A stretch of DNA of 64,000 nt from positions 32,001-96,000 of the forward strand of contig CAVVUS010000040.1 of the NCBI GenBank assembly GCA_963751345.1, read 5' to 3'. Below the pieces are notes generated by a model that searched no databases, had not been told where the DNA came from, and worked only from the letters and a program-made list of their open reading frames with translations. How positions within the stretch are numbered: the stretch's first letter is position 1; every line of letters starts with the position of its first letter. This document shows, piece after piece, positions 1 to 64,000 of the stretch. Made by a program: the position numbers and the translations under genes. This stretch comes from an uncultured Chloroflexia bacterium. GTDB taxonomy: Bacteria; Chloroflexota; Anaerolineae; B4-G1; SLSP01.

Positions 1-2301
1 CAACGCCACCGCCTCCACCGTACGCGGAACACTCACGCGATCATCCAGCAGCGCTGTATTTCGGACCGCCAGCGGCCCCGTTACTTGGTCCGACACCCGC
101 AGTTGGTACGTCAGCGTTACCGGCTCGCTCTTCATCACCGTCCCGGTCCACGTGATCACGTTCCCGCTGTGACTTGGCGTGCCGGACGAAGCCCACAACG
201 AGCCATCCACGTAGTCGGTCATCGCCGGCAGCGTGTCCGCCACCAAGACGCCGGGTAACGCCGCAGTACCGGAGGTCACCAACGTGAGCTGGTAGCTCAA
301 TGGATCACCAGGCAGTGCGAGTGAGGGAGTCACCCACTTCGATGACCCGGTGAGCCCCAACCACAACTCGTCCGCACCGATGTCGAAGCGCGAGATGCCG
401 TCTCCATTACCGTCGACGGGCCGAGGTTCGCCCTCGAAGTCGTGATCCGGCACGAAGGTGTCATCACCGGCGTCGATCAGGGCCGAATCCGGTCTGAGAT
501 GGAAGTCACCTGTGCTGGCATCGACGAACCCGGGATTGATGGACAGGTCATGCACACCAGGCGCGATCCCCGCGTAGTCGGTCTCGTTGTCCCATAGATC
601 GTTGTAGTCGAAGGCGACACCACTTGTGTCCCTCACATGGATCCCCACGCCATGCTCAACTAGGGCATTGTTCCCTGCCCACACAATCGCGCTGTTTCGG
701 ATCGCCATCCCTGCAGCGACTCCGACCCTGCCGCCATTGGCGCCCTCAACGCCCGCAACCGTCCGGTAGAAGGTGTTGTTGAGCGCCCGAACATGGCCTC
801 CTAGAACCTCCAAAGCTATGGCGTTTCCCCCGTCAGAGGTCTGAAATCCGCCGCCACCCGCTAACGACCAAACCACGTTGTTGGACACTGTGCCCAGCGT
901 GACAGAGGTGAGTCTGATGCCGTCGACGCTCCCTCCCCTAATGTCCTTCCACCAGCCGCCGTGGGAGAGTTGCCGGTAGCCATCGCCGCCTCGCAGGTTC
1001 GTGACGACGCTGGCATCGATATCCAAAACATCGACGGAAGTAGCATCAATGCCAACCACTTCCGTCCAACCACTAAGATCGCGAACGGCGTTGCCGGTTA
1101 TGCTGACATCACTGCTCGACGTCACAGAGATGCCCTGAAGCGTGCCACTCGAGGTGCGACGAACCGAGTGCAGACCTTCCAACACGGTGTCCACGATCCT
1201 GACGACGGCATCCCCTTCAGACGCGATACCAACGATATGACCGGCGTTACTCAATGACAGTGAAGTGATGACATTCCGCTCCAGATAGGTGTCGGCGGTC
1301 CCAGACGTATGAATGCCATACACCGGTCCTATGTCCGCAGAGACGGCAGCGACCTGGTTGTCCAACGCAGTGACTGTGCCGCCCGCTGCTTCGACTCCTG
1401 TCACACCACCAGAACCCCACGAACCAACACAATCTGGGGATAGTCGCTCCACAAGATCGGTGATTTCCGAGAATCTGACAACCAGGTCCGTGTCACCCTC
1501 CGCGCGAATGCCGACCGCAGCACCAGCTCCCTCGCATATGTTCGAGAGGCCAGGCCCCACCTCTGGTGTATAACCCGAGTAGCCGCCGGTGATCCGCGAG
1601 ATCGTCGTCCGACTGATCACAACCGAACCGGTACCATCTACGTAAACGCCGAAGCCAGCGCCTCCCTTTCCCACTGGCGAGTCCAAGATGCCGCCAGCCC
1701 CATCCCCTCCCTTGATGTTGTGGATCTGAACCTCCGTCAGTTCGAGGACACCTTCGCCCGTGAATCGCACTCCTATAGCCGCACGACCACTTGCCTCGAC
1801 TTCATTGCCATCAGCCCCCACAATGTCACCGACGATGCAATCGTTGATCGCGAGGTCACTGTCGAGCAGGTCGATCCCGACCGTCGCGCTCGTCGGCGAC
1901 GTAGCGCTGTTCACGGTGAACCCTACGAGCGTCGCAGAGGTCACGCCGATGGCCGTGATAGCTGGGCTTGCGGGTGACCGTATTGCTGTCAGATCCGGAC
2001 CTTCGACCGATGTCAGGTTCACGTCGCTTTTCAGGGTCACCTGCTCTGAATAAGTGCCCGAGGAGACCAGCACGGTGTCGCCCGAAGCCGCGGCATCGAT
2101 ACCGTCCTGGATGGTAGCATAGTCACAGGTCGGTGGCCCTTCCGGGCACACCACGATCGTGCCCTCCGGCGCAGCTGCCGCCACCCACACCAGGAGGAAC
2201 GCCAACAGCCCCGCTGAGATCACACCCGTCAGCGCGATTCGGTGGAGGGCATATCGGCGTACAGCTATTAACACTTCGCCGGAACTTCGAGGAATTCGCA
2301 C
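1..2301 (-). CDS. Large secreted protein: signal/TM segment, right-handed beta-helix (pectin-lyase-like) region, choice-of-anchor-Q-like motif and DUF11-like domain; 3' end beyond the window
   Basis: Manually translated; not in the ORF track because it has no stop in the window. AAGGAG then GTG at 2301; LTGVISAGLLAFLLVWVAAA, CDYATIQDGIDAAASGDTVLVSSGTYSE, DFHLRPDSALIDAG..DIGADE, KWVTPSLALPGDPLSYQLTL. Confidence 0.8.
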   Translation of the reverse strand, partial: MRIPRSSGEVLIAVRRYALHRIALTGVISAGLLAFLLVWVAAAAPEGTIVVCPEGPPTCDYATIQDGIDAAASGDTVLVSSGTYSEQVTLKSDVNLTSVEGPDLTAIRSPASPAITAIGVTSATLVGFTVNSATSPTSATVGIDLLDSDLAINDCIVGDIVGADGNEVEASGRAAIGVRFTGEGVLELTEVQIHNIKGGDGAGGILDSPVGKGGAGFGVYVDGTGSVVISRTTISRITGGYSGYTPEVGPGLSNICEGAGAAVGIRAEGDTDLVVRFSEITDLVERLSPDCVGSWGSGGVTGVEAAGGTVTALDNQVAAVSADIGPVYGIHTSGTADTYLERNVITSLSLSNAGHIVGIASEGDAVVRIVDTVLEGLHSVRRTSSGTLQGISVTSSSDVSITGNAVRDLSGWTEVVGIDATSVDVLDIDASVVTNLRGGDGYRQLSHGGWWKDIRGGSVDGIRLTSVTLGTVSNNVVWSLAGGGGFQTSDGGNAIALEVLGGHVRALNNTFYRTVAGVEGANGGRVGVAAGMAIRNSAIVWAGNNALVEHGVGIHVRDTSGVAFDYNDLWDNETDYAGIAPGVHDLSINPGFVDASTGDFHLRPDSALIDAGDDTFVPDHDFEGEPRPVDGNGDGISRFDIGADELWLGLTGSSKWVTPSLALPGDPLSYQLTLVTSGTAALPGVLVADTLPAMTDYVDGSLWASSGTPSHSGNVITWTGTVMKSEPVTLTYQLRVSDQVTGPLAVRNTALLDDRVSVPRTVEAVAL

Positions 2302-2392
2302 GATCATCTCCTTTAGACGCTACGTATCCGAATATGGCTCTGGAGGACCCGCAGCTGCCCACCCACATCGCAGCTACTATCCCGCAGGCATC

Positions 2393-2421
2393 ATGATATG
2401 ATCCAGACGCAGAAGTGTCAA
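2393..2421 (-). promoter_or_regulatory. sigma70-type promoter for the secreted protein gene
   Basis: Minus strand TTGACA-17nt-TATCAT. Confidence 0.6.
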
Positions 2422-2531
2422 ATACGTCTAGCATCACAGCGGATTCCCCGTATGAACCCAGTTGGAGGCTCTGAGGCACTCGACGCTATGTATCGCGTCG
2501 GTGAACCGATGAAGGAATCGGTGGAAAGTTA

Positions 2532-3565
2532 CTACGGGCCCTTATCTCCCAGCAACCCGTGCCGTACCAACGCCGCTTCTGAGACGCCGGCTCCACGGCC
2601 GCGCGAATCGCGGGGTTGGCGTATCCCACCCACCCAACGTCCGGCGCCACGTCCAGCAGCGCGTCGAGCGCGCCCCCCGTCCGGCGCGGTGATCACAACG
2701 CCCAGCTCCTCCGCAATCAGCGCGGTGCAGATGTCGTAGGGATGGCAGCAGAGGCCCAGCGCCAAGCCCTTGGCGGCGAGCAGGGGCTCGGTCAGGGGCC
2801 GGAGGTCGGCCACGAAACGATCGTGGCCCGCCATCAACTCGTAGAGCTGCCCGCCCGTCGAGATGTATTGGTCCTCGAAGCAGAGCGCCTTGCCACGCTG
2901 GACAGGTCCCAGGACCTGGGCGACCACCTCATCGTCCACCGCGGCAAGCACCTCCCTCGCGCCCGGGAAGAAGCGAGCAACCGTAGCGAAGCCGTGGGCG
3001 ATCGACGTCGCGCGCGAGGGCTGTAGCGTGAGAGCCAACCGTTCCCCGGTCAGTCTGTTCAGTCGCTCGGCCTGAACACCCTCACCCCGCACGGCCCACA
3101 CCTGGTCCGTCAGATGCTGCTTGACCAGCGGCACCTCGGTCTGGACGGCAAAGGCGATGTCCTGCAACGATGTCGCCGCGCCTCGATTGAGCGCGACGCC
3201 GGTCAGGATCCAGGCGCTGCGCTTCTGATACATGAGGCCGCGGGTACCGTCGATAGGGTCGACGATCACGCGCCAGACGGCATCGGCCTCGTCGGTGCCG
3301 CGGGGCAGGACGACCTTTCCGCCGTCCGGCAGCCCTTCGGCAATCAGCACCAACGGCGCCAGCGGTGCGACGTCGGCCTCGAACGCCCGAATCAGTTCCT
3401 CTTCGCTGATGCGGTCAATCGCATAGATCGTGTCGCCTTCTTCGTCGTGCGCGATCTCCGAGAGCTCGTGGACCGCCGACGCCTCGGTCGCGGCGACCAC
3501 GGCGTCGCGCATCCGGTCGTGGATGCGTCCAGGATCGGCCGGATCAGGGTGTGTACGTCGGGCAT
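2532..3565 (-). CDS. Inositol monophosphatase (FIG) family protein; frameshifted near both ends
   Basis: [10 protein letters not shown] motif, [17 protein letters not shown]; ATG at 3565 (MPDVHT) with GGAGG joins the main frame near 3530. Confidence 0.8.
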
Positions 3566-3588
3566 TGTGTATCCTCCACCATCGATAT

Positions 3589-3622
3589 AGTTGCCGGGGA
3601 CTGCGGAAAGTCCCCGGCAACT
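3589..3622. repeat. Perfect 14-bp inverted repeat
   Basis: AGTTGCCGGGGACT-gcggaa-AGTCCCCGGCAACT. Confidence 0.8.
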
Positions 3623-3660
3623 TGAAGACAAAGCTTCCGCGGCCGCGAGTTCTACGCCTC

Positions 3661-3709
3661 AGGTGCCAGGCACTCGCGCCTCGGAAGGCGTCGAAAGTGC
3701 CAGGCACCT
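3661..3709. repeat. REP-like doubled palindrome (GTGCCnGGCAC family)
   Basis: AGGTGCCAGGCACT (3661-3674) and AGTGCCAGGCACCT (3696-3709); related copy at 6671-6703. Confidence 0.75.
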
Positions 3710-3722
3710 ATATCGCCTTTTC

Positions 3723-3767
3723 TTGACATGACCCTAGCAGGATATAAGATGGGTCTGCCGCTGTCAA
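3723..3767. promoter_or_regulatory. Overlapping divergent sigma70 promoters (kdgK operon / IMPase gene)
   Basis: Plus TTGACA(3723)-16-TAAGAT(3745); minus TTGACA(3767-3762)-17-TATCCT(3744-3739). Confidence 0.6.
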
Positions 3768-3795
3768 ACCACCTAGCACACACAAGGAGTGAGCT

Positions 3796-4827
3796 ATGAA
3801 GAAAGTAGTCACCTTCGGTGAGATTATGCTGCGACTTGCGCCACCCAACTTCCTCCGGTTTGTCCAGGCCCGGAGCTTTGACGTCATCTATGGGGGGGGC
3901 GAGGCCAACGTCGCCGTGTCGGCGGCCAACTTCGGCCTGCCCGTCGAGTATGTCACACGCCTGCCCAAGAACGACATCGGCGATGCCTGCCTCAACTACA
4001 TCCGCCAGTTTGGTGTCGACACGCACTACATCGTTCGTGGCGGCGATCGCCTGGGCATCTACTTTCTCGAGACCGGCGCAGTGCAGCGTGGCAGCAAGGT
4101 CATCTACGACCGCGCGGGCTCGTCATTGGCGACGATTGAGCCCGGGATGGTCGACTGGGACGCGGCCTTCGAGGGCGCCGGATGGTTCCACTGGACCGGG
4201 ATCACGCCCGCGATCTCCGAGGGCGCTGCAGCCGTCTGCCTGGAGGCCGTCAAGGCCGCCAAGAAGGCAGGGCTCACGGTCTCGTGTGACCTCAACTACC
4301 GCAGCAAGCTGTGGAAGTGGGGAAAGAAGCCGGGCGAGGTGATGGAGGAGCTTGTCGCCCACAGTGACGTCGCTATCGGCAACGAGGAGGACGCGGACAA
4401 GGTCTTCGGCATCCGCGCGTCCGAGGTCGACGTGACCAAGGGCAACGTCGAGGCCGAGGCTTACGTTTACGTCTGCAACAAGCTCAAGGAGCGCTTCCCG
4501 AACCTCCAGACCATTGCCATCACGCTGCGCGGGTCTCTCTCCGCGAGCCACAACACTTGGAGCGCAATCCTCTGGGACAACGGCGAGGTCTTCACGGCGC
4601 CCACTTACGACATCACCCACATCGTCGACCGGGTCGGCGGCGGGGACAGCTTCATGGGTGGCCTGATCTACGGGCTGCTCACCTATGAGAGCAAGCAGAG
4701 CGCCATCGACTTCGCAGTAGCGGCTTCCGCGCTCAAACACACCATCGTGGGCGACTTCAACCTGGTGAGCGTGGCCGAGGTGGAGAAGCTGATGGGCGGC
4801 GACGCGTCGGGACGCGTCAGTAGATAA
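3796..4827 (+). CDS. kdgK: 2-dehydro-3-deoxygluconokinase (PfkB family)
   Basis: FGEIMLRL, GGGEANVA, DLNYRSKLW, DRVGGGDSF; AAGGAG RBS; adjacent to eda. Confidence 0.9.
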   Translation: MKKVVTFGEIMLRLAPPNFLRFVQARSFDVIYGGGEANVAVSAANFGLPVEYVTRLPKNDIGDACLNYIRQFGVDTHYIVRGGDRLGIYFLETGAVQRGSKVIYDRAGSSLATIEPGMVDWDAAFEGAGWFHWTGITPAISEGAAAVCLEAVKAAKKAGLTVSCDLNYRSKLWKWGKKPGEVMEELVAHSDVAIGNEEDADKVFGIRASEVDVTKGNVEAEAYVYVCNKLKERFPNLQTIAITLRGSLSASHNTWSAILWDNGEVFTAPTYDITHIVDRVGGGDSFMGGLIYGLLTYESKQSAIDFAVAASALKHTIVGDFNLVSVAEVEKLMGGDASGRVSR

Positions 4828-4878
4828 GGATTAGCACACCTGATGAGTGAGGCCCGCAAGGGTCCAAGGAGGTACAGC

Positions 4879-5553
4879 ATGGCTCGTTTCGACCGCTTGA
4901 CCGTATTGACGACGATGATCGACGTGGGGCTGGTCCCACTCTTCTACCACGACGACGTCGAGATCTGCAAGAAGGTGATTCACGCGCTCGCCGAGGGCGG
5001 CGCCCGCGTCGTCGAGTTCACCAACCGGGGCGACCTCGCGATGGAGGTCTTCAAGGAATTGGTGCCCTACTTCGCCAAGGCGGCGCCCCAGGTGATCATG
5101 GGAGTCGGCTCGATCGTCGACGCGCCCACCGCGGGGATCGCGATGTCCTACGGCGCCAACTTCGTCGTGGGGCCGATGCTCCACGCCGACGTCGCCAAGG
5201 TCTGCAACCGCCGCAAGGTGCCCTACATGCCCGGCTGCGGCACCGTCAGTGAGATCTCTGCCGCTGAGGAGCTGGGCTGCGAGATCTGCAAGGTCTTCCC
5301 CGGCACCCAGGTCGGCGGGCCGGGCTTCATCAAGGCCGTCGCCGCGCCGATGCCGTGGAGCAAGCTGATGCCCACGGGCGGCGTCTCTCTGGAGGAGGAT
5401 AACATCAAGGGCTGGATCTCCAACGGCGCCGTCTGCGTCGGCATGGGCAGCAAGCTGGTCCGCAAGGACTGGATCGCGGCGGGTGACTATGCCAAGATGA
5501 CCGAAGGCGTTCGCCAGGCCCTCCAGTGGATCCGCGAGGCGCGCGGAAAGTAA
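4879..5553 (+). CDS. eda: KDPG/KHG aldolase
   Basis: VEFTNRG, GANFVVGP, PGCGTVSEI, KVFPG, MPTGGV; AAGGAGG RBS. Confidence 0.9.
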   Translation: MARFDRLTVLTTMIDVGLVPLFYHDDVEICKKVIHALAEGGARVVEFTNRGDLAMEVFKELVPYFAKAAPQVIMGVGSIVDAPTAGIAMSYGANFVVGPMLHADVAKVCNRRKVPYMPGCGTVSEISAAEELGCEICKVFPGTQVGGPGFIKAVAAPMPWSKLMPTGGVSLEEDNIKGWISNGAVCVGMGSKLVRKDWIAAGDYAKMTEGVRQALQWIREARGK

Positions 5554-5584
5554 CAGATTTCCGGGCGAGGTGACGGGACTATCT

Positions 5585-6654
5585 ATGGACACTATGACAA
5601 GCCACGAGCGCTTTGCGCGTATGTACGCGCACCGGGAGGCCGACCGCGTGCCTGTGATCGATTCACCGTGGGGTGCGACGATCGAGCGATGGCACCGCGA
5701 GGGCATGCCCGAGGACACGAACTTCGTCGATTTCTTCGACCTCGACAAGATGGCGCACATCGGCGTCGACAACAGCCCCCGCTACCCCGCCAAGGTGGTC
5801 GAGGAGACCGACGAATACGTGATCACCACGACGGGCTGGGGCGCGACGCTCAAGAACTGGAAACACATCGCCTCGACCCCCGAGTTCCTCGATTTCAAGA
5901 TCGACGGACCGGATGCCTGGCAGGAAGCCAAAGCGCGCATGACCCCCACCCCGGATCGCATACCGTGGGACCACCTCAAGGCGAATTACCCCACCTGGAA
6001 AAGGGAGGGGCACTGGATCGTCGGGGGGCTCTGGTTCGGCTTTGACGTCACGCACTCGTGGACCGTCGGCACCGAGCGGCTGCTGATGGCCTTGCTGGAC
6101 AATCCCGAGTGGTGCGTCGATATGTTCAACCACTTCCTCGACGTCAACATCGCGCTGCTCGACCAGGTATGGGACGCCGGTTACACCTTTGACGAGGTCA
6201 ACTGGCCGGACGATATGGGCTACAAACAGAACCAGTTCTTCTCGCTGCGAACCTACCGCAAGCTGCTCAAGCCCGTGCACAAGCGGGCCGTCGACTGGGC
6301 ACACGCCAAGGGTGTGAAGGTCCGCCTCCACTCGTGCGGCGACGTCCGCCCGTTCATTCCCGAGCTCGTGGAGATCGGCGTCGACGCGCTGAATCCGCTG
6401 GAGGTCAAGGCCGGGATGGATCCCGTCGCGATCAAACGGGAGTTCGGCGACCGGCTCGTCCTCCACGGAGGGATCAATGCCGTGCTGTGGGACGACAGGA
6501 GGCGATCGAGGCCGAGATGCGCCGGGTCATCCCAGTGGTCAAGGAGCAAGGGGGCTACATCTTCTCATCCGACCACTCGGTACCATCGGACGTGAGCCTG
6601 GAGAACTTCCGCACCATCGTGGAGCTCGCCAAGGAGCTGGGAAGCTACGACTAG
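5585..6654 (+). CDS. Uroporphyrinogen decarboxylase/MtaA-like family protein; frameshift near 6497
   Basis: [38 protein letters not shown] in the second frame. Confidence 0.8.
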
Positions 6655-7475
6655 ACGGTGACACAAGTCAAGTGCCCGGCACCTTTCAAGCGTGCCGGGC
6701 ACTCTGGGAGAAAAAGCCTCTGAGACGCTACGCCTGCGGTGCCAGCGACCTCGGCAGCCACCGCGGCACCGACGATCCCGGCCTCGTTCAGGAGCTGCGC
6801 CGGAACCACCTCGGCCTCGACGGTGAGGATCTCAGCGAACTTCGACATCTTCTGACTGGCCCCACCACCCAAAATAAAGAGATCCGGCCAGAACAGCGCC
6901 TCAATGCGCTGCAGATAGCGGTTGAAACGTTTCGCCCAGTCGCGCCACTTGAGCGAGTCACGCTTGCGTGCCGCATCAGACGCCTGCCATTCCGCCTCCA
7001 GGCCGTCCATCTCGATGTGTCCTAACTCCGTATTGGGGACGAGCACACCGTCGGTAAAGAGCGCCGTGCCGAGGCCCGTGCCGATGGTAATGATGAACAC
7101 GACACCGTCGCGCCCGCGCCCGGCGCCGAAGCGCATTTCAGCAATCCCGGCAACGTCGGCATCGTTGAGCACGCGCACAGGACAACCCGTGGCCTCTGCA
7201 AAGATCCCGGCAGCATCTGTGCCGATCCAGGACCGATCAACGTTGGCCGCGGTCCGTGCCACACCGTGCTGGATGACCGCAGGGAATCCTGCGCCAACGA
7301 GACCGTTCCAGTCGAAGTGCTTCGCGACCTCGCCGACGACCCCGGCAACATCCGCCGGTTTTGCGCCGTCAGGGGTCACTATGCGATATCGCTCGCCGAT
7401 CATCTCGCCCTTCTCAGTGTCGACAGGCGCACCCTTGATGCCGGAGCCGCCTATATCTATTCCCAGGATCTCCAC
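6651..7475 (-). CDS. ppgK: Polyphosphate/ATP glucokinase (ROK family)
   Basis: [42 protein letters not shown]; GTG start after AAGGAGG. Confidence 0.85.
6671..6703. repeat. REP-like doubled palindrome between convergent genes
   Basis: AGTGCCCGGCAC-ctttcaagc-GTGCCGGGCACT. Confidence 0.75.
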
Positions 7476-7580
7476 GCACTTGCCTCCTTCTGGGTCCATG
7501 ATGGCTCGACGTCCGCCGATTGGCGTCGACATCAGCATGTAACCCGTGTCGAGCCCAGTATATTCAACGAGACCACCAAG

Positions 7581-7619
7581 TCAAAAAAGACCCCCCGAGT
7601 CAGCGACCCGGGGGGTTTG
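7581..7619 (-). terminator. Intrinsic terminator of the RRM gene
   Basis: Minus strand CCCCCCG..CGGGGGG stem followed by TCTTTTTT. Confidence 0.75.
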
Positions 7620-7644
7620 TGCACACCTGAGAAAGGACGTGAGA

Positions 7645-7995
7645 CTACCAGTCCCGGCGACCGCCGCCGCCACCACCACCGCCACCGCCGCTACCGCGAC
7701 GCTGGCCACGGCCACCACCACCGCCGCCACCGCCACCCCCACGGCCGCCCTGCTGTCGTGGCTGAGCTTCGTTGACTCGCAGGTTACGACCGTCGTGCTC
7801 CTTCTGATCCAGAGCCTCTATCGCGGCCGCACCTTCTTGCGCGTTGGGCATCTCTACAAAGGCGAACCCGCGGGAACGCCCCGTATCCCGATCCGTGATG
7901 ACGTTCACTTCAGCGACTTCGCCATAGGCCTCAAATAGCTCGCGCAGTTCGTCCTCGTTTGCCTGATACGACAGATTACCGACATAGATCCTCAT
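7645..7995 (-). CDS. RRM (RNP-1) RNA-binding protein with Gly-rich tail
   Basis: IYVGNL (RNP2), RGFAFVEM (RNP1), poly-Gly C-terminus. Confidence 0.95.
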
Positions 7996-8065
7996 CTCTC
8001 ACCGCGTCCTTTCAGACTTCAGAAATACTGTAGCCGCGACCGTCACAACTTACGGCTCACCTTCT

Positions 8066-8093
8066 ATTGTACACGTAGATTCAGTTTCTGCAA
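8066..8093 (-). promoter_or_regulatory. Promoter of the RRM gene
   Basis: TTGCAG-16-TACAAT. Confidence 0.5.
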
Positions 8094-8244
8094 CTCGGAA
8101 TAACCAACGGGCCCAATGCTCACTCTACCGACGCTTGACTGGGTGGCAAGCCGAAGGCCAGAGGCCGGCCGACAGTCGACAGTCGAGGCGCCTTGGCTTC
8201 TGCCCATCATGAGGTAGAATCATAACCCCGTGAGGAGGTGATCC

Positions 8245-9871
8245 GTGACAACCAAATACATATTCGTCACCGGCGGCGTGGTCAGTTCTCTCGGGAAAGG
8301 CATCACTGCTGCATCATTGGGACACGTCTTGAAAGCTCGTGGCCTGAACGTCTCAATTCAGAAGCTCGACCCCTATCTGAACGTCGACCCCGGCACGATG
8401 GCGCCTTACCAGCACGGTGAGGTCTTCGTGACCGAAGATGGAGCTGAGACCGATCTCGATCTGGGACACTACGAGCGGTTCATAGATGAAAACCTGGGCA
8501 AGCTGAATAACGTAACCACCGGCCAGGTTTACAACGAGGTGATCACGCGCGAGCGCAGAGGCGACTTCCTGGGCGGCACAATCCAGGTCGTCCCCCACGT
8601 CACAAACGAGATCAAGCGCCGCATCATCCGCGCGGCGCAGGAGCTGAAGGCGACGGTTGCCATCACCGAGATCGGCGGGACCGTCGGCGATATCGAGGGA
8701 CAGCCCTTCCTGGAGTCGATCCGGCAGATGCGCAACGATGTGGGACGCGAGAACGTGCTCTACATCCACATCACGCTCGTGCCCTATCTCAGCGCAAGCG
8801 GCGAGTTGAAGACCAAGCCAACGCAGCATAGCGTGCGCGAGCTTCGCGGCATGGGCATCCAGCCGGACGTCATTGGCCTTCGATCGGACCTCCCGATCGA
8901 CCGGGAGACACGGGAGAAAGTCGCGCTCTTCTGCGACGTTGACAGCGAGGCCGTCATTCCACTCCTCACGGCGCGCAGTATCTATGAAGTCCCACTGATG
9001 CTCGAAGAACGAGGGTATGGGCGATCTCGTCGTCCGACGGCTCGGCCTTACGCAGATGATACAACCGCCACTTCTCGACGAATGGTCAGCAGCCATAGCC
9101 AAACTCAAGGCCGAGCAGCCCAAAGTACGGATCGCGCTAGTGGGTAAGTACGTTGAGCTCCACGACGCCTACATGAGCGTGCGCGAGGCCCTGATTCACG
9201 CCGGTCTGTATCACGACTACGAGATCGATATCGACTGGGTGCACAGCGAGGATCTGGAGCGAGGCAAGAGCCAGGATCGCTTGCTCCAGGCTGACGGCAT
9301 TGTGGTGCCCGGCGGGTTCGGCTACCGGGGCATTGAGGGCAAAATCGTGGCCGCCAGGATTGCGCGGGAGAACCGGATCCCTTACCTGGGGCTCTGCCTC
9401 GGCATGCAGGTTATGTGCATCGAGCTGGCTCGCCATACCCTCAACAGCGACGTGCCGAACAGCACCGAATTCGAGCCAAAGACCGCCCATCCCATCATCT
9501 CCCTGATGCCGGACCAACACGCCATCGCCGACATGGGCGGCACAATGCGCCTGGGCAGCTACCCTTGCCAACTCACACCCGGCACGAAAGCACGGGCAGC
9601 CTACGGCACGGATGAGGTCTTGGAGCGCCACAGACATCGCTTCGAGTTCAATAACGCTTACCGCGACCTACTCCACGAGGCAGGGCTAGACTACAGCGGC
9701 CTATCGCCGGACGGCAGGTTGGTCGAGATCTCAGAGATGAGGGATCACCCGTGGATGGTCGGTAGCCAGTTTCATCCCGAGTTCAAGTCGCGGCTGCAAC
9801 GCCCCCATCCGCTCTTCAGGGATTTCGTGGAGGCGGCGATCGAGCGAAAGAAGGAGAAAGAGGGGGCCTAG
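8245..9871 (+). CDS. pyrG: CTP synthase; frameshift near 9017
   Basis: [40 protein letters not shown] across two overlapping ORFs. Confidence 0.95.
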
Positions 9872-9890
9872 CGGCCGTCGTTCGCTTCCC

Positions 9891-9921
9891 AGCCTCCCTC
9901 CCCCGGCGGGGGAGGGAGGCT
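9891..9921. terminator. GC-rich hairpin between convergent genes
   Basis: AGCCTCCCTCCCCC-ggc-GGGGGAGGGAGGCT; no U tract. Confidence 0.6.
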
Positions 9922-9931
9922 GCATCCCGAG

Positions 9932-10843
9932 CTATTCCGCTAAGCGTACCTCGTACTTCTTCGCCATGAAGTCCGGGTAATAGGACTCCTTCGCGCGACG
10001 AAGGCCGGGCTCCCCGAGGTCCTGCTCCATGCCGATGTGGGTGGCCTCGCCCTGCCATCGCTCGGCGTAGGACTTGGTCATCATCGGGTAGATCCCCTTG
10101 AACTCAGGGTTAGCCTTTTCCACATGCATCACGGCCGTGCTCTCGTTCAGGAGCTCGCCCAGCGCGATGGCCTGGACCTGGCCCTGGACGAGGAGTGCGC
10201 CGCCATCCATCCCGAGGGCGTCGTAGTTGTTCATGACATCCAAGATGCCCGCGAACTCGTGCTGGAGGCTCAGGTCGTCCTCGCACAGCCGCTGCTCGCA
10301 CCAGACCTCGGCCAGGGCGATGCACTGCGGGACGAGGTCGGCCGTGATAGGCTGGTATTCAAACCGGTAGTAGCGCATGAACTGGTTGATGTGATTACGC
10401 TTAGCGCTGTACTTCCGGCCAGGGAACTCCGCAAGGTCCTCGGTCCGGTAGACGTAATCGAAGTGGTCGCGCGTCTCGGTCGTCGTGAACCGCTCGTCGC
10501 CATCCACCTCGTCGGCCAGCCGCTGTCCGGCCCGGGCAATCACCGGCGCCTCGACACCCCGCTCGTTCCTCATCCACCGGAGAAAGCGCTCTGCCACATC
10601 AGCTCGCGGCGCAGACCCGATAGGCGGGTATCCGAAGACACTGCCTTCCCGCTCATTGGCCACCAGGAGCACAAGATCGTCGCAGATCGACCATTCGTAC
10701 CGGTAATGGGATCGCCAGAGATAGAAATTATTGAACGTCAACTCCGAGGTCACGGTCTGGAACTGCCAGATCCTCGGATGCAGCACCTCGCGGTCCTCAA
10801 GACCGAGGCGCTTGAACTCGGGAAAGATTGGAACGTCGCCCAT
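9932..10843 (-). CDS. DUF2156 / aminoacyl-phosphatidylglycerol synthase C-terminal-like (GNAT) protein
   Basis: SELTFNNFYLW, DYVY..GRKYSAKRNHINQF, HVEKA, EQDLGEPGLRRAKESYYP. Confidence 0.85.
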   Translation of the reverse strand: MGDVPIFPEFKRLGLEDREVLHPRIWQFQTVTSELTFNNFYLWRSHYRYEWSICDDLVLLVANEREGSVFGYPPIGSAPRADVAERFLRWMRNERGVEAPVIARAGQRLADEVDGDERFTTTETRDHFDYVYRTEDLAEFPGRKYSAKRNHINQFMRYYRFEYQPITADLVPQCIALAEVWCEQRLCEDDLSLQHEFAGILDVMNNYDALGMDGGALLVQGQVQAIALGELLNESTAVMHVEKANPEFKGIYPMMTKSYAERWQGEATHIGMEQDLGEPGLRRAKESYYPDFMAKKYEVRLAE

Positions 10844-10861
10844 CTATAGGCCTCCTCGCGA

Positions 10862-11503
10862 CTAGACACGGCGCTGCGCGTGGGCTTGCAGCCACGCCAG
10901 CAGCCGCTCGTAACTCGTAATCTCCAGGTCGGCAGGCGTCTCGTGTGAGTCGGTGCCGTAGAAACAGGTCATGACGCCGGCGCGCACACCGGCAGCGATA
11001 TCCAAGTCTCGATCCCCGATTGCCAGGCACTGCAACGGCGTCAGCCCGTGACGGTCCAGGAGCGCCAGGATTGAGGCGGGGTCGGGCTTCCGCGGGAACG
11101 GGTCGTCCTCGGTGATGCAATCCGCGAAGAGCTCCGTGAGCTCGTGGGCCACCAGGAGGCCCTCCAACGACGCCCGCGCCCGGTGTGTCACCACGTAGTT
11201 GGCCCCGCCCACCGCTACGACGTAGGCGCACACCTGCCGGACGAAGGGAAACGGCGGCTGGAGCTCAGGTTCAGTCTCCTCGTACGCTTTCTCGAATCTC
11301 GACGTTACCTCGCCGGCGTCAAGCCCGTAGGTCGCGGCCACGGTCCGCAGCGCGTAGGCCGTCGTCTGCCGGAAGAGCCCCATCAGCCAGTCCGAGGGCG
11401 CGGGATGGCCGAGCGAGGCCAGCGCACGTCCACACGCCGCCACAACCGCCGGATACGTATCGAAGAGCGTCCCACCTGCATCCCAGATCAGGTGGGTGAT
11501 CAA
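10862..11503 (-). CDS. HAD-superfamily hydrolase
   Basis: WDAGGTLFDT, RKPDP, IGDRDLDI. Confidence 0.85.
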   Translation of the reverse strand: MITHLIWDAGGTLFDTYPAVVAACGRALASLGHPAPSDWLMGLFRQTTAYALRTVAATYGLDAGEVTSRFEKAYEETEPELQPPFPFVRQVCAYVVAVGGANYVVTHRARASLEGLLVAHELTELFADCITEDDPFPRKPDPASILALLDRHGLTPLQCLAIGDRDLDIAAGVRAGVMTCFYGTDSHETPADLEITSYERLLAWLQAHAQRRV

Positions 11504-12260
11504 GGCACGTCCGAGACCAGCAAACCCGGCTCGCCGAGCGGCTTCTGGGCCACCACGGTGCCATCGGCCCGGACGACGAAGGCGCCGCCAAACGACCCAT
11601 CATCCGGCAGATCCCGGCCATCAGCCAGGTAATTGACCATCAACGCCGGTGCTTCGACCGCCCTGACCCGCGCCGCGTAGGCGGGCATTTCCTCGGCATC
11701 CCACCGCGCCTGGCTCACCCCTCCACCCGCGAAAGAGCGTGCGAAAGGGAAGATCAGCCAGTCCGGCGCCAGCGCCCGTACTTGCACGAGCACGGCGTCG
11801 TCAAAGAGATCACCGCAGATCAGGAGGGCCACCGTACCCCATGGCGTGGCAACAGCGTCGACCCTCTCGCCCTGGCGATAGACATCGGGCAACGCGGCTG
11901 GGCCGTGCCATTGCGGGTTGATCCGTCGGTAAGTGAGCCGTAGCTCGCCGTCGGCGTCGATCAAGACCGCCGAGTCGTAGAGGCCACCTCCGGCGCGCTC
12001 CAGCAGCCCAAAAGCGCGTCCACACACCAAGCGCCTTCGAGAGCGCGCCGACCACGTCGGTCGCGGCACCGGGAATCGCCCGGCCCAGCGAGAGGTCGTG
12101 CACGGGATCGTCGGTGTTGCTCAATCCCGTAAGCACAGCCTCCGGAAACACGACCAGCTCTGCGCCCCGATCCGCAGCCTCTCGCAGCAGACCGACCATG
12201 GAGGCCAGGTTCGCCAGCCGGGTCCGCGCCGACGCGAACCACGCCAAGCGCGACCCTCAC
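11500..12260 (-). CDS. Carbon-nitrogen hydrolase (nitrilase family); frameshifted
   Basis: GAELVVFPE, YDSAVLID, LLICGD spread over three frames. Confidence 0.75.
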
Positions 12261-12262
12261 GC

Positions 12263-15282
<3,020 letters not shown>

Positions 15283-15299
15283 TTACCAGTCCTCTGTCG

Positions 15300-16094
15300 T
15301 TACGATTGTGACCTTTGCACCAGCATCCGTAGGCTCCCGGGACGGTACTCCAGATGATGCGTAATGTAGTGTTGCATCACGCTGGCCAACTCTGCAGCAG
15401 CGCCTTCGGGAAACGGGAACTGCTTGACCTCTTCATAGGTTCGCCGCTGCAGGGCTTGCAGCCACGATAGCGCGCTCGGCGAAAGCTGCCTAACGCCGGG
15501 CTCCTGACGGCTCGCCTTGAAACAAGACGCGCAGAGAGCTCCACCCCGCTCGGGATCGATGCCGTAAGGATTCCGGTCCGTGGGACGGGGTCGCAGCTCC
15601 TGAGCGCACAGTTCAGCGTCTCCGTCGCCAACGCAAACGTGCCACTCAGGCCGAAACCCCGCCAGCGTCAACACTCGCTGCTCATACCACCGCACCAGCA
15701 GTTCCGGTGTCTCGTCTCGCTCCAGCGCCGACAGCGTCCAATCGAGCAGCTCGTAGAGCCGCTCGTCAGCCTCACGCTCGAAGAAACGCACGACCAACTC
15801 CCCCACGTAACGAGCAAGTGTGCCGCGCTCGAAGTCATCCTGTAGGGCCGGGCGTAGGACTTCCGCCTCGGCCTGGCTGATGATGTCCCAGGAGTTCTGC
15901 ACGCGCGAGACAAGCATCTTTGTCCGCGCGAAAAGCTCCAGATGACCGGCTTTGCGCGACCGCGGCTTGCGCGTCCCCTTGGCGAGGAGATCGACACGCC
16001 CCTCAGGCGTCAGGCAGACGATCACGCGGTCGGCCTCTCCGTAATCTCGCCGACCGAGCACAATCCCCACAACCTGGTAGAGTCTCGAACGCAC
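15300..16094 (-). CDS. recO: DNA repair protein RecO
   Basis: GIVLGRRDYGEADR, AKGTRKPRSR, GFRPEWHVC, GALCASC. Confidence 0.9.
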   Translation of the reverse strand: MRSRLYQVVGIVLGRRDYGEADRVIVCLTPEGRVDLLAKGTRKPRSRKAGHLELFARTKMLVSRVQNSWDIISQAEAEVLRPALQDDFERGTLARYVGELVVRFFEREADERLYELLDWTLSALERDETPELLVRWYEQRVLTLAGFRPEWHVCVGDGDAELCAQELRPRPTDRNPYGIDPERGGALCASCFKASRQEPGVRQLSPSALSWLQALQRRTYEEVKQFPFPEGAAAELASVMQHYITHHLEYRPGSLRMLVQRSQS

Positions 16095-16262
16095 CGTTTC
16101 CCCAATCTGTGTTGACGCCACGCTTGCTCGTCCACACAATGTCCTCGATTATACCACGGCGAGCCAGCTCAGGCCCTGGCTATGCTGAGAGGCGGGGGCA
16201 GGCTCGTCGATCCAGGTACAGGTTTGCCGCCCCAGGTGTCCGGCAGCCAGAGGTCTCAACGT

Positions 16263-16775
16263 TCAGACGTCTCTCATCTCCCGACGCCCAACCCTTGACA
16301 ATGCCTTCCTCAGGGCGTTGACCGACTCAGGCTCCGCCCAATCGGTCAGGCTTAGGCGATGACCCTCGGAATCGGTAGCCCACAGGCGGGCGAGCGGATA
16401 GACGTCGGGCGGCGTGTCCTCAAATCCCTCCGTCTCGACATCAAACGCGGCGACATCATCCAGAGCCAGGGTCCAGGCACTTCGTTCGCCGACCAACAGC
16501 CACGCCCTGGACCGCTGCACCTCGCCGCCGTCCGGAAGCCGTTCCAGCGATCCCCGATCGACCAGCGGTATCGTCACGGCCAGTATGCTCGCGATGACAA
16601 CTCCTAGCACCACCAGTCCCACGGTGACCGGCCACCGCGCCGGGCTCGGTGAAGGCAGGACCAGCCCAACCAGACATAGGATGCCGATGAGCACGCCAAT
16701 CAGGATCTTTACAAGCGGGTTCCTCCTCTGCCAGGTGACCCGACTATGGCTCTCCTCGGTAATATCGATGTGCAT
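16263..16775 (-). CDS. Hypothetical protein with two TM helices
   Basis: 170-aa ORF, two hydrophobic segments, GGAG RBS. Confidence 0.6.
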   Translation of the reverse strand: MHIDITEESHSRVTWQRRNPLVKILIGVLIGILCLVGLVLPSPSPARWPVTVGLVVLGVVIASILAVTIPLVDRGSLERLPDGGEVQRSRAWLLVGERSAWTLALDDVAAFDVETEGFEDTPPDVYPLARLWATDSEGHRLSLTDWAEPESVNALRKALSRVGRREMRDV

Positions 16776-16875
16776 TCACAACTCCAATGGTGCTCAAACT
16801 CAGCAGTGTAGTATACCGCACCTCACTTGATCAGCAACGCAGTCAGCATATAATAGAGGTGTGGCCATCAATAAC

Positions 16876-19367
<2,492 letters not shown>

Positions 19368-19569
19368 ATCACCGGCCCTACGGATCCTTCTGAGGCCCGG
19401 GTGTCGGGATCCCACCGGCCTGGCTGGGTTCGCCATCCCTCGCCCTCTCTGGGTCTGTGATGACCGATTCATCAGGTCTGGACACCCGCTACCCTAACGC
19501 GTGGATCACGCTATCATATGCCCTGGGTCTGGCGGGCCAAGATCGTGGACACGAATGCGAGGAAGTGAC

Positions 19570-20091
19570 ATGAGCCTTTTCACAGGTACAGTAGGTAGGG
19601 GACCCCTTATTCAGCGCCATCGCGGGTATGTCGCCAATGATCTACAGTGGATCGAGGGCAGTCTGGAGACGCTGGGGAATCCCCACGACTACATCAATCA
19701 GGACGGACTGGACGTGTTCACACTGGATGATGCACGGATCTCGCCCTGGTCCTTCACCGGTCTACCGAACAGCCGTTCGGCGCAGATCATCGTGCGGCGG
19801 GAGAGCACCCAGTTTCTCATCTTCACCGATGAAGAGACGGTGACGCAGTTTCGCGAGCCTCCTCGCACGGAGACCCTGATCTTGAACTCGCCGCTCGCCA
19901 TCCTGCGGGGTCGCTTGCCGTTCCTCAGCGACGCCGGAGTCGCGAACTTCATGGATTTCTGGAAGGGCGACTTCGTACCGGTCATGGAGGTCCAGATTCA
20001 CTACCTGGCACCCAGCGCAGCCGATATGCCGCCGCGCGCCCGTCTGCTCTACATCAACAGAAGAGCGATCCAGAGCTACGTCGCTGTCTAG
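19570..20091 (+). CDS. Hypothetical protein
   Basis: 173-aa ORF co-oriented with, and closely spaced to, the downstream genes. Confidence 0.6.
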   Translation: MSLFTGTVGRGPLIQRHRGYVANDLQWIEGSLETLGNPHDYINQDGLDVFTLDDARISPWSFTGLPNSRSAQIIVRRESTQFLIFTDEETVTQFREPPRTETLILNSPLAILRGRLPFLSDAGVANFMDFWKGDFVPVMEVQIHYLAPSAADMPPRARLLYINRRAIQSYVAV

Positions 20092-20097
20092 GCCATA

Positions 20098-20472
20098 GTG
20101 AGAACGGCAGATGGGCGCGAGTGCCCCTACTACTACGCGGATGCGCACCGCATGGCCAGGCTCCGTGAGGTCTGTCACCTCCTTGACGGGACCACGGACA
20201 GCGCGCAATGGACCTCGCGGCTCTGCGCGTCGTGCCCCACCCCGGACATAGCGAAGGCAAACCGGTGCGAGACAATGGTGCTGCACGCCCGAATCGGCAG
20301 GCCCCAATGGCGGTTCTGGGCTCGGCAGCGGATGATGGTTACGGCCACCTGCACCAGGAGCGGCGGGCCGGTCCGGGACCCTATGGTCGGATGCGGCCTC
20401 TGTCACCCGCCCCTGGAGTTCGTCGTCCCTCCCGATTCCGATACCCCAGAAGCAAAGGAGAGAGAAGCATGA
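20098..20472 (+). CDS. Cys-rich hypothetical protein
   Basis: ECPYYY, CASC, CGLCH; overlaps the mtnP start. Confidence 0.65.
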   Translation: MRTADGRECPYYYADAHRMARLREVCHLLDGTTDSAQWTSRLCASCPTPDIAKANRCETMVLHARIGRPQWRFWARQRMMVTATCTRSGGPVRDPMVGCGLCHPPLEFVVPPDSDTPEAKEREA

Positions 20473-21344
20473 TGGAGAAAGTCGCGGTTGGCGTCATCGG
20501 TGGCTCCGGGCTCTACCAGATGGACGGGCTGGAGAACATCCGAACCGTCGAGATCGATACCCCCTACGGCAATCCCAGCGATGCCATCGTGATCGGTGAG
20601 ATCGAGGGTGTCGCGGCGGCATTTCTGCCGCGGCACGGGCGCGGCCACATCCTTACGCCGACAGAGGTACCGTACCAGGCAAACATCCACGCTCTCAAGC
20701 AGCTAGGGGCGAGCCGAATCGTCAGTGTGTCCGCATGTGGTTCTCTTCGCGAGCACCTGGCGCCCGGCGACATCGTGATACCTGACCAGATATTCGACTT
20801 CACTAAGCTGCGCAAGAGCACCTTCTTTGGTGACGGGCTCGTCGCCCATGTCTCGGTCGCTGACCCCTTCTGCTCGCAGCTCTCCGAGGCACTCGCGGTG
20901 GCAGTTGAGGCTTCTGGCGGTCCGGTACACCGGGGCGGGACCTACATCACCATCGAGGGGCCACGCTTCAGCACCAAGGCCGAGAGCCGTGTGTTCCGTG
21001 CGTGGGGGATGGATGTCATTGGTATGACGGCCAGTCCCGAGATCTTCCTCGCCAGGGAGGCCGGGATGTGCTACACGACGATGGCGCATGTGACCGACTA
21101 CGACGTCTGGCACGAGTCCGAAGATCCTGTTACCGTCGAGATGGTCATCCGCCAACTCAACGCCAACGTGCATCTCGCGCAGGACGCTATCCGCAGGCTC
21201 ATCCCGCAACTGGCAGGCACGACCTTCACCTGTGAGTGCGGAGGTGCGCTGGCTACGGCTCTGATCACCGACCGAAGCCGGATTCCCGATGCGACCAGGC
21301 GCAAGGTCTCCCTCCTGACCGGCTCCTCTCTGAGCGAGGCCTGA
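20469..21344 (+). CDS. mtnP: S-methyl-5'-thioadenosine phosphorylase
   Basis: GVIGGSGLY, PRHGRGH, EGPRFSTKAES, IGMT, VTDYDVW. Confidence 0.93.
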   Translation: MMEKVAVGVIGGSGLYQMDGLENIRTVEIDTPYGNPSDAIVIGEIEGVAAAFLPRHGRGHILTPTEVPYQANIHALKQLGASRIVSVSACGSLREHLAPGDIVIPDQIFDFTKLRKSTFFGDGLVAHVSVADPFCSQLSEALAVAVEASGGPVHRGGTYITIEGPRFSTKAESRVFRAWGMDVIGMTASPEIFLAREAGMCYTTMAHVTDYDVWHESEDPVTVEMVIRQLNANVHLAQDAIRRLIPQLAGTTFTCECGGALATALITDRSRIPDATRRKVSLLTGSSLSEA

Positions 21345-21358
21345 CCGACCTCCAAAGC

Positions 21359-24049
21359 ATGGGCACGCGACCGATCTCTCGCCGGAGCGTCTGGCACATC
21401 ATGTCAGACACGACGGTGAGCACACTCCTCTTCGCCGCGGCGGCGCTCTTCATGGCGGTAGGGCTCGTCACGCTGCACTTCGCGCCCAGCCCCCAGGGGC
21501 TTGACGTCTGGCATCTCCTGGCGGTTGGACTGGGCTGGGCGATCGCCTGGGGCGGTAGTGCGCGGCTTCTGAGCTCGCGCCGGGCAGAGTTCGATCGTAT
21601 CCTCCTGCCGCTCGTCGCGCTGCTCACCGGATGGGGACTTCTGATGCAGGCGCGTTTGGCGCCCGCGATGCTCTACCGGCAAGTGCTGTGGCTGCTGATC
21701 GGGTGCGGTGTGATGTGCGCAGCCGCGCTGACTCCCGGGCTCGCCCGACTGCTCCGCCGCTACCGCTATACGCTCCTGACAGTGGGAATCCTCCTGCTTG
21801 GGGCGACCCTCGTCTTCGGCGTCAACCCCTCCGGCTACGGTCAGGAGTTGTGGCTGGGCGCATTTGGTGTCTACGTGCAGCCATCGGAACCGCTCAAGCT
21901 CCTGCTGGTCATCTACCTGGCGGCTTACCTCTCCGATAAGCGAGACCTGCCAAAGACTAAGGCCGCAAACCGCCCTATATGGATGGCCGTGCTGGGGCCG
22001 ATGGCGGCCATGGTCGGCCTGGCGCTTCTTCTGCTGGGTTGGCAGCAGGACTTGGGCGCGGCGCTGCTCTTCTACCTCACGTTCGTGATGATGGTCTTCC
22101 TCGCGTGGGGGAACGGTTGGTACGTTCTGCTGAGCTTGGTCTTCTTCCTGCCGGTTGGTCTGGCGGGCTACCTGCTCTCTGCCAGGGTCGCCCTTCGCGT
22201 CAGCATCTGGCTAAATCCCTGGGCGCCCGCACAGGCCGATCGCGCTTTCCAGATCCTTCAATCGCTCTTCGCCTTTGGCGCGGGGGGACTTATCGGCCAG
22301 GGGCTGGGACAGGGCGCCCCCGGCTTGATCCCGGCGGTGCACACGGACTTTGTCTATGCGGCCCTCGCCGAGGAATTCGGGGCGTTTGGCACCATCGCAG
22401 TTCTCCTGTTGATGGCAGCCGTCGTCTACAGGGGAATCCGACTGGCGCAGCGGTCCGAATCCACGTTCGAATCATTGGTTGCAGGAGGGATCGCGGCCCT
22501 GATAGGCATTCAGACCTGGGTCATCGCGGGCGGCAACACCAAGCTAATCCCCATCACCGGCGTCACGTTCCCTTTCTTGAGCTACGGAGGCTCCTCACTT
22601 CTCACGATGCTGACCGCGGTAGGCCTCCTCCTGAATCTGTCGGCCCCCCACGCGCTGCCGCTCAGTCTGACGCTCGAGCCGAGTGCGAATCGGCCGCTGA
22701 GAGACACCGCCGGTCGCCTCGGCCAGGGCATGCTTATTCTGTTCGGGAGTCTCTCTCTGATCACCGGCCTGTGGTCATTGGTCCGCTCGCGAGAGCTACA
22801 GCAGTACCCCAGCAACCCACGGATCGTCCTCTCCGAAAGTCGCATACAACGGGGGAGAATCCTCGACCGTAACGGCAACAGCCTCGCAGACATCGTCCTG
22901 GATGACCAGGGCTACGTCACCCGGAGCTACCCGCTGCCCGAGGCCGCGCCGGTCATCGGGTTCTCGACGCTGGCTTACGGCACCGACGGCATCGAGGCGG
23001 CCTGCGATGCCCGGCTGCGTGGCGACGTCGGCTTGTCGGCGTGGGAGGGGTTGCGCCGGAGTCTGCTCCATATCGACCCGATCGGCCGTGACGTGCGGCT
23101 TACCATTGACGCCCGTCTTCAGGCGTACGCAGAGGATCGACTCCATGATCTTACCGGCGCCGTGGTCCTGGTAGATGCCCGTACCGGTGAGATCCTGGCG
23201 CTCGGGTCGTCGCCGGCCTACAACTCGGCAACGGTGGCAGAGGTGTGGCCGGAGCTGAGCGCCGCCGCGAATTCGCCCTTCCTCAATCGTGCGACACAGG
23301 GCCTCGCTCAGCCCGGCACGAGTCTCCAGCCTTTTATCCTGGCCTCGGCACTTCAGCAGGAGCCAACCCTTCAGCCGGCGGAACCGATCACGCAGTCTGT
23401 GACCTTCAATGGCATCACGGTCGCGTGCAGCGGTGTGCCCGCCGACGGCAGTTGGGGCGCTGCACTCAGCTCGGCCTGCCCCGCTCCCTTCAAGCAGGCA
23501 GCGCGCGGGATGGGCAGCGCCGCATTCACCGAAAGCCTCGCCCGCTGGGGATTCCTGGACGCGCCAACCCTCACCCTACCCACCGTGGCCTCAGACCTCC
23601 AGGAGCGGCCGCTTGAGCCTGCTGAGGAGGCCCTCGGGCAAGGGAACCTCCTGGTTACTCCCTTGCAGATGGCGCAGGCGATGGCCGCACTGGGTAACGA
23701 TGGGGTCCGTCCCGACTTGAGCGTACTGGACGCCCCACTGGACGGGTGTACGCCAACCGCGCCATCGTCCGGCGCGGGCGTCCGCGTAATAGACGCGGAG
23801 ACGGCGGAGCAGGTACGGCAGATGCTGGATACGTACCCTGGCGCCGTGGGGCACCTCGGCACATCTTTCGCCGGACCCGATCGCCAGCAAGCATGGTTCG
23901 TCGGCCTGAACTCAGCAAGCGTGCCACGCTATGCCGTCGCCGTCCTGATCGACCACATGGAGGATCCACAGCTCGCCGCAGAAATCGGCACGGATCTTCT
24001 CAGGCTGCTGCCCGAGCTCCAACGCACTGAGGCCACCGGCCCCGACTAG
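21359..24049 (+). CDS. FtsW/RodA (SEDS) fused to a penicillin-binding transpeptidase-fold domain with degenerate motifs
   Basis: QPSEPLK, QDLG, HTDF, PITGVTFPFLSYGGSS, then RGRILDRNG, GEILAL, LNRATQG, VTPLQMA; start uncertain (21359 or 21401). Confidence 0.88.
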   Translation: MGTRPISRRSVWHIMSDTTVSTLLFAAAALFMAVGLVTLHFAPSPQGLDVWHLLAVGLGWAIAWGGSARLLSSRRAEFDRILLPLVALLTGWGLLMQARLAPAMLYRQVLWLLIGCGVMCAAALTPGLARLLRRYRYTLLTVGILLLGATLVFGVNPSGYGQELWLGAFGVYVQPSEPLKLLLVIYLAAYLSDKRDLPKTKAANRPIWMAVLGPMAAMVGLALLLLGWQQDLGAALLFYLTFVMMVFLAWGNGWYVLLSLVFFLPVGLAGYLLSARVALRVSIWLNPWAPAQADRAFQILQSLFAFGAGGLIGQGLGQGAPGLIPAVHTDFVYAALAEEFGAFGTIAVLLLMAAVVYRGIRLAQRSESTFESLVAGGIAALIGIQTWVIAGGNTKLIPITGVTFPFLSYGGSSLLTMLTAVGLLLNLSAPHALPLSLTLEPSANRPLRDTAGRLGQGMLILFGSLSLITGLWSLVRSRELQQYPSNPRIVLSESRIQRGRILDRNGNSLADIVLDDQGYVTRSYPLPEAAPVIGFSTLAYGTDGIEAACDARLRGDVGLSAWEGLRRSLLHIDPIGRDVRLTIDARLQAYAEDRLHDLTGAVVLVDARTGEILALGSSPAYNSATVAEVWPELSAAANSPFLNRATQGLAQPGTSLQPFILASALQQEPTLQPAEPITQSVTFNGITVACSGVPADGSWGAALSSACPAPFKQAARGMGSAAFTESLARWGFLDAPTLTLPTVASDLQERPLEPAEEALGQGNLLVTPLQMAQAMAALGNDGVRPDLSVLDAPLDGCTPTAPSSGAGVRVIDAETAEQVRQMLDTYPGAVGHLGTSFAGPDRQQAWFVGLNSASVPRYAVAVLIDHMEDPQLAAEIGTDLLRLLPELQRTEATGPD

Positions 24050-24095
24050 TCCCCAGATATCATAGTCAGTTTCTAACTCTGCGCTAGTTTTTGGT

Positions 24096-24123
24096 TTGAC
24101 AAGCCTTCATTTTCTAATATCAT
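24096..24123 (+). promoter_or_regulatory. Promoter of the response regulator operon
   Basis: TTGACA-16-TATCAT in an AT-rich gap. Confidence 0.6.
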
Positions 24124-24250
24124 AGAGTTAGAGTGTAGACGGACTCTGTCTGAACCCTGAACTCATCTGTACGTCTTGCCTGGCCGGGTTGAGGGACTGC
24201 CTTTGCCTGGCCGGTGATCGCCACCTAGCAGAGCTGTCGAGGAGCACGAT

Positions 24251-24952
24251 ATGAGCGAAACGATCCTTCTGATTGAAGACGATGAGGCACTGGCGCAGCT
24301 TGTGCAACTCCTGTTGGAACGCGCCGGGTACACCGTTCAGGCAGCGAACAGCGGCGAAGCTGGACTCAAGCTCGCTCGTGAGAGCCCACTGAATCTGGTC
24401 CTACTCGACATCCTGATGCCCGATATGGATGGATGGCACGTCTACGAGGCGCTCCGACGAATCACGGATGCGCCGGTGCTCTTCCTGACGGCCCTGGGCG
24501 ATGAGCACAACATTACGTACGGCCTGGGACTTGGGGCGGATGACTACATCGTGAAGCCCTTCGGCTACAAGGAGCTCGTAACCCGCGTCAAAGCCGCGCT
24601 TTCGCGCGCCCGGCGCGCACGTGGCGAGCAGACGGTTTTTGAAACGGGCACGCTCCAGGTCAACCTTGACACCCATGAGGTCAAGATCGACAGTCGCGAA
24701 GTCAGCCTTACGCCTACAGAATTCCAATTGCTCTCCGCGCTCGTCCAGGATGCCGGCCGTACCGTCACCCACGACACACTGCTCCGGCGGGTTTGGGGAC
24801 CCGAGTACTCAAATCGGCGTGATTACCTGAAACTCTACATCTGGTACCTGCGCCAGAAGATCGAGAAAGACCCACGTGACCCCGAGCGGATCATCAGCGA
24901 GCGCGGCCAGGGATACCGCCTGGTCGTCGAGCCGCAGGAGGTCGAGGCATAG
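24251..24952 (+). CDS. OmpR/PhoB-family response regulator
   Basis: LIEDD, LLDILMPDMDG, FLTA, DDYIVKPF, winged helix LTPTEF..LRQKIE..RGQGY. Confidence 0.93.
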   Translation: MSETILLIEDDEALAQLVQLLLERAGYTVQAANSGEAGLKLARESPLNLVLLDILMPDMDGWHVYEALRRITDAPVLFLTALGDEHNITYGLGLGADDYIVKPFGYKELVTRVKAALSRARRARGEQTVFETGTLQVNLDTHEVKIDSREVSLTPTEFQLLSALVQDAGRTVTHDTLLRRVWGPEYSNRRDYLKLYIWYLRQKIEKDPRDPERIISERGQGYRLVVEPQEVEA

Positions 24953-24955
24953 ACC

Positions 24956-27389
24956 GTGCTCCTCATGGAAGTGCTCCAATCGAGGGAGACCTGGCACTTC
25001 GACATCCGCTCGGCCATCATCGGGGCCATCCTCGCCTGGATCGTGGTCGGCGCTCTCTACAGCCAGCGTGTGGTCGTGCGCCGGGTTGCTCGCAACGTCT
25101 GGGAGCCGATCGCAGCTTGGCGCCGTAGGCTCAGGGCCAGCCAGGGAGAGAAATACGCAAGAGCCTTAGAGGAGACGCTCAGGCGTCTCCTGTTGCTTGA
25201 ACCCACGTCACCAGACCTCGTTCTCAGGTCACCTACGTACCAGGCGCTCGCCCCGCTGCCGACAAGTGTGGCAGAGGCTGCAACGGCCCCCCGTACCATG
25301 AGCGTGCCGCAGGCCGCGCTGCTGGCCGGGCATAACAGACTCGTTCTCACGGGAAGGCAGGGAACCGGTCGCACGTCAGCACTCATCATCACCGCGCGAG
25401 AGCTGATGAGCGCGGGGCGCGGCGAGGCCGATCGCCAGGCGCAGCGTCTGCCGGTGTGGATTGACCTGGCATGCCTCCCGCAGGCCAAGGTAAAGCGGAA
25501 GACGACGCCGGTGGACCAGCTTGTGGAGCTGGCGACAGCGTTTCTTCCGGAGGTGCTCCCATCGTGGCTCTCCCAGCGTCTGCGGCGGGAGCCGTGCGCC
25601 ATACTCATGGACAACTGGGAAGCATTGACCCAGGATCAGCGCATGCAAGTCGCCGGATGGATCCGTGACGCCAACGAGAGCTTCGACGACGTCGTCTGGA
25701 TTGTAGCGAGCGCACCGGAGGGCTACGGCCTGCTCGTAGAGGCAGGCTTCGTGCCCATCGAGCTTCGGACGGGCCTGGACAGGGCCAAGGTGTCTGGCCT
25801 ATATCAAGCCTGGCGCGAACTACTTGCCAAGGACGGTGCCCAGAGTGATGACGAGATCCCGGACGCCATCCTTGAGGCTGCGGATGCCGGGGCGCCCCTC
25901 TGGGAGCTTCACCTGCGATCGCTCGTGCATCTTGAGACCGGCGAGCTGCCGGAGCGACCGGTCGAAGTCATCGATCGCGCACTGCAGCTCAAAATGGAAG
26001 CCGTTGACCTCGGCCGCATGCCCGAGGATGCTGCCGTCCAGGCAAGGGAGATCGCTCTATTGGCCATGGTGAAGCTCGCCGTGGCGGAGCGGCTGGAGGG
26101 CCATGTCCTCTCGGAACAGGTGCTGCGCAGCACTATCGTGGCAAGTATGCCACCGAAGCCTGATCACGCGCGGCGATTGGAGGCCACGGTTCACAAGCTC
26201 TTGACCACGAGTGGTCTGCTGCGCGCAGAGGGCAAGGATTGGCGGATCGCGCATGGGATATGGGCGGACTACCTGGCGGCAATCCATATGGCCGAGAGCG
26301 AGGAGGGGAATGCCGAGGTCGAGGAGCACCTGGATGACCCGACCTGGGACATGCTTACTGAACTCTACGCAGGGATGGCAGATGTTGGGGCTATGGTCCA
26401 GACGCTGGCCAACCAAGCCGCAGTAGAGGCTGATGAGTGGCCCTTGCTGCGGGCGGCGCGCTGGGGAGTCTCGGCCGACCCGGGACAGCCCTGGCGCAAA
26501 GCTCTCAACAAAGTGCTCGCCCAGGCTTTCATGCGTGAGACGCTGGATACGAGAGAGCCGGCTGGAGCTCACCCACGCACTGGCATCGGTCGCCGGCGAT
26601 GGGGCACGGGCGTTCTTCGTTCGAATGCTGCGACAGTCGGCCCCAGGTCTTCGCGCCGCATCACTGCGTGGATTGGGCTGGTGCGGCGAGACCCACGATA
26701 TGGCCGTTCTCGCTGCGGCGCTGCGCGATCAGGACCAGGGCATTCGCGAGAGCGCCGTCAAGGCGCTGCGGGATCTGGGCACCCCTGGCGCCGTCGCTTA
26801 TTTGGTCGAGAGCCTGCCCCAGGTGGACGAGACGCTGATGCCCGTCATCGCCGAGGCCCTTGCAGCGTCACCGGAGGGCGAACGAGCTCTCGACGAAGCC
26901 GTCAGACACCCAGATCTTCTCGTGCGACGGGCGGCAGCCCTCGGTCTCGGTCACGTCAGTGACGCTTGGGCGAGAGAACGGCTGTTGGAGATTGCGCGCG
27001 AGGACGCGGAATGGCTCGTGCGCTCAGCGGCAGAGACGGCCCTGCAGAGGCTCGACGAACACGCACAACGCCAGGTCAGGATACCGCCGCAGCCGCAGCC
27101 CGACCAACTCGACTGGCTCATGGGATGGGCAGCCCGCCAGGGCAGCGGGTTGGGCGTCGGAGACGCGGCCATGCAGATGTTGGTGCGCGCTGCACGTGAA
27201 GGCAATGTCGACGCCAAGGTTCTGAGCGCTCTTACGCTGGCCCAAATCGGCAGAGAGGATGATCTGCGGGCATTGGAGCCCCTTCTGGGAGATCCGGATC
27301 TCGCTGTGAGCCAGACAGCAGCTTGGGCCACTCGGAGGATTAGGAAGCGCTATCGGCTCGCCGAGACGCTGATGACATCGGGCGACTGA
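24956..27389 (+). CDS. N-terminal TM, NACHT-like NTPase and HEAT-repeat protein; frameshift near 26555
   Basis: GRQGTGRT Walker-A-like, ILMDNWE Walker-B-like, HEAT repeats (IRESAVKAL, VRRAAALGLG, VRSAAETAL). Confidence 0.7.
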
Positions 27390-27437
27390 TATGCGCGGCG
27401 TATTGGGCGGACGAGCCGGTTCGCCCGCGCGCGAACG

Positions 27438-28235
27438 TTACGCCGTCTCAGGCTGCCAGGTGACTACGTGTCCATCCCCGGATAGGATCTCGCGGGCCAG
27501 TGCCATATAGGCCACGGCGCCCTGCGAACGTGGTGCATAGCAGACGCCGGGCTCCCCGTAGCTCGGTGCTTCGCTCAGGCGCACACTTCGGGGAATGACC
27601 GAAGCGAAGACGCGCTTTGGGAAGTACCGTCGGACCTCCTCCACAACTTCGTGCGCCAGCGATGTGCGTCGATCGTACATCGTCATCACGACCCCACGAA
27701 GCGCCAGGTTCTTATTGAGGGCACGCTGCACCAATGTGATCGTGTGCGTGAGCTGGGTCAAGCCCTCAAGCGCGAGATACTCGCACTGGACCGGGACGAT
27801 CACGCCCTGAGCTGCCACCAAGGCGTTCACGGTGAGCACACCCAGGCTGGGGGGGGAGTCAATCAAGAGATAGTCATAGCCCTCGACCGACGCCAGAGCT
27901 GTCGCAAGTCGTGCCACCCGCAGATGCGCAGGCTCGGAGTTCAGCTCAACCGAGGCCCCGGCCAGACCGGGCGTGCTGGGCACCAGCGACAGGCCGTCCC
28001 ACCGCGTGGCCCGCTCGATCTCGGCAATCGAGGTATCCCCGACGAGCGCATCATAGATCGAGGAGTCCAGCGAGCGCGCGTCCAGGCCCAGACTCGTCGT
28101 GGCATTGCACTGAGGATCGATATCGACGACCAGCACACGAAAGCCCCAGCCCGCCATCGCAGCAGCCACGTTAACGACGGTCGTGGTCTTGCCCACACCG
28201 CCCTTCTGGTTCGCGAACGCATAGCGTAGCGTCAT
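27438..28235 (-). CDS. parA: ParA/Soj ATPase
   Basis: NQKGGVGKTTT, DIDPQCNAT, DSPPSLG, PVQCEYLALEG, RLSEAPSYG. Confidence 0.93.
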   Translation of the reverse strand: MTLRYAFANQKGGVGKTTTVVNVAAAMAGWGFRVLVVDIDPQCNATTSLGLDARSLDSSIYDALVGDTSIAEIERATRWDGLSLVPSTPGLAGASVELNSEPAHLRVARLATALASVEGYDYLLIDSPPSLGVLTVNALVAAQGVIVPVQCEYLALEGLTQLTHTITLVQRALNKNLALRGVVMTMYDRRTSLAHEVVEEVRRYFPKRVFASVIPRSVRLSEAPSYGEPGVCYAPRSQGAVAYMALAREILSGDGHVVTWQPETA

Positions 28236-28242
28236 CTCTTGG

Positions 28243-29151
28243 CTACAGGTCCCCGCGCAGATGGAGACCCCGGCAGATCTCCACGTCAGCCGAACCGGGT
28301 ACCCCTTCGGGCCCAACCCGCGCGACGGATCTGGACGCCAGGCATGCAGCGAAGTGGGCCGCCTGCACGGGGGGGACTCCTGACGAAACGGTGTCAAACA
28401 GCGCCGCCGCAAAGATGTCGCCGGCACCGGTGGGATCGACCTCCGCTACCTGCAGCGCCGGAAAAGGATTCGGAACGCCATCGAGGAAGACGATGCCGCC
28501 CCTGGCCCCCATCGTGACGACAAGCAGGTGGGTCAATCCGGCTATCCGCTTGGCTTTCTGCCAGTTCCCCTGGACGTCATCCAGGCTGAATACTACCGCT
28601 GATGCCCTGTGCAGTGCGGCTTCCTCGACACACCACGCATGGGGATGCACTCGACCCTCGCCGTTCTGGGACCGCATCCATCCCTGAGGCGTGATACCGA
28701 CAAAGGTGCGATCCGAGAAGGATGTGATCAGATCCGGACTGCACTCGCCAATGACCGGACCGATGTGCGCGACGCGTGGGCTTCGCCAGCTCGCGGGCAC
28801 TGACGCCCCGGAGAGGGGACTGGCCAGTCCGTGGACGCGCTGAGAGCGACTGCCATTCACGTAGGTGTTCGTAAAGGTCGTCGTCATGGCGGCTCGCTCG
28901 CAGGACACGGAGATCGAACCGTTGAATATGGAGAAATCAAAGTCTGTGCCGGCGCTCGTCAGAATCCCGACGGAACGACGAAGCGCAGCCACCGTCAACG
29001 CAGCATACGATACCGTTCCCCCGATGGCATACGTATCATCGGACAGCACGTCGTGTGTGACGTGACCGATGGCCAGGTAGTCGAGGGGCGCTACCACCCC
29101 ATCACAGTCCGTGGGGATATGCCATACGTCAACTGGCACCGAGGCGAGCAA
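28243..29151 (-). CDS. PfkB-family carbohydrate kinase (start uncertain)
   Basis: GGTVSYAA, VTMGARG, DPTGAGDIF. Confidence 0.85.
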   Translation of the reverse strand: MLASVPVDVWHIPTDCDGVVAPLDYLAIGHVTHDVLSDDTYAIGGTVSYAALTVAALRRSVGILTSAGTDFDFSIFNGSISVSCERAAMTTTFTNTYVNGSRSQRVHGLASPLSGASVPASWRSPRVAHIGPVIGECSPDLITSFSDRTFVGITPQGWMRSQNGEGRVHPHAWCVEEAALHRASAVVFSLDDVQGNWQKAKRIAGLTHLLVVTMGARGGIVFLDGVPNPFPALQVAEVDPTGAGDIFAAALFDTVSSGVPPVQAAHFAACLASRSVARVGPEGVPGSADVEICRGLHLRGDL

Positions 29152-29186
29152 TTGCAGACATGATGCTGGCCATCGCGGCCATCATC

Positions 29187-30174
29187 CTACCGCTTATCGG
29201 TTTCCGACTTGGATACGGGGATAATCGTCACAGCACGATCCCGCCCGTTGCCGACACTCTCAGTGGAAACCCGATCGTCGTCACGCAGAACGATATGGAT
29301 GATACGTCGTTCGTGAGCGGGCATCGGACGAAGGCGTACCGTCTGCCCTTCCTCCACCGCCTGATCAGCCTTCGCCTGCGCCATCGACTCTATGCTCCGG
29401 CGACGGCGTCTACGATAGCCATCAGCGTCGACCACGACATTGTAGTCACCATCGAGACGATGGTATATCAGTGCACGGAAGAGGTACTGAACGGAGTGCA
29501 GATTTCGCGCACGCGGTCCGACCAGCGCATCCGCATCCTTGCCGGAAAGAGAAACCCAGAGCGTCGGGCGATCCTCATCGATCCATTCCACAGTTGCCGT
29601 GACATCCATACCCGGAAGCATATGGGCCATGATGTCCTCAGCGATGGTCTGTCAGCCGGTCACGGTCCAGGCCATCAGACACAGGTGTGCTCTGTGGGGG
29701 CACCGCCTGACGCGGTCTAGGCTCGCGAACCGTCTCGGCACCCCGATCAGAACGGCTTGGGGCTTCCGTTTCGCCACCGACGGGCGCCGTCTTCGGAGCG
29801 ACAGGTGCTGATCTCTCAACGGCAACCGCAGCAGCTGGGGTTTCACCGGCGGCGACCGGCGACACAACCGGAGCGGCTTCCTGAACTGGCTCCGGCATCT
29901 CCGGCGCCTGTGGCTCCGTCGCGGTTGTCTGCACGGCGGCTGCAGGACCGGATGCCGGTCGGGCCGCGGGTGCCTCCATCGTCACCGGTCGCTGCGGAGC
30001 ACGCACAAGGCGCACCTTTGCCTCACGTGACCCGATGCCGAGGAACCCGTGACTGCCTTCATCCAGGACCTCGATCTCTACCTCATCACGCGTCGCCATA
30101 AGCCGGGTCAGCCCGACAATGATCGCTTCCTCTACTGAGGGGGCCGACACCTCAACTGAATCATCTGATCCCAT
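29187..30174 (-). CDS. jag: Jag/EloR (KhpB) RNA-binding protein; frameshift near 29640
   Basis: Jag_N (SVEEAI..GFLGIG), KH region, R3H (MPAHERRIIH). Confidence 0.9.
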
Positions 30175-30299
30175 CTATACATCCTCCTGCACACGTAATG
30201 GCACCCAAGTGCCAATCCGGAGTACGATTCATAGCCTGGCCATAACCGTGACGGACTAGCTGACACTACCGCCGCCTGAGGGCCCGTCCACCTACCGTC

Positions 30300-31079
30300 T
30301 TAGCCCTTCGAAGCCGCTGCTCGCTTCGGCGACCTCTGGGGAGCTTTCTGGCTCCCCGAATCATTCGTAGGTGCAGCCGTCGCGTAGTGCCGCCGGAAGA
30401 GGAAATACTGCAGAACGCCGACCAGGTTCGAGATCAAGAAGTAAATGGCCAGCCCCGATGCATACGTGGCCGAGAAGAACCCGGTCATCAGTGGCATCAT
30501 AATCATCATCTGCTTGCTCATCGCTGCCGCCTGTGGATCTGCAGAAGGCGGCGTCAGCAGCTTCTGATAATACCACGAGGTGATCACCACGAGCACGGGC
30601 AGCACGTAGAACGGATCCGGCAACGCCAGGTCCAGCCACAGGAATTGGCTCCGCAGGGGGAGCAGCGTGCTGAGGCTTGGGATCCACCGGTAAATGTCAC
30701 TGGGCAGCGCCAGCAGTTGCAGCGGCGTGGCAGCCAGGACGCGGATGATCGCCTGATACAGACCGATCATCAGAGGAAGCTGGATGACCAGCGTCAAACA
30801 CCCGCCGAGGGGGTTGATGCCGGCCTCACGGTACAGCTTCATCTGCTCCTGGGACAGCTTCTCCCGATCGTCTTTGTATTTCTTCTGAAGCTCATCCAGC
30901 TTCGGCTTCAGCTCCTGCTGCTGCTTAGCGCCCTGCTGCTGTTTCAGCTGTAGCGGCGTGAGGGCCAACCGCAGAAGCAGGGTCACCATAGCCACGGCAA
31001 CGATCGTCTGCTGACCGAGAAACTTGTAGAGCAGCAGCATTAGGTTGATAACGGGTTGTATCAGGACAGCATTAAACAC
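30300..31079 (-). CDS. yidC: YidC/Oxa1 membrane protein insertase (short form)
   Basis: QEQMKLYREAGINPLGGCL, FLWLDLALPDP, GLAIYF. Confidence 0.92.
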   Translation of the reverse strand: MFNAVLIQPVINLMLLLYKFLGQQTIVAVAMVTLLLRLALTPLQLKQQQGAKQQQELKPKLDELQKKYKDDREKLSQEQMKLYREAGINPLGGCLTLVIQLPLMIGLYQAIIRVLAATPLQLLALPSDIYRWIPSLSTLLPLRSQFLWLDLALPDPFYVLPVLVVITSWYYQKLLTPPSADPQAAAMSKQMMIMMPLMTGFFSATYASGLAIYFLISNLVGVLQYFLFRRHYATAAPTNDSGSQKAPQRSPKRAAASKG

Positions 31080-31117
31080 GATGCAATCTCCTAGTCAGTT
31101 CATCAAGTCCGGTGCAC

Positions 31118-32309
31118 TCAGTTCGCGGCCGCTGGTTCTGGTGCCGACCATAGCAGATTACCAGTGGCGAAATCGAAGGCCTGAATACGTTCCTGGACCA
31201 AGATGGGCATGGTGTACAGCCGTTGTTCGTCTGCCACAAGGTCACCTGGTAGACGCCCCGGATTGTCGGGATGCGTTCCCCAGTTCTGATCCAGTGTGCC
31301 CGTCGCCGTATCTGATCGCGTAAACGAGACCTTTTTCATAGCCCGCGACGTATAACAAGGTGCCGTCGGGGTTCAACGCGGCGCGACCATGAACGACGTC
31401 TCCCACTGCAACCGGTGCATTCCAGACCATCGTCTGCGTCGCGACATCGACTGCATAGACGTTACCGCTCACATCAGCAAAATAGAGCACGCCGTTGTCC
31501 AGCACCGGCGTCGCCCAGAGCCAATCACTGGCATCGAAGGTCCACGCGATCTCGTGCTTGGCAATGTCGACGCGATAGAGATGGGAGGCAAAGTCGCCCA
31601 GCCAGAGATCACCGTCGGCGTAGACCGGCGTCATGGCGATGGCGCCATCGAACTCCAAGCGCCAAAGCTCAGCCCCGGTCGCCATGTCGAGAGCATAGAG
31701 ACGGTGGTCCAGGGAGGCGACATAGGCAACACCGTCGATGACAACGGGGGTCGCCCACACACGGTCGTGTGTTGCGAATTGCCAGACCTCGGTCCCGTCC
31801 TCCAGGTTGAGTGCGTAGACTTTCCCATCACCGTTGCCGATGACAAAAAGCCCGTTGGCCACCGCGCCGGAGCCCACATACTGGCCGCCCGCCCCTGGGA
31901 AACTCCACAGCTCATCGGGGACCTCGGTTGCCGAGGTTCCAAGCTTGAGCGCATAGACAGTGTGGTCTGAAAACCCGGCGACCAACAGTAATCCGTTGTC
32001 ACCGAAGTCGGGAGCCAGCACCGGCGTGGAATAGAACGGTCCCACGCCCTTTTCCACAGCCGTGGGGAAGCTCCAATAGAGTTTGCCGGTTTCGGCATTC
32101 AGCGCCTCAATTTGCTCCAAGTCGGCCGCGTACAGCGTACCATCCACTGAGATTAGGCCGGGCCAACTCGTTTGACGGAGTCCGCCGGAACATCCCGTCA
32201 GTACAACCGCCAGCAGAACGACTGCCAGCAGCACATGCAATCCCCGCCGCGACTTGCCGGCGAAACGGGACATAAAACGGCGGTCAGAATGACTCCGCCA
32301 ACTTGCCAT
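31118..32309 (-). CDS. PQQ-like/BamB-like beta-propeller lipoprotein; frameshift near 31315
   Basis: Lipobox LTGC; repeated YALD..TG..LW blades; AGGAGG RBS. Confidence 0.85.
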
Positions 32310-32350
32310 ACTTCCTCCTACCAATGATAACGGGTAAGGCTCCCGGTTGG

Positions 32351-32611
32351 CTAGCAACTCGGGACCGACCCGGCGTGGACATCGCCCGTCTGCGCCCCAA
32401 CTTCGGGCACAGGATCGTACCCACCGGGGTTGAAGGGGTTGCACCGAACAATTCTCTTGGCCCCCATCCATCCCCCTTTGAGAATACCAAACCGATCGAT
32501 CGCGACATACGTATACTGTGAACAAGTGGGTGTGAATCGGCAGGATGGTGGCAGGAACGGGGAGATGAAACGCTGATAGATACGCAGCATACCCAGAACC
32601 AGACTCTTCAC
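32351..32611 (-). CDS. yidD: Membrane protein insertion efficiency factor YidD
   Basis: [29 protein letters not shown]. Confidence 0.93.
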
Positions 32612-32612
32612 G

Positions 32613-32966
32613 CTAGACTCCAACATCACACTCAGATCCGGAGAAGGATGCCAGCGCCGCGCGTTCCAGCAACGAACGTAAGGCAACCTCCGCCTGATGC
32701 TCATTCGCGCCCGTCAGTTCGGTGCGCGCGACAAACACGATATCCCATCCTGACGCTATGCAACCATACAAGCGCCGAGCGGCTTCCCGTAGTAACCTTC
32801 GAGCACGATTACGGGCCACAGCATTGCCGACTTTCCGGCTCGCCGTGATACCTACCCGTGTATGATCCAGCAGATTGGGTGCACGCCACATCACAAACAG
32901 CGGATGCGCCCACGATCGCCCTTCAGACCGAACTCTGCGAAAGTCATCTGGACGCCGAAGGCGCAT
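32613..32966 (-). CDS. rnpA: Ribonuclease P protein component (start may be slightly upstream)
   Basis: [33 protein letters not shown]. Confidence 0.93.
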
Positions 32967-33010
32967 CTGCTTCTTCCAGTGGGAATCACCGACAAGGCTT
33001 CCCACCCGTT

Positions 33011-33214
33011 CTACTTGCGGCGGCGCGGTCTCTGAGAAGATTCCTTCCAGTTGACACGCTTGGCACCACCGAGCTTGACGGGAATCAAGTCGTGGCGCCC
33101 CTTCTGTCGACGGCGCTTCAGCACCGTGCGACCATTCTTCGTCTCCATCCGCGCTCGGAAGCCGTGCGTGCGCATTCGCTTTCGTTTCTTCGGCTGATAA
33201 GTTCGCTTCGTCAT
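33011..33214 (-). CDS. rpmH: 50S ribosomal protein L34 with C-terminal extension
   Basis: [28 protein letters not shown]. Confidence 0.95.
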
Positions 33215-33353
33215 TATGCGTCTCCTTACCCGAATTCACTCTCTTATCTTCACCACGCAGCGCCGCACGGGCCCCTTACACGAAAATCGCGCGGTCACCC
33301 GCGGCGGTTTGCATTGTGAAGTGTGACATCGTAACCTTGATACGACCCAGCGT

Positions 33354-33381
33354 ATTATACCGTATGCGTTGCTTTAGTCAA
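33354..33381 (-). promoter_or_regulatory. Promoter of the rpmH operon
   Basis: TTGACT-16-TATAAT. Confidence 0.65.
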
Positions 33382-33608
33382 TCATCAGGGCCGACAGCGG
33401 CGGACCGGCAAACCTTCACAAGATCGACATGCCGCTTACGCCTGGCACCCACGGCAGGGCCAGGCACCTATCATAACGCATATCCTCCACAGCAGACCGG
33501 GCCTCACCGAGTTTTGTACTATACTATAGACAATTATCAATTCAAGTGATTGCCGGGCGGGCCATCCGCCACTGGGTGGACCGGCAGTCAAGCGTAAGGA
33601 GGTGAACG

Positions 33609-34640
33609 ATGAAGGCGATGGTACTGGACAAGCTCGTCAAGATGGGCGAGGTCGACGAGCCGCTCTCCCTGGTCGACCTGCCGGATCCGGAGCCGGCCGA
33701 GGGCGAGATTCTGATTCGCGTTTCGGTGTGCGGTGTCTGCCATACCGAGTTGGATGAGATCGAGGGGCGCACAGCTCCGCCCAGGTTTCCGGTCGTACCG
33801 GGCCACCAGGTTGTAGGCTACGTCGAGGAAAGAGGCAAGCAGGTAAACCGCTTCGAGGTAGGAGACCGTGTCGGTGTCGGCTGGATCTACTCGGCGTGCG
33901 GCCACTGCCACTACTGCCGGAACGGCCAGGAGAACCTCTGCGCGGACTTCAGGGCCACCGGTCGCGATGCGAATGGCGGCTATGCGGAGTATATGACGGT
34001 GGCGCAGCGTTTCGCCTATCCCATCCCGGACGTGTTCTCAGATGCAGAGGCAGCGCCCCTCCTGTGCGCGGGAGCCGTTGGATTCCGATCTCTCCGCCTC
34101 GCCCACCTCCAGGACGGGCAGCCCTTGGGCCTGACGGGGTTTGGCGCCTCGGGACATCTGGTGCTTCCCACAGCCCGCCACAAGTACCCGCACTCAGATG
34201 TGTATGCCTTCGCGCGTAACCCGGACGAACGCCAGTTTGCCGACGAGCTGGGCGCGGTCTGGTCAGGAGAGACCGAGGCTCGAGCACCGGTTAGCCTCGC
34301 TGCCATCATCGACACGACACCCGCCTGGAAGCCGGTGGTGGAGGCGCTCAAGAACCTAGCACCCGGCGGTCGCCTGGTCATCAACGCGATCCGCAAAGGA
34401 GCCGGCGACCGGGACGAGTTGCTGCGTCTCAACTATGCTGACGACCTCTGGATGGAACGAGAGATCAAAAGCGTCGCGAACGTCACGCGCGCCGATCTTG
34501 AGGAGTTCCTACCCTTGGCCGCCGAGATCCCCCTCAAGCCCACCATCCAGGAGTTCGACCTGGAGGATGCCAACAGAGCGCTGATGGAGCTTCGCGAGGG
34601 AAGGATACGTGGCGCGAAGGTTCTCCGAGTCAGTTCATAG
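33609..34640 (+). CDS. Zn-dependent alcohol dehydrogenase family protein
   Basis: CGVCHTE, PGHQVVG, CGHCHYC..NLC, GFGASG; AAGGAGG RBS. Confidence 0.92.
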   Translation: MKAMVLDKLVKMGEVDEPLSLVDLPDPEPAEGEILIRVSVCGVCHTELDEIEGRTAPPRFPVVPGHQVVGYVEERGKQVNRFEVGDRVGVGWIYSACGHCHYCRNGQENLCADFRATGRDANGGYAEYMTVAQRFAYPIPDVFSDAEAAPLLCAGAVGFRSLRLAHLQDGQPLGLTGFGASGHLVLPTARHKYPHSDVYAFARNPDERQFADELGAVWSGETEARAPVSLAAIIDTTPAWKPVVEALKNLAPGGRLVINAIRKGAGDRDELLRLNYADDLWMEREIKSVANVTRADLEEFLPLAAEIPLKPTIQEFDLEDANRALMELREGRIRGAKVLRVSS

Positions 34641-34642
34641 GG

Positions 34643-37198
34643 CTACCAGGGGACGTCCGGCCGATGCAGTCTGCCGACCCGAATGAGTTCACCGAGTTGC
34701 TCGCGCCGCTCGAGGTAGGCGATGAGTTCGCGCGCTTTGCCCGCTTTCCCGACTGCGTCCAGGACCTCGAAGTCCACGCCGAGATCGTAGCTCAGCGTGC
34801 GCAGTTCGTCTGCGTCAAAGCGCTCCACCAGGATCTGCCGCAGCCTCACCGCCTCCCGCTGCCTCCTGGTAAGGTCGACGCCGTCGAGTAGCGCCCTGAC
34901 GTCGGTGCGCTGACGCAGTCCGGGCGGCACGAAGCTCTTCTCACCCATCGCCTCCAGATCGAGCAGATACTGGTAATCCACGACAATCTCGGGGTGCTGC
35001 GGAAGCGGGACCTTTTCCTCGACGTGGATCCCGGAGATCGTGCTGTGAATCGTGTCAAAGTGGGATCGGACGATGCTTAGCAGCGCTCGCCGGGTGCGCT
35101 CGGGCCCCCTTACCCAGATACTGACGCACTTCTCCTCACGATCCGCCGCGATCAGCGCAACGTTGCCCTGATCGGCGACCATCACGCCGTTTCGCCAGTA
35201 GACATCCTCGGTAAGGTAGGGGTGCATACGGACGATGAACCGCGAGATCACGCTACCCGGGAGTACATTGTACTGATACTGGAAGGCCAACGCATCGTCC
35301 CACCCGCCGACGACGGGCGCCTCCTTGCTGAGAAGATCGGGCACCAGGTAACGGTCGTCGTCGTAGGCATCGAACGCGAAACAGAGTTCGAACTTCCGCA
35401 TCATATCCAGGATGAACTGATGTCGATGTCGCGGATAGGTCCGACGGTCCAGGATGTGGGACAGGTCCGAGCGCAGAAGACAGCCGTTCCGCCGCCGCAC
35501 AGCCTCATCATTGAGAATGTGGTAGACGCCGTTCGTAACCCACTCGGGGTTCAGGATATTGGTGTCCTCCAGCCTGGGATCATCCTGGAAATTCAACACG
35601 ATGCCGAGATCGTGGAGAAACCCGAGAAGGGTGCGCTGGCTGCGCTCGTCTGTGACGCCGTGCTTCTGGCAGATGTCGAGGTAGTCTTCATATGGGATGT
35701 AGTCCTTATCCACGGCCTCGACGTCGCGCTTTACCTCGAACCAGGACTCGATGAGCGCGTCACGCAGGTGCGGCATGCGCGTGACCTCGCGCACGATGCG
35801 TGCCTTCAGCTTGTCGATGCCGGTGCCGGTCGCGCACGACGTCGACACAATCGCCCGGATCTGGGGGTACTTCGCCTTTAGCCCACGCGAGTCCAGGTCC
35901 ATAGCGTGCAGGTCGCTCTTGTTGGCGACGACGATCACCGGCGAGTCTCCGCCGAAGCTCTGGATGATCTTGAGCCAATATTCGAGCCGGTTCTCCTCCT
36001 CATTGAGGCGCCCATCGAGCACCAGGAGGTAGAGCGTCCGTTTCGTAAGGAAGAACTGATGGGTGGCGTGCATGATCTCCTGCCCGCCGAAGTCCCAGAC
36101 GTTCAGCTGAATCCCCGTGTCATTCACCTGGATCGGCCACGACCGAATTGCGATTCCGTCTGTCTTTGGCTCCCACGGATCGTAAGTATCCGAAGTCAGC
36201 CGGTTGACGAGCGATGTCTTTCCCACGCTCCCCTGCCCCACCAGGACCATCTTGGCCTCGTTGAGCGGGCGTTTCTCGCCCCCTACGTGCTTGAGATAGT
36301 AGGTGAGGATGGCAGCCGGATCGTCCGTCTTGGCCAGGATCTCCGGAGGCACCGCCAGCGGGTTTTCGGAGAGGTCGAGCTTATCGAGGCTATCCAGCTT
36401 ACCGATCTCGACAGGCAGAGAAACAAGTTGGTTGTGGCGCACGTCCAGATGCCTCAGCCGGCGAAGCGCACTGATCTCGGATGGCAGAAACGTAATCGCG
36501 TTGTGATGCAGGATCAGAGCCATCAGCCGGTCGAGCTCGCCGATCTCGACCGGCAGGCTGCTCAAACGGTTGTTGTGGAGCTCGACGTACTCAAGGTTAC
36601 GCAGGTACTTGATGTCCGGGGGAATGGCGAGGACACGGGTATGATCGATCACCAGCCTTTCCAGACCGCTCAGACGCCAGACGCCCGGTGGAATCTCTAC
36701 CATCTCGTTGCGCCCCAGGTTGAGGAAGCTCAGCCGCACCAGGCGCGCGATTTCAAGGGGGATGGCCACAAGAGGGTTGCCCCAGAGCTGAAGATCCTCC
36801 AGCGCCAACAGCCGCAAGATGACCTGGGGGAAGATGTGGATGTGGTTCTGTCGCAGATCCAGGCTCGTCAGGCCTGTGAGCATCTCCATCTCGGGGGGCA
36901 ACGCCGTAAGCTGATTGCCGCGGAGATCCAATGATGTCAGCATCTTGAGCAGACCGATCTCAGGGGGAAGCGAGACCAATTGGTTGTTGCGCAGGTCCAG
37001 CTGGGTGAGCTGCCGCAACTGCCCCAGCTGTGGGGGCAGGGCGATCAGATCGTTCCCGCAGAGATCGAGGGACACAAGGTGGTCTAGCTTGCCGATCTCA
37101 GGCGGCAGGACCGTTAGCTCATTGTAGCTCAGATCAAGTACCTGAGCACCGGCTTGTGCTGCTTCGTCGATACGTCGCAGAATCTGCTCGTTAGTCAA
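34643..37198 (-). CDS. Roco protein: LRR-Roc GTPase-COR with a C-terminal effector-associated (EAD7-like) domain
   Basis: About 12 LRRs, GQGSVGKTS, WDFGGQE, NKSD, LHDLG, LNPEW; tail LRQILVERFDADELRTLSYDLGVDFE..GKARELIAYLERR. Confidence 0.9.
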   Translation of the reverse strand: MTNEQILRRIDEAAQAGAQVLDLSYNELTVLPPEIGKLDHLVSLDLCGNDLIALPPQLGQLRQLTQLDLRNNQLVSLPPEIGLLKMLTSLDLRGNQLTALPPEMEMLTGLTSLDLRQNHIHIFPQVILRLLALEDLQLWGNPLVAIPLEIARLVRLSFLNLGRNEMVEIPPGVWRLSGLERLVIDHTRVLAIPPDIKYLRNLEYVELHNNRLSSLPVEIGELDRLMALILHHNAITFLPSEISALRRLRHLDVRHNQLVSLPVEIGKLDSLDKLDLSENPLAVPPEILAKTDDPAAILTYYLKHVGGEKRPLNEAKMVLVGQGSVGKTSLVNRLTSDTYDPWEPKTDGIAIRSWPIQVNDTGIQLNVWDFGGQEIMHATHQFFLTKRTLYLLVLDGRLNEEENRLEYWLKIIQSFGGDSPVIVVANKSDLHAMDLDSRGLKAKYPQIRAIVSTSCATGTGIDKLKARIVREVTRMPHLRDALIESWFEVKRDVEAVDKDYIPYEDYLDICQKHGVTDERSQRTLLGFLHDLGIVLNFQDDPRLEDTNILNPEWVTNGVYHILNDEAVRRRNGCLLRSDLSHILDRRTYPRHRHQFILDMMRKFELCFAFDAYDDDRYLVPDLLSKEAPVVGGWDDALAFQYQYNVLPGSVISRFIVRMHPYLTEDVYWRNGVMVADQGNVALIAADREEKCVSIWVRGPERTRRALLSIVRSHFDTIHSTISGIHVEEKVPLPQHPEIVVDYQYLLDLEAMGEKSFVPPGLRQRTDVRALLDGVDLTRRQREAVRLRQILVERFDADELRTLSYDLGVDFEVLDAVGKAGKARELIAYLERREQLGELIRVGRLHRPDVPW

Positions 37199-37219
37199 GG
37201 ATGTCCCCCATGATGGTCT

Positions 37220-39871
37220 TCACTGGTCCCGGTATCGCTCAAGCTCGTCCCACTTGCCGTCCGCCAACAACCGAGCTTGCTCCGGCCAAGTTGCAGCGTA
37301 TTGTGCGCAGAGACCCGTCTCGCCGATGATATCGAGCAACCGGTCCGCCGTCAACCGGGCCAACTGGTCGAAGATACGCAGCCCTGCACTGTGCAGTGCT
37401 GCCTCGGCCCTCTCCCCCACCCCGTGAATCTGTCTGAAGTCATCCGGATGCACGAGGGTCCGCTCCTCCAACTCCCCCGTCCGGGAGTCTGCAGCGTATG
37501 GCAAGGGCGTTTCGTGCGCGCTAGCCTCGGGCGCGGTGGCGACTCGCCACCGATAGTCGCTGGCGAGGGACTGTCTGAAATCGGTAAGGACCCCGTCTCG
37601 CTTGTCTATGGCCCACGCATCACCAGTCCACCTGTACACCAACCCACAGCGAATCTGCTGGGCATAGGGCTGCTGGTTCCATCGATCGATCTCCGCATAG
37701 GCAGCGCGAATCCAGCCAATGTTCTGGTCGACCCAGCCCAGGTCATATTCGCCTGACGGTCGATGGATATGGTCCATCTCAGTAATGTAGACGGGCACGT
37801 CCCGCCAGCGCGAGGGAATCCGCTCCATGAAGACCCGGTAGGACTGGAAGTTGTAGTAGTGATCCCCAAGTGGTCCCGTGCCGTCGCCAAAGCGCTTCAG
37901 ATCCGTAATCCCGTCGAGGTTGGGACCGTGCGTGTAGGTGTGCAGGATCACACCATCGAGAACGTCGATATTCTCCATCATCGTCTCAAAGTAGTCCAGT
38001 GGCCGCCAGCGTACGTTGCCCAGCTTGGGCATAGGCGCGTAGTTGTAGGGGTCCAGTGCACCGGGACACACCGTCGCGTTGGGGAGCACTGCCTTGATCC
38101 TTGCATAGGTCCGATTGAACGCATCCGCGTACATCTCGGCTGTGATATGCTCCAGGGGATGCTCGAGCCCACCGGGGTGCTCGCGTGGGTTGTTTTGCTC
38201 GTTGCCGATCTGAATCGTCCACGTATAGTCGGCCGGCGATCGGCTGCTGTCGCCTAGATAGAGCTCCACCCAGCGAGCAGCGGCTGCGGCAAAGTCGTCA
38301 TAGAAACGCGACACGGGCAGAGTGCCACCGGGCTCGTAGCCGTGGTTGAGGCGTACGACTACGCCAAATCCCGCGTCCGCCCAGTTCCATACCCGCCTCC
38401 GGATTTCCGGAATGAAGTTGATCGCGTCGACGTAACGCCCACAGATCTCGGTGAAAAGCGTCCAACCGGCCTTGCCGGACTCTATATAGAGCCCGCGAAT
38501 GCGGTCGCGCATCAACTGGTCGTCGGACAGGGCGAGCGCGTGGATGCCGAAAATGTGCGGCGAGACGCCGGACCGTACGTCCTCGACGGTAGCTCGCACG
38601 CGGTCATCCTCACGAGCCGGGTAGCGGAGGTACCAGGCGGCAGTATAGCCCTCGTGAAGGGAGGGGGTGCGCACGTGGATCCAGGCGTCGTGCTGTCCCA
38701 CCTTTCCCCCCGTGATCGCGGGATCCTCCAGGGACGTCAGGACGGTCCGGTGGGGTATCGACCAGACCACCTCGTGGTCCGTCCCGGGTCCGGCGCGCAG
38801 TCTCAGTCCCAGTCCGGGGCTCTCGACGACAACTTCGGACGCGGGTGTGCCCTCCGGCGGTTGAGGAATCACCGGCTTGGCACCAAAGGGCTTGAGCTTC
38901 AGATACCGGGCCGCACAATACCCCACCTGGCCGGGGGGCGCCTGAACGTGAAGCCAAGCTTCCTGCTGACCCACACGCTCCTCGACGATCTCCAGGGCAT
39001 CGAGCGCCTTCATCACGGTGCCATCGGAGAATCTGGCGACCTCATCGTATTCGGTGCCGGGGCCGAAGCGCATCAGGAGGTTCTCACCGGAGGCGTCGAC
39101 GATGAGAAAGACCACGACGTCGGGATCGATGGGCGGGCGCGGATCGGCGTCGCCGAGAGAGAGGTACTGGGCCAGCGCCCACCCCACCAGCCCGGTCTCA
39201 GTCCTGACCCATAGCCAATGTCCGTCCCGGCCCACCTTCGCACGCGCGACAGCAGCCTCCTCCAGCGCGTCAAGCGTTGTGCCGTGCTCGACCTCGGTGA
39301 CCAACTTGGCACCGGTGAACGGCAGGGCCCATAGGTTCAGCGAGCCTGCTGACGGGCTGTTCACCGTAACGACTAATGACGGATCCGGTGTCTCGAAGGC
39401 CAGGTCCGCATTGCTGCCAAACTCGACCAGATAGGGCGCGGGGTCCACGAGATCATAGGGAAAGGGAGTTTCGCCACCTATCGTCGCCCCCGCTTTCTTG
39501 AGTCCCAGGTGCAGGTGCGCGCCTTTCGAGTAACCCGTGTTGCCCGAGAGGCCTATCAGTTGTTTGGCCTTGACAGCCTGCCCGCGGAGAACCACGACCT
39601 GCGAGAGATGTGCGTAGATCGTCTCATAGCCATCGGCGTGCTGCAGGCGGATCTGGTTGCCGTATGGCTTTAGCAACGGATCGGCGAGCGCATTTAGGCG
39701 AATGTCACCCACCAGCCCGTCGCTGACTGCGTAGACCGGACTGTGCTGAGGAGACATAATGTCGATCCCCTCATGCCCCGGCAGCCCGAACTTACCATAG
39801 AGCGCTGGATTCTCACCGAACTTCTGGGTGATCTTGCCGTACCGCGTAGGCCAGCGCATCTGGAAAGACAT
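37220..39871 (-). CDS. M23 peptidase, three SH3b-like repeats, TIM-barrel glycoside-hydrolase-like domain and HhH tail
   Basis: HEGID and HLHLG (M23); LRLRAGPGT..W.HV repeats; GNEQN and YITE; DDFRQIHGVG. Confidence 0.8.
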   Translation of the reverse strand: MSFQMRWPTRYGKITQKFGENPALYGKFGLPGHEGIDIMSPQHSPVYAVSDGLVGDIRLNALADPLLKPYGNQIRLQHADGYETIYAHLSQVVVLRGQAVKAKQLIGLSGNTGYSKGAHLHLGLKKAGATIGGETPFPYDLVDPAPYLVEFGSNADLAFETPDPSLVVTVNSPSAGSLNLWALPFTGAKLVTEVEHGTTLDALEEAAVARAKVGRDGHWLWVRTETGLVGWALAQYLSLGDADPRPPIDPDVVVFLIVDASGENLLMRFGPGTEYDEVARFSDGTVMKALDALEIVEERVGQQEAWLHVQAPPGQVGYCAARYLKLKPFGAKPVIPQPPEGTPASEVVVESPGLGLRLRAGPGTDHEVVWSIPHRTVLTSLEDPAITGGKVGQHDAWIHVRTPSLHEGYTAAWYLRYPAREDDRVRATVEDVRSGVSPHIFGIHALALSDDQLMRDRIRGLYIESGKAGWTLFTEICGRYVDAINFIPEIRRRVWNWADAGFGVVVRLNHGYEPGGTLPVSRFYDDFAAAAARWVELYLGDSSRSPADYTWTIQIGNEQNNPREHPGGLEHPLEHITAEMYADAFNRTYARIKAVLPNATVCPGALDPYNYAPMPKLGNVRWRPLDYFETMMENIDVLDGVILHTYTHGPNLDGITDLKRFGDGTGPLGDHYYNFQSYRVFMERIPSRWRDVPVYITEMDHIHRPSGEYDLGWVDQNIGWIRAAYAEIDRWNQQPYAQQIRCGLVYRWTGDAWAIDKRDGVLTDFRQSLASDYRWRVATAPEASAHETPLPYAADSRTGELEERTLVHPDDFRQIHGVGERAEAALHSAGLRIFDQLARLTADRLLDIIGETGLCAQYAATWPEQARLLADGKWDELERYRDQ

Positions 39872-39968
39872 TCAGAGCCTCCTCGCCTCGCGGACACCCG
39901 CAAGCGCGCCAGGGGGACCGTAGGGTTACAGTTAGGTTACGATTGCGTGAACAAGACAGCGCGCCTTC

Positions 39969-39997
39969 AGTATAAGAGCGGTTATGGACTATGTCAA
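39969..39997 (-). promoter_or_regulatory. Promoter of the M23-Roco operon
   Basis: TTGACA-17-TATACT. Confidence 0.7.
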
Positions 39998-40021
39998 CAA
40001 AAAGTCGCTACCCCCAGGGGG

Positions 40022-40049
40022 TTGCGAAGTTCGGCGCAGCAGGTAGAAT
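40022..40049 (+). promoter_or_regulatory. Promoter of rsgA
   Basis: TTGCGA-16-TAGAAT. Confidence 0.5.
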
Positions 40050-40100
40050 CCGGTTGGTGTCTGAGAGGCATTCGCGCGACGCGTTTCGTCTCATAACCGC

Positions 40101-41126
40101 ATGCGCGGAACGTGCTCAAACCAACCCATAGGAGAGAGGGATTCCCTGAACGAAGGACTGATTGTCAAGTCACAGAGCGGCTTCTACGCGATCCTGACCG
40201 ATGACGGCGAGGAGATCGTCGCCAGCGTCCGTGGAAGGCTAAAGAAGGAACGCAACGAGGCGACGTTGGTCGCTGTAGGCGACCGCGTCGTGTGGCAACC
40301 CCTGGTCGATGGCGGCTACGTCATCGAGGACGTTCTTGAGCGCCGGCGCACCCTCTCCCGGCTCAAGCCCTTAGCGTCGGGGCGGGGAACGCGCCGGTGG
40401 GATCGGCAGGGCTATCTCAGGGAGCAAGAACAGGTCATCATTGCCAACCCCGATCAGGTCGTCTTTGTGGTGGCCTGTGCCAACCCAGAGCCCCGTCTGA
40501 AGATGCTCGACCGGCTCCTGGTCGGCGCCGAGCGACAGGAAATCCCCTCGGTGATCTGCGCCAACAAGACCGATCTGATAGGTCTTGAGGCGGCGCGCGC
40601 GCTATTCGGGGTCTACGAGAAGATCGGCTATCCCGTCGTCTACACCAGTGCACGGACGCACGCGGGGATCGACGAGTTGCGTGCGCATCTGGTCGGCGCC
40701 ACGTCCGCCCTGATCGGACCCTCCGGCGTGGGCAAATCGAGCTTGCTCAACGCGCTTGAGCCGGGGCTAGGACAGCGTGTGATGGACGTAAGTTCCGCCA
40801 CGGGCAAAGGGCGTCATACAACCACGGTCGCAGAACTTGTGCCGCTCGCGGCAGGAGGATGGGTCGCCGACACGCCCGGGATTCGGGCATTGGCGCTCTT
40901 CGATCTCGACCCTGAAGAGATCGATGCCTACTTTCCGGACATCGCCCCGTATGTCCCCCAGTGCGCTTTCTCCGATTGCACCCATACCGTCGAACCAGGC
41001 TGTGCCGTGATCCAAGCCCTCGAGCGGGGAGAGATCGACCGGCACCGCTACGAGAGCTACGTCCGTCTCCACCTGGAACATAGCAAACTCGCCGACATGT
41101 ATTGGTGGGGCATCGACGAAGGATAG
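40101..41126 (+). CDS. rsgA: Ribosome small subunit-dependent GTPase A
   Basis: NKTD, GPSGVGKSS, GRHTT, DTPG, CAFSDCTHTVEPGC. Confidence 0.95.
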   Translation: MRGTCSNQPIGERDSLNEGLIVKSQSGFYAILTDDGEEIVASVRGRLKKERNEATLVAVGDRVVWQPLVDGGYVIEDVLERRRTLSRLKPLASGRGTRRWDRQGYLREQEQVIIANPDQVVFVVACANPEPRLKMLDRLLVGAERQEIPSVICANKTDLIGLEAARALFGVYEKIGYPVVYTSARTHAGIDELRAHLVGATSALIGPSGVGKSSLLNALEPGLGQRVMDVSSATGKGRHTTTVAELVPLAAGGWVADTPGIRALALFDLDPEEIDAYFPDIAPYVPQCAFSDCTHTVEPGCAVIQALERGEIDRHRYESYVRLHLEHSKLADMYWWGIDEG

Positions 41127-41285
41127 GAGCCGGAGATTGTTGCCTAAGCCCGGCCTCCCGGTACAATGTAAATTAGTAGACGTTGGTCTGACTTAGCGCC
41201 GACCGCTTCCGGGCAGGTATGTGGCGGGAGGCCGCGTCACGCAGGACTGAGGATTCGCCGGACATTCCGGCACGGAGGATTACTG

Positions 41286-41987
41286 ATGCACAAGAGCAGA
41301 AGTCCCATCCTGATCGTCGTCACCTTGCTGCTGTTTGTCGCGGTTGCACCCGCACAGGCCGCACCGGTGTTGCCGGCGTCCCTCACTCAGCCATCGCTGG
41401 CCACGGCGCTGCCACCGCTCCCACAGTGGCCGATCATAGGACCCATCCTCAAGATGCTGGGGGTCGTCCCGGCACAGCCGCCCGCGGAGATCTTGCCGGT
41501 GCCGGATCCCACCTTGCCTGAGTATAGGGTCAGCACGCTGGACGACCTGAACCAGCTTCAGGACATCGAGCCGGGGCAGCACGTCCGCGTCGTCGCCTCC
41601 GACGCGGACCTCAACCAAATCGCCAAGCAGGTGCTGGACGAGAAGGTAGGAAGCGGTGCCAGCGCAAGCGTTAGCTTCGACACCAATCTCATCGCCGTCC
41701 AGGCGACAGGCAGCGCCGATCTGATCAAGCAGATCGGCTTCGACGTGCCTTCGCTGGTCAGGGGGACCCTCACCTTGAGCACCACGATGACCGTCTCGGC
41801 GGCCAACTGCCGCCCCGTGGTCCAGATCCAGACGCTGGGCGTCAACGGCTGGAGCGTAGGCTTGCGAGGCATCGTGCAGCGCGGCCTCAACGCGCAGTTG
41901 CCCGGCATGTGGCCCACCGACGTCTGCGTGGAGAAGGTGATCGTCACGCCCGGCGAGATTGCCGTCGAGGGCTATAGAGTCCCGTAA
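41286..41987 (+). CDS. Secreted hypothetical protein
   Basis: Signal peptide ending AQA, Pro-rich N-region, GGAGG RBS. Confidence 0.7.
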   Translation: MHKSRSPILIVVTLLLFVAVAPAQAAPVLPASLTQPSLATALPPLPQWPIIGPILKMLGVVPAQPPAEILPVPDPTLPEYRVSTLDDLNQLQDIEPGQHVRVVASDADLNQIAKQVLDEKVGSGASASVSFDTNLIAVQATGSADLIKQIGFDVPSLVRGTLTLSTTMTVSAANCRPVVQIQTLGVNGWSVGLRGIVQRGLNAQLPGMWPTDVCVEKVIVTPGEIAVEGYRVP

Positions 41988-41999
41988 GGAGGGCAAATC

Positions 42000-42941
42000 G
42001 TGAAGTATCGTCTGATGGGCAACTCCGGCCTGCGTGTCTCAGTCGTGGGCCTGGGTACAAACCGGTTCGGTAGCAAGGTCGATCAGCAGGGCGTCCACGC
42101 CATCATCGACGCTGCGCTCGACCTCGGCGTCACCCTGATCGACACCGCGGACACCTACGCCGGAGGGCGCTCGGAGGAGACCCTCGGCGTGGCGCTCAGA
42201 GGGCGATGGGATCACGTCGTCCTGGCCACCAAGGTCGAGAGCCCGACGGGCAAGGGGCCCAACGACCGCGGCGCCTCACGCTACCACATCATATCGGGCG
42301 TCGAGGCCAGCCTGCGGCGGCTCGACACGGACCACATCGATCTCTACCAGATGCACCACTGGGACGACGATACACCCATCGAGGAGACGCTTCGCGCGCT
42401 CGACGACCTCGTCACCTCCGGCAAGGTGCGCTACATCGGTGCGTCCAACTATGCATCGTGGCAGCTCGCCTACGCCAACCTCCTGGCCGAGATGCGAGGA
42501 TGGACACCCTTCGTGACAGTCCAGAACCACTATCATATGCTTGAGCGCCAGATCGAGCAGGAAGTTCTGCCCTATTGCCACGCCTACCAGGTCGGCGTCC
42601 TGCCCTTCTTCCCGCTGGCTGGCGGCTTCCTGACGGGCAAGTACCATCGCGGCGAGCCCGCGCCGGCGGGATCGCGTGGGGAGTCGAATCGTTACGTCCA
42701 GCAGTACATGACTGACGAGAATTTCACGCGTGTCGCGCGGATGAGCGCCTGGGCCGAGGCCCGCGGTCACTCGATGGTCGAGCTGGCCCACGCCTGGCTA
42801 CTCGGGCACCCGGAGGTCTGCTCCGTCATCTCGGGCGCGACCAAGGTCTCCCAGATACAGCAGAACGCCGCGTCGGCCGAGTGGGACCTGGATGCCGGCG
42901 ACATGGCGGAGGTGAATGCGATCCTTGAAGGGACAGCGTAG
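42000..42941 (+). CDS. Aldo/keto reductase
   Basis: IDTADTY, ATK, IDLYQMH, GKVRYIGASN, PLAGGFLTGKY. Confidence 0.93.
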   Translation: MKYRLMGNSGLRVSVVGLGTNRFGSKVDQQGVHAIIDAALDLGVTLIDTADTYAGGRSEETLGVALRGRWDHVVLATKVESPTGKGPNDRGASRYHIISGVEASLRRLDTDHIDLYQMHHWDDDTPIEETLRALDDLVTSGKVRYIGASNYASWQLAYANLLAEMRGWTPFVTVQNHYHMLERQIEQEVLPYCHAYQVGVLPFFPLAGGFLTGKYHRGEPAPAGSRGESNRYVQQYMTDENFTRVARMSAWAEARGHSMVELAHAWLLGHPEVCSVISGATKVSQIQQNAASAEWDLDAGDMAEVNAILEGTA

Positions 42942-42979
42942 CCGGTCGCCACGCTTCCCGGACGAGATCTCGCTCCACC

Positions 42980-43717
42980 ATGAAAGTCACCAAGCTCATC
43001 CTGCGGCGCGCCCTGAACGCGCTTGCACGTTTCCTCACGGGTGTACTGCTGAAGGTCGACGCGGACCAGTTGGCACGCATCCCGCTCAAGGGACCGATCA
43101 TCATCATCGTCAACCACGTCAATTTGCTGGAGCTGCCGACGATCTACACGCGGATCAGGAGCGACCTGGGCACGGGGTTCTCGAAAGCCGAAAACTGGGA
43201 CAACTGGATCTACCGCGTGCTCTTCAATAACTGGGACGTGATCCCGATCGAGCGCGACGCGCTCGACGTGTCGGCGATGCGCAAGGGGTTTGAGGCACTG
43301 GACAATGGTAGGATCCTCTTCATCACACCGGAGGGGACGCGCAGCCACGATGGGCGTCTCCAGGAGGGCAAACCCGGCGTCGTCCTGATGGCGCTGCGAA
43401 GCGGCGCACCGGTCTGGCCGGTCGCGTGCTACGGCGGGGAGGCCTTCTTCGACAACCTTAAGCACTTCCGCAGGACAGAATACCACATCGCAGTGGGGAA
43501 TCCCTTTAGCGTCCAGGCGACCAGGGGCCACGTCACCGGCGCCGTGCGGCGGCAGATCGTCGATGAGATGATGTACCAGATCGCGGCGTTGCTTCCCCCG
43601 CGCTACCGGGGAGCCTATAGCGATATGGAGGCCGCGACCAAAGAATTCCTCGTCTTCATCTCACCGGGGCAGAACAATCTTTCTCGCACGGAACCGTCTA
43701 GTGCTCAGCCAACCTAG
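42980..43717 (+). CDS. Lysophospholipid acyltransferase (PlsC family)
   Basis: NHVNLLE (HxxxxD/E), PEGTRS, KPG. Confidence 0.85.
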   Translation: MKVTKLILRRALNALARFLTGVLLKVDADQLARIPLKGPIIIIVNHVNLLELPTIYTRIRSDLGTGFSKAENWDNWIYRVLFNNWDVIPIERDALDVSAMRKGFEALDNGRILFITPEGTRSHDGRLQEGKPGVVLMALRSGAPVWPVACYGGEAFFDNLKHFRRTEYHIAVGNPFSVQATRGHVTGAVRRQIVDEMMYQIAALLPPRYRGAYSDMEAATKEFLVFISPGQNNLSRTEPSSAQPT

Positions 43718-43731
43718 AGGTCGCGATCATC

Positions 43732-43752
43732 ATCCTTCGCCTGCGGCTCAGG
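43732..43752. repeat. Partial copy of the REP-like element at 51673
   Basis: ATCCTTCGCCTGCGGCTCAGG is identical to 51676-51696. Confidence 0.8.
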
Positions 43753-43834
43753 GTCTCAGTCCTGCAAGGCCCAGGATGCCACTTCGCACGAATCGAGCCA
43801 ACTAACCACCCAGCCATTAGCCAAAGGAGGCACG

Positions 43835-44839
43835 ATGAACTACAAAGTATTGGGCTCCACAGGCGTCAAGGTCTCGTCGCTCTGTTTCGGGACGATGTCC
43901 TTCGGCGACGACGCCGACGAAGCAACATCCGCGGCGATGTTCCACCGCTGTCGCGATGCGGGGATCAACTTCTTCGACTGTGCCAACGTCTACGCGCACG
44001 GGCATTCCGAGGAAATCCTCGGTGCCCTGATCGCCGGCGCGCGCGACGAAATCGTCATCACCAGCAAGGCTTATTTCCCCACGAGCGGCGACGTCAACGC
44101 GCGCGGCGCACACCGCCGCCACTTGATGCAGGCTGTCGAGGGTAGCCTGCGCCGCCTGGGTACCGACACCATCGACGTCTACTTCATCCATCGCTTCGAC
44201 GAGACGACGCCGCTGGAGGAGACGCTGCGGGCGCTCGACGACCTCGTGAGCCAGGGCAAGATCCTCTATCCTGCGGCGAGCAACTTCGCGGCGTGGCAGG
44301 TGGAGAAGGCTCTGGGCCTCTCGGCGCGCCACAGTTGGGCGCGCTTCGAAGTACTCCAGCCGATGTACAACCTGGTCAAGCGCCAGGCCGAGGTGGAGCT
44401 CCTGCCGATGGCTCAGGCCGAGGGACTGGGCGTGACCCCCTATAGCCCGCTGGGCGGGGGCCTGCTGACCGGCAAGTACGGCGTGGACAAGCGGCCCGAG
44501 CACGGGCGGCTCGTCTCGAACGCGATGTACATGGAGCGCTACGCCGACGACTGGCTCTACCGCACGGCCGAGGACTTCACGACCTTCGCTAAGCAGAACG
44601 GCTACAACCCCGTCAGCCTGGCGGTCGCCTGGGTCGGTGGTCACCCTGCCGTAACAGCGCCCATCATCGGCGCTCGCAACGTCGACCAACTGGAGGGCTC
44701 GCTCGGCGCGCTGGATATAGATATGACACCCGACCTGCGGGATGCGATCTCCGCGCTCTCGCTAGAACCGCCTCCCGCGACCGACCGCAGCGAGGAGAAG
44801 ACCGGCGACAAGTTCAGCGCGAAGCTGACCAAGAACTAG
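43835..44839 (+). CDS. Aldo/keto reductase
   Basis: FDCANVY, IDVYFIH, YSPLGGGLLTGKY. Confidence 0.93.
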   Translation: MNYKVLGSTGVKVSSLCFGTMSFGDDADEATSAAMFHRCRDAGINFFDCANVYAHGHSEEILGALIAGARDEIVITSKAYFPTSGDVNARGAHRRHLMQAVEGSLRRLGTDTIDVYFIHRFDETTPLEETLRALDDLVSQGKILYPAASNFAAWQVEKALGLSARHSWARFEVLQPMYNLVKRQAEVELLPMAQAEGLGVTPYSPLGGGLLTGKYGVDKRPEHGRLVSNAMYMERYADDWLYRTAEDFTTFAKQNGYNPVSLAVAWVGGHPAVTAPIIGARNVDQLEGSLGALDIDMTPDLRDAISALSLEPPPATDRSEEKTGDKFSAKLTKN

Positions 44840-45240
44840 AACCGCTCCGAGATCAGCCATTCCTTCGCGGCTTCGTAGTCGTCGAAGAATTTGCTGTTCC
44901 GGGGCCAGGAGACGCCTTTGACCCATGTGTCGTAGATGCGCTCGATCCGCGAGACGTACAGGATCGCCATCTTTCGGATAGAGTTCTTGGGTTGAGTTGC
45001 CCACCGACCAAAGAAAGAGGCGAGCTCCGGCTGAACGGTGGCACGATGAAGTGCCACCGCTACAAGAAGCGAATTCTCCGGGCTGCGCGAGATCACGGCC
45101 TCCGAGGCTGCGATCTCGGCGATCAGTCCGGCGCGGTCTGACCCAAACTCAGAGAAATCGAGACACCAGAGCGGCACCTCGCGATACGTGACCCACGTGG
45201 CACGCGCCCGCTGATTCACCGATCTCTGTGACCCCGCCAC
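44836..45240 (-). CDS. Hypothetical protein (possibly STAS/SEC14-like)
   Basis: 134-aa ORF ending KFFDDYEAAKEWL. Confidence 0.55.
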   Translation of the reverse strand: MAGSQRSVNQRARATWVTYREVPLWCLDFSEFGSDRAGLIAEIAASEAVISRSPENSLLVAVALHRATVQPELASFFGRWATQPKNSIRKMAILYVSRIERIYDTWVKGVSWPRNSKFFDDYEAAKEWLISERF

Positions 45241-45410
45241 CGATCGAGCGCTATCGACAAGCCCCCGGTCAGGATGCCGATCCCCAAGCCCAGCCCGATA
45301 TTGCCCAGAGCAGCGCCGAGGGCGACGCCCAAGGCTATTCCAACGCCCATGCCGGTTCCGGCCCGCTTGACCCGGTCATCCCTGGGATGCTTGTCGCTCG
45401 AACCATCCAT
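45216..45410 (-). CDS. Small glycine-zipper membrane protein
   Basis: GMGVGIALGVALGAALGNIGLGLGIG; AAGGAG RBS. Confidence 0.65.
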   Translation of the reverse strand: MDGSSDKHPRDDRVKRAGTGMGVGIALGVALGAALGNIGLGLGIGILTGGLSIALDRWRGHRDR

Positions 45411-45574
45411 TGCTCCTTCTCCTTCGGAGACCCCGTGCCCATTCTCTCGCCCGAGAGGGGGCCCGAGTCCCAAAAACTGTCAGCCCTTGCCAGTCACTGC
45501 CTGACGCAGTATAGCGCGTTCCATCCCGGAAGGTACGCGTTCACCTACGCAGGGTCGCTGGTACCGCGACACCT

Positions 45575-45608
45575 ACCTTCCGGGTTGCTGAGGAGCAACC
45601 CGGAAGGT
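45575..45608. repeat. Perfect 15-bp inverted repeat downstream of the A2M gene
   Basis: ACCTTCCGGGTTGCT-gagg-AGCAACCCGGAAGGT; extra CCCGGAAGGT at 45525. Confidence 0.8.
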
Positions 45609-45678
45609 CCCACAACGCAGGTGCGTGCCGCTTTACCGGCGCAGACGGCGGTGCCCCGCTGGCACTTCGCCCTGTCTC

Positions 45679-48600
45679 CTACTCCCCGCCCACCACCGTC
45701 AGCGTCAATGGTGCTGACCTCCGCCGCGGTGCCCGGGTTATAGTAGTCGTATGCCGTGCTCGCCGGCGTCTGCGCCACCAGCGGGAAGGACGCTCGCAGA
45801 CGATAGCTGAAACTGAGCGGCTGCTCTGCTGTCAGGTTCGTGACGTAGAGGATGATCTGGCGTCCCGTCAGTTCGTACCGCTTGACCTGCGCGTAGGGAT
45901 AGTCCTCGGGCACGTCCTGGAAGCGGGCGACCAGCCGGTCCAGATCCTCGGTCTCCACAGTGAAGCCCGGCGGCAACCCCAGGTCGATGATGGTCTGCTC
46001 GGCCGAGCTGCCCGGCTCGTTGAGGCTCACGCTCACGTCCACGCCCACCGTGTCGTCGACCGCGAGCTCGGTCCGGTCGTAGCTTACGTCGATCGTCACG
46101 AGGTCCTTGGCCGGAACCAGGTCGGGGTAGTCGCTCAGCCGGTCCCAGGGCAGGTAGTAGTCGGTCGCGACCTGGTACATCAGGTTGCCCTCGCCCTCGA
46201 TCGCGATGCCCACCTCCACGTCGCGGCCCACCGGCACGTCGTCGTAGACGACCGACTGCACGACGTCGAAGGTCTCGGGCGTGACCCGAACGGTGCGCGT
46301 CTGCCCGCCGTCGAGCGTGATCGTGACGGTTGCGTCGACGTTCTCCGCGCCGGAACGCACGCTCTCGACGAAGGCCTTGAGCGCCATCACGGTCGCCGAC
46401 GTCGTCTCCCACGTGCCGAAGCTGTCCTTGCTGCGGACGAGGTAGGTGAGCGCAGCGCTCGCCAGATCGGGCTGGCGGCCCGCGCGCAAGAAGGCCAAGC
46501 GCCGCGGAGGCCGTCGTCTCCAACCGCCCGCTGGTGCCATAGCCGCCCATATAGGTCTCGCGTCCGGCATCCCAGAAGGCCGACTCGCCCTCGCGCTGCG
46601 CCATCCCGGCGAGGCGGGCGAGCACGCCCTCGGTGGCACCGGTGATGCCGCCGGTCTTGACGTCGACCGCGACGAGCGCGTTGGCCACCATCGCCAGGTC
46701 GTAGGCCGTCTCGGCCTCTGAGGCGTTCTCGCGCAGGAAGCTCGCCCCGCGCTGGGTCGCGGCATCATCCGCGTAGCCCGCGTCGGCCAGCCCCCAGACG
46801 ATCCACGCCGTCACCGGCACCCGGCCCGTCAGGCCGGTGATGCTCGTCTCGTGGAAGCCCTCGACACCCTCCCAGGAGCCGTCGCCGTTCTGGTGGGCGA
46901 TGAGCCAGTGGGCGACCCGTTGGATGAGCGCAGGATCGACGTTCGCCACGCGACTCATGTCGCCGAACTCCTGCAGGCCATAGGCGGTGAGCATCGGGTC
47001 GGCCGGCGCCTCGCCGAAGAGGCTGAAGCCGCCGGGGTCGCCGTCGACCTCGAACGTGGTCAGCCGCTGGTAGCCGAGGTTGATGTACTCCTCCGCCTTC
47101 ATCTGCACCTCGGGCGAGGCCTGCTCCGTGGTCTTGAGGTAGTCGAGCACAAGTATGTTGGGATAGGTGGTCGACGAGGTCTGCTCGAAGCAGCCGAAGG
47201 GCATCCGCAGCAGCGCGTCGAGCCCCTCCACCACCTGGCTGACCACGCCGGGGTAGATCTTGACCGTCAGCCGCTGGGTGCCGGCGATCGCGTCGCCGGG
47301 GACCTGCACCGGCACCGCCGCGGGCACCGTCGGGCTCAGCTTGTCGGAGACGGCGAAGCGAAGCTCCTTGCCGTCGGGGTAGACCCGCACGTCCTTCTGG
47401 ATCGCGTCGGACATCTGGCTCCCGTACGCCGTCACCTTGAAGGGCTGCTGCCCGAAGGCCAGCGCCTTGATGCGGAAGTAGACGACGGTGATGTCGTTCG
47501 ACGCGATGGTGATCTCCTTCTGCGCGTCGTCGACGAGCTCGAACCACGACGCCTCGGTCACCTCGAGGCGGACCGTCTGGGACTCCGGCAGGTAGTTGTA
47601 GACCGCGACCGGGACAGCGATCTCGTCGCCGACGGTGAGCGAGCCGGGGAGATCGAGGTCGATGAAGAAGTCCTGGAAGACGCGCAGCGAGCCCGTGGCG
47701 CTGCCCAGCCGTCCATCCTGCGAGGAGGCCAGCGCTGCGATGCGCCAGGTGGTGATCGAGTCGGCCACCGGGACGTCGACGGTCAGGTGACCCTCGGCGT
47801 CGGTGATCTCGTCGGGCAGCCAGAGCATCGTCTCGGGGAAGAACTGGCGCAGCCGCGGCTCGGCGGTCTGTGCCACGCCGCTGCCGGCGGCCTCACCGGT
47901 TGTCGCGCCGTCGTTCAGGAGTCCGGCGGCCTTCTCCGCCACGGCCGTAGGCAGAGCCGCGCCAAACGCACGTTCCAGCATCGGCGGGGCCATGGCCTCT
48001 CTCCACGACAAGGCCCTGGTCAAAAGCGTCCGCGGCGCCCATCACGCCCATCCCACGCCCATAGAAGCCCAACCCGAAGACGGGCACCAGCCCCACCAGC
48101 AGCAGGATGGCTACCATCGTGGACGAGACGCCCGCAAGCGCGCGTTTCTCCCAGATCAGGCTCGTGCCGCGCAGGAGGAAGGCCAGCGGGAAGAGCAGAA
48201 TCGCGATCAAGCCCACGATGAGCACAGGGTCCGCGGAAGAGACGTCGCCGTGGTCGACCGACCAGCCCATCACGCCGCCCACGACGATGGCGAGCGGCAC
48301 TACCGCGAGCAGCAGGCCGATCGTGAGGTCCTTGCGCCGTATCGCCGTCACGATCAGCACGATAAGACCCGCGACCCCGAGCAGGCCAAGCGATAGGACC
48401 ACGACCGTCGTAAGCACCTCCTGCGTCCGCCAGAAGACATTGTCCGCCAGCCAGACCAGGCCCAGGAGGCTCAGCCCGGCAAGGATCACGATCGCCACAG
48501 CGAGGCCGAGGCTTTTCCAGAACGCCCGCGCGCGGGCAGCAGCCACGCCGCTGAGCACCACCGCCGCGAGCGGCAGGAGGACGAAGGCGCCGAACGAGAC

Positions 48601-50679
48601 CGTGGCGAGCGATCCGTAGAAGGCCTGCTGCCGCGCGTAGGCGCGGTCCATCGCCTGCTCGTGCGAGTTGGCCTCCAGCGAGAAAGGATCGGCCTGCGGG
48701 ATCGCCGAGGCAAGCGCGGCCTTGCCCGCGCCCTCCTGGGCCGCCTGCAGCGGCGCAGGGCAGGTCGTACCGTCACCGGTCGAGCACGGCTGCGAGACCA
48801 TCTCAGGGATACTAAACCCGTGCAACTCGTACTTGGGCTCCAGGAGCTCCTGTTCCAGCATGAAGTAGAGCTTGGCGAAGCCGGGGTCCTGCTCGGCAAG
48901 GGCGAAGACCGACTCGTCGACGATCGCCAGCCCGACGGCGGACTGCACGCCGCCGCCATCTGCGCCGCTGACCTGGACGTCAAGCGTGCCGTCGTCGCCG
49001 GGCCGGTAGACGTCGGCGCCCGCGATCAGGCCGACCGAGAGATCACTGGCCTCGTCCACGACGACCAGGCGCGTGTCGCGGACGATGGCGCCGCTGGACA
49101 GGATCTTGTACGCGTGCAGCTCCAGCGTGCCGTAGAGGTCGGGCGTGAGATCCACCGCGACCTCGGCGTGACCGTCGGCCACGTCCACCGCGCGGGTGCT
49201 CACCGTCTGCCCCTCGCGGATAATGTCGAGGTAGACGGTGCCGCGCTGCTGGGAGGTGAGGATCGTGAGCCCCATCGTGTCGCCCACGCGGTAGATGGCG
49301 CCGTCCGGGCGCAGGAGCACGCTCTCGCTCGCGCCGGTGCCCTCAAAGGCGACCTCGCGCTGCGCCGTCGTGCCCGCCGCGTCGCGGGCGGAGATACTCA
49401 TCGAGGTATAGGAGCTGCTCGGCGTGAAGCGCAGCTCGGCCAGCCCGTAAGTGCCCGAGTGCGCCGTCAGCGTCTCGCCCGTGTCGTAGAGCGTGACGGT
49501 CACGTCCGCCTCGACGGGCGCGCCGTCGGGCGTGCTCGTCATCACGTAGAGGACGTTCTCGACGCCCTCGCGGAGCAGGCCGCCCTCGGGGATCGCGTCG
49601 ATGACCAGCGCGTCGCTCGCCACGGGCAGCGAGAGCTGCCCCACCTCGGTGTGCTCTGCGAGATCGGTCACGCGCGCCTCGACGTAGAACCGCGCGCGCC
49701 CGTCCTCCAGATCGGAGCCGGCGATGTAGGTGGGCAGGTCAAAACCAAACGTGAAAGCGCCCTGGTCGTCGGTCACCCCGTCGATCGTGACGGCGACGAC
49801 ACGCTCAAAGTCGAAGGTATACCCTTCGATCGCGACCGTGCCGCCTGCCACGTCCTTGCCGAAGAAGTAGCGCGCGGAGAGCGTGCCCTCGACGTGGTCG
49901 CCGGGCCGGTAGAAGTCGCGGTCGGTCGTCAGCGTCACGTCGAACTTGGGCAGCGTGTAGTGCTCCACGGTCACCGTCTTCTCGGAGACCGTGTCGCCGA
50001 GCGTCGCCGTGATCTTGTAGGCGCCGCTGTTGACCTCGTCGGCGAGTTGGAAGTCGGCGGCGGCCACGCCGTACGCCGAGGTCGTCAGCGTCCGGCGGAA
50101 GACGGTATTGCCCTTGCCGTCGGCCACGGCGATCTCGACGGAGCTGGTTGCCCGCGGGGACGCGGTCGAGGCTGCCCAGCCCCAGCACGCGGATGTGGAT
50201 GACCTGGCCGGGCTGGTAGAGCGGCTTATCGGTGGAGACCAAGAGGCGATAGCTGCGCACCAGCGTCACCGGCTTCTCCAGCCGGTCGGACCCGAGCGAC
50301 GAGGTCGTCTCGACGACCAGCGTCTCCTCGGTGGCGGCACGTCCATGACGACGTCATCGGGCACAGTGAAGCTGACGGGCAGCGTGCCGTCCGCGTTCGT
50401 CTGGCCCTCGAAGAGCGGCGCGCCGGCCCCACCCTCGGTCGGGCGAAGCAGCACCTTCACGCCCGCGCCGGAGAGCGGCGAAGCATCGCGGCTGTCGCGC
50501 ACGACGACGCGCATAGCCGCCGTGCTGCCGGGCACCAACTGCGATTGGCCCAGAACAATGGTCTCGTGCTGGCTCAGACGCTGGGGCAGCGTCTCATTGT
50601 AGACGACGAGACCCACGAGACTGAGGGCAACGAGAACGACGAGGGCGAGTCCTACGGCTATCCAACCTCTGCGGGACAT
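45679..50679 (-). CDS. Alpha-2-macroglobulin family protein with N-terminal anchor and internal polytopic TM insertion; several frameshifts
   Basis: STDKPLYQPGQ, HYTLPKF, AIVDESVFAL, RQFFPETMLW, DSITTW, thioester PFGCFEQT, YDYYNP; AAGGAG RBS. Confidence 0.9.
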
Positions 50680-50905
50680 AGGGCAGCTCCTTCTATGGTT
50701 GATGACGGAACGTCGAGTGCGACCGCGCGGTTGCCGTCGCACATACTATTGACGTCCGCCACCGCTGCAGGGTTCCCTTTGTCGAGCGGAAGCACGCACA
50801 GGCCCTGCGAAGGTCGGGCCCGCGCTTGCTGGCGGATATGGCTGAGGAAGCAACAGCGCCTTGCCTACGAAGCGCGATGCCAACCTTCACAAGGCCCTCG
50901 TGAGG

Positions 50906-51627
50906 CTAAACCCCGCGGAGTGCGACGTGGTCGATCCAGCGGCTGGCGCAGGCAGCCATATCCAGCAGCTCAGACGTCGGATAGGGGGCGGCACCTTCCA
51001 GGGCGGGATCGAGAGTGCGTATGCCACGGAACTGCTGCAGCACGTACGAGACTGACTTCCGATCCCCGCACTCAGCCAGCCACTGCGCGATGGCCTCGAC
51101 ATCGTCGCCGTCCAGGAGGCCCGGGACGACAGTCGTGCGGAACTCTACTGTGACGCCGCTCCGGCAGAGAAGGTCAACCGACGCCGCCACTTGGCCGACA
51201 TCCACGGACTCGACGTCCGGAGAGACGCGAATACTTAGTCCGGGGCGCTTTCACGTCCATCGCCACGTAGTCTACGACGCCGGTGTTGAGGAGGTCTGCC
51301 AGGCGATCGGGATGCGTGCCGTTGGTATCGAGCTTGACCGCCACACCCCGGGCACGCGCCGCCGACAGGAACGCGGGGAGCCCCTGCTGCAACAGAGGCT
51401 CCCCGCCGGTCACGACGATGCCGGTCACCTTGCCTGCCCGCCGCGTGAGGAAAGCCAAGACCTCCTCCGGATCAACGGCGGGCAGCGAATGAGGCCTGCA
51501 ACACCAGGTCGGCATTGTGGCACATAGGACATCGGAAGTCACACCCCCCTGTGAAGAGAACCGTGGCGATGTGATCGGGAAAATCGATCAGCGACGTCCG
51601 CGCCCAGCCTCGGAGGTCGATCTCCAA
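50906..51627 (-). CDS. nrdG: Anaerobic RNR activating enzyme (radical SAM); frameshifted
   Basis: SLIDFP..GCDFRCPMCHN, TGGEPL, KLDTNG, EFRTTVVP. Confidence 0.88.
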
Positions 51628-51672
51628 GGCTGGGACTCTTGAGGCTTCGAGCTCGACGTGACTTGTAGACCT

Positions 51673-51702
51673 GAGATCCTTCGCCTGCGGCTCAGGATGA
51701 CA
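51673..51702. repeat. REP-like element GAGATCCTTCGCCTGCGGCTCAGGATGACA
   Basis: Imperfect hairpin (ATCCT..AGGAT); partial second copy at 43732. Confidence 0.75.
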
Positions 51703-51717
51703 ATTCAACATGCAGTC

Positions 51718-51897
51718 CTAACTGACAGGCAGCTTCTCGTCTACTTTGAAGGCCTTCCGCTCCACGAACTCCTGGCGCTTGCCCTGGTTCCACGCCTGGA
51801 CGGGGCGCAGGTATCCCACCACTCGCGAGTAGACCTCGCAGGGTACCTTGAGTTCGACGTTCTCCCGCTCGGTTATCGGTTGCTTGTTCTCCGCCAT
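51718..51897 (-). CDS. Stand-alone 59-aa NrdD glycyl-radical domain
   Basis: Manual translation MAENKQPITERENVELKVPCEVYSRVVGYLRPVQAWNQGKRQEFVERKAFKVDEKLPVS*; own AGGGGG RBS; shorter than any ORF in the track. Confidence 0.88.
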   Translation of the reverse strand: MAENKQPITERENVELKVPCEVYSRVVGYLRPVQAWNQGKRQEFVERKAFKVDEKLPVS

Positions 51898-51945
51898 TTG
51901 GATCCCCCCTGTTGTGTATCGAATTCAGAAACGCCTAATCGCTGG

Positions 51946-53979
51946 TCAACCTTCCGGCGCCGCCGGTCGACCATATTGCGCCAACTGCTCCTCGGTATGT
52001 TCGTAGGGGCAATACGTGTGCTCCCCCGCGATGTAGCCGTGGATCGGGCAGACGCTGAAGGTCGGCGTCAGCGTGTAATAGGGCAGCCGGTAATTCTCGG
52101 CCACGGTACGCACGAGACGCCTTGCCTGTTGCCAATCGTCGATCTGTTCACCGAGGAAGATGTGCAGCACGGTGCCCCCCGTGTAGAGCGTCTGGAGCTC
52201 GTCCTGATGGTCCAGCACCTCAAAGAGATCATCGCTGAAATCCACGGGCAGATGCGTCGAGTTCGTATAGTAGGGTGAGTCCGGGGTGCCCGCTGTGGCA
52301 ATCTCGGGATAGCGGGCTTTGTCCGTGCGCGCCAACCGGAAGGTAGCGCCCTCGGCAGGCGTGGCCTCGAGGTTATATAGGTTCCCTGTCTGCTCCTGGA
52401 AGCGCGCCAACACCTCTTGCATGAACTGCAGCGTACGGATGGCGAAAGCTTGACCATCCGGATGGTCGATCCCAACGCCCAGGAAGTTCTGGCATGCCTC
52501 GTTCATGCCATTGAGCCCTACAGTCGAGAAGTGGTTGCTCCAATAATGGCCGGTGCTCGCCTTCACGTTGCGCAGGTAGTGCTGGCTGTAGGGATAAAGC
52601 CCACGTTCCGTCAAGGACTCCAGCATCTTGCGCTTGATCTCCAGGCTGGTCTTCGCGACATCCATCAGATGCTCCAGATGGTCGCGGAAATCGCGCTCGT
52701 TCCTGGCAGTGTACCCCAGCCGCGCCATATTGATCGTGACGACGCCCACCGAGCCGGTGAGCGGTGCAGCCGCGAAGAGGCCCCCGGTTCGCTTCCGCAG
52801 CTCACGGTTGTCCAGCCGTAGGCGGCAGCACATACTTCGCGCATCCTCGGCGCTCATATCGCTGTTGATAAAGTTCGCGAAGTAGGGAATCCCATATCGG
52901 GCGGTCATCGCCCAGATCGGCGCAAGCTCGGAGTTGTCCCAATCGAAATCAGGCGTGATGTTGTACGTGGGGATCGGGAATGTGAAGACACGCCCCTGTG
53001 CATCGCCATCCAGCATCACCTCGGCGAAAGCACGGTTGATCAGATCCATCTCCGGCTGGAAGTCCCCGTAGACCGCTTCCTTTGGCTCACCGCCCACGAT
53101 CACCGGTTCGCTGGACAACGTGCTGGGCGGCGTCAGGTCCATGGTGATATTGGTGAACGGTGTCTGGAAGCCCACACGAGTGGGCACGTTGATGTTGAAG
53201 ACAAACTCCTGAAGTGCCTGCTTCACCTGCGTGAAATTCAGGCTGTCATACCTGACAAAGGGCGCCAATAGTGTGTCGAAGTTGGAGACGGCCACGGCCC
53301 CCGCCGACTCCCCCTGTAGCGTGTAGAAGAAGTTGACCAGTTGCCCCAACGCCGTACGCAAGTGTCGCGGGGGCTTGCTCTGCACCTTAGCAGGTACACC
53401 GCCGAAGCCCTGTTCGAGGAGATCCAGCAGGTCCCATCCGCAGCAATAGACGGAGAGCATACCCAAGTCGTGAACGTGGAGGTCTGCACTGGTATGCGCA
53501 GCCTGTACTTCCGGGGGATAAATGCGATGCAGCCAATAACGTGCTGCGATGGATGAGGCCACATAGAAGTTGAGTCCCTGCAGCGAGTAGTTCATGTTGC
53601 TGTTCTCGTTGACCCGCCAATCCGACCGCTGCAGGTAGTCATCGACCAGCTTCTCAGAATCCAGCAGCATCCGGTGGGTCTCCCGCGCCTGCGCTCGCTG
53701 CTGACGGTAGAGAATATAAGCCTTGGCAATCCGTGGATTGCCCGATTTGACCAGCACCTCCTCAACGACATCCTGGATATCTTCGACGTGCGGCGGCAGA
53801 CCGCTGCCGTTGATCCGCTCCTCCATTAAGCCGGTCACAGCCCACGAGAGCGTCTCAGCCCACGTGCGCCCTACCCCATTGCCCGAAGCGCGTGCCGCAG
53901 CGTAGATCGCCTCCTCGATCCGCTTTCGATCGAACGGCACAACCGCCCCGTCTCGCTTAACCACCCTTTCGACCGCCAT
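51946..53979 (-). CDS. nrdD: Class III ribonucleoside-triphosphate reductase with ATP cone, lacking the C-terminal Gly-radical loop
   Basis: VVKRDG ATP cone, YCCGW, FTFPIPT, SMCCRL, EATPAEG, YTGGT, CPIHGY..CP; no RVxGY; AAAGGAG RBS. Confidence 0.93.
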   Translation of the reverse strand: MAVERVVKRDGAVVPFDRKRIEEAIYAAARASGNGVGRTWAETLSWAVTGLMEERINGSGLPPHVEDIQDVVEEVLVKSGNPRIAKAYILYRQQRAQARETHRMLLDSEKLVDDYLQRSDWRVNENSNMNYSLQGLNFYVASSIAARYWLHRIYPPEVQAAHTSADLHVHDLGMLSVYCCGWDLLDLLEQGFGGVPAKVQSKPPRHLRTALGQLVNFFYTLQGESAGAVAVSNFDTLLAPFVRYDSLNFTQVKQALQEFVFNINVPTRVGFQTPFTNITMDLTPPSTLSSEPVIVGGEPKEAVYGDFQPEMDLINRAFAEVMLDGDAQGRVFTFPIPTYNITPDFDWDNSELAPIWAMTARYGIPYFANFINSDMSAEDARSMCCRLRLDNRELRKRTGGLFAAAPLTGSVGVVTINMARLGYTARNERDFRDHLEHLMDVAKTSLEIKRKMLESLTERGLYPYSQHYLRNVKASTGHYWSNHFSTVGLNGMNEACQNFLGVGIDHPDGQAFAIRTLQFMQEVLARFQEQTGNLYNLEATPAEGATFRLARTDKARYPEIATAGTPDSPYYTNSTHLPVDFSDDLFEVLDHQDELQTLYTGGTVLHIFLGEQIDDWQQARRLVRTVAENYRLPYYTLTPTFSVCPIHGYIAGEHTYCPYEHTEEQLAQYGRPAAPEG

Positions 53980-54224
53980 GTCTGGGGCCACTCCTTTCGA
54001 AATAAGTCCAGAGACAGCAAGACGCCCACGCATGTCACGTGGGCGTCCGGCAACCCACCGCAGGAACTCCACAGAGGCTACTCATCGGAGGAGGGGAATC
54101 CTCAGAGTGTCTCAGAGCGAGGTGCTGCTTGTTGAGCCCAGTAGGAAGAAAAAAGCAATGTAAAATGCAAACACACTGCTTGTTTGTATGAACCGGCCGT
54201 ATTTGGTTAGAAAGAGACCTAGAA

Positions 54225-54240
54225 ACACTGGATATAGGGG
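54225..54240. promoter_or_regulatory. Candidate NrdR box
   Basis: Minus strand CCCCTATATCCAGTGT resembles the acaCwAtATaTwGtgt consensus and lies between the promoter and nrdD. Confidence 0.5.
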
Positions 54241-54284
54241 GTGAAGATCGGCCAGTGCAACTAAAGTGTCACCGAGCTGTTCAT

Positions 54285-54313
54285 ACTATAGCACCGAAGC
54301 TGCCCTTTGTCAA
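54285..54313 (-). promoter_or_regulatory. Promoter of the nrdD operon
   Basis: TTGACA-17-TATAGT with TGn extended -10. Confidence 0.75.
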
Positions 54314-54405
54314 CGATAAGTTAGAACATCTGGGCGAGTTCGTAAGCCAATCGTCAGGTAGGGCAAAACCGGTTGCCGGTTGTCCGTTTCCAGTTGTCAG
54401 TACTG

Positions 54406-56465
54406 TCAACTACCTTGTCCCGTCTTGATCACCATCACCTGGTTCTTCTGCATGAAGAGCCGACCGCCGGTGACGGTACGCCCCGTGGTCAGATCAATTC
54501 CAGCCGGCACCGAGGGCACGCTGACAACGCGCTCGTTAGCGTTGGTGATGAACCAGAGCTGCTTCTGCTCGTCTTCCCGCAGGGTGACGTGGACGCCCGC
54601 AGGTATTTCCGGCCACAACGGGGCCAGATCCTCCCGCAGCCCTTGCAGGAACGGTATCAAGCCCTCGATGACCGGCTCAGTCAGATAGGTGCCGATGTAG
54701 ACGGCGGCACCCTCACCGGTCTTGCGCCTCGTGGCGGCGCTCTTCAGTTGTAGATGGCGCTCCTCCCACCGGGCGATCGTGTTGGTCCCCGGCAGCGCAT
54801 CGAGGCGCTCGTACCAATACTGCGAGTGCGCTCGGGCGTTGCCCGGGTAGAAACGCAGGGTCAGGGGACGCTGATCGCGCGCGTTCTGGCGTCCGTACTC
54901 AACCACGCGGAAGCCCGTCAGCTTACTCAGGATACCGGGAGGTGTCTCTGCCACAACGTTGTTCTGTAGGTCTTTGGTCGCCGTCCTCGCGCCGATCACG
55001 AGCACGCCCCCGCCCTGGACAAAGGACTCGAGGCCGGGCAGCCATGCCGGGTCGAAAAGGGCCCAATGAGGTATGATATAGACCTTCAGCCCCGACAGGT
55101 CGTCCGACGGATGGACGCAGCCCACGGCATAGCCCTGGTTGAAGAAGGTCGCATGGACCTCTGCGGCGATCTGGTCGGGAGACGGCAGGCCGAAGGATAT
55201 GGCGGCGTGGGCGTCCTCAACGTCGACATCCGCAGCTGCGATGCCCACGTCGACCCGCACGTGCGTGTTCATCACCTCGGATCCGATCGCCTTCAGCTCC
55301 TCCCCGAACTGCTTCACCTCATCGTAGCACCCGCGAGGCACGTTGTCGTGGTCGAGGATACCGCGCCAGTACTCCTCGGCGCCAAAGCGGCACGTGCGCC
55401 AGCGGAAGAAGAGCAGGCTGTCCGCGCCGTGGGCGATCGAGGTATAGGCCATCCGCCGCATCTCACCGGGCTCGGGGGTATCGTGCAGGTAAGGCGCCTG
55501 CCCGCCCGAGCCCGACTGCTGCTCCGGGACCATCAAGTTACCGGTCCACGCGCGGGCGCGGTCGAGGTTGAAGGCCTGGGTGAGGGGGCGGGCGCAGGGA
55601 TCCTTATCGAAGAAAGGGTAGACGTCGTAGCTCAGGAAGTCGAGATCGCGCCCAAACTCGCCCCTATAGTCGATGTGGGCGAAGGTGCCGTTGTGCGTGA
55701 CGAACCAGCGCGGGTCGGCAGCGCGCAGGATCTCCACCTGTTCGTGCTGGAAGCGCGTCGTGGACCACGAGATAAAGCGGTCGTAGTCGAGCAGGTGGGC
55801 CGGGTTGGCGTATGCCGGCTTACCGTTCTTGGGCGTCTGGATCTGGTCGAAGTCGGTGTAGGTCTGGGACCAGAAGACGGTCCCCCAGGCCGCGTTGAGC
55901 GCCTCGATGTCATCGCCGTAGCGCTCGCGCAGAAACGTGCGGAAGGCGGCCTGGCAGGTGTCGCAATGGCACTCGGAGAAGTGGCAGTTCAGCTCGTTGT
56001 CGGTCTGCCATCCGACCACGTGCGGGCTGCCCGCATAGTGATCGGCCATCGCCTGCGTGATCGCGCGCGAGTAGGCGCGGAAGGTCTCGCCGGTGAGGCA
56101 GGCGTGCTGGCGGGAGCCGTGCTGCATCCGCACCCCGTCCGCGTTGACCCGCAGCACCTCCGGGTGCGCCTAGGTCAGCCAGCGCGGCGGCGTAGCCGTG
56201 GGCGTGCCGAGGATCGTATGGATCCCCTGTGCACCCAGCTCGGCGATGACCTCGTCAAAGAGGCTGAAGTCGTACCGCCCCTCCTCCGGCTCAATCACGC
56301 TCCAGGCGAACTCGGCCATGCGGACGCAGTTGAAGCCCGCCTCGGCCATGCGCTGTGCATCCTTCGCCCGATCCTCCGCAGACCAGTGCTCCGGGTAGTA
56401 CGCCGCGCCATACCAGAAACGATCGAGCCCCGTCGGACGTAGATAGGAGTGCCTGGTACTGCCAT
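54406..56465 (-). CDS. GH42 beta-galactosidase; N-terminal frameshift and in-frame TAG at 56170-56172
   Basis: YYPEHW, VRMAEFAW, GTPTATPP, WQTDNE, PEQQSG, FFRWR. Confidence 0.88.
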
Positions 56466-57992
56466 CGCTCCCCCTCCCTTCTCGATGATCTTGCCAAAGA
56501 AGAACGCCTTGTCGTCACGGCGGGTGCCGTTCTCGTCAATGTACCACCAATCGTCCTCGTAGGCCCGCCGGCCCTCGCCGCTCACCCCGGCCAGATCCAC
56601 CTGGCCCTTGCCCGTGACCGGCTCCTTGGCGCCGTCCAGGTCCGGGTCGACGTAGCGGACGAACCAGGCCTCCAACTGGCCCTTCATCTCTGTCACCCGC
56701 GCCCGCTGCGCCGGGTCGTCCACGAGGTTGTGCTCCTCGTCCGGGTCCGCCGCAAGGTCGTAGAGCTCGTTGGGTCCGTACGGATAGCGGTGGACGTATT
56801 TCCACTGCCGGGTGCGGATCATGCGCACCGGTCCATACTCGTCGAAGACGACGACGTGTTCCCGTTCGGGAAGAGCCTCGCCTCGCAGCAGCGGCGCGAA
56901 ACTCCGCCCCGGCAGCGACACAGCGTCGGGGGATTCGACGCCCAGGTAGTCCAGCAGCGTCGGCATGAGGTCATAGTGGCTCAGCAGATGGTCGTCCACG
57001 CACCTCCGGCAGCCGCCGGGCATCGCCATCAGCGTCGGCACCTTGACCGAGGTATCGTACATGTTCTGCGGGAAGGTGCCGTTGCCCTTGCCCCAGATCC
57101 CGTGGTGCCCCATGTTCATCCCGTTGTCGCTGGTGAAGACGATCAACGTGTTCTCCAGCACGCCCATCGACGTCAGCCTGTCCAGAATCTGGCCGACACC
57201 GCGATCGACGCCCGTGATCGCGGCGTAGTAGCCGCTCAAGAGCTCGTGCCGCCGCGGCCCTCTTCCCCGCGGAGCGCTGTTGATCTGCCAGGGGTGCCCG
57301 CCAGGCACCTCAGGACACGTGTCGAAGGGACAGTCGGCGTAGAGGGAGACTAACTCCTCCGGATGCTCACCCCTATCCCACGGAGAGTGCGGCGCCGTGT
57401 AGTGGACGCTCAAGTAGAAAGGCGCATCCTCCTCGGCCTGTGCATCCAGGAACCTCAGCCCGCCCTCCGTGATCACATCCGTGAGGTAGCGAGTGTCACG
57501 CTCGATGCGTCCCTCGCGGATGAAGTAGCCGTTGTGGTAGCTGCCGCCACCATAGGGGAAGAGATGCCAGTAGGAGAACCCCTTCTGCGGGTTGAGGCTA
57601 TCACCCAGATGCCATTTGCCGCTGATACCACAGGCGTAGCCGTTAGCCGCCAACACCTCCGTGTAGGCAGGCATCCCTTGCAGGTACTCGATCTCCCGGT
57701 CATCGCCTGACCCCAGCCCCGGTGTCCGCTCCCCGATCAGATTGCCCTTGCGGAGCCAATCGTGCACGCCGTGTTGGGAGGGAATCCGCCCGGTGAGAAT
57801 CGACGCACGCGCAGGCGAGCAGACAGGGGAGGCGCAAAAGAAGCTTTCAAAGCGCATCCCCATTGCCGCGATACGATCCAGGTTCGGTGTCTGCACCTCG
57901 TTATTGCCGGCACTTCCCAACGCCCAATATCCCTGGTCGTCAGTGAGCACGAAAACGATATTCGGCCTCTCGGGATCTCGACTGCCACGCAC
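56295..57992 (-). CDS. Formylglycine-dependent sulfatase (true 3' end probably near 56470)
   Basis: PNIVFVLTDDQG, CSPARASILTG, GKWHLG, TSDNG, ELYDL. Confidence 0.92.
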   Translation of the reverse strand: MRGSRDPERPNIVFVLTDDQGYWALGSAGNNEVQTPNLDRIAAMGMRFESFFCASPVCSPARASILTGRIPSQHGVHDWLRKGNLIGERTPGLGSGDDREIEYLQGMPAYTEVLAANGYACGISGKWHLGDSLNPQKGFSYWHLFPYGGGSYHNGYFIREGRIERDTRYLTDVITEGGLRFLDAQAEEDAPFYLSVHYTAPHSPWDRGEHPEELVSLYADCPFDTCPEVPGGHPWQINSAPRGRGPRRHELLSGYYAAITGVDRGVGQILDRLTSMGVLENTLIVFTSDNGMNMGHHGIWGKGNGTFPQNMYDTSVKVPTLMAMPGGCRRCVDDHLLSHYDLMPTLLDYLGVESPDAVSLPGRSFAPLLRGEALPEREHVVVFDEYGPVRMIRTRQWKYVHRYPYGPNELYDLAADPDEEHNLVDDPAQRARVTEMKGQLEAWFVRYVDPDLDGAKEPVTGKGQVDLAGVSGEGRRAYEDDWWYIDENGTRRDDKAFFFGKIIEKGGGAMAVPGTPIYVRRGSIVSGMARRTTRSTGLRRIGRRMHSAWPRRASTASAWPSSPGA

Positions 57993-58019
57993 ACCTCCTT
58001 ATACCGGCAGCAACCGGGG

Positions 58020-58921
58020 TCAATCCTCCACTAACAGCGTATTCGTCCAGGCGCGCCTACCCACGCCGTCCTCGATCTCAATGTAGGCATAGGGCCAGTC
58101 CTCCGGCAATGCAAAACTCGCCTGCTGCAGTGTGCTGCCGTCGAAGCTGCCCAGGCGCTGCCCCTGCGAGCGCGGGCCTACCAGCCGGACGAAGCTCACG
58201 GGCGATGTCTCGATGGACACCTGACCGTCGTCGACCCTGATCTCGTGAAAGGTAGGGCCCGTGGTGCTGTAGAAGCGGCCCGCACGCAGGCTTGCCATGA
58301 TAGCCTCCGCGGTCACCGAGGGCGCCTGGACCATGACCCAGCCCCCGTTCCAACCGGGATGGGAGGTTGTGATGTGGGCATCGTCGGACGCGAACGCCAG
58401 CGTACGCGGTGCCTCCTTGAGCATCATCTCCCAATACGGGCGCCCGTCCCCCTTCCCGTTCAGCCATTGGCAGACGTAGTTGTAGATCTCCACGCCATCA
58501 AATCCCCATCTGACCGTTTCCGCACAGGAGTTCCCGGTCCAGTAAGGGTGTGCAAGGATGAGCAAACCGCCCTGGGCGCGCACAGCGGCGAGCGCGTCGG
58601 GGAATCCCATCTGCCTCTGTATACCGGTGAAGGCCCCCAGACAGACGACGTGATAATAGCCGCTGTGCTCGTCGAATCCGTCCAGCTCGATACCGTCGAG
58701 CCAGAGCAGGGGCTGTCTGCACCACCGCCGCCCAGCAGCACGGAAGACGAGGCCCAGTGATCCGTCCGAAACAGGAAGTCATAGCCGGCACCGCTATAGG
58801 CCCGCTCGAGCTCCGCGAAAGTCAGCCCCCCATCCGAGACCGTGCTGTGAATGTGCGTGTTCCCCTTGTACCAGTTGCCCTCTGACAGATAGCGCGGCGA
58901 CGCCTGCCGTTCCCCGCTCAC
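58020..58921 (-). CDS. PHP-like (CehA/McbA-type) metallohydrolase; frameshifted
   Basis: WYKGNTHIHSTVSDG, TDH, LAHPYW, GVEIYN, SDDAH. Confidence 0.8.
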
Positions 58922-59913
58922 CGCGTCGCCTCGTTGCGCCAAGGGTCTGCCGCCAGGAACGCATGGAGCATCGCCCTCTTCTTCTCGACATCCACGCCGA
59001 TCGCGTGTCCGGCACCGTAGTCGATCAAGATGAACCCTCCGTCTGGCGTCGCCCACCGATCCAGCAACAACTCGGCCTCCTCACGGATCTCGTCTGCGCC
59101 CTTGAACGGCAGCGTATGCTGGATGTCGCAGAGCGAGGCAAAGCAGATCCGTCCGCGGAACCGCTCGCCGATGTCCTCGATGCCCAATGCCCTTGGCTGT
59201 TGTAGTTCGATGATGTCCAGCCCGATGTCGATCAAGCTCTCGATGATGCCATTGACCTTGCCGCAGGAGTGCATCCACACGTGCCAGCCAAGGTCGTGGA
59301 CTGCGTCGAAGATCCGTTTGTAGCGAGGCTTGAAAAAGGCATCCCACATCGTGGGCCGGACGAAGACATTCTGTTGCGTACCCCAGTCATCGGTGAAGGT
59401 GAAGCCGTGGATGCGATCGCCGAAGCGCGAAGCGATGTTCTCGATGATGCGCAGATCAACCTCGACGATGCGGTCAGCCAGCGCTGCGATACGTTCGGGC
59501 TCCAGATAGAGATCGGTGAGCGTGGCCTCGAACCCGTGCAGCGCGTGCATCCGCTCGAAAAGAAGCATGAAGATGCTCGTGGCCACGTACTGGCCCTCGC
59601 TGCCCTCGAAACGTGCCGCCATCCCCTCATAGAAAGCCGGATCGTCAGGATCGGGCCATGCGTAGTTCTCCCAGGACGCCCAGTCGGCTAGCGGATGTCC
59701 CTTCACCTGGCCCATGTTGTCCATCTCCGAGCGCGCCCAGGTGCACCCCCATTCGTCCACCGTCTCGCGGTAGCGATGGTCGCCGGTCCCGATCTGGTTC
59801 CAGCCGACAAAGTGCACGTCGTCGACGCCGAGCGCCTCGAGGTGCAGCGGCAGGCGATCCGGCCGTCGGAACTCGATGGCGCGGGTCATGACTTCGTAGG
59901 ACGACATAGCCAT
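58918..59913 (-). CDS. Uroporphyrinogen decarboxylase/MtaA-like family protein
   Basis: DEWGCTW, TDDWGTQ, MHSCG, DIQHTLP, GGFI; AAGGAGG RBS. Confidence 0.85.
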   Translation of the reverse strand: MAMSSYEVMTRAIEFRRPDRLPLHLEALGVDDVHFVGWNQIGTGDHRYRETVDEWGCTWARSEMDNMGQVKGHPLADWASWENYAWPDPDDPAFYEGMAARFEGSEGQYVATSIFMLLFERMHALHGFEATLTDLYLEPERIAALADRIVEVDLRIIENIASRFGDRIHGFTFTDDWGTQQNVFVRPTMWDAFFKPRYKRIFDAVHDLGWHVWMHSCGKVNGIIESLIDIGLDIIELQQPRALGIEDIGERFRGRICFASLCDIQHTLPFKGADEIREEAELLLDRWATPDGGFILIDYGAGHAIGVDVEKKRAMLHAFLAADPWRNEATR

Positions 59914-59966
59914 AGGTTGCCTCCTTGGATCGTTGATAGGATGGAAGCGGTCAGCGTTCAGCGCTG

Positions 59967-60026
59967 AGACCTTTGGGGTTTCCTTCTCAAGCAACCACCT
60001 ACTGGACAAGGAAACCCCAAAGGTCT
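59967..60026. repeat. Perfect 19-bp inverted repeat with 22-nt spacer
   Basis: AGACCTTTGGGGTTTCCTT ... AAGGAAACCCCAAAGGTCT. Confidence 0.85.
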
Positions 60027-60030
60027 TCCG

Positions 60031-61174
60031 CTACGCGGCGGCTCGCTCCGCCCAGTCGTTAAACGCGTCGAGCATCGCCAGGAAATTGTCGTACTTCGTA
60101 CCGACGGCCACAGAGTGCGTCGTGCCGAAGATGTAGCCGCTGCCGGGCGCACCGGCGCGCATCGCCTCCGCCACGTCATGGCGCACATCCTCGGGCGTCC
60201 CGGAAACCAGGTTTTCAACACTAGCCCCACCCCAGAGCGCCAGCCTATTGCCATATCGCGCTTTGACCTGGGCCATGTCCATACTTGCCGAGGCCTGGAT
60301 CGATTGGTACGCATCGTACCCCGCCTCGACGAACATGTCGAGCAGCGCCCAGTTGTTTCCACACGCATGCTTGAGCACGCGCAGCCCGTGCGACTTGACG
60401 CTCGCCACCCGCTCCTTGATCGACGGGAGGCAGACGCTGCGGAACATGCGCGGCGAAATGAACGGGCCCGCCGTCGCGGCAAAGTCCGTGCCCCAGAGGA
60501 CGCCATCCGTGCCGGGCCTGATCATCCACGGGTCCTCAAGATTGCCGAGTCGCGTGGCCTGCGCAATGGCCGCGGACACGACCTCAGGCTGAAGCGCGTA
60601 CATCATCAGGCCGTGCTCCATCCCACCCAGCAGGATCATTCCCGCCTCGCCACCGCTCGGGCCGAGGATAAAGTGGCTGTCGCCGAGCGCCTCGACGATC
60701 GGATCGACCGCCTCGAAGATCGAGGGGTCCGGCGGCACCGGGTCCACGTCGAGCGGGAAGTCTTCGCGGCAAGTGAGGCTCGGGCTGCGCCACGAGCGTC
60801 AGATCGGCGGTGACGTCCGAGTACTTCCACACCCGGCCGTGCGTCCGCCGCCCACGTGTTGGCGTCGATCCGGCGGACACTGTCGGGCACGTAATCCGCG
60901 GCGGGGCGACGCTGCTTGCCATCGCGCTCACGTTGACGACGTCGATGACGTCGAGCTTGCGATAGAGCTCGATCGTGTCCTCTTTCCAGCTCTGGACCAC
61001 CTCGTCGCGCCGGCCCTCCCAGAACGCGATCTGGCACTTCGCCTTCGCGCGCAGGTAGGTCTCGTGGCCCAGGATCCGCTCGACCGTGTCGAAGTCGATG
61101 GCGAAGAACCCGATCGGCACGCGGTCGACCGGCTCGTGGGCCAGCGCCCGCTGTACGCGCTCCTTACCGTTCAT
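60031..61174 (-). CDS. Uroporphyrinogen decarboxylase/MtaA-like family protein; frameshifted
   Basis: MNGKERV..DRVP, KHACGN, LWGG, GYIFGTTHSV. Confidence 0.8.
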
Positions 61175-61177
61175 AGG

Positions 61178-62728
61178 TCAACTCGCATCTCCCGAGCTAG
61201 ATTGGTCCAATCTTCGGAAGATTGGACCAATCTTACTCTCTTGGCAATCCCCTAGATACCCCTGCATCAGCGGCCACAGATTCTGGTACGCGCCGTACCA
61301 CTCCGCGTACGCCGCGTGGACCGCCATGTCAGGCTCGAACGTCCGCTCCAGCTTGACCATCGCCTCGACGGCCTCCGAATACGCGCCGAACTGACCGCTG
61401 CCGACGCCCGCGATGATCGCCGCGCCGAGCGCCCCGGCCTCGGTGACGACCGGCCGCGTCAACGGGCGCCCCAGGATGTCGGCCCAGAGCTGGACCCAGG
61501 CGTCCGACTTGCTGCCGCCGCCCACCGCGCGGAACTCGTCGATGGCGATGCCGGTCCGGGCAGCCGGTCGACCACCGACGCAGGTAGAAGGTGGCCCCCT
61601 CCACGATCCCCTTGAGGATCGCGCCGCGCGGCGTCTCCAGCCGCAGCCCGACGATCACACCCGACGAATCGGCGACGAAGTCGGGCGGCCCGGTGGTCGT
61701 GAAATGCGGCAGCACCACGAGCCCGCTGGGGCCGTCGGGCAGCTCGGCAAAGAGCGCGGGGTAGACGTCCTCCCCGCGCTCCTGGCCCGGCGGTGCTCCT
61801 CGGCGGCGAAGGTGTCCCGGTACCACTTGACCAGCGACCCGCCCTGGTTGTAGATAAAGGTGACGTAGGCCCCCGGCACCGCGTGGTGCTCGGTGTTGAG
61901 ACCGCACGCGATCATCGCCCCGGCCGGGACGCCCCGCGGCGACGGGCGTGATGCATATGAAGGTGCCCATGCCGTAGGTCGCGCGGCCCTCCTCGATCAC
62001 GCCGCAGCCAACGGCGTTGGCGCACTGGTCGTGCGCGCCCGCGACGATGACCACGCCCCCCGGCAGCCCCAGCTCCTCCGCCACGTGGGCCGAGACCGTG
62101 CCGATGGCGGTTCCCGAGGGACGACGCGTGGCAGCTTGTCGCGGTCGAGCCCCGCCCAGTCCAGGAGTGCCTCGGACCAGTCCACGGTTCGAGGTCGAGG
62201 AGCAGCGTCCGGTTCGCAAGCGAGCGTCGACCGCGGCGTCGGCGCCCAGCATGGCGGTCACGAAGCTGCCCCAGAGAGAAACTTGTGCGTCCGCTCGTAG
62301 ACCTCGGGCCGGTGGTCCCGAATCCACATCAGCTTGGTCAGCCCGTAGTGGTTGCCGAGCGTGTTGCCGTTGATCCGGTAGAGCGCCACCGGCGCCATCG
62401 CGGGGGTGAGCTCGCCCAGGTAATCCTGCCCGCGCACGTCGAAGTTGAGGATCGAAGGGGCGAGGATCTCGTGTCCCTCCGACACGGCCACGACCGCCTC
62501 GCCCAGCGACGAGACGGAGACGGCGCGGATGGGTCGGCTCCGTCGCCGACGCCACCTGGCGGATCGCGGATTCGTCTTCGCCCAGACTCGACCGCGTCCA
62601 GCTCGGCCCATCCCGGCTGGGGATGGCGATGTCGTACTCGCGGTAGGCCGACGCCAGGAGCCGCCATCGACCGAGAAACAGGCGACCTTGCAGCCCGTGG
62701 TGCCGACGTCGATGCCCAGGATGCTCAT
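61178..62728 (-). CDS. FGGY-family sugar kinase (xylulokinase-like); multiple frameshifts
   Basis: LGIDVGTTGCK, GAHDQ, GGGSKS, EAGALGAA. Confidence 0.82.
61199..61233. repeat. Doubled 15-bp palindrome
   Basis: AGATTGGTCCAATCT-tcgga-AGATTGGACCAATCT. Confidence 0.85.
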
Positions 62729-62732
62729 ACGA

Positions 62733-63648
62733 TCACCCCAGGATCCGCCTGCCGACCCGGCGATGCCGTAGTAGTCGCGGATCAGCCACGTGGTGCGCTC
62801 GTAGACGGCCGTCTTGCCCGCCTCCAACCCGCCCGTGCGGAGCCCTTCCTCGAAGGCCTGGCGGATCTCCGTCGCCACGTTGACCTTGGCGATGCCTCCC
62901 TCGATCGCCGCAAGAACGTCCTCCCGCAGGACGCCCGAGCCGCCGTGCAAGACCAGCGGCACGCCGGTCGCCGCCTGAGCCGAGCCAGGTGATCCAGGTT
63001 GAGGTGCGCCTGGGTCTTTTTCCGATCCCTGAACGCCTTGGACACCGCGCCGTGAACGTTGCCCACCGCCACCGAGAGCCAATCGCAGCCGGTCTCCGCC
63101 ACGAACCGCGCCGCCTCGTCCACGTCGGTGAAGCCCAGGCCCGAGGCGAAGAGCTCCTCATAGGGCGGCAGCGGGCCTGCACCAGAGTGCAGGCGCGCGC
63201 CCTCGCGCAGGATCGCGCCCAACTCTGCCTCGCACGGGATCCCCGCCGCGTGCGCCATCTCGGCGACCTCGCGCGTCGCCGCGATGTTCCCCTCCAGGTC
63301 GAGCCGCGACCCGTCGATCATCACCGAGTCGTAGCCCAGCGAGATCGCCCGGCGCACGATCGGCGCGTAGTCGACCGCCAGGTCGTCCTCGTCGACCACC
63401 GGCACGTGGTCCAGATGCAGCCGCACGTGGTCGGGGTCGCCGAAGCGCGCGAACGCCTCCTGCACCGCGGCGGGGCCGTAGCACTCGAACCGCTGCCACT
63501 CGATCCGCGCCGTCTCGATCAGGGCGAAGGCGTCCTGATCGACCACCGCGCGCACGATAGGCTCCAGCATCGGCAGGTGGGGCACGTTGAAGGCGGGCAC
63601 CATCGTCCCCGCCTCCCACGCCGCCCGAACGATATCGTTGTCAACCAT
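62733..63648 (-). CDS. Class II fructose/tagatose-bisphosphate aldolase family; C-terminal frameshift
   Basis: PAFN, LHLDH, SVMIDGS, EAELG, AVGNVHG, LVLHGGSG, KVNVAT. Confidence 0.88.
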
Positions 63649-63683
63649 GGTCCATCCTTTCTGTTACTCCCCCTCCTGGCGGG

Positions 63684-63719
63684 GGATTGGTCCCCTCCTC
63701 GAAGATTGGACCAATCTTC
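63684..63719. repeat. Second locus of the GATTGGWCCAATC palindrome family
   Basis: GAAGATTGGACCAATCTTC at 63701-63719 preceded by degenerate GGATTGGTCCCCTC. Confidence 0.75.
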
Positions 63720-64000
63720 CTCCTGCGGCGCGCTGACCTCGAAGCCCAGGTAGTGCCCCAGCGCCTCCCGCACCGGGGCCATCACGTGCCCCGGCGTGAG
63801 GCTGACGTGGTGACGGTATCCCTCATACCCGATGTGGAGCAGCACGTCCTGCAGCCGCGGGATCGCCGCGACACCCGCGCAGCCGAAGAACTCGTCAGGG
63901 ATGGTGTCCTCGGTGAAGGCCCCTTCGCCCAGGTAAAAGCGCAGCCCCCCCCTCGGTCATCATGCTGGCAAAGGTGAAGTCGAACGGCGCGATCCGGCCC
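63700..64000 (-). CDS. L-fucose/L-arabinose isomerase family protein, C-terminal part (5' end beyond the window; 3' end approximate)
   Basis: YLGEGAFTEDTIPDEFFGCAGVAAIPRLQDVL..GYRHHV..EALGHYLGF. Confidence 0.75.

Follow-up and report, generated by a model that had tools for sequence, protein, structure and literature searches.

An alpha-2-macroglobulin (A2M)/TEP-like gene of an uncultured Chloroflexota bacterium (class Anaerolineae) encodes an intact thioester motif and, at the place of the bait, a block of six predicted transmembrane helices. The gene lies in a 64,000-nt stretch (contig CAVVUS010000040.1, positions 32,001 to 96,000), which we refer to as the window. We read the product as a polytopic, thioester-bearing cell-surface protease trap stapled to the membrane, to which we assign a probability of about 0.6. 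Judged from sequence comparison, the design is new: six helices in an A2M bait region, conserved across many Anaerolineae and unlike the described relatives. A literature search with thin coverage of subscription journals found nothing on an A2M whose bait region contains transmembrane helices or on A2M in Anaerolineae, which speaks against the possibility, raised with the original prediction, that the architecture was already well described.

The gene occupies 45679..50679 on the minus strand, as do all its features given below, from an ATG at 50679 to a true stop at 45679-45681 (about 1666 codons, when five frame breaks are read through, for a protein of about 1650 residues). Residues 1-1644 of the homologue P0001 matched across three frames of it (tblastn), and the successive frames carry the Pfam domains MG2, MG3, A2M_BRD, A2M, TED_complement and A2M_recep, with MG2, MG3, A2M_BRD and A2M above their cut-offs. 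The claimed N-terminal anchor was located by translation at 50599..50664, a signal-anchor helix preceded by five residues that include two Arg; it corresponds to helix 3-29 in the model of the related locus L002, and a hydrophobic segment is present there in 119 of 120 homologues, the sole exception being truncated at the N-terminus. MG2 and MG3 (PF01835, PF17791) span 49750..50245, with MG2 split by a frame break near 50145, and the bait-region domain A2M_BRD (MG5-MG6 part; PF07703, E = 4.4e-14) spans 48898..49314. A conserved helical segment with an N-S-H motif (48604..48756, from the alignment and AlphaFold helices 44-60 and 74-118) precedes the membrane block, its last helix continuing directly into TM1. 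On the far side of the block and a variable linker, the A2M domain (MG7; 47562..47831, PF00207, E = 3.4e-24) opens with the conserved R-L-R-Q-F-F-P-E-T-M-L-W and is followed by the thioester domain (TED; 46494..47246, PF07678, TED_complement, E = 6.7e-38) and the receptor-binding domain A2M_recep (MG8; 45719..46003, PF07677, E = 4.9e-13). The CFEQ motif is intact, as had been predicted, being encoded by TGC TTC GAG CAG at 47192-47181. The gene has what characterises the A2M/TEP superfamily, i.e., an MG series including MG7, a thioester domain with CxEQ and a C-terminal MG8; four further A2M-domain genes occur in the same genome. Its neighbours in the window are genes for NrdD, a broken NrdG-like radical-SAM protein, two aldo/keto reductases and an acyltransferase; direct annotation of the window detected no PBP1c gene among them, in agreement with the original prediction. 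Neither did we find a conserved neighbour or operon partner, the best neighbour cluster occurring in 8 of 33 loci.

The frameshifts suspected in the window copy could be placed at five sites. One base is missing at 50339, where the open reading frames change and a contig from run X2 adds a C behind that position. One base is in excess at 50145 (again from the frames; a contig from run X3 omits one letter there), and another at 48000, in the linker after TM6, where a run X3 contig likewise omits one letter, the tblastn frames switch between 48038 and 47977 and the DNA alignment to locus L001 gives the same position. The fourth break (46497..46498) is located in the TED by the tblastn switch from 46498 to 46479 and by DNA alignment, at a place for which there is no informative contig. 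The fifth (45716..45717), 12 codons before the true stop, emerges from three-frame translation against L001, L002 and L004 and from DNA alignment; comparison with the same three loci places the C-terminus and stop in the shifted frame. As L001 is itself interrupted, the alignment to it is noisy and was used only where other evidence agreed.

Most probably the breaks are indels from base calling or assembly, since at three of the five sites independent contigs differ from the window by a single base, and genes nearby are interrupted as well (NrdG twice, with one break in each of the genes at 58023-59050 and 60037-61174). The correcting contigs are single, of depth 2-3.5 and 2-3% different, and stem from close relatives, not necessarily from the same strain. 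That the window copy is instead a decaying pseudogene, whose breaks are real and whose protein is made by relatives but no longer here, would explain five breaks within 5 kb and the interruption of the closest relative, L001, and likewise of L029 and L056; the four other A2M-domain genes might compensate for such a loss. We consider decay quite improbable, because the pieces between the breaks are still 65-81% identical to P0001, the differences in the short-read contigs restore the frame, breaks are about as frequent in the neighbours (NrdG twice, next to an unbroken NrdD, and two further genes), and L001 lies within a contig of more than 1 Mb, which fits a long-read assembly.

The hydrophobic block of about six helices, which had been proposed to share one frame with the region beside the bait, translates exactly as quoted: 48049-48885 yields six hydrophobic segments in the frame of A2M_BRD. 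By translation and AlphaFold helix limits, the block spans 48058..48603, with TM1 at 48538-48603, TM2 at 48445-48513, TM3 at 48343-48405, TM4 at 48253-48318, TM5 at 48160-48213 and TM6 at 48058-48114. AlphaFold models it as a confident six-helix bundle (mean pLDDT 84, >90 over most helices), contrary to the concern that it might not be predicted as transmembrane helices, and it is helical again in the 1034-residue L002 model. Over 36 sequences, the net charge is +2.5, +1.7 and +1.3 for loops 1-2, 3-4 and 5-6, against -1.1 each for loops 2-3 and 4-5. On hydropathy, this charge bias and AlphaFold, the product is predicted to be a polytopic membrane protein, with helices long enough for the bilayer, positive-inside loops and both ends of the block outside the cell. 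The original argument that an even number of helices would return the chain to the outside, giving a membrane-embedded A2M, is borne out by the bundle, the loop charges and the conservation in intact genes.

The putative cytoplasmic parts are small, in the window protein as well as in the 120 homologues nearest to it: loops of about 8, 8 and 15 residues, and few residues at the N-terminus (five in the window protein). Two loop features are conserved, an R-R-K-D motif after TM3 and an Arg ending TM5 (32 of 36 sequences), and they may serve a cytoplasmic partner. Conserved polar residues inside the helices were absent from the 36-sequence alignment, which favours a role in anchoring or positioning over transport or catalysis. 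Neither Foldseek (best E = 0.67) nor VIA-align (highest Z = 10.3, against designed helical bundles, in a range common for helical bundles) allowed a known membrane fold to be named, their matches being generic helical bundles, and the Protein Atlas gave no usable match. A complex prediction for the N-terminal helix with the six-helix block scored 0.00, which is evidence neither for nor against an association.

The block and CFEQ recur far beyond chance: a hydrophobic cluster at residues ~680-880 and CFEQ are found together in all 120 best database homologues (~1650 aa). A misassembly or a separate gene, either of which could have mimicked such an insertion, is contradicted by this recurrence and by 38 of 43 complete loci of other Chloroflexota genomes, where uninterrupted ORFs of 1602-1673 aa run through the block; two more of the 43 are uninterrupted but run off the contig, and three are broken. 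Moreover, short-read contigs from other runs cover 48382-48599 and 48351-48501 of the window with no differences.

The search for homologues with the same insertion, suggested along with the original prediction, delineated a family within Chloroflexota: a genomic profile with flanks included found the block in 40 of 301 genomes sampled from the class, and the 60 loci retained from GTDB species representatives all belong to this phylum by record title. With a block-only profile, only the window genome matched strongly in a 401-genome sample of the phylum, a result that we read as low sensitivity and not as absence. An exhaustive search of 1.84 billion representatives with the block profile returned just 66 matches, and 61 of the 65 new ones, as well as the known match P0014, align to family members with A2M flanks or lie wholly inside the block, so that they represent the family or pieces of it. 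As far as this search could reach, the membrane block appears confined to the A2M family described here. Stand-alone homologues among proteins of 117-375 aa were not detected at E <= 0.01 in a word-based search, which is weak evidence. Eight loci (L090-L097), all from a single GTDB family, showed neither a thioester motif nor a TED match in the stretches fetched.

Between TM6 and MG7 lies a hypervariable linker rich in Ala, Gly, Glu and Met (47862..48057, containing the frame break at 48000) in the position equivalent to a bait. In 35 relatives it measures 45-69 aa, with a mean pairwise identity of 22.6% as compared to 80-85% in the flanks, which makes it the least conserved part, and it is disordered in the L002 model (pLDDT 24-36). 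The PDB relatives (CD109, human A2M, TEP1 and C3) resume their alignment directly after it, human A2M from residue 729. From these alignments, the membrane block would occupy the place of the human A2M bait, just upstream of the bait-equivalent linker. By homologous position, hypervariability and disorder, the linker is the candidate protease-sensitive bait; a second disordered and variable stretch before the block (L002 residues 586-633, pLDDT 39-45) could be the true bait.

A2M, TEPs and complement proteins are soluble, lipid-anchored or GPI-anchored thioester proteins; eukaryotic TEPs are secreted, while CD109 is GPI-anchored. Among solved structures, eukaryotic TEPs matched best (CD109, E = 4.8e-68; human A2M, 9.4e-67; TEP1, 7.1e-52; C3, 7e-35), sharing with the window protein the MG domains, a TED_complement with CxEQ and A2M_recep. 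In them, too, a flexible bait (or ANA domain) immediately precedes a conserved F-P-E-T-W stretch. However, CD109, human A2M, TEP1 and C3/C4/C5 have no transmembrane helices in the bait region, where the window protein has six, in addition to its N-terminal anchor.

Bacterial type I A2Ms (E. coli YfhM/ECAM, Salmonella SaA2M) are described in Zouhir 2018 as CxEQ traps on the external side of the cytoplasmic membrane, with the bait before MG7/8, and bacterial A2Ms are known from the same source in lipoprotein or signal-sequence forms. The window protein shares the CxEQ motif, and would resemble them in its location and in a candidate bait before MG7. Yet the similarity to YfhM is weak (E = 5.3e-9, versus 4.8e-68 for CD109), and no Pfam family of the bMG type was found in the window pieces. 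Type I A2Ms have a lipoprotein anchor, a gene paired with that of PBP1c and no bait-region helices, whereas in the window protein the first 40 residues are free of Cys and a plain hydrophobic helix follows two Arg, and its gene has no PBP1c neighbour. The type II A2M of Pseudomonas, MagD, is likewise an A2M-like trap at the inner membrane but is devoid of a thioester and of a transmembrane segment of its own; the window protein has a built-in anchor and no conserved operon.

The membrane-stapled trap could be arranged as follows. With its N-terminus inside, the chain would cross the membrane by the anchor helix, form MG1-MG6 outside, enter and leave the six-helix bundle from the outside and continue there as linker, MG7, CUB/TED (with CFEQ) and receptor-binding domain. 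The N-terminal helix, together with the six-helix staple in the middle, would keep the MG ring lying flat against the membrane, with the bait near the surface. A protease cut in the linker would set off the rearrangement and the thioester attack familiar from A2M and C3, upon which the N-terminal fragment, fixed by seven helices, would keep the protease-bound C-terminal fragment non-covalently. Anaerolineae are not known to have an outer membrane; a surface trap would suit a host in which no such barrier keeps a soluble or periplasmic A2M from being lost. From the architecture, we infer that trapped proteases may be tethered or sensed across the membrane. If the linker after TM6 is the bait, its cleavage would free the thioester-bearing C-terminal fragment from its covalent tether, and the advantage of the staple is then not obvious.

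Six helices also exceed what anchoring needs, which counts against the trap and would suit a transmembrane relay, in which bait cleavage or thioester rearrangement repacks the helices and is read by a cytoplasmic partner at the basic loops, making the protein a sensor besides or instead of a trap. A relay gains from the conserved loop motifs and from a distant sub-branch: two block-bearing representatives, P0172 and P0176, have a zf-HC2 anti-sigma zinc finger at the N-terminus, and in the metagenome locus L108 a gene of this kind (6001-10284, 1427 aa; MG2, BRD and A2M domains, no TED match) begins 70 nt past the end of an ECF sigma-factor gene (5221-5931). An N-terminal zf-HC2 domain preceded by an ECF sigma gene is reminiscent of ZAS-type anti-sigma factors with their ECF partners, and suggests that this sub-branch is linked to an ECF sigma factor for protease sensing; anti-sigma factors with A2M ectodomains were not found reported in the literature searched. 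The window protein, however, has no zf-HC2 domain, and the forms that do make up a small sub-branch far from it (2 of the 66 profile matches, plus L108). The tiny cytoplasmic N-terminus and loops, the helices without conserved polar residues and the inconstant gene neighbourhood fit a relay poorly, and the positive-inside rule alone would demand basic residues in the loops. We therefore regard signalling as a weaker rival than the membrane-stapled trap, and unlikely for the window protein.

The block might instead serve only biogenesis or assembly, by letting an ectodomain of ~1600 residues pass through Sec in two halves or by driving oligomerisation of the A2M in the plane of the membrane. 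Both large halves do have to cross the membrane, the bundle is compact and without conserved polar residues, and eukaryotic A2Ms work as dimers or tetramers. Type I A2Ms of bacteria, which are of like size, are nevertheless exported with a single N-terminal signal, and the position of the block, fixed exactly at the bait, suggests a tie to bait function, so that a role in biogenesis alone seems very unlikely to us.

In 21 of 40 related loci, a TGA with a SECIS-like hairpin replaces the thioester cysteine codon; the window gene has TGC there and the hairpin is absent. Gene callers cut such forms at the TGA, leaving truncated database entries of ~1150 aa. Rfam gave no SECIS family match for 16 loci with the TGA form, and no SelB exceeded the cut-off in the window genome. 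A large share of the relatives appear to carry selenocysteine in place of the thioester cysteine, and would constitute an undescribed selenoprotein family as far as the literature was searched: a selenocysteine A2M was not found, again with thin coverage of subscription journals.

More broadly, the family could be a membrane-integrated, complement-like surveillance system that traps proteases and reports them, bait cuts being relayed via the block to the cytoplasm and, in the sub-branch, straight to an ECF sigma factor, with many members armed with selenocysteine; we hold this wider picture to be doubtful. A bait region crossing the membrane six times would be a new way of deploying the A2M/TEP/complement machinery and a natural case of mechanical coupling between a bait and a membrane domain. 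Such a design would provide a testable model of surface protease defence in bacteria that are not known to have an outer membrane, and bench study is feasible, as the gene is present in the cultured species Longilinea arvoryzae (P0117). If the exchange of cysteine for selenocysteine is true, those relatives would be a natural experiment on thioester chemistry.

Stop-to-stop frames searched with Pfam reveal one A2M-type gene on the minus strand of the window, scattered over several frames: MG2, MG3 and A2M_BRD fall in the frame 47893–50265, A2M (MG7) and TED_complement in the frame 45738–48041 and A2M_recep in the frame 45545–46810 (all minus). Translation and alignment with homologues place the start codon at 50679, and the true stop (45679–45681) was found in a shifted frame. 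As the original prediction had it, about 180 hydrophobic residues (here called the block; helices TM1–TM6, 48058–48603) are encoded in a single frame, which is shared with A2M_BRD, and our translation matches the quoted segments exactly; the N-terminal anchor is likewise present, as a hydrophobic segment directly after the start, and the DNA reading agrees that the thioester motif CFEQ (47181–47192, minus strand) is intact.

A search for longer homologues returned 695 matches. The best 120 of these 695 are 1445–1676 aa long and originate, where the source is named, in Anaerolineae/Chloroflexota, among them the cultured Longilinea arvoryzae. All 120 have a cluster of hydrophobic segments at approximately 680–880 (hydropathy scan) as well as CFEQ near residue 1150, and 119 have the N-terminal anchor, the sole exception being N-terminally truncated. 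Among GTDB species representatives, relatives are encoded by 612 of 641 pattern-matched stretches, and the record titles of all 60 loci that we kept name Chloroflexota. Uninterrupted ORFs of 1602–1673 aa occur in 38 of the 43 complete loci; two more are uninterrupted but run off the contig, and three, amongst which that of the closest relative (L001), are interrupted. Contigs assembled from other short-read runs cover parts of the block with zero differences. The block could have been a misassembly or a separate gene, a possibility raised with the original prediction; this is ruled out, because the block is kept in the homologues and in uninterrupted ORFs and is free of differences in the short-read contigs.

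With the window block and 35 aligned relatives as input, AlphaFold yields a confident six-helix prediction (mean pLDDT 84; >90 across most of the membrane part), in which a long helix (74–118) continues into TM1 and five more helices follow, so that the structure modelling proposed earlier supports the block. The net charges of the loops over the 36 sequences alternate (loop 1-2, +2.5; loop 2-3, −1.1; loop 3-4, +1.7; loop 4-5, −1.1; loop 5-6, +1.3), as the positive-inside rule predicts for a block whose two ends lie outside the cell. This predicted topology agrees with the earlier argument that an even number of helices returns the chain to the outside, and it is compatible with an N-terminal signal anchor of N-in orientation. 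In the same 36 sequences, the block conserves two prolines, R-R-K-D after TM3 and the Arg closing TM5; no conserved polar residues were found within the helices.

An Ala-, Gly-, Glu- and Met-rich linker of 45–69 residues follows TM6; its mean pairwise identity is 22.6%, versus 29% for the block and 80–85% for the flanks. It is disordered (pLDDT 24–36) in a 1034-residue model of the relative L002, in which a second short disordered, variable stretch precedes the block. Solved eukaryotic relatives resume the alignment directly after the linker, human A2M from residue 729, the end of its bait; this argues that the linker is, by alignment, the putative bait equivalent, with the block directly upstream of it.

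A block-only profile run against 1.84 billion representatives gave 66 matches only, one of which is the known member P0014. BLAST comparison of the 65 others with the family (A2M-type proteins with the block) showed that 61 either align to family members including flanking A2M sequence or fall wholly inside the block; these 61 are fragments or full members of the family. In the remaining four (P0153, P0158, P0168 and P0170), similarity is confined to the block, with unrelated sequence alongside. P0158 (247 aa) and P0170 (297 aa) apparently have the N-terminal anchor joined directly to the block, without MG domains, and could represent either remnants or a seven-helix form that stands alone. 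Word-based searches, fold comparisons and the Atlas returned nothing specific for the block.

The distribution of A2M homologues with the same insertion, which the original prediction had suggested mapping, was surveyed in 301 genomes of the window's class with a profile of flanks plus block. It matched 57 genomes; the match spans the block in 40, including the window's own (coverage judged by eye from the match ranges), and is limited to the flanks in five (G551, G567, G568, G660 and G680). Eight genomes of one GTDB family carry divergent block-bearing relatives (L090–L097; E 1e-20 to 1e-29) with open frames of 1014–1538 aa; the 1.6 kb fetched downstream of them yielded neither the thioester motif nor a TED match. 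The window genome holds a single copy of the block. It also has four more A2M-domain genes (contigs C8:43942–44214, C30:5252–5521, C27:39239–39508 and C48:11231–11494), in open frames of 744–1546 aa, none of which is matched by the membrane-block profile.

The thioester codon, TGC in the window (47190–47192), was read at 40 loci, drawn from the 39 genomes of the class sample, other than the window's, that bear the block. It is TGC or TGT at 11 loci, the motif was not found in the fetched stretch at eight, and at 21 loci from 21 genomes (L065–L084 and L104; e.g., L065:8142–8144) an in-frame TGA occupies the cysteine position, G-[TGA]-F-E-Q. Where full flanks were fetched (five loci), the same frame runs on for 477–502 codons past the TGA; translated with TGA as U, L065 specifies a complete protein of ~1620 aa with one U, at 1144. 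A 6-bp hairpin, two pairs of which change on both sides, starts 11 nt after the TGA in all 21 loci and is absent from the 12 Cys forms, including the window's; the minimal E. coli SECIS has this spacing as well. SelB scored above the cut-off in 5/5 Sec-form and 3/5 Cys-form genomes tested, the two without such a match being the window genome and G673. In a tree built from 12 Sec and 21 Cys rows (33 in all), from which nine Sec rows with fewer than 350 residues fetched and the Cys rows L085 and L099 were left out, only two changes of state are needed, and the window falls in a supported all-Cys clade. One genome, G579, holds both forms, a TGA copy (L076) and a TGC copy (L103). On sequence grounds, the TGA loci appear to encode A2M with selenocysteine (a "selenoester" form), which gene callers cut at ~1150 aa; our literature search found no paper on a selenocysteine A2M.

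The window protein is much nearer to eukaryotic TEPs (CD109, 4.8e-68; A2M, TEP1, C3) than to E. coli YfhM (5.3e-9). It lacks a lipobox, PBP1c is absent from its neighbours, as noted in the original prediction, and no neighbour gene is conserved across 33 loci. For these reasons, it is neither of the two bacterial A2M types described in Zouhir et al. 2018. The archaeal A2M homologues of Makarova et al. 2021 have signal peptides and other architectures. Family sequences are already in databases under generic names, and a description of this architecture was not found in our literature search.

The five frame breaks, at about 50339, 50145, 48000, 46497 and 45717, could mark the window copy as a real pseudogene. 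At three of them, a single base separates the window from contigs of other public runs: a contig of run X2 has a C put in behind 50339, and contigs of run X3 have one letter fewer at 50145 and at 48000. These frame-restoring contigs are single, of low depth and 2–3% divergent from the window, and thus belong to close relatives. Breaks also affect neighbouring genes: relative to close homologues, the gene for an NrdG-like radical-SAM activase (50906–51621) is split twice, with NrdD beside it intact, and the genes at 58023–59050 and 60037–61174 once each. Single-base indels seem to be numerous in the window assembly; we read the five breaks as such, and a genuine pseudogene appears quite improbable.

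Another reading, in which the block relays signals across the membrane, is suggested by a distant sub-branch that shares the six-helix block. Its database proteins P0172 and P0176 have an N-terminal zf-HC2 anti-sigma domain, and in the metagenome locus L108 (5221–10284) a gene of the anti-sigma form (6001–10284), which has no TED, is found downstream of an ECF sigma gene (5221–5931), at a distance of 70 nt. The window protein has no cytoplasmic domain, and we consider such a relay unlikely for it. Members of the zf-HC2 sub-branch lack a TED, their Thr/Pro/Ala-rich linker is very long, and they may themselves be protease-sensing anti-sigma factors. For the window protein we favour, at a probability of roughly 60%, a membrane-stapled surface protease trap: its architecture and predicted topology are shown by sequence and model, and we infer that it traps proteases and why it is stapled.

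Follow-up and report, generated by a model that had tools for sequence, protein, structure and literature searches.

A probable naturally split class III ribonucleotide reductase with its glycyl-radical loop on a separate 59-residue protein

We describe a locus of an uncultured Chloroflexia bacterium that very probably encodes a naturally split class III ribonucleotide reductase, with a catalytic subunit made of two polypeptides and an operon of the order nrdD body, small gene, nrdG. It lies within the window, a stretch of 64,000 nucleotides from contig CAVVUS010000040.1. The ATP-cone, barrel and finger-loop cysteines would come from the 677-residue body, and the C-terminal glycyl-radical loop, with Gly28 in the motif RVVGY, from the 59-residue protein. 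Across an order of Anaerolineae and in several other phyla, these are two distinct genes, each with its own start, that are inherited together and kept under purifying selection. The features of the locus are listed in Table 1.

Table 1. Features of the split nrdD locus in the window (body residues are counted along the 708-residue ORF; subtract 31 for the likely ATG start)
Feature	Position	Strand	Basis
NrdD body, ATP-cone and catalytic barrel, ending before the glycyl-radical loop	51946..53979	-	Pfam NRDD
ATP-cone domain, residues 36-127 of the 708-residue ORF	53692..53967	-	PF03477
Finger-loop motif SMCCRL, residues 413-418, double-cysteine type	52819..52836	-	sequence
Cys/His metal-site stretch CPIHGY...CPYEH (C675, H678, C688, H692)	51997..52050	-	sequence
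Body tail TEEQLAQYGRPAAPEG, extension not in canonical fused NrdD	51949..51996	-	comparison and co-fold
48-nt spacer with second in-frame TGA (51925-51927) and Shine-Dalgarno-like AGGGGGG	51898..51945	-	sequence
59-residue glycyl-radical subunit, TAG stop 51718-51720	51718..51897	-	ORF and Pfam
Cys20 codon; invariant; predicted against body C675 and C688	51838..51840	-	alignment and co-fold
Gly28 codon, predicted radical glycine in RVVGY	51814..51816	-	alignment
nrdG, radical-SAM activase, motif CDFRCPMC, broken over three frames as assembled	50906..51711	-	PF04055, E 1.5e-11
Sigma-70-like promoter match TTGACA-17-TATAGT, 11/12, upstream of nrdD	54285..54313	-	weak
Terminator-like hairpin directly 3' of nrdG	50856..50875	-	weak

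The body likely starts at the ATG at position 53979, which has AAAGGAG upstream, and ends at a TGA (51946-51948); the maximal ORF, from a GTG at 54072, comprises 708 residues. Pfam searches matched it to positions 1-532 of the 562 positions of the NRDD profile (PF13597, E 3.8e-174) and identified its ATP-cone (PF03477, E 1.4e-20). An earlier note on this DNA, whose coordinates imply the same start, had listed the ATP-cone, SMCCRL and CPIHGY...CPYEH in NrdD and had the protein stop at 51946 without an RVxGY loop. All of these elements are present, and both the stop codon and the end of the profile match agree with that description; the loop is encoded on a separate ORF past two stops. Among solved chains, T. 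maritima NrdD (4coi) comes closest, with its residues 107-604 aligned to residues 194-685 of the query. In an alignment of 53 bodies, from which one row with a stop codon was left out, M414, C415, C416, R417 and L418 of the finger loop and C675, H678 and C688 of the metal site are invariant. The finger loop is of the double-cysteine MCCR class described in PMC9669993. The CPYEH of the split body stands where fused relatives have CPKC, with the second Cys of that motif replaced.

The 59-codon ORF that follows (51718-51897) encodes KVPCEVYSRVVGYLRPVQAWN, which has a variable N-terminal extension (residues 1-17) and an invariant core, PCEVYSRVVGYLRP. It matches positions 532-562 of the NRDD profile in a Pfam search (E 5.6e-10). 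Gly28 is invariant among 54 aligned sequences and corresponds, in alignment with T. maritima NrdD, to the RIVGY loop. As the earlier note had it, a 48-nt gap precedes a small ORF with its own ribosome-binding site, ATG and stop: AGGGGGG is located 8 nt 5' of the ATG, and the frame closes with a TAG.

The same arrangement is found in relatives. Both the peptide and the NRDD family are held by the same 28 of 41 related genomes, and neither occurs in the other 13. NrdD is in two pieces in all 28: matches to the body reach at most profile position 539 of 562, and a separate match covers positions 527, 532 or 533 to 562 in each genome. The earlier note had suggested searching relatives for the same gene order; NrdD is directly upstream of the peptide ORF in 18 of 20 loci examined, and an nrdG-like ORF was read downstream in 19 of the 20. 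In the 18 adjacent loci, the peptide ORF lies in frame 0 relative to the body in eight, frame 1 in five and frame 2 in five, with gaps of 15-793 nt. In three genomes (G023, G026 and G029), a distance of 5.4-5.8 kb containing further genes separates body from peptide gene, and a DJ-1/PfpI gene sits between the two in two loci (L025 and L026). The stop codons of the split bodies vary (TAA, TGA or TAG), and the sequence before the peptide ATG matches AGGAGG at five or six of six positions in nearly all split loci. The peptide core is under purifying selection, with a median dN/dS of 0.107 for 34 distinct 36-codon cores (279 pairs, kept only at dS < 3).

These observations bear on whether a single NrdD chain has been broken by assembly or sequencing errors, or by nonsense mutations in a recent pseudogene. 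Errors of this kind may have occurred nearby: two extra single bases in the adjoining nrdG do not appear in short-read contigs, and other assemblies of few contigs have frame breaks in nrdG (L002) or nrdD (L036). However, the split is present in every NrdD-holding relative, in three frames, with varied stops and spacings and with a Shine-Dalgarno site and ATG for each small gene, and the break carries about 33 residues in excess of the fused junction. The earlier note had also proposed mapping reads over the junction. Independent short-read contigs cover 51671-51908 with five substitutions and 51926-52188 with seven; they contain no indel and no substitution on the body stop or the small-ORF ATG. 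Positions 51909-51925 are bridged by no contig and the whole locus is spanned by none; the public runs contain at most 0.23 of the sampled words, as low-depth contigs only. We thus regard an artefact or recent pseudogene as extremely improbable, in agreement with the note's own argument against a single-indel artefact; the co-fold described below also favors a real split.

Alternatively, one chain could be made after all, by read-through of the stop codons, TGA recoding, ribosomal bypass of the 48-nt spacer or splicing of the two protein products. In the window, both ORFs lie in one frame with two in-frame TGA codons between them, a point absent from the earlier note; this would make read-through possible, and 8 of the 18 adjacent loci are likewise in frame. 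The other ten are out of frame, many bodies end in TAA, and the spacers extend up to 793 nt, or to 5.8 kb with genes between. The extensions flanking the break are short and variable, and Rfam identified no intron or recoding element at the locus; its two sub-threshold matches, both in nrdG (35.9 bits where the gathering score is 61, and 22.9 bits where it is 39), were taken as chance. Neither the body nor the peptide matched an intein or Hint domain in a Pfam search with E values up to 0.01. A split intein, a gene-60-type bypass and TGA recoding were dropped in view of the other frames, the TAA stops, the long spacers and the lack of a Hint domain, and synthesis as one chain is very improbable overall.

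The activase gene, expected from the earlier note to come next after the small ORF, was found there, although it is thrown into three frames in this assembly by single extra bases near 51497 and 51212. If these frameshifts were real, the reductase system would be dead in the source organism. The locus could then be decaying, with a class I/II-type reductase taking over, and two genes for PF02867 large subunits are indeed present elsewhere in the genome. The extra bases are probably an assembly error, because short-read contigs of near-identical DNA omit one base at each of the two sites; these contigs have only 95-99% identity and depths below 5. Without both bases, nrdG is one open frame of 267 residues, and the repaired NrdG is 64.6% identical over 237 residues, ungapped, to the intact protein of a relative. 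The body and peptide ORFs are themselves intact, and the peptide core differs from its closest relative by a dN of 0.043 at a dS of 0.535. A non-functional locus is therefore unlikely. A PF02867 gene, of the class I/II reductase type, is also present in four of four genomes checked from other phyla; since every genome checked holds one, no argument for essentiality of the split enzyme can be made. Scans for promoters and terminators gave one site each, no more than expected by chance (means of 1.1 and 2.6, respectively, in shuffled sequences).

Co-folding of the body with the peptide, another check proposed in the earlier note, gave a score of 0.83 (0.83, 0.79 and 0.83 in separate runs), compared to 0.00 for the best control, and passes a mark that 116 of 157 solved complexes, but just 2 of 215 mismatched pairs, attained. 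At least 86% of contacts recur between runs, with a partner pLDDT of at least 69. In the predicted complex, a β-strand of the peptide lines up with residues 671-677 and 684-688 of the body, and the body tail (residues 692-704) is predicted to overlie the peptide, with residues 696-697 and 700-704 included in the predicted interface. Cys20 of the peptide is predicted to sit against Cys675 and Cys688 of the body, and the Cys/His metal site, whose Cys-rich counterpart in NrdD comes before the radical loop and stabilizes it, may thus be completed across the two chains. The pass itself may reflect memory of solved single-chain NrdD structures, and therefore indicates likeness to them rather than binding of this pair.

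The split extends well beyond the source lineage. Among the best 80 loci in genome contigs, 34 are split, 10 of them outside Chloroflexota. Cultured Thermodesulfobacterium have the break at the identical junction, as do Hippea, Aquificota and DPANN archaea; in the isolate Thermodesulfobacterium hveragerdense DSM 12571, the body ends in TAA, followed by 24 nt containing AAGGAGG and then the ATG. The split point is always between the second metal-site motif and PCEVYSR. Compared to the fused junction CPKCxxxQPCEVY, the excess of about 33 residues is distributed over extensions of 16-23 residues on the body and about 17 on the peptide. One fused locus (L044) has CPREH followed by a 40-residue linker and is sister to a split clade of 14 rows (SH-aLRT 99). 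It is an evolutionary intermediate, a fused sister with a long linker at the very spot of the split. A second fused locus (L083) bears the same linker. The tree requires at least two origins or reversals, and four by parsimony, and such recurrent splitting or rejoining at one junction hints at an advantage.

How the two-piece enzyme might work can be outlined from the established chemistry of NrdD and NrdG. NrdG, with S-adenosylmethionine, would abstract a hydrogen from Gly28, and the docked loop would deliver the radical to the cysteine of the finger loop. Only the small chain would be cut by oxygen, and a fresh peptide could replace the cleaved one; such exchange, proposed in the earlier note, is plausible by analogy with GrcA/YfiD. 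The analogy is weakened in two ways: the body has no radical loop, which makes the peptide obligate and not a spare, and the source genome contains a single copy of the peptide gene. We tentatively consider a further step, possible though rather doubtful, in which the peptide would act as a diffusible radical cartridge, charged by NrdG off the enzyme, docked on the body through strand pairing and the shared Cys/His site, and swapped after oxygen cleavage or loss of the radical. No radical domain would need to flip out of the barrel in that case, since charging would take place off the enzyme.

The split could also be a neutral accident without benefit, to which we give a probability just short of even: an inserted linker made the radical loop separable, stop and start codons then appeared within that linker, and the peptide, though obligate, is permanently bound and never exchanged. 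The fused forms with the same linker fit this history. So do the single copy of the peptide gene in the source genome and its one match each in 27 of the 28 relatives, as well as the predicted hold on the peptide through its paired strand, the tail of the body and perhaps a metal site common to both chains. The recurrence of the split or its reversal at one junction stands against it, as a hint rather than proof of advantage, as does gene order in two genomes where the peptide gene is remote from that of the body: nrdG comes immediately after the peptide gene in G026, and is about 1.4 kb downstream, past another gene, in G023.

Compared to the single-chain NrdD and NrdG systems (T. maritima, 4COI and 4U3E; phage T4, 1H78; P. 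copri, 8P23), the split form has in common the Pfam family, the ATP-cone, the barrel, the double-cysteine finger loop, the RVxGY loop and the adjacent radical-SAM activase. It differs in carrying the radical loop on its own polypeptide, in the CPYEH that replaces the second CxxC of the metal site, and in the extra residues around the break. The peptide also resembles the pyruvate formate-lyase cofactors GrcA/YfiD of E. coli and Y06I of phage T4 (PMC8683613, PMC12288474 and PMC13450708), which are small, free-standing carriers of a glycyl-radical loop, and like them it is presumably charged by its cognate activase. However, PF13597 is the only family that the peptide matches at E up to 0.01, with no match to PF01228 (Gly_radical); the enzyme it serves is a reductase and not a formate lyase, and this partner has no radical domain. 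GrcA stands in for a radical domain that has been damaged in a full-length enzyme, whereas the only NrdD in the source genome lacks the loop.

Other reductases in pieces are of different kinds. The class II NrdJa/NrdJb of Pseudomonas aeruginosa (PMC4520616) also has its catalytic subunit on two adjacent genes but belongs to another class that uses adenosylcobalamin, has no protein radical store and is broken at another point, with neither piece a small radical carrier. In phages, PMC3653736 describes nrdA-a/nrdA-b of Aeromonas phage Aeh1, an enzyme still active with its gene in pieces, and six phages in which introns, inteins or fragmentation break up nrdD. Those breaks stem from mobile elements or from fragmentation in single genomes, whereas the NrdD split contains no mobile element, is kept across phyla and isolates exactly the radical loop. 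The known split catalytic subunits, NrdJa/NrdJb and NrdA-a/NrdA-b of Aeh1, are of class II and class Ia, and the present one is of class III with another break point. In the literature searched, which included few subscription journals, no description turned up of a cellular class III reductase whose radical loop forms a small protein of its own, and the split seems undescribed. A 2026 review credits spare-part proteins to formate lyases only; PMC8683613 raises spare parts for other glycyl-radical classes as a possibility only, and glycyl-radical enzymes are described as single chains bearing their own radical glycine.

In practical terms, annotation pipelines and family surveys with a length cutoff will overlook the small gene or label such an NrdD as truncated. 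A separate radical carrier of 59 residues can be made, labelled, mutated and added back alone, which opens to test whether the activase acts on a free or a docked domain, how the loop is held in the barrel, and whether repair proceeds by exchange. Cultured Thermodesulfobacterium strains hold the split, and experimental material is therefore at hand. If the peptide does act as an exchangeable cartridge, an oxygen hit would cost anaerobes at oxic-anoxic boundaries 59 residues instead of about 740, and peptide supply could set reductase activity. The enzyme would then be the first glycyl-radical enzyme with a separate, obligate and replaceable radical store, and would represent a living intermediate toward spare parts of the GrcA type.

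The nrdD gene of the window ends short of the glycyl-radical loop, which is carried by a small protein of 59 residues encoded ahead of nrdG, the radical-SAM activase gene. Every motif quoted in the earlier note is present in the sequence and the two-ORF layout is as described there, with one feature that it did not mention: the two ORFs share a reading frame, in which two TGA codons lie between them. The NrdD product without its loop (hereafter the body, numbered by the maximal 708-aa ORF) matches positions 1–532 of the 562 of the Pfam NRDD profile (E 3.8e-174) and an ATP-cone (E 1.4e-20), and the peptide matches positions 532–562 (E 5.6e-10). In alignments to solved structures, the body corresponds to residues 107–604 of T. 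maritima NrdD and the peptide to residues 610–643, including the RIVGY loop.

Features of the split nrdD locus (positions within the window)
Feature	Position or length	Strand	Remarks
NrdD body	maximal ORF 54072-51946	minus	likely start ATG 53979, AAAGGAG upstream; stop TGA 51946-51948
Spacer between body and small ORF	48 nt	minus	
Small ORF, 59 codons	51897-51718	minus	
nrdG	51711-50906	minus	third gene of the row

The small protein and the NRDD family were searched for in 41 related genomes. The small protein is matched in 28 of them (29 matches, all within open frames of only 60–258 codons), the NRDD family is present in exactly the same 28, and the 13 genomes that lack the peptide also lack the body. 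None of the body matches extends beyond profile position 539, and each of the 28 genomes has a separate match from position 527, 532 or 533 to 562. The core KVPCEVYSR[VI]VGYLRPVQAWN lies within a short ORF at all 20 loci fetched. The earlier note had proposed a search for the order nrdD, small ORF, nrdG. NrdD stops directly upstream of the core at 18 of the 20 loci, and by our reading an nrdG-like ORF lies downstream at 19, intact at 17. At the 18 adjacent loci, the gap is 15 to 793 nt and the frame of the peptide ORF relative to NrdD is 0 in eight, 1 in five and 2 in five. Just 5′ of the ATG, nearly all split loci match AGGAGG at 5 or 6 of 6 positions. The peptide core has a median dN/dS of 0.107, calculated from 34 distinct 36-codon cores (279 of 561 possible pairs, those with usable dS below 3). 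Since all 28 NrdD-holding relatives are split, with variable frames and spacing and with Shine-Dalgarno sites of their own, the split is a real, conserved and recurrent arrangement rather than an artefact, as the earlier note had argued.

The two genes can also be further apart. In three genomes (G023, G026 and G029), they are separated by 5.4–5.8 kb with unrelated genes between, which in G023 and G026 include those for a deoxynucleoside kinase, a metallo-beta-lactamase-fold protein, a methyltransferase and a ferredoxin-domain protein. At two loci, L025 and L026, a DJ-1/PfpI gene intervenes (L025:3189-3770, 193 aa, E 1.5e-48). Several relatives have NrdD bodies with two in-frame matches in open frames of 1078–1360 codons (L021, L027, L084, G023:C94:9155-13198, G026:C111:60072-63533 and G007:C358); the in-frame interruptions, of about 900 nt or more, are probably inteins. 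A second, more divergent radical-peptide match (G006:C193:3218-3328, 59% identity, 154-codon open frame) is located on another contig of its genome and may be an extra copy.

Short-read contigs of public runs, with depths below 5, were aligned to the locus. They show five substitutions over 51671-51908, seven over 51926-52188 and no indel in either interval. These near-identical contigs preserve both the body stop codon and the ATG of the small ORF, which supports the split; no contig bridges 51909-51925. nrdG, in turn, is read in three frames within the window owing to single extra bases near 51212 and 51497. The first is absent from the contigs of two runs (one contig each) and the second from one contig, and these positions coincide exactly with the frame changes. 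Without both bases, nrdG forms one open frame of 267 codons that aligns gap-free over 237 residues to the intact NrdG of a relative (64.6% identity). Among the related loci, nrdG is also broken, into two pieces, in L002, and for L015 it was not seen within the available DNA; the NrdD body of L036 is in five frame pieces. L002 and L036 are both few-contig assemblies, and their breaks fit indel errors of long-read assembly. Based on the contigs, the gap-free mended frame and these other broken assemblies, the nrdG frameshifts are probably assembly errors. An error of this kind was rejected as the source of the NrdD split.

Records for the relatives name Chloroflexota, mostly Anaerolineae. Among the best 80 loci of a species-representative collection, which were picked by likeness to the query peptide so that the proportions are no census, 34 are split, 43 are fused or reach a contig end with a fused-type junction, and in three the junction is of the fused type but the frame is broken at points further upstream. 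Ten of the split loci do not belong to Chloroflexota: the cultured isolates Thermodesulfobacterium thermophilum DSM 1276 and T. hveragerdense DSM 12571, Thermosulfidibacter, Hippea sp. (L080), MAGs of Thermodesulfobacteriota, Aquificales and Desulfurellales (L064), Candidatus Iainarchaeum, a Woesearchaeota archaeon and an unclassified bacterium. The TAA that ends the body of T. hveragerdense is followed by 24 nt containing AAGGAGG and then by a 60-codon ORF. In a sample of 301 genomes from the phylum of the window, seven have a match: the genome of the window itself, two with short frames (133 and 163 codons), three fused (706–789 codons) and one marginal. NrdD-type tails of 38–104 residues make up 114 clusters in the protein database, some on contigs longer than 100 kb. 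The archaeal virus ANMV-1 (KP703175.1) has a 144-codon ORF annotated as anaerobic ribonucleoside triphosphate reductase (L110:2180-2614) that matches the radical-loop core only (71% over residues 20–50), unlike Methanobacterium virus PhiF1, whose NrdD is full-length (596 codons).

In fused relatives, the junction reads PTFSICPxHGY..EH..CPKCxxxQPCEVYSRVVGY, and every split form has its break after the CPKC position and before PCEVYSR. In most of them, CPxxH replaces CPKC and leads into a conserved HT(E/P)EELA(R/Q)(F/Y)G tail; the N-terminal extension of the peptide is variable (about 6–31 residues). The same changes are found unbroken in two fused Anaerolineae forms, L044 (CPREHSAADLGRFG..., joined by a linker of about 40 residues to ...KKIPCEVYSR) and L083 (CPHEHPPEVTAAYGNQVPCEVYSR). 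A quick maximum-likelihood tree was built from 56 bodies (21 split, 35 fused) with the region past PTFS(I/V)C removed; 25 loci were omitted because their bodies were incomplete, spread over several frames or probably intein-bearing. One clade (SH-aLRT 99) unites the 14 split rows of Anaerolineae, its sister being the fused L044 (99), and separate split clades comprise a Thermodesulfobacteriota/Aquificota group (99) and two DPANN archaea (100). The split label requires four changes by parsimony, at least two of them forced by starred branches. From the unbroken linker forms and these changes, we infer that linker insertion preceded the breaks, which arose within the linker, or reversed, more than once. 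The split bodies of L064 and L080 retain CPIC; their tail (KEEKLEEIEREIQRLKRQLE...) and the peptide N-terminus (ILKRIKELEKLKKEV...) each look like a charged helix with a heptad-like pattern, and the two might form a coiled-coil tether.

Residues C675, H678 and C688 and the finger-loop residues M414-C415-C416-R417 are invariant in 53 aligned bodies, as are peptide residues P19, C20, E21, Y23, S24, R25, G28, Y29, R31 and P32 in 54 aligned sequences. The co-fold of NrdD with the peptide suggested in the earlier note was run with body residues 140–708, the peptide and a zinc ion, and passes with scores of 0.83, 0.79 and 0.83, the top score among three controls being 0.00; 116 of 157 solved complexes attain the mark used, as do 2 of 215 mismatched pairs. 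At least 86% of contacts are common to the runs, and peptide pLDDT is at least 69. The predicted interface involves peptide residues 14–31, 35, 37–43 and 46–52 and, among others, body residues 671–677, 684–688, 692, 696–697 and 700–704, with C20-C675 and C20-C688 among the lowest-error pairs. The model shows that the two chains fit like a normal NrdD, a statement about fit and not binding. Single-chain structures of this family, of which the two pieces are halves, have been solved, so the pass may reflect memory of those structures. In the predicted complex, the peptide would add a strand to the C-terminal hairpin of the body and be clamped by the split-specific tail, Cys20 may complete a Cys/His metal site that bridges the chains, and Gly28 would reach the finger loop. 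By the chemistry established for NrdD and NrdG, NrdG and SAM would install the radical on Gly28, where O2 would cleave the chain.

GrcA/YfiD, the stand-alone spare part of pyruvate formate-lyase, is not the family of the peptide, which has no PF01228 match in Pfam. In contrast to that system, the peptide is no strict spare, because the only NrdD body in the genome lacks a loop of its own and there is a single peptide gene. Exchange of the peptide after damage would follow naturally from its being a non-covalently bound radical subunit. Where the peptide gene is away from the body, nrdG directly follows it in G026 and lies about 1.4 kb downstream, past another gene, in G023, which fits a substrate-activase unit. 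Equally, the strand pairing predicted for the peptide and a metal site that the chains may share could make it a permanent subunit. A diffusible peptide that is charged by NrdG and swapped after O2 damage is the less favored outcome, though a tenable one.

The genome also has two class I/II-type large-subunit matches on different contigs (G000:C39:25823-27445 and G000:C32:6449-8071), both in 907-codon open frames with near-equal scores, which could stem from gene duplication, from a bin that mixes two strains or from contamination (stated to be 5.64%). Split reductases already described include the class II NrdJa/NrdJb of P. aeruginosa and, in phages, NrdA-a/NrdA-b of Aeh1 and six nrdD genes broken by introns, inteins or fragmentation (PMC3653736). 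Only YfiD and Y06I are reported as validated spare parts (PMC8683613). In the full-text literature covered, which mostly leaves aside subscription journals, no cellular class III enzyme is described as carrying the radical loop on a small protein of its own. The locus most likely encodes a two-chain class III reductase, a seemingly undescribed form of a known enzyme, whose proposed replaceable-part mechanism should be readily testable.
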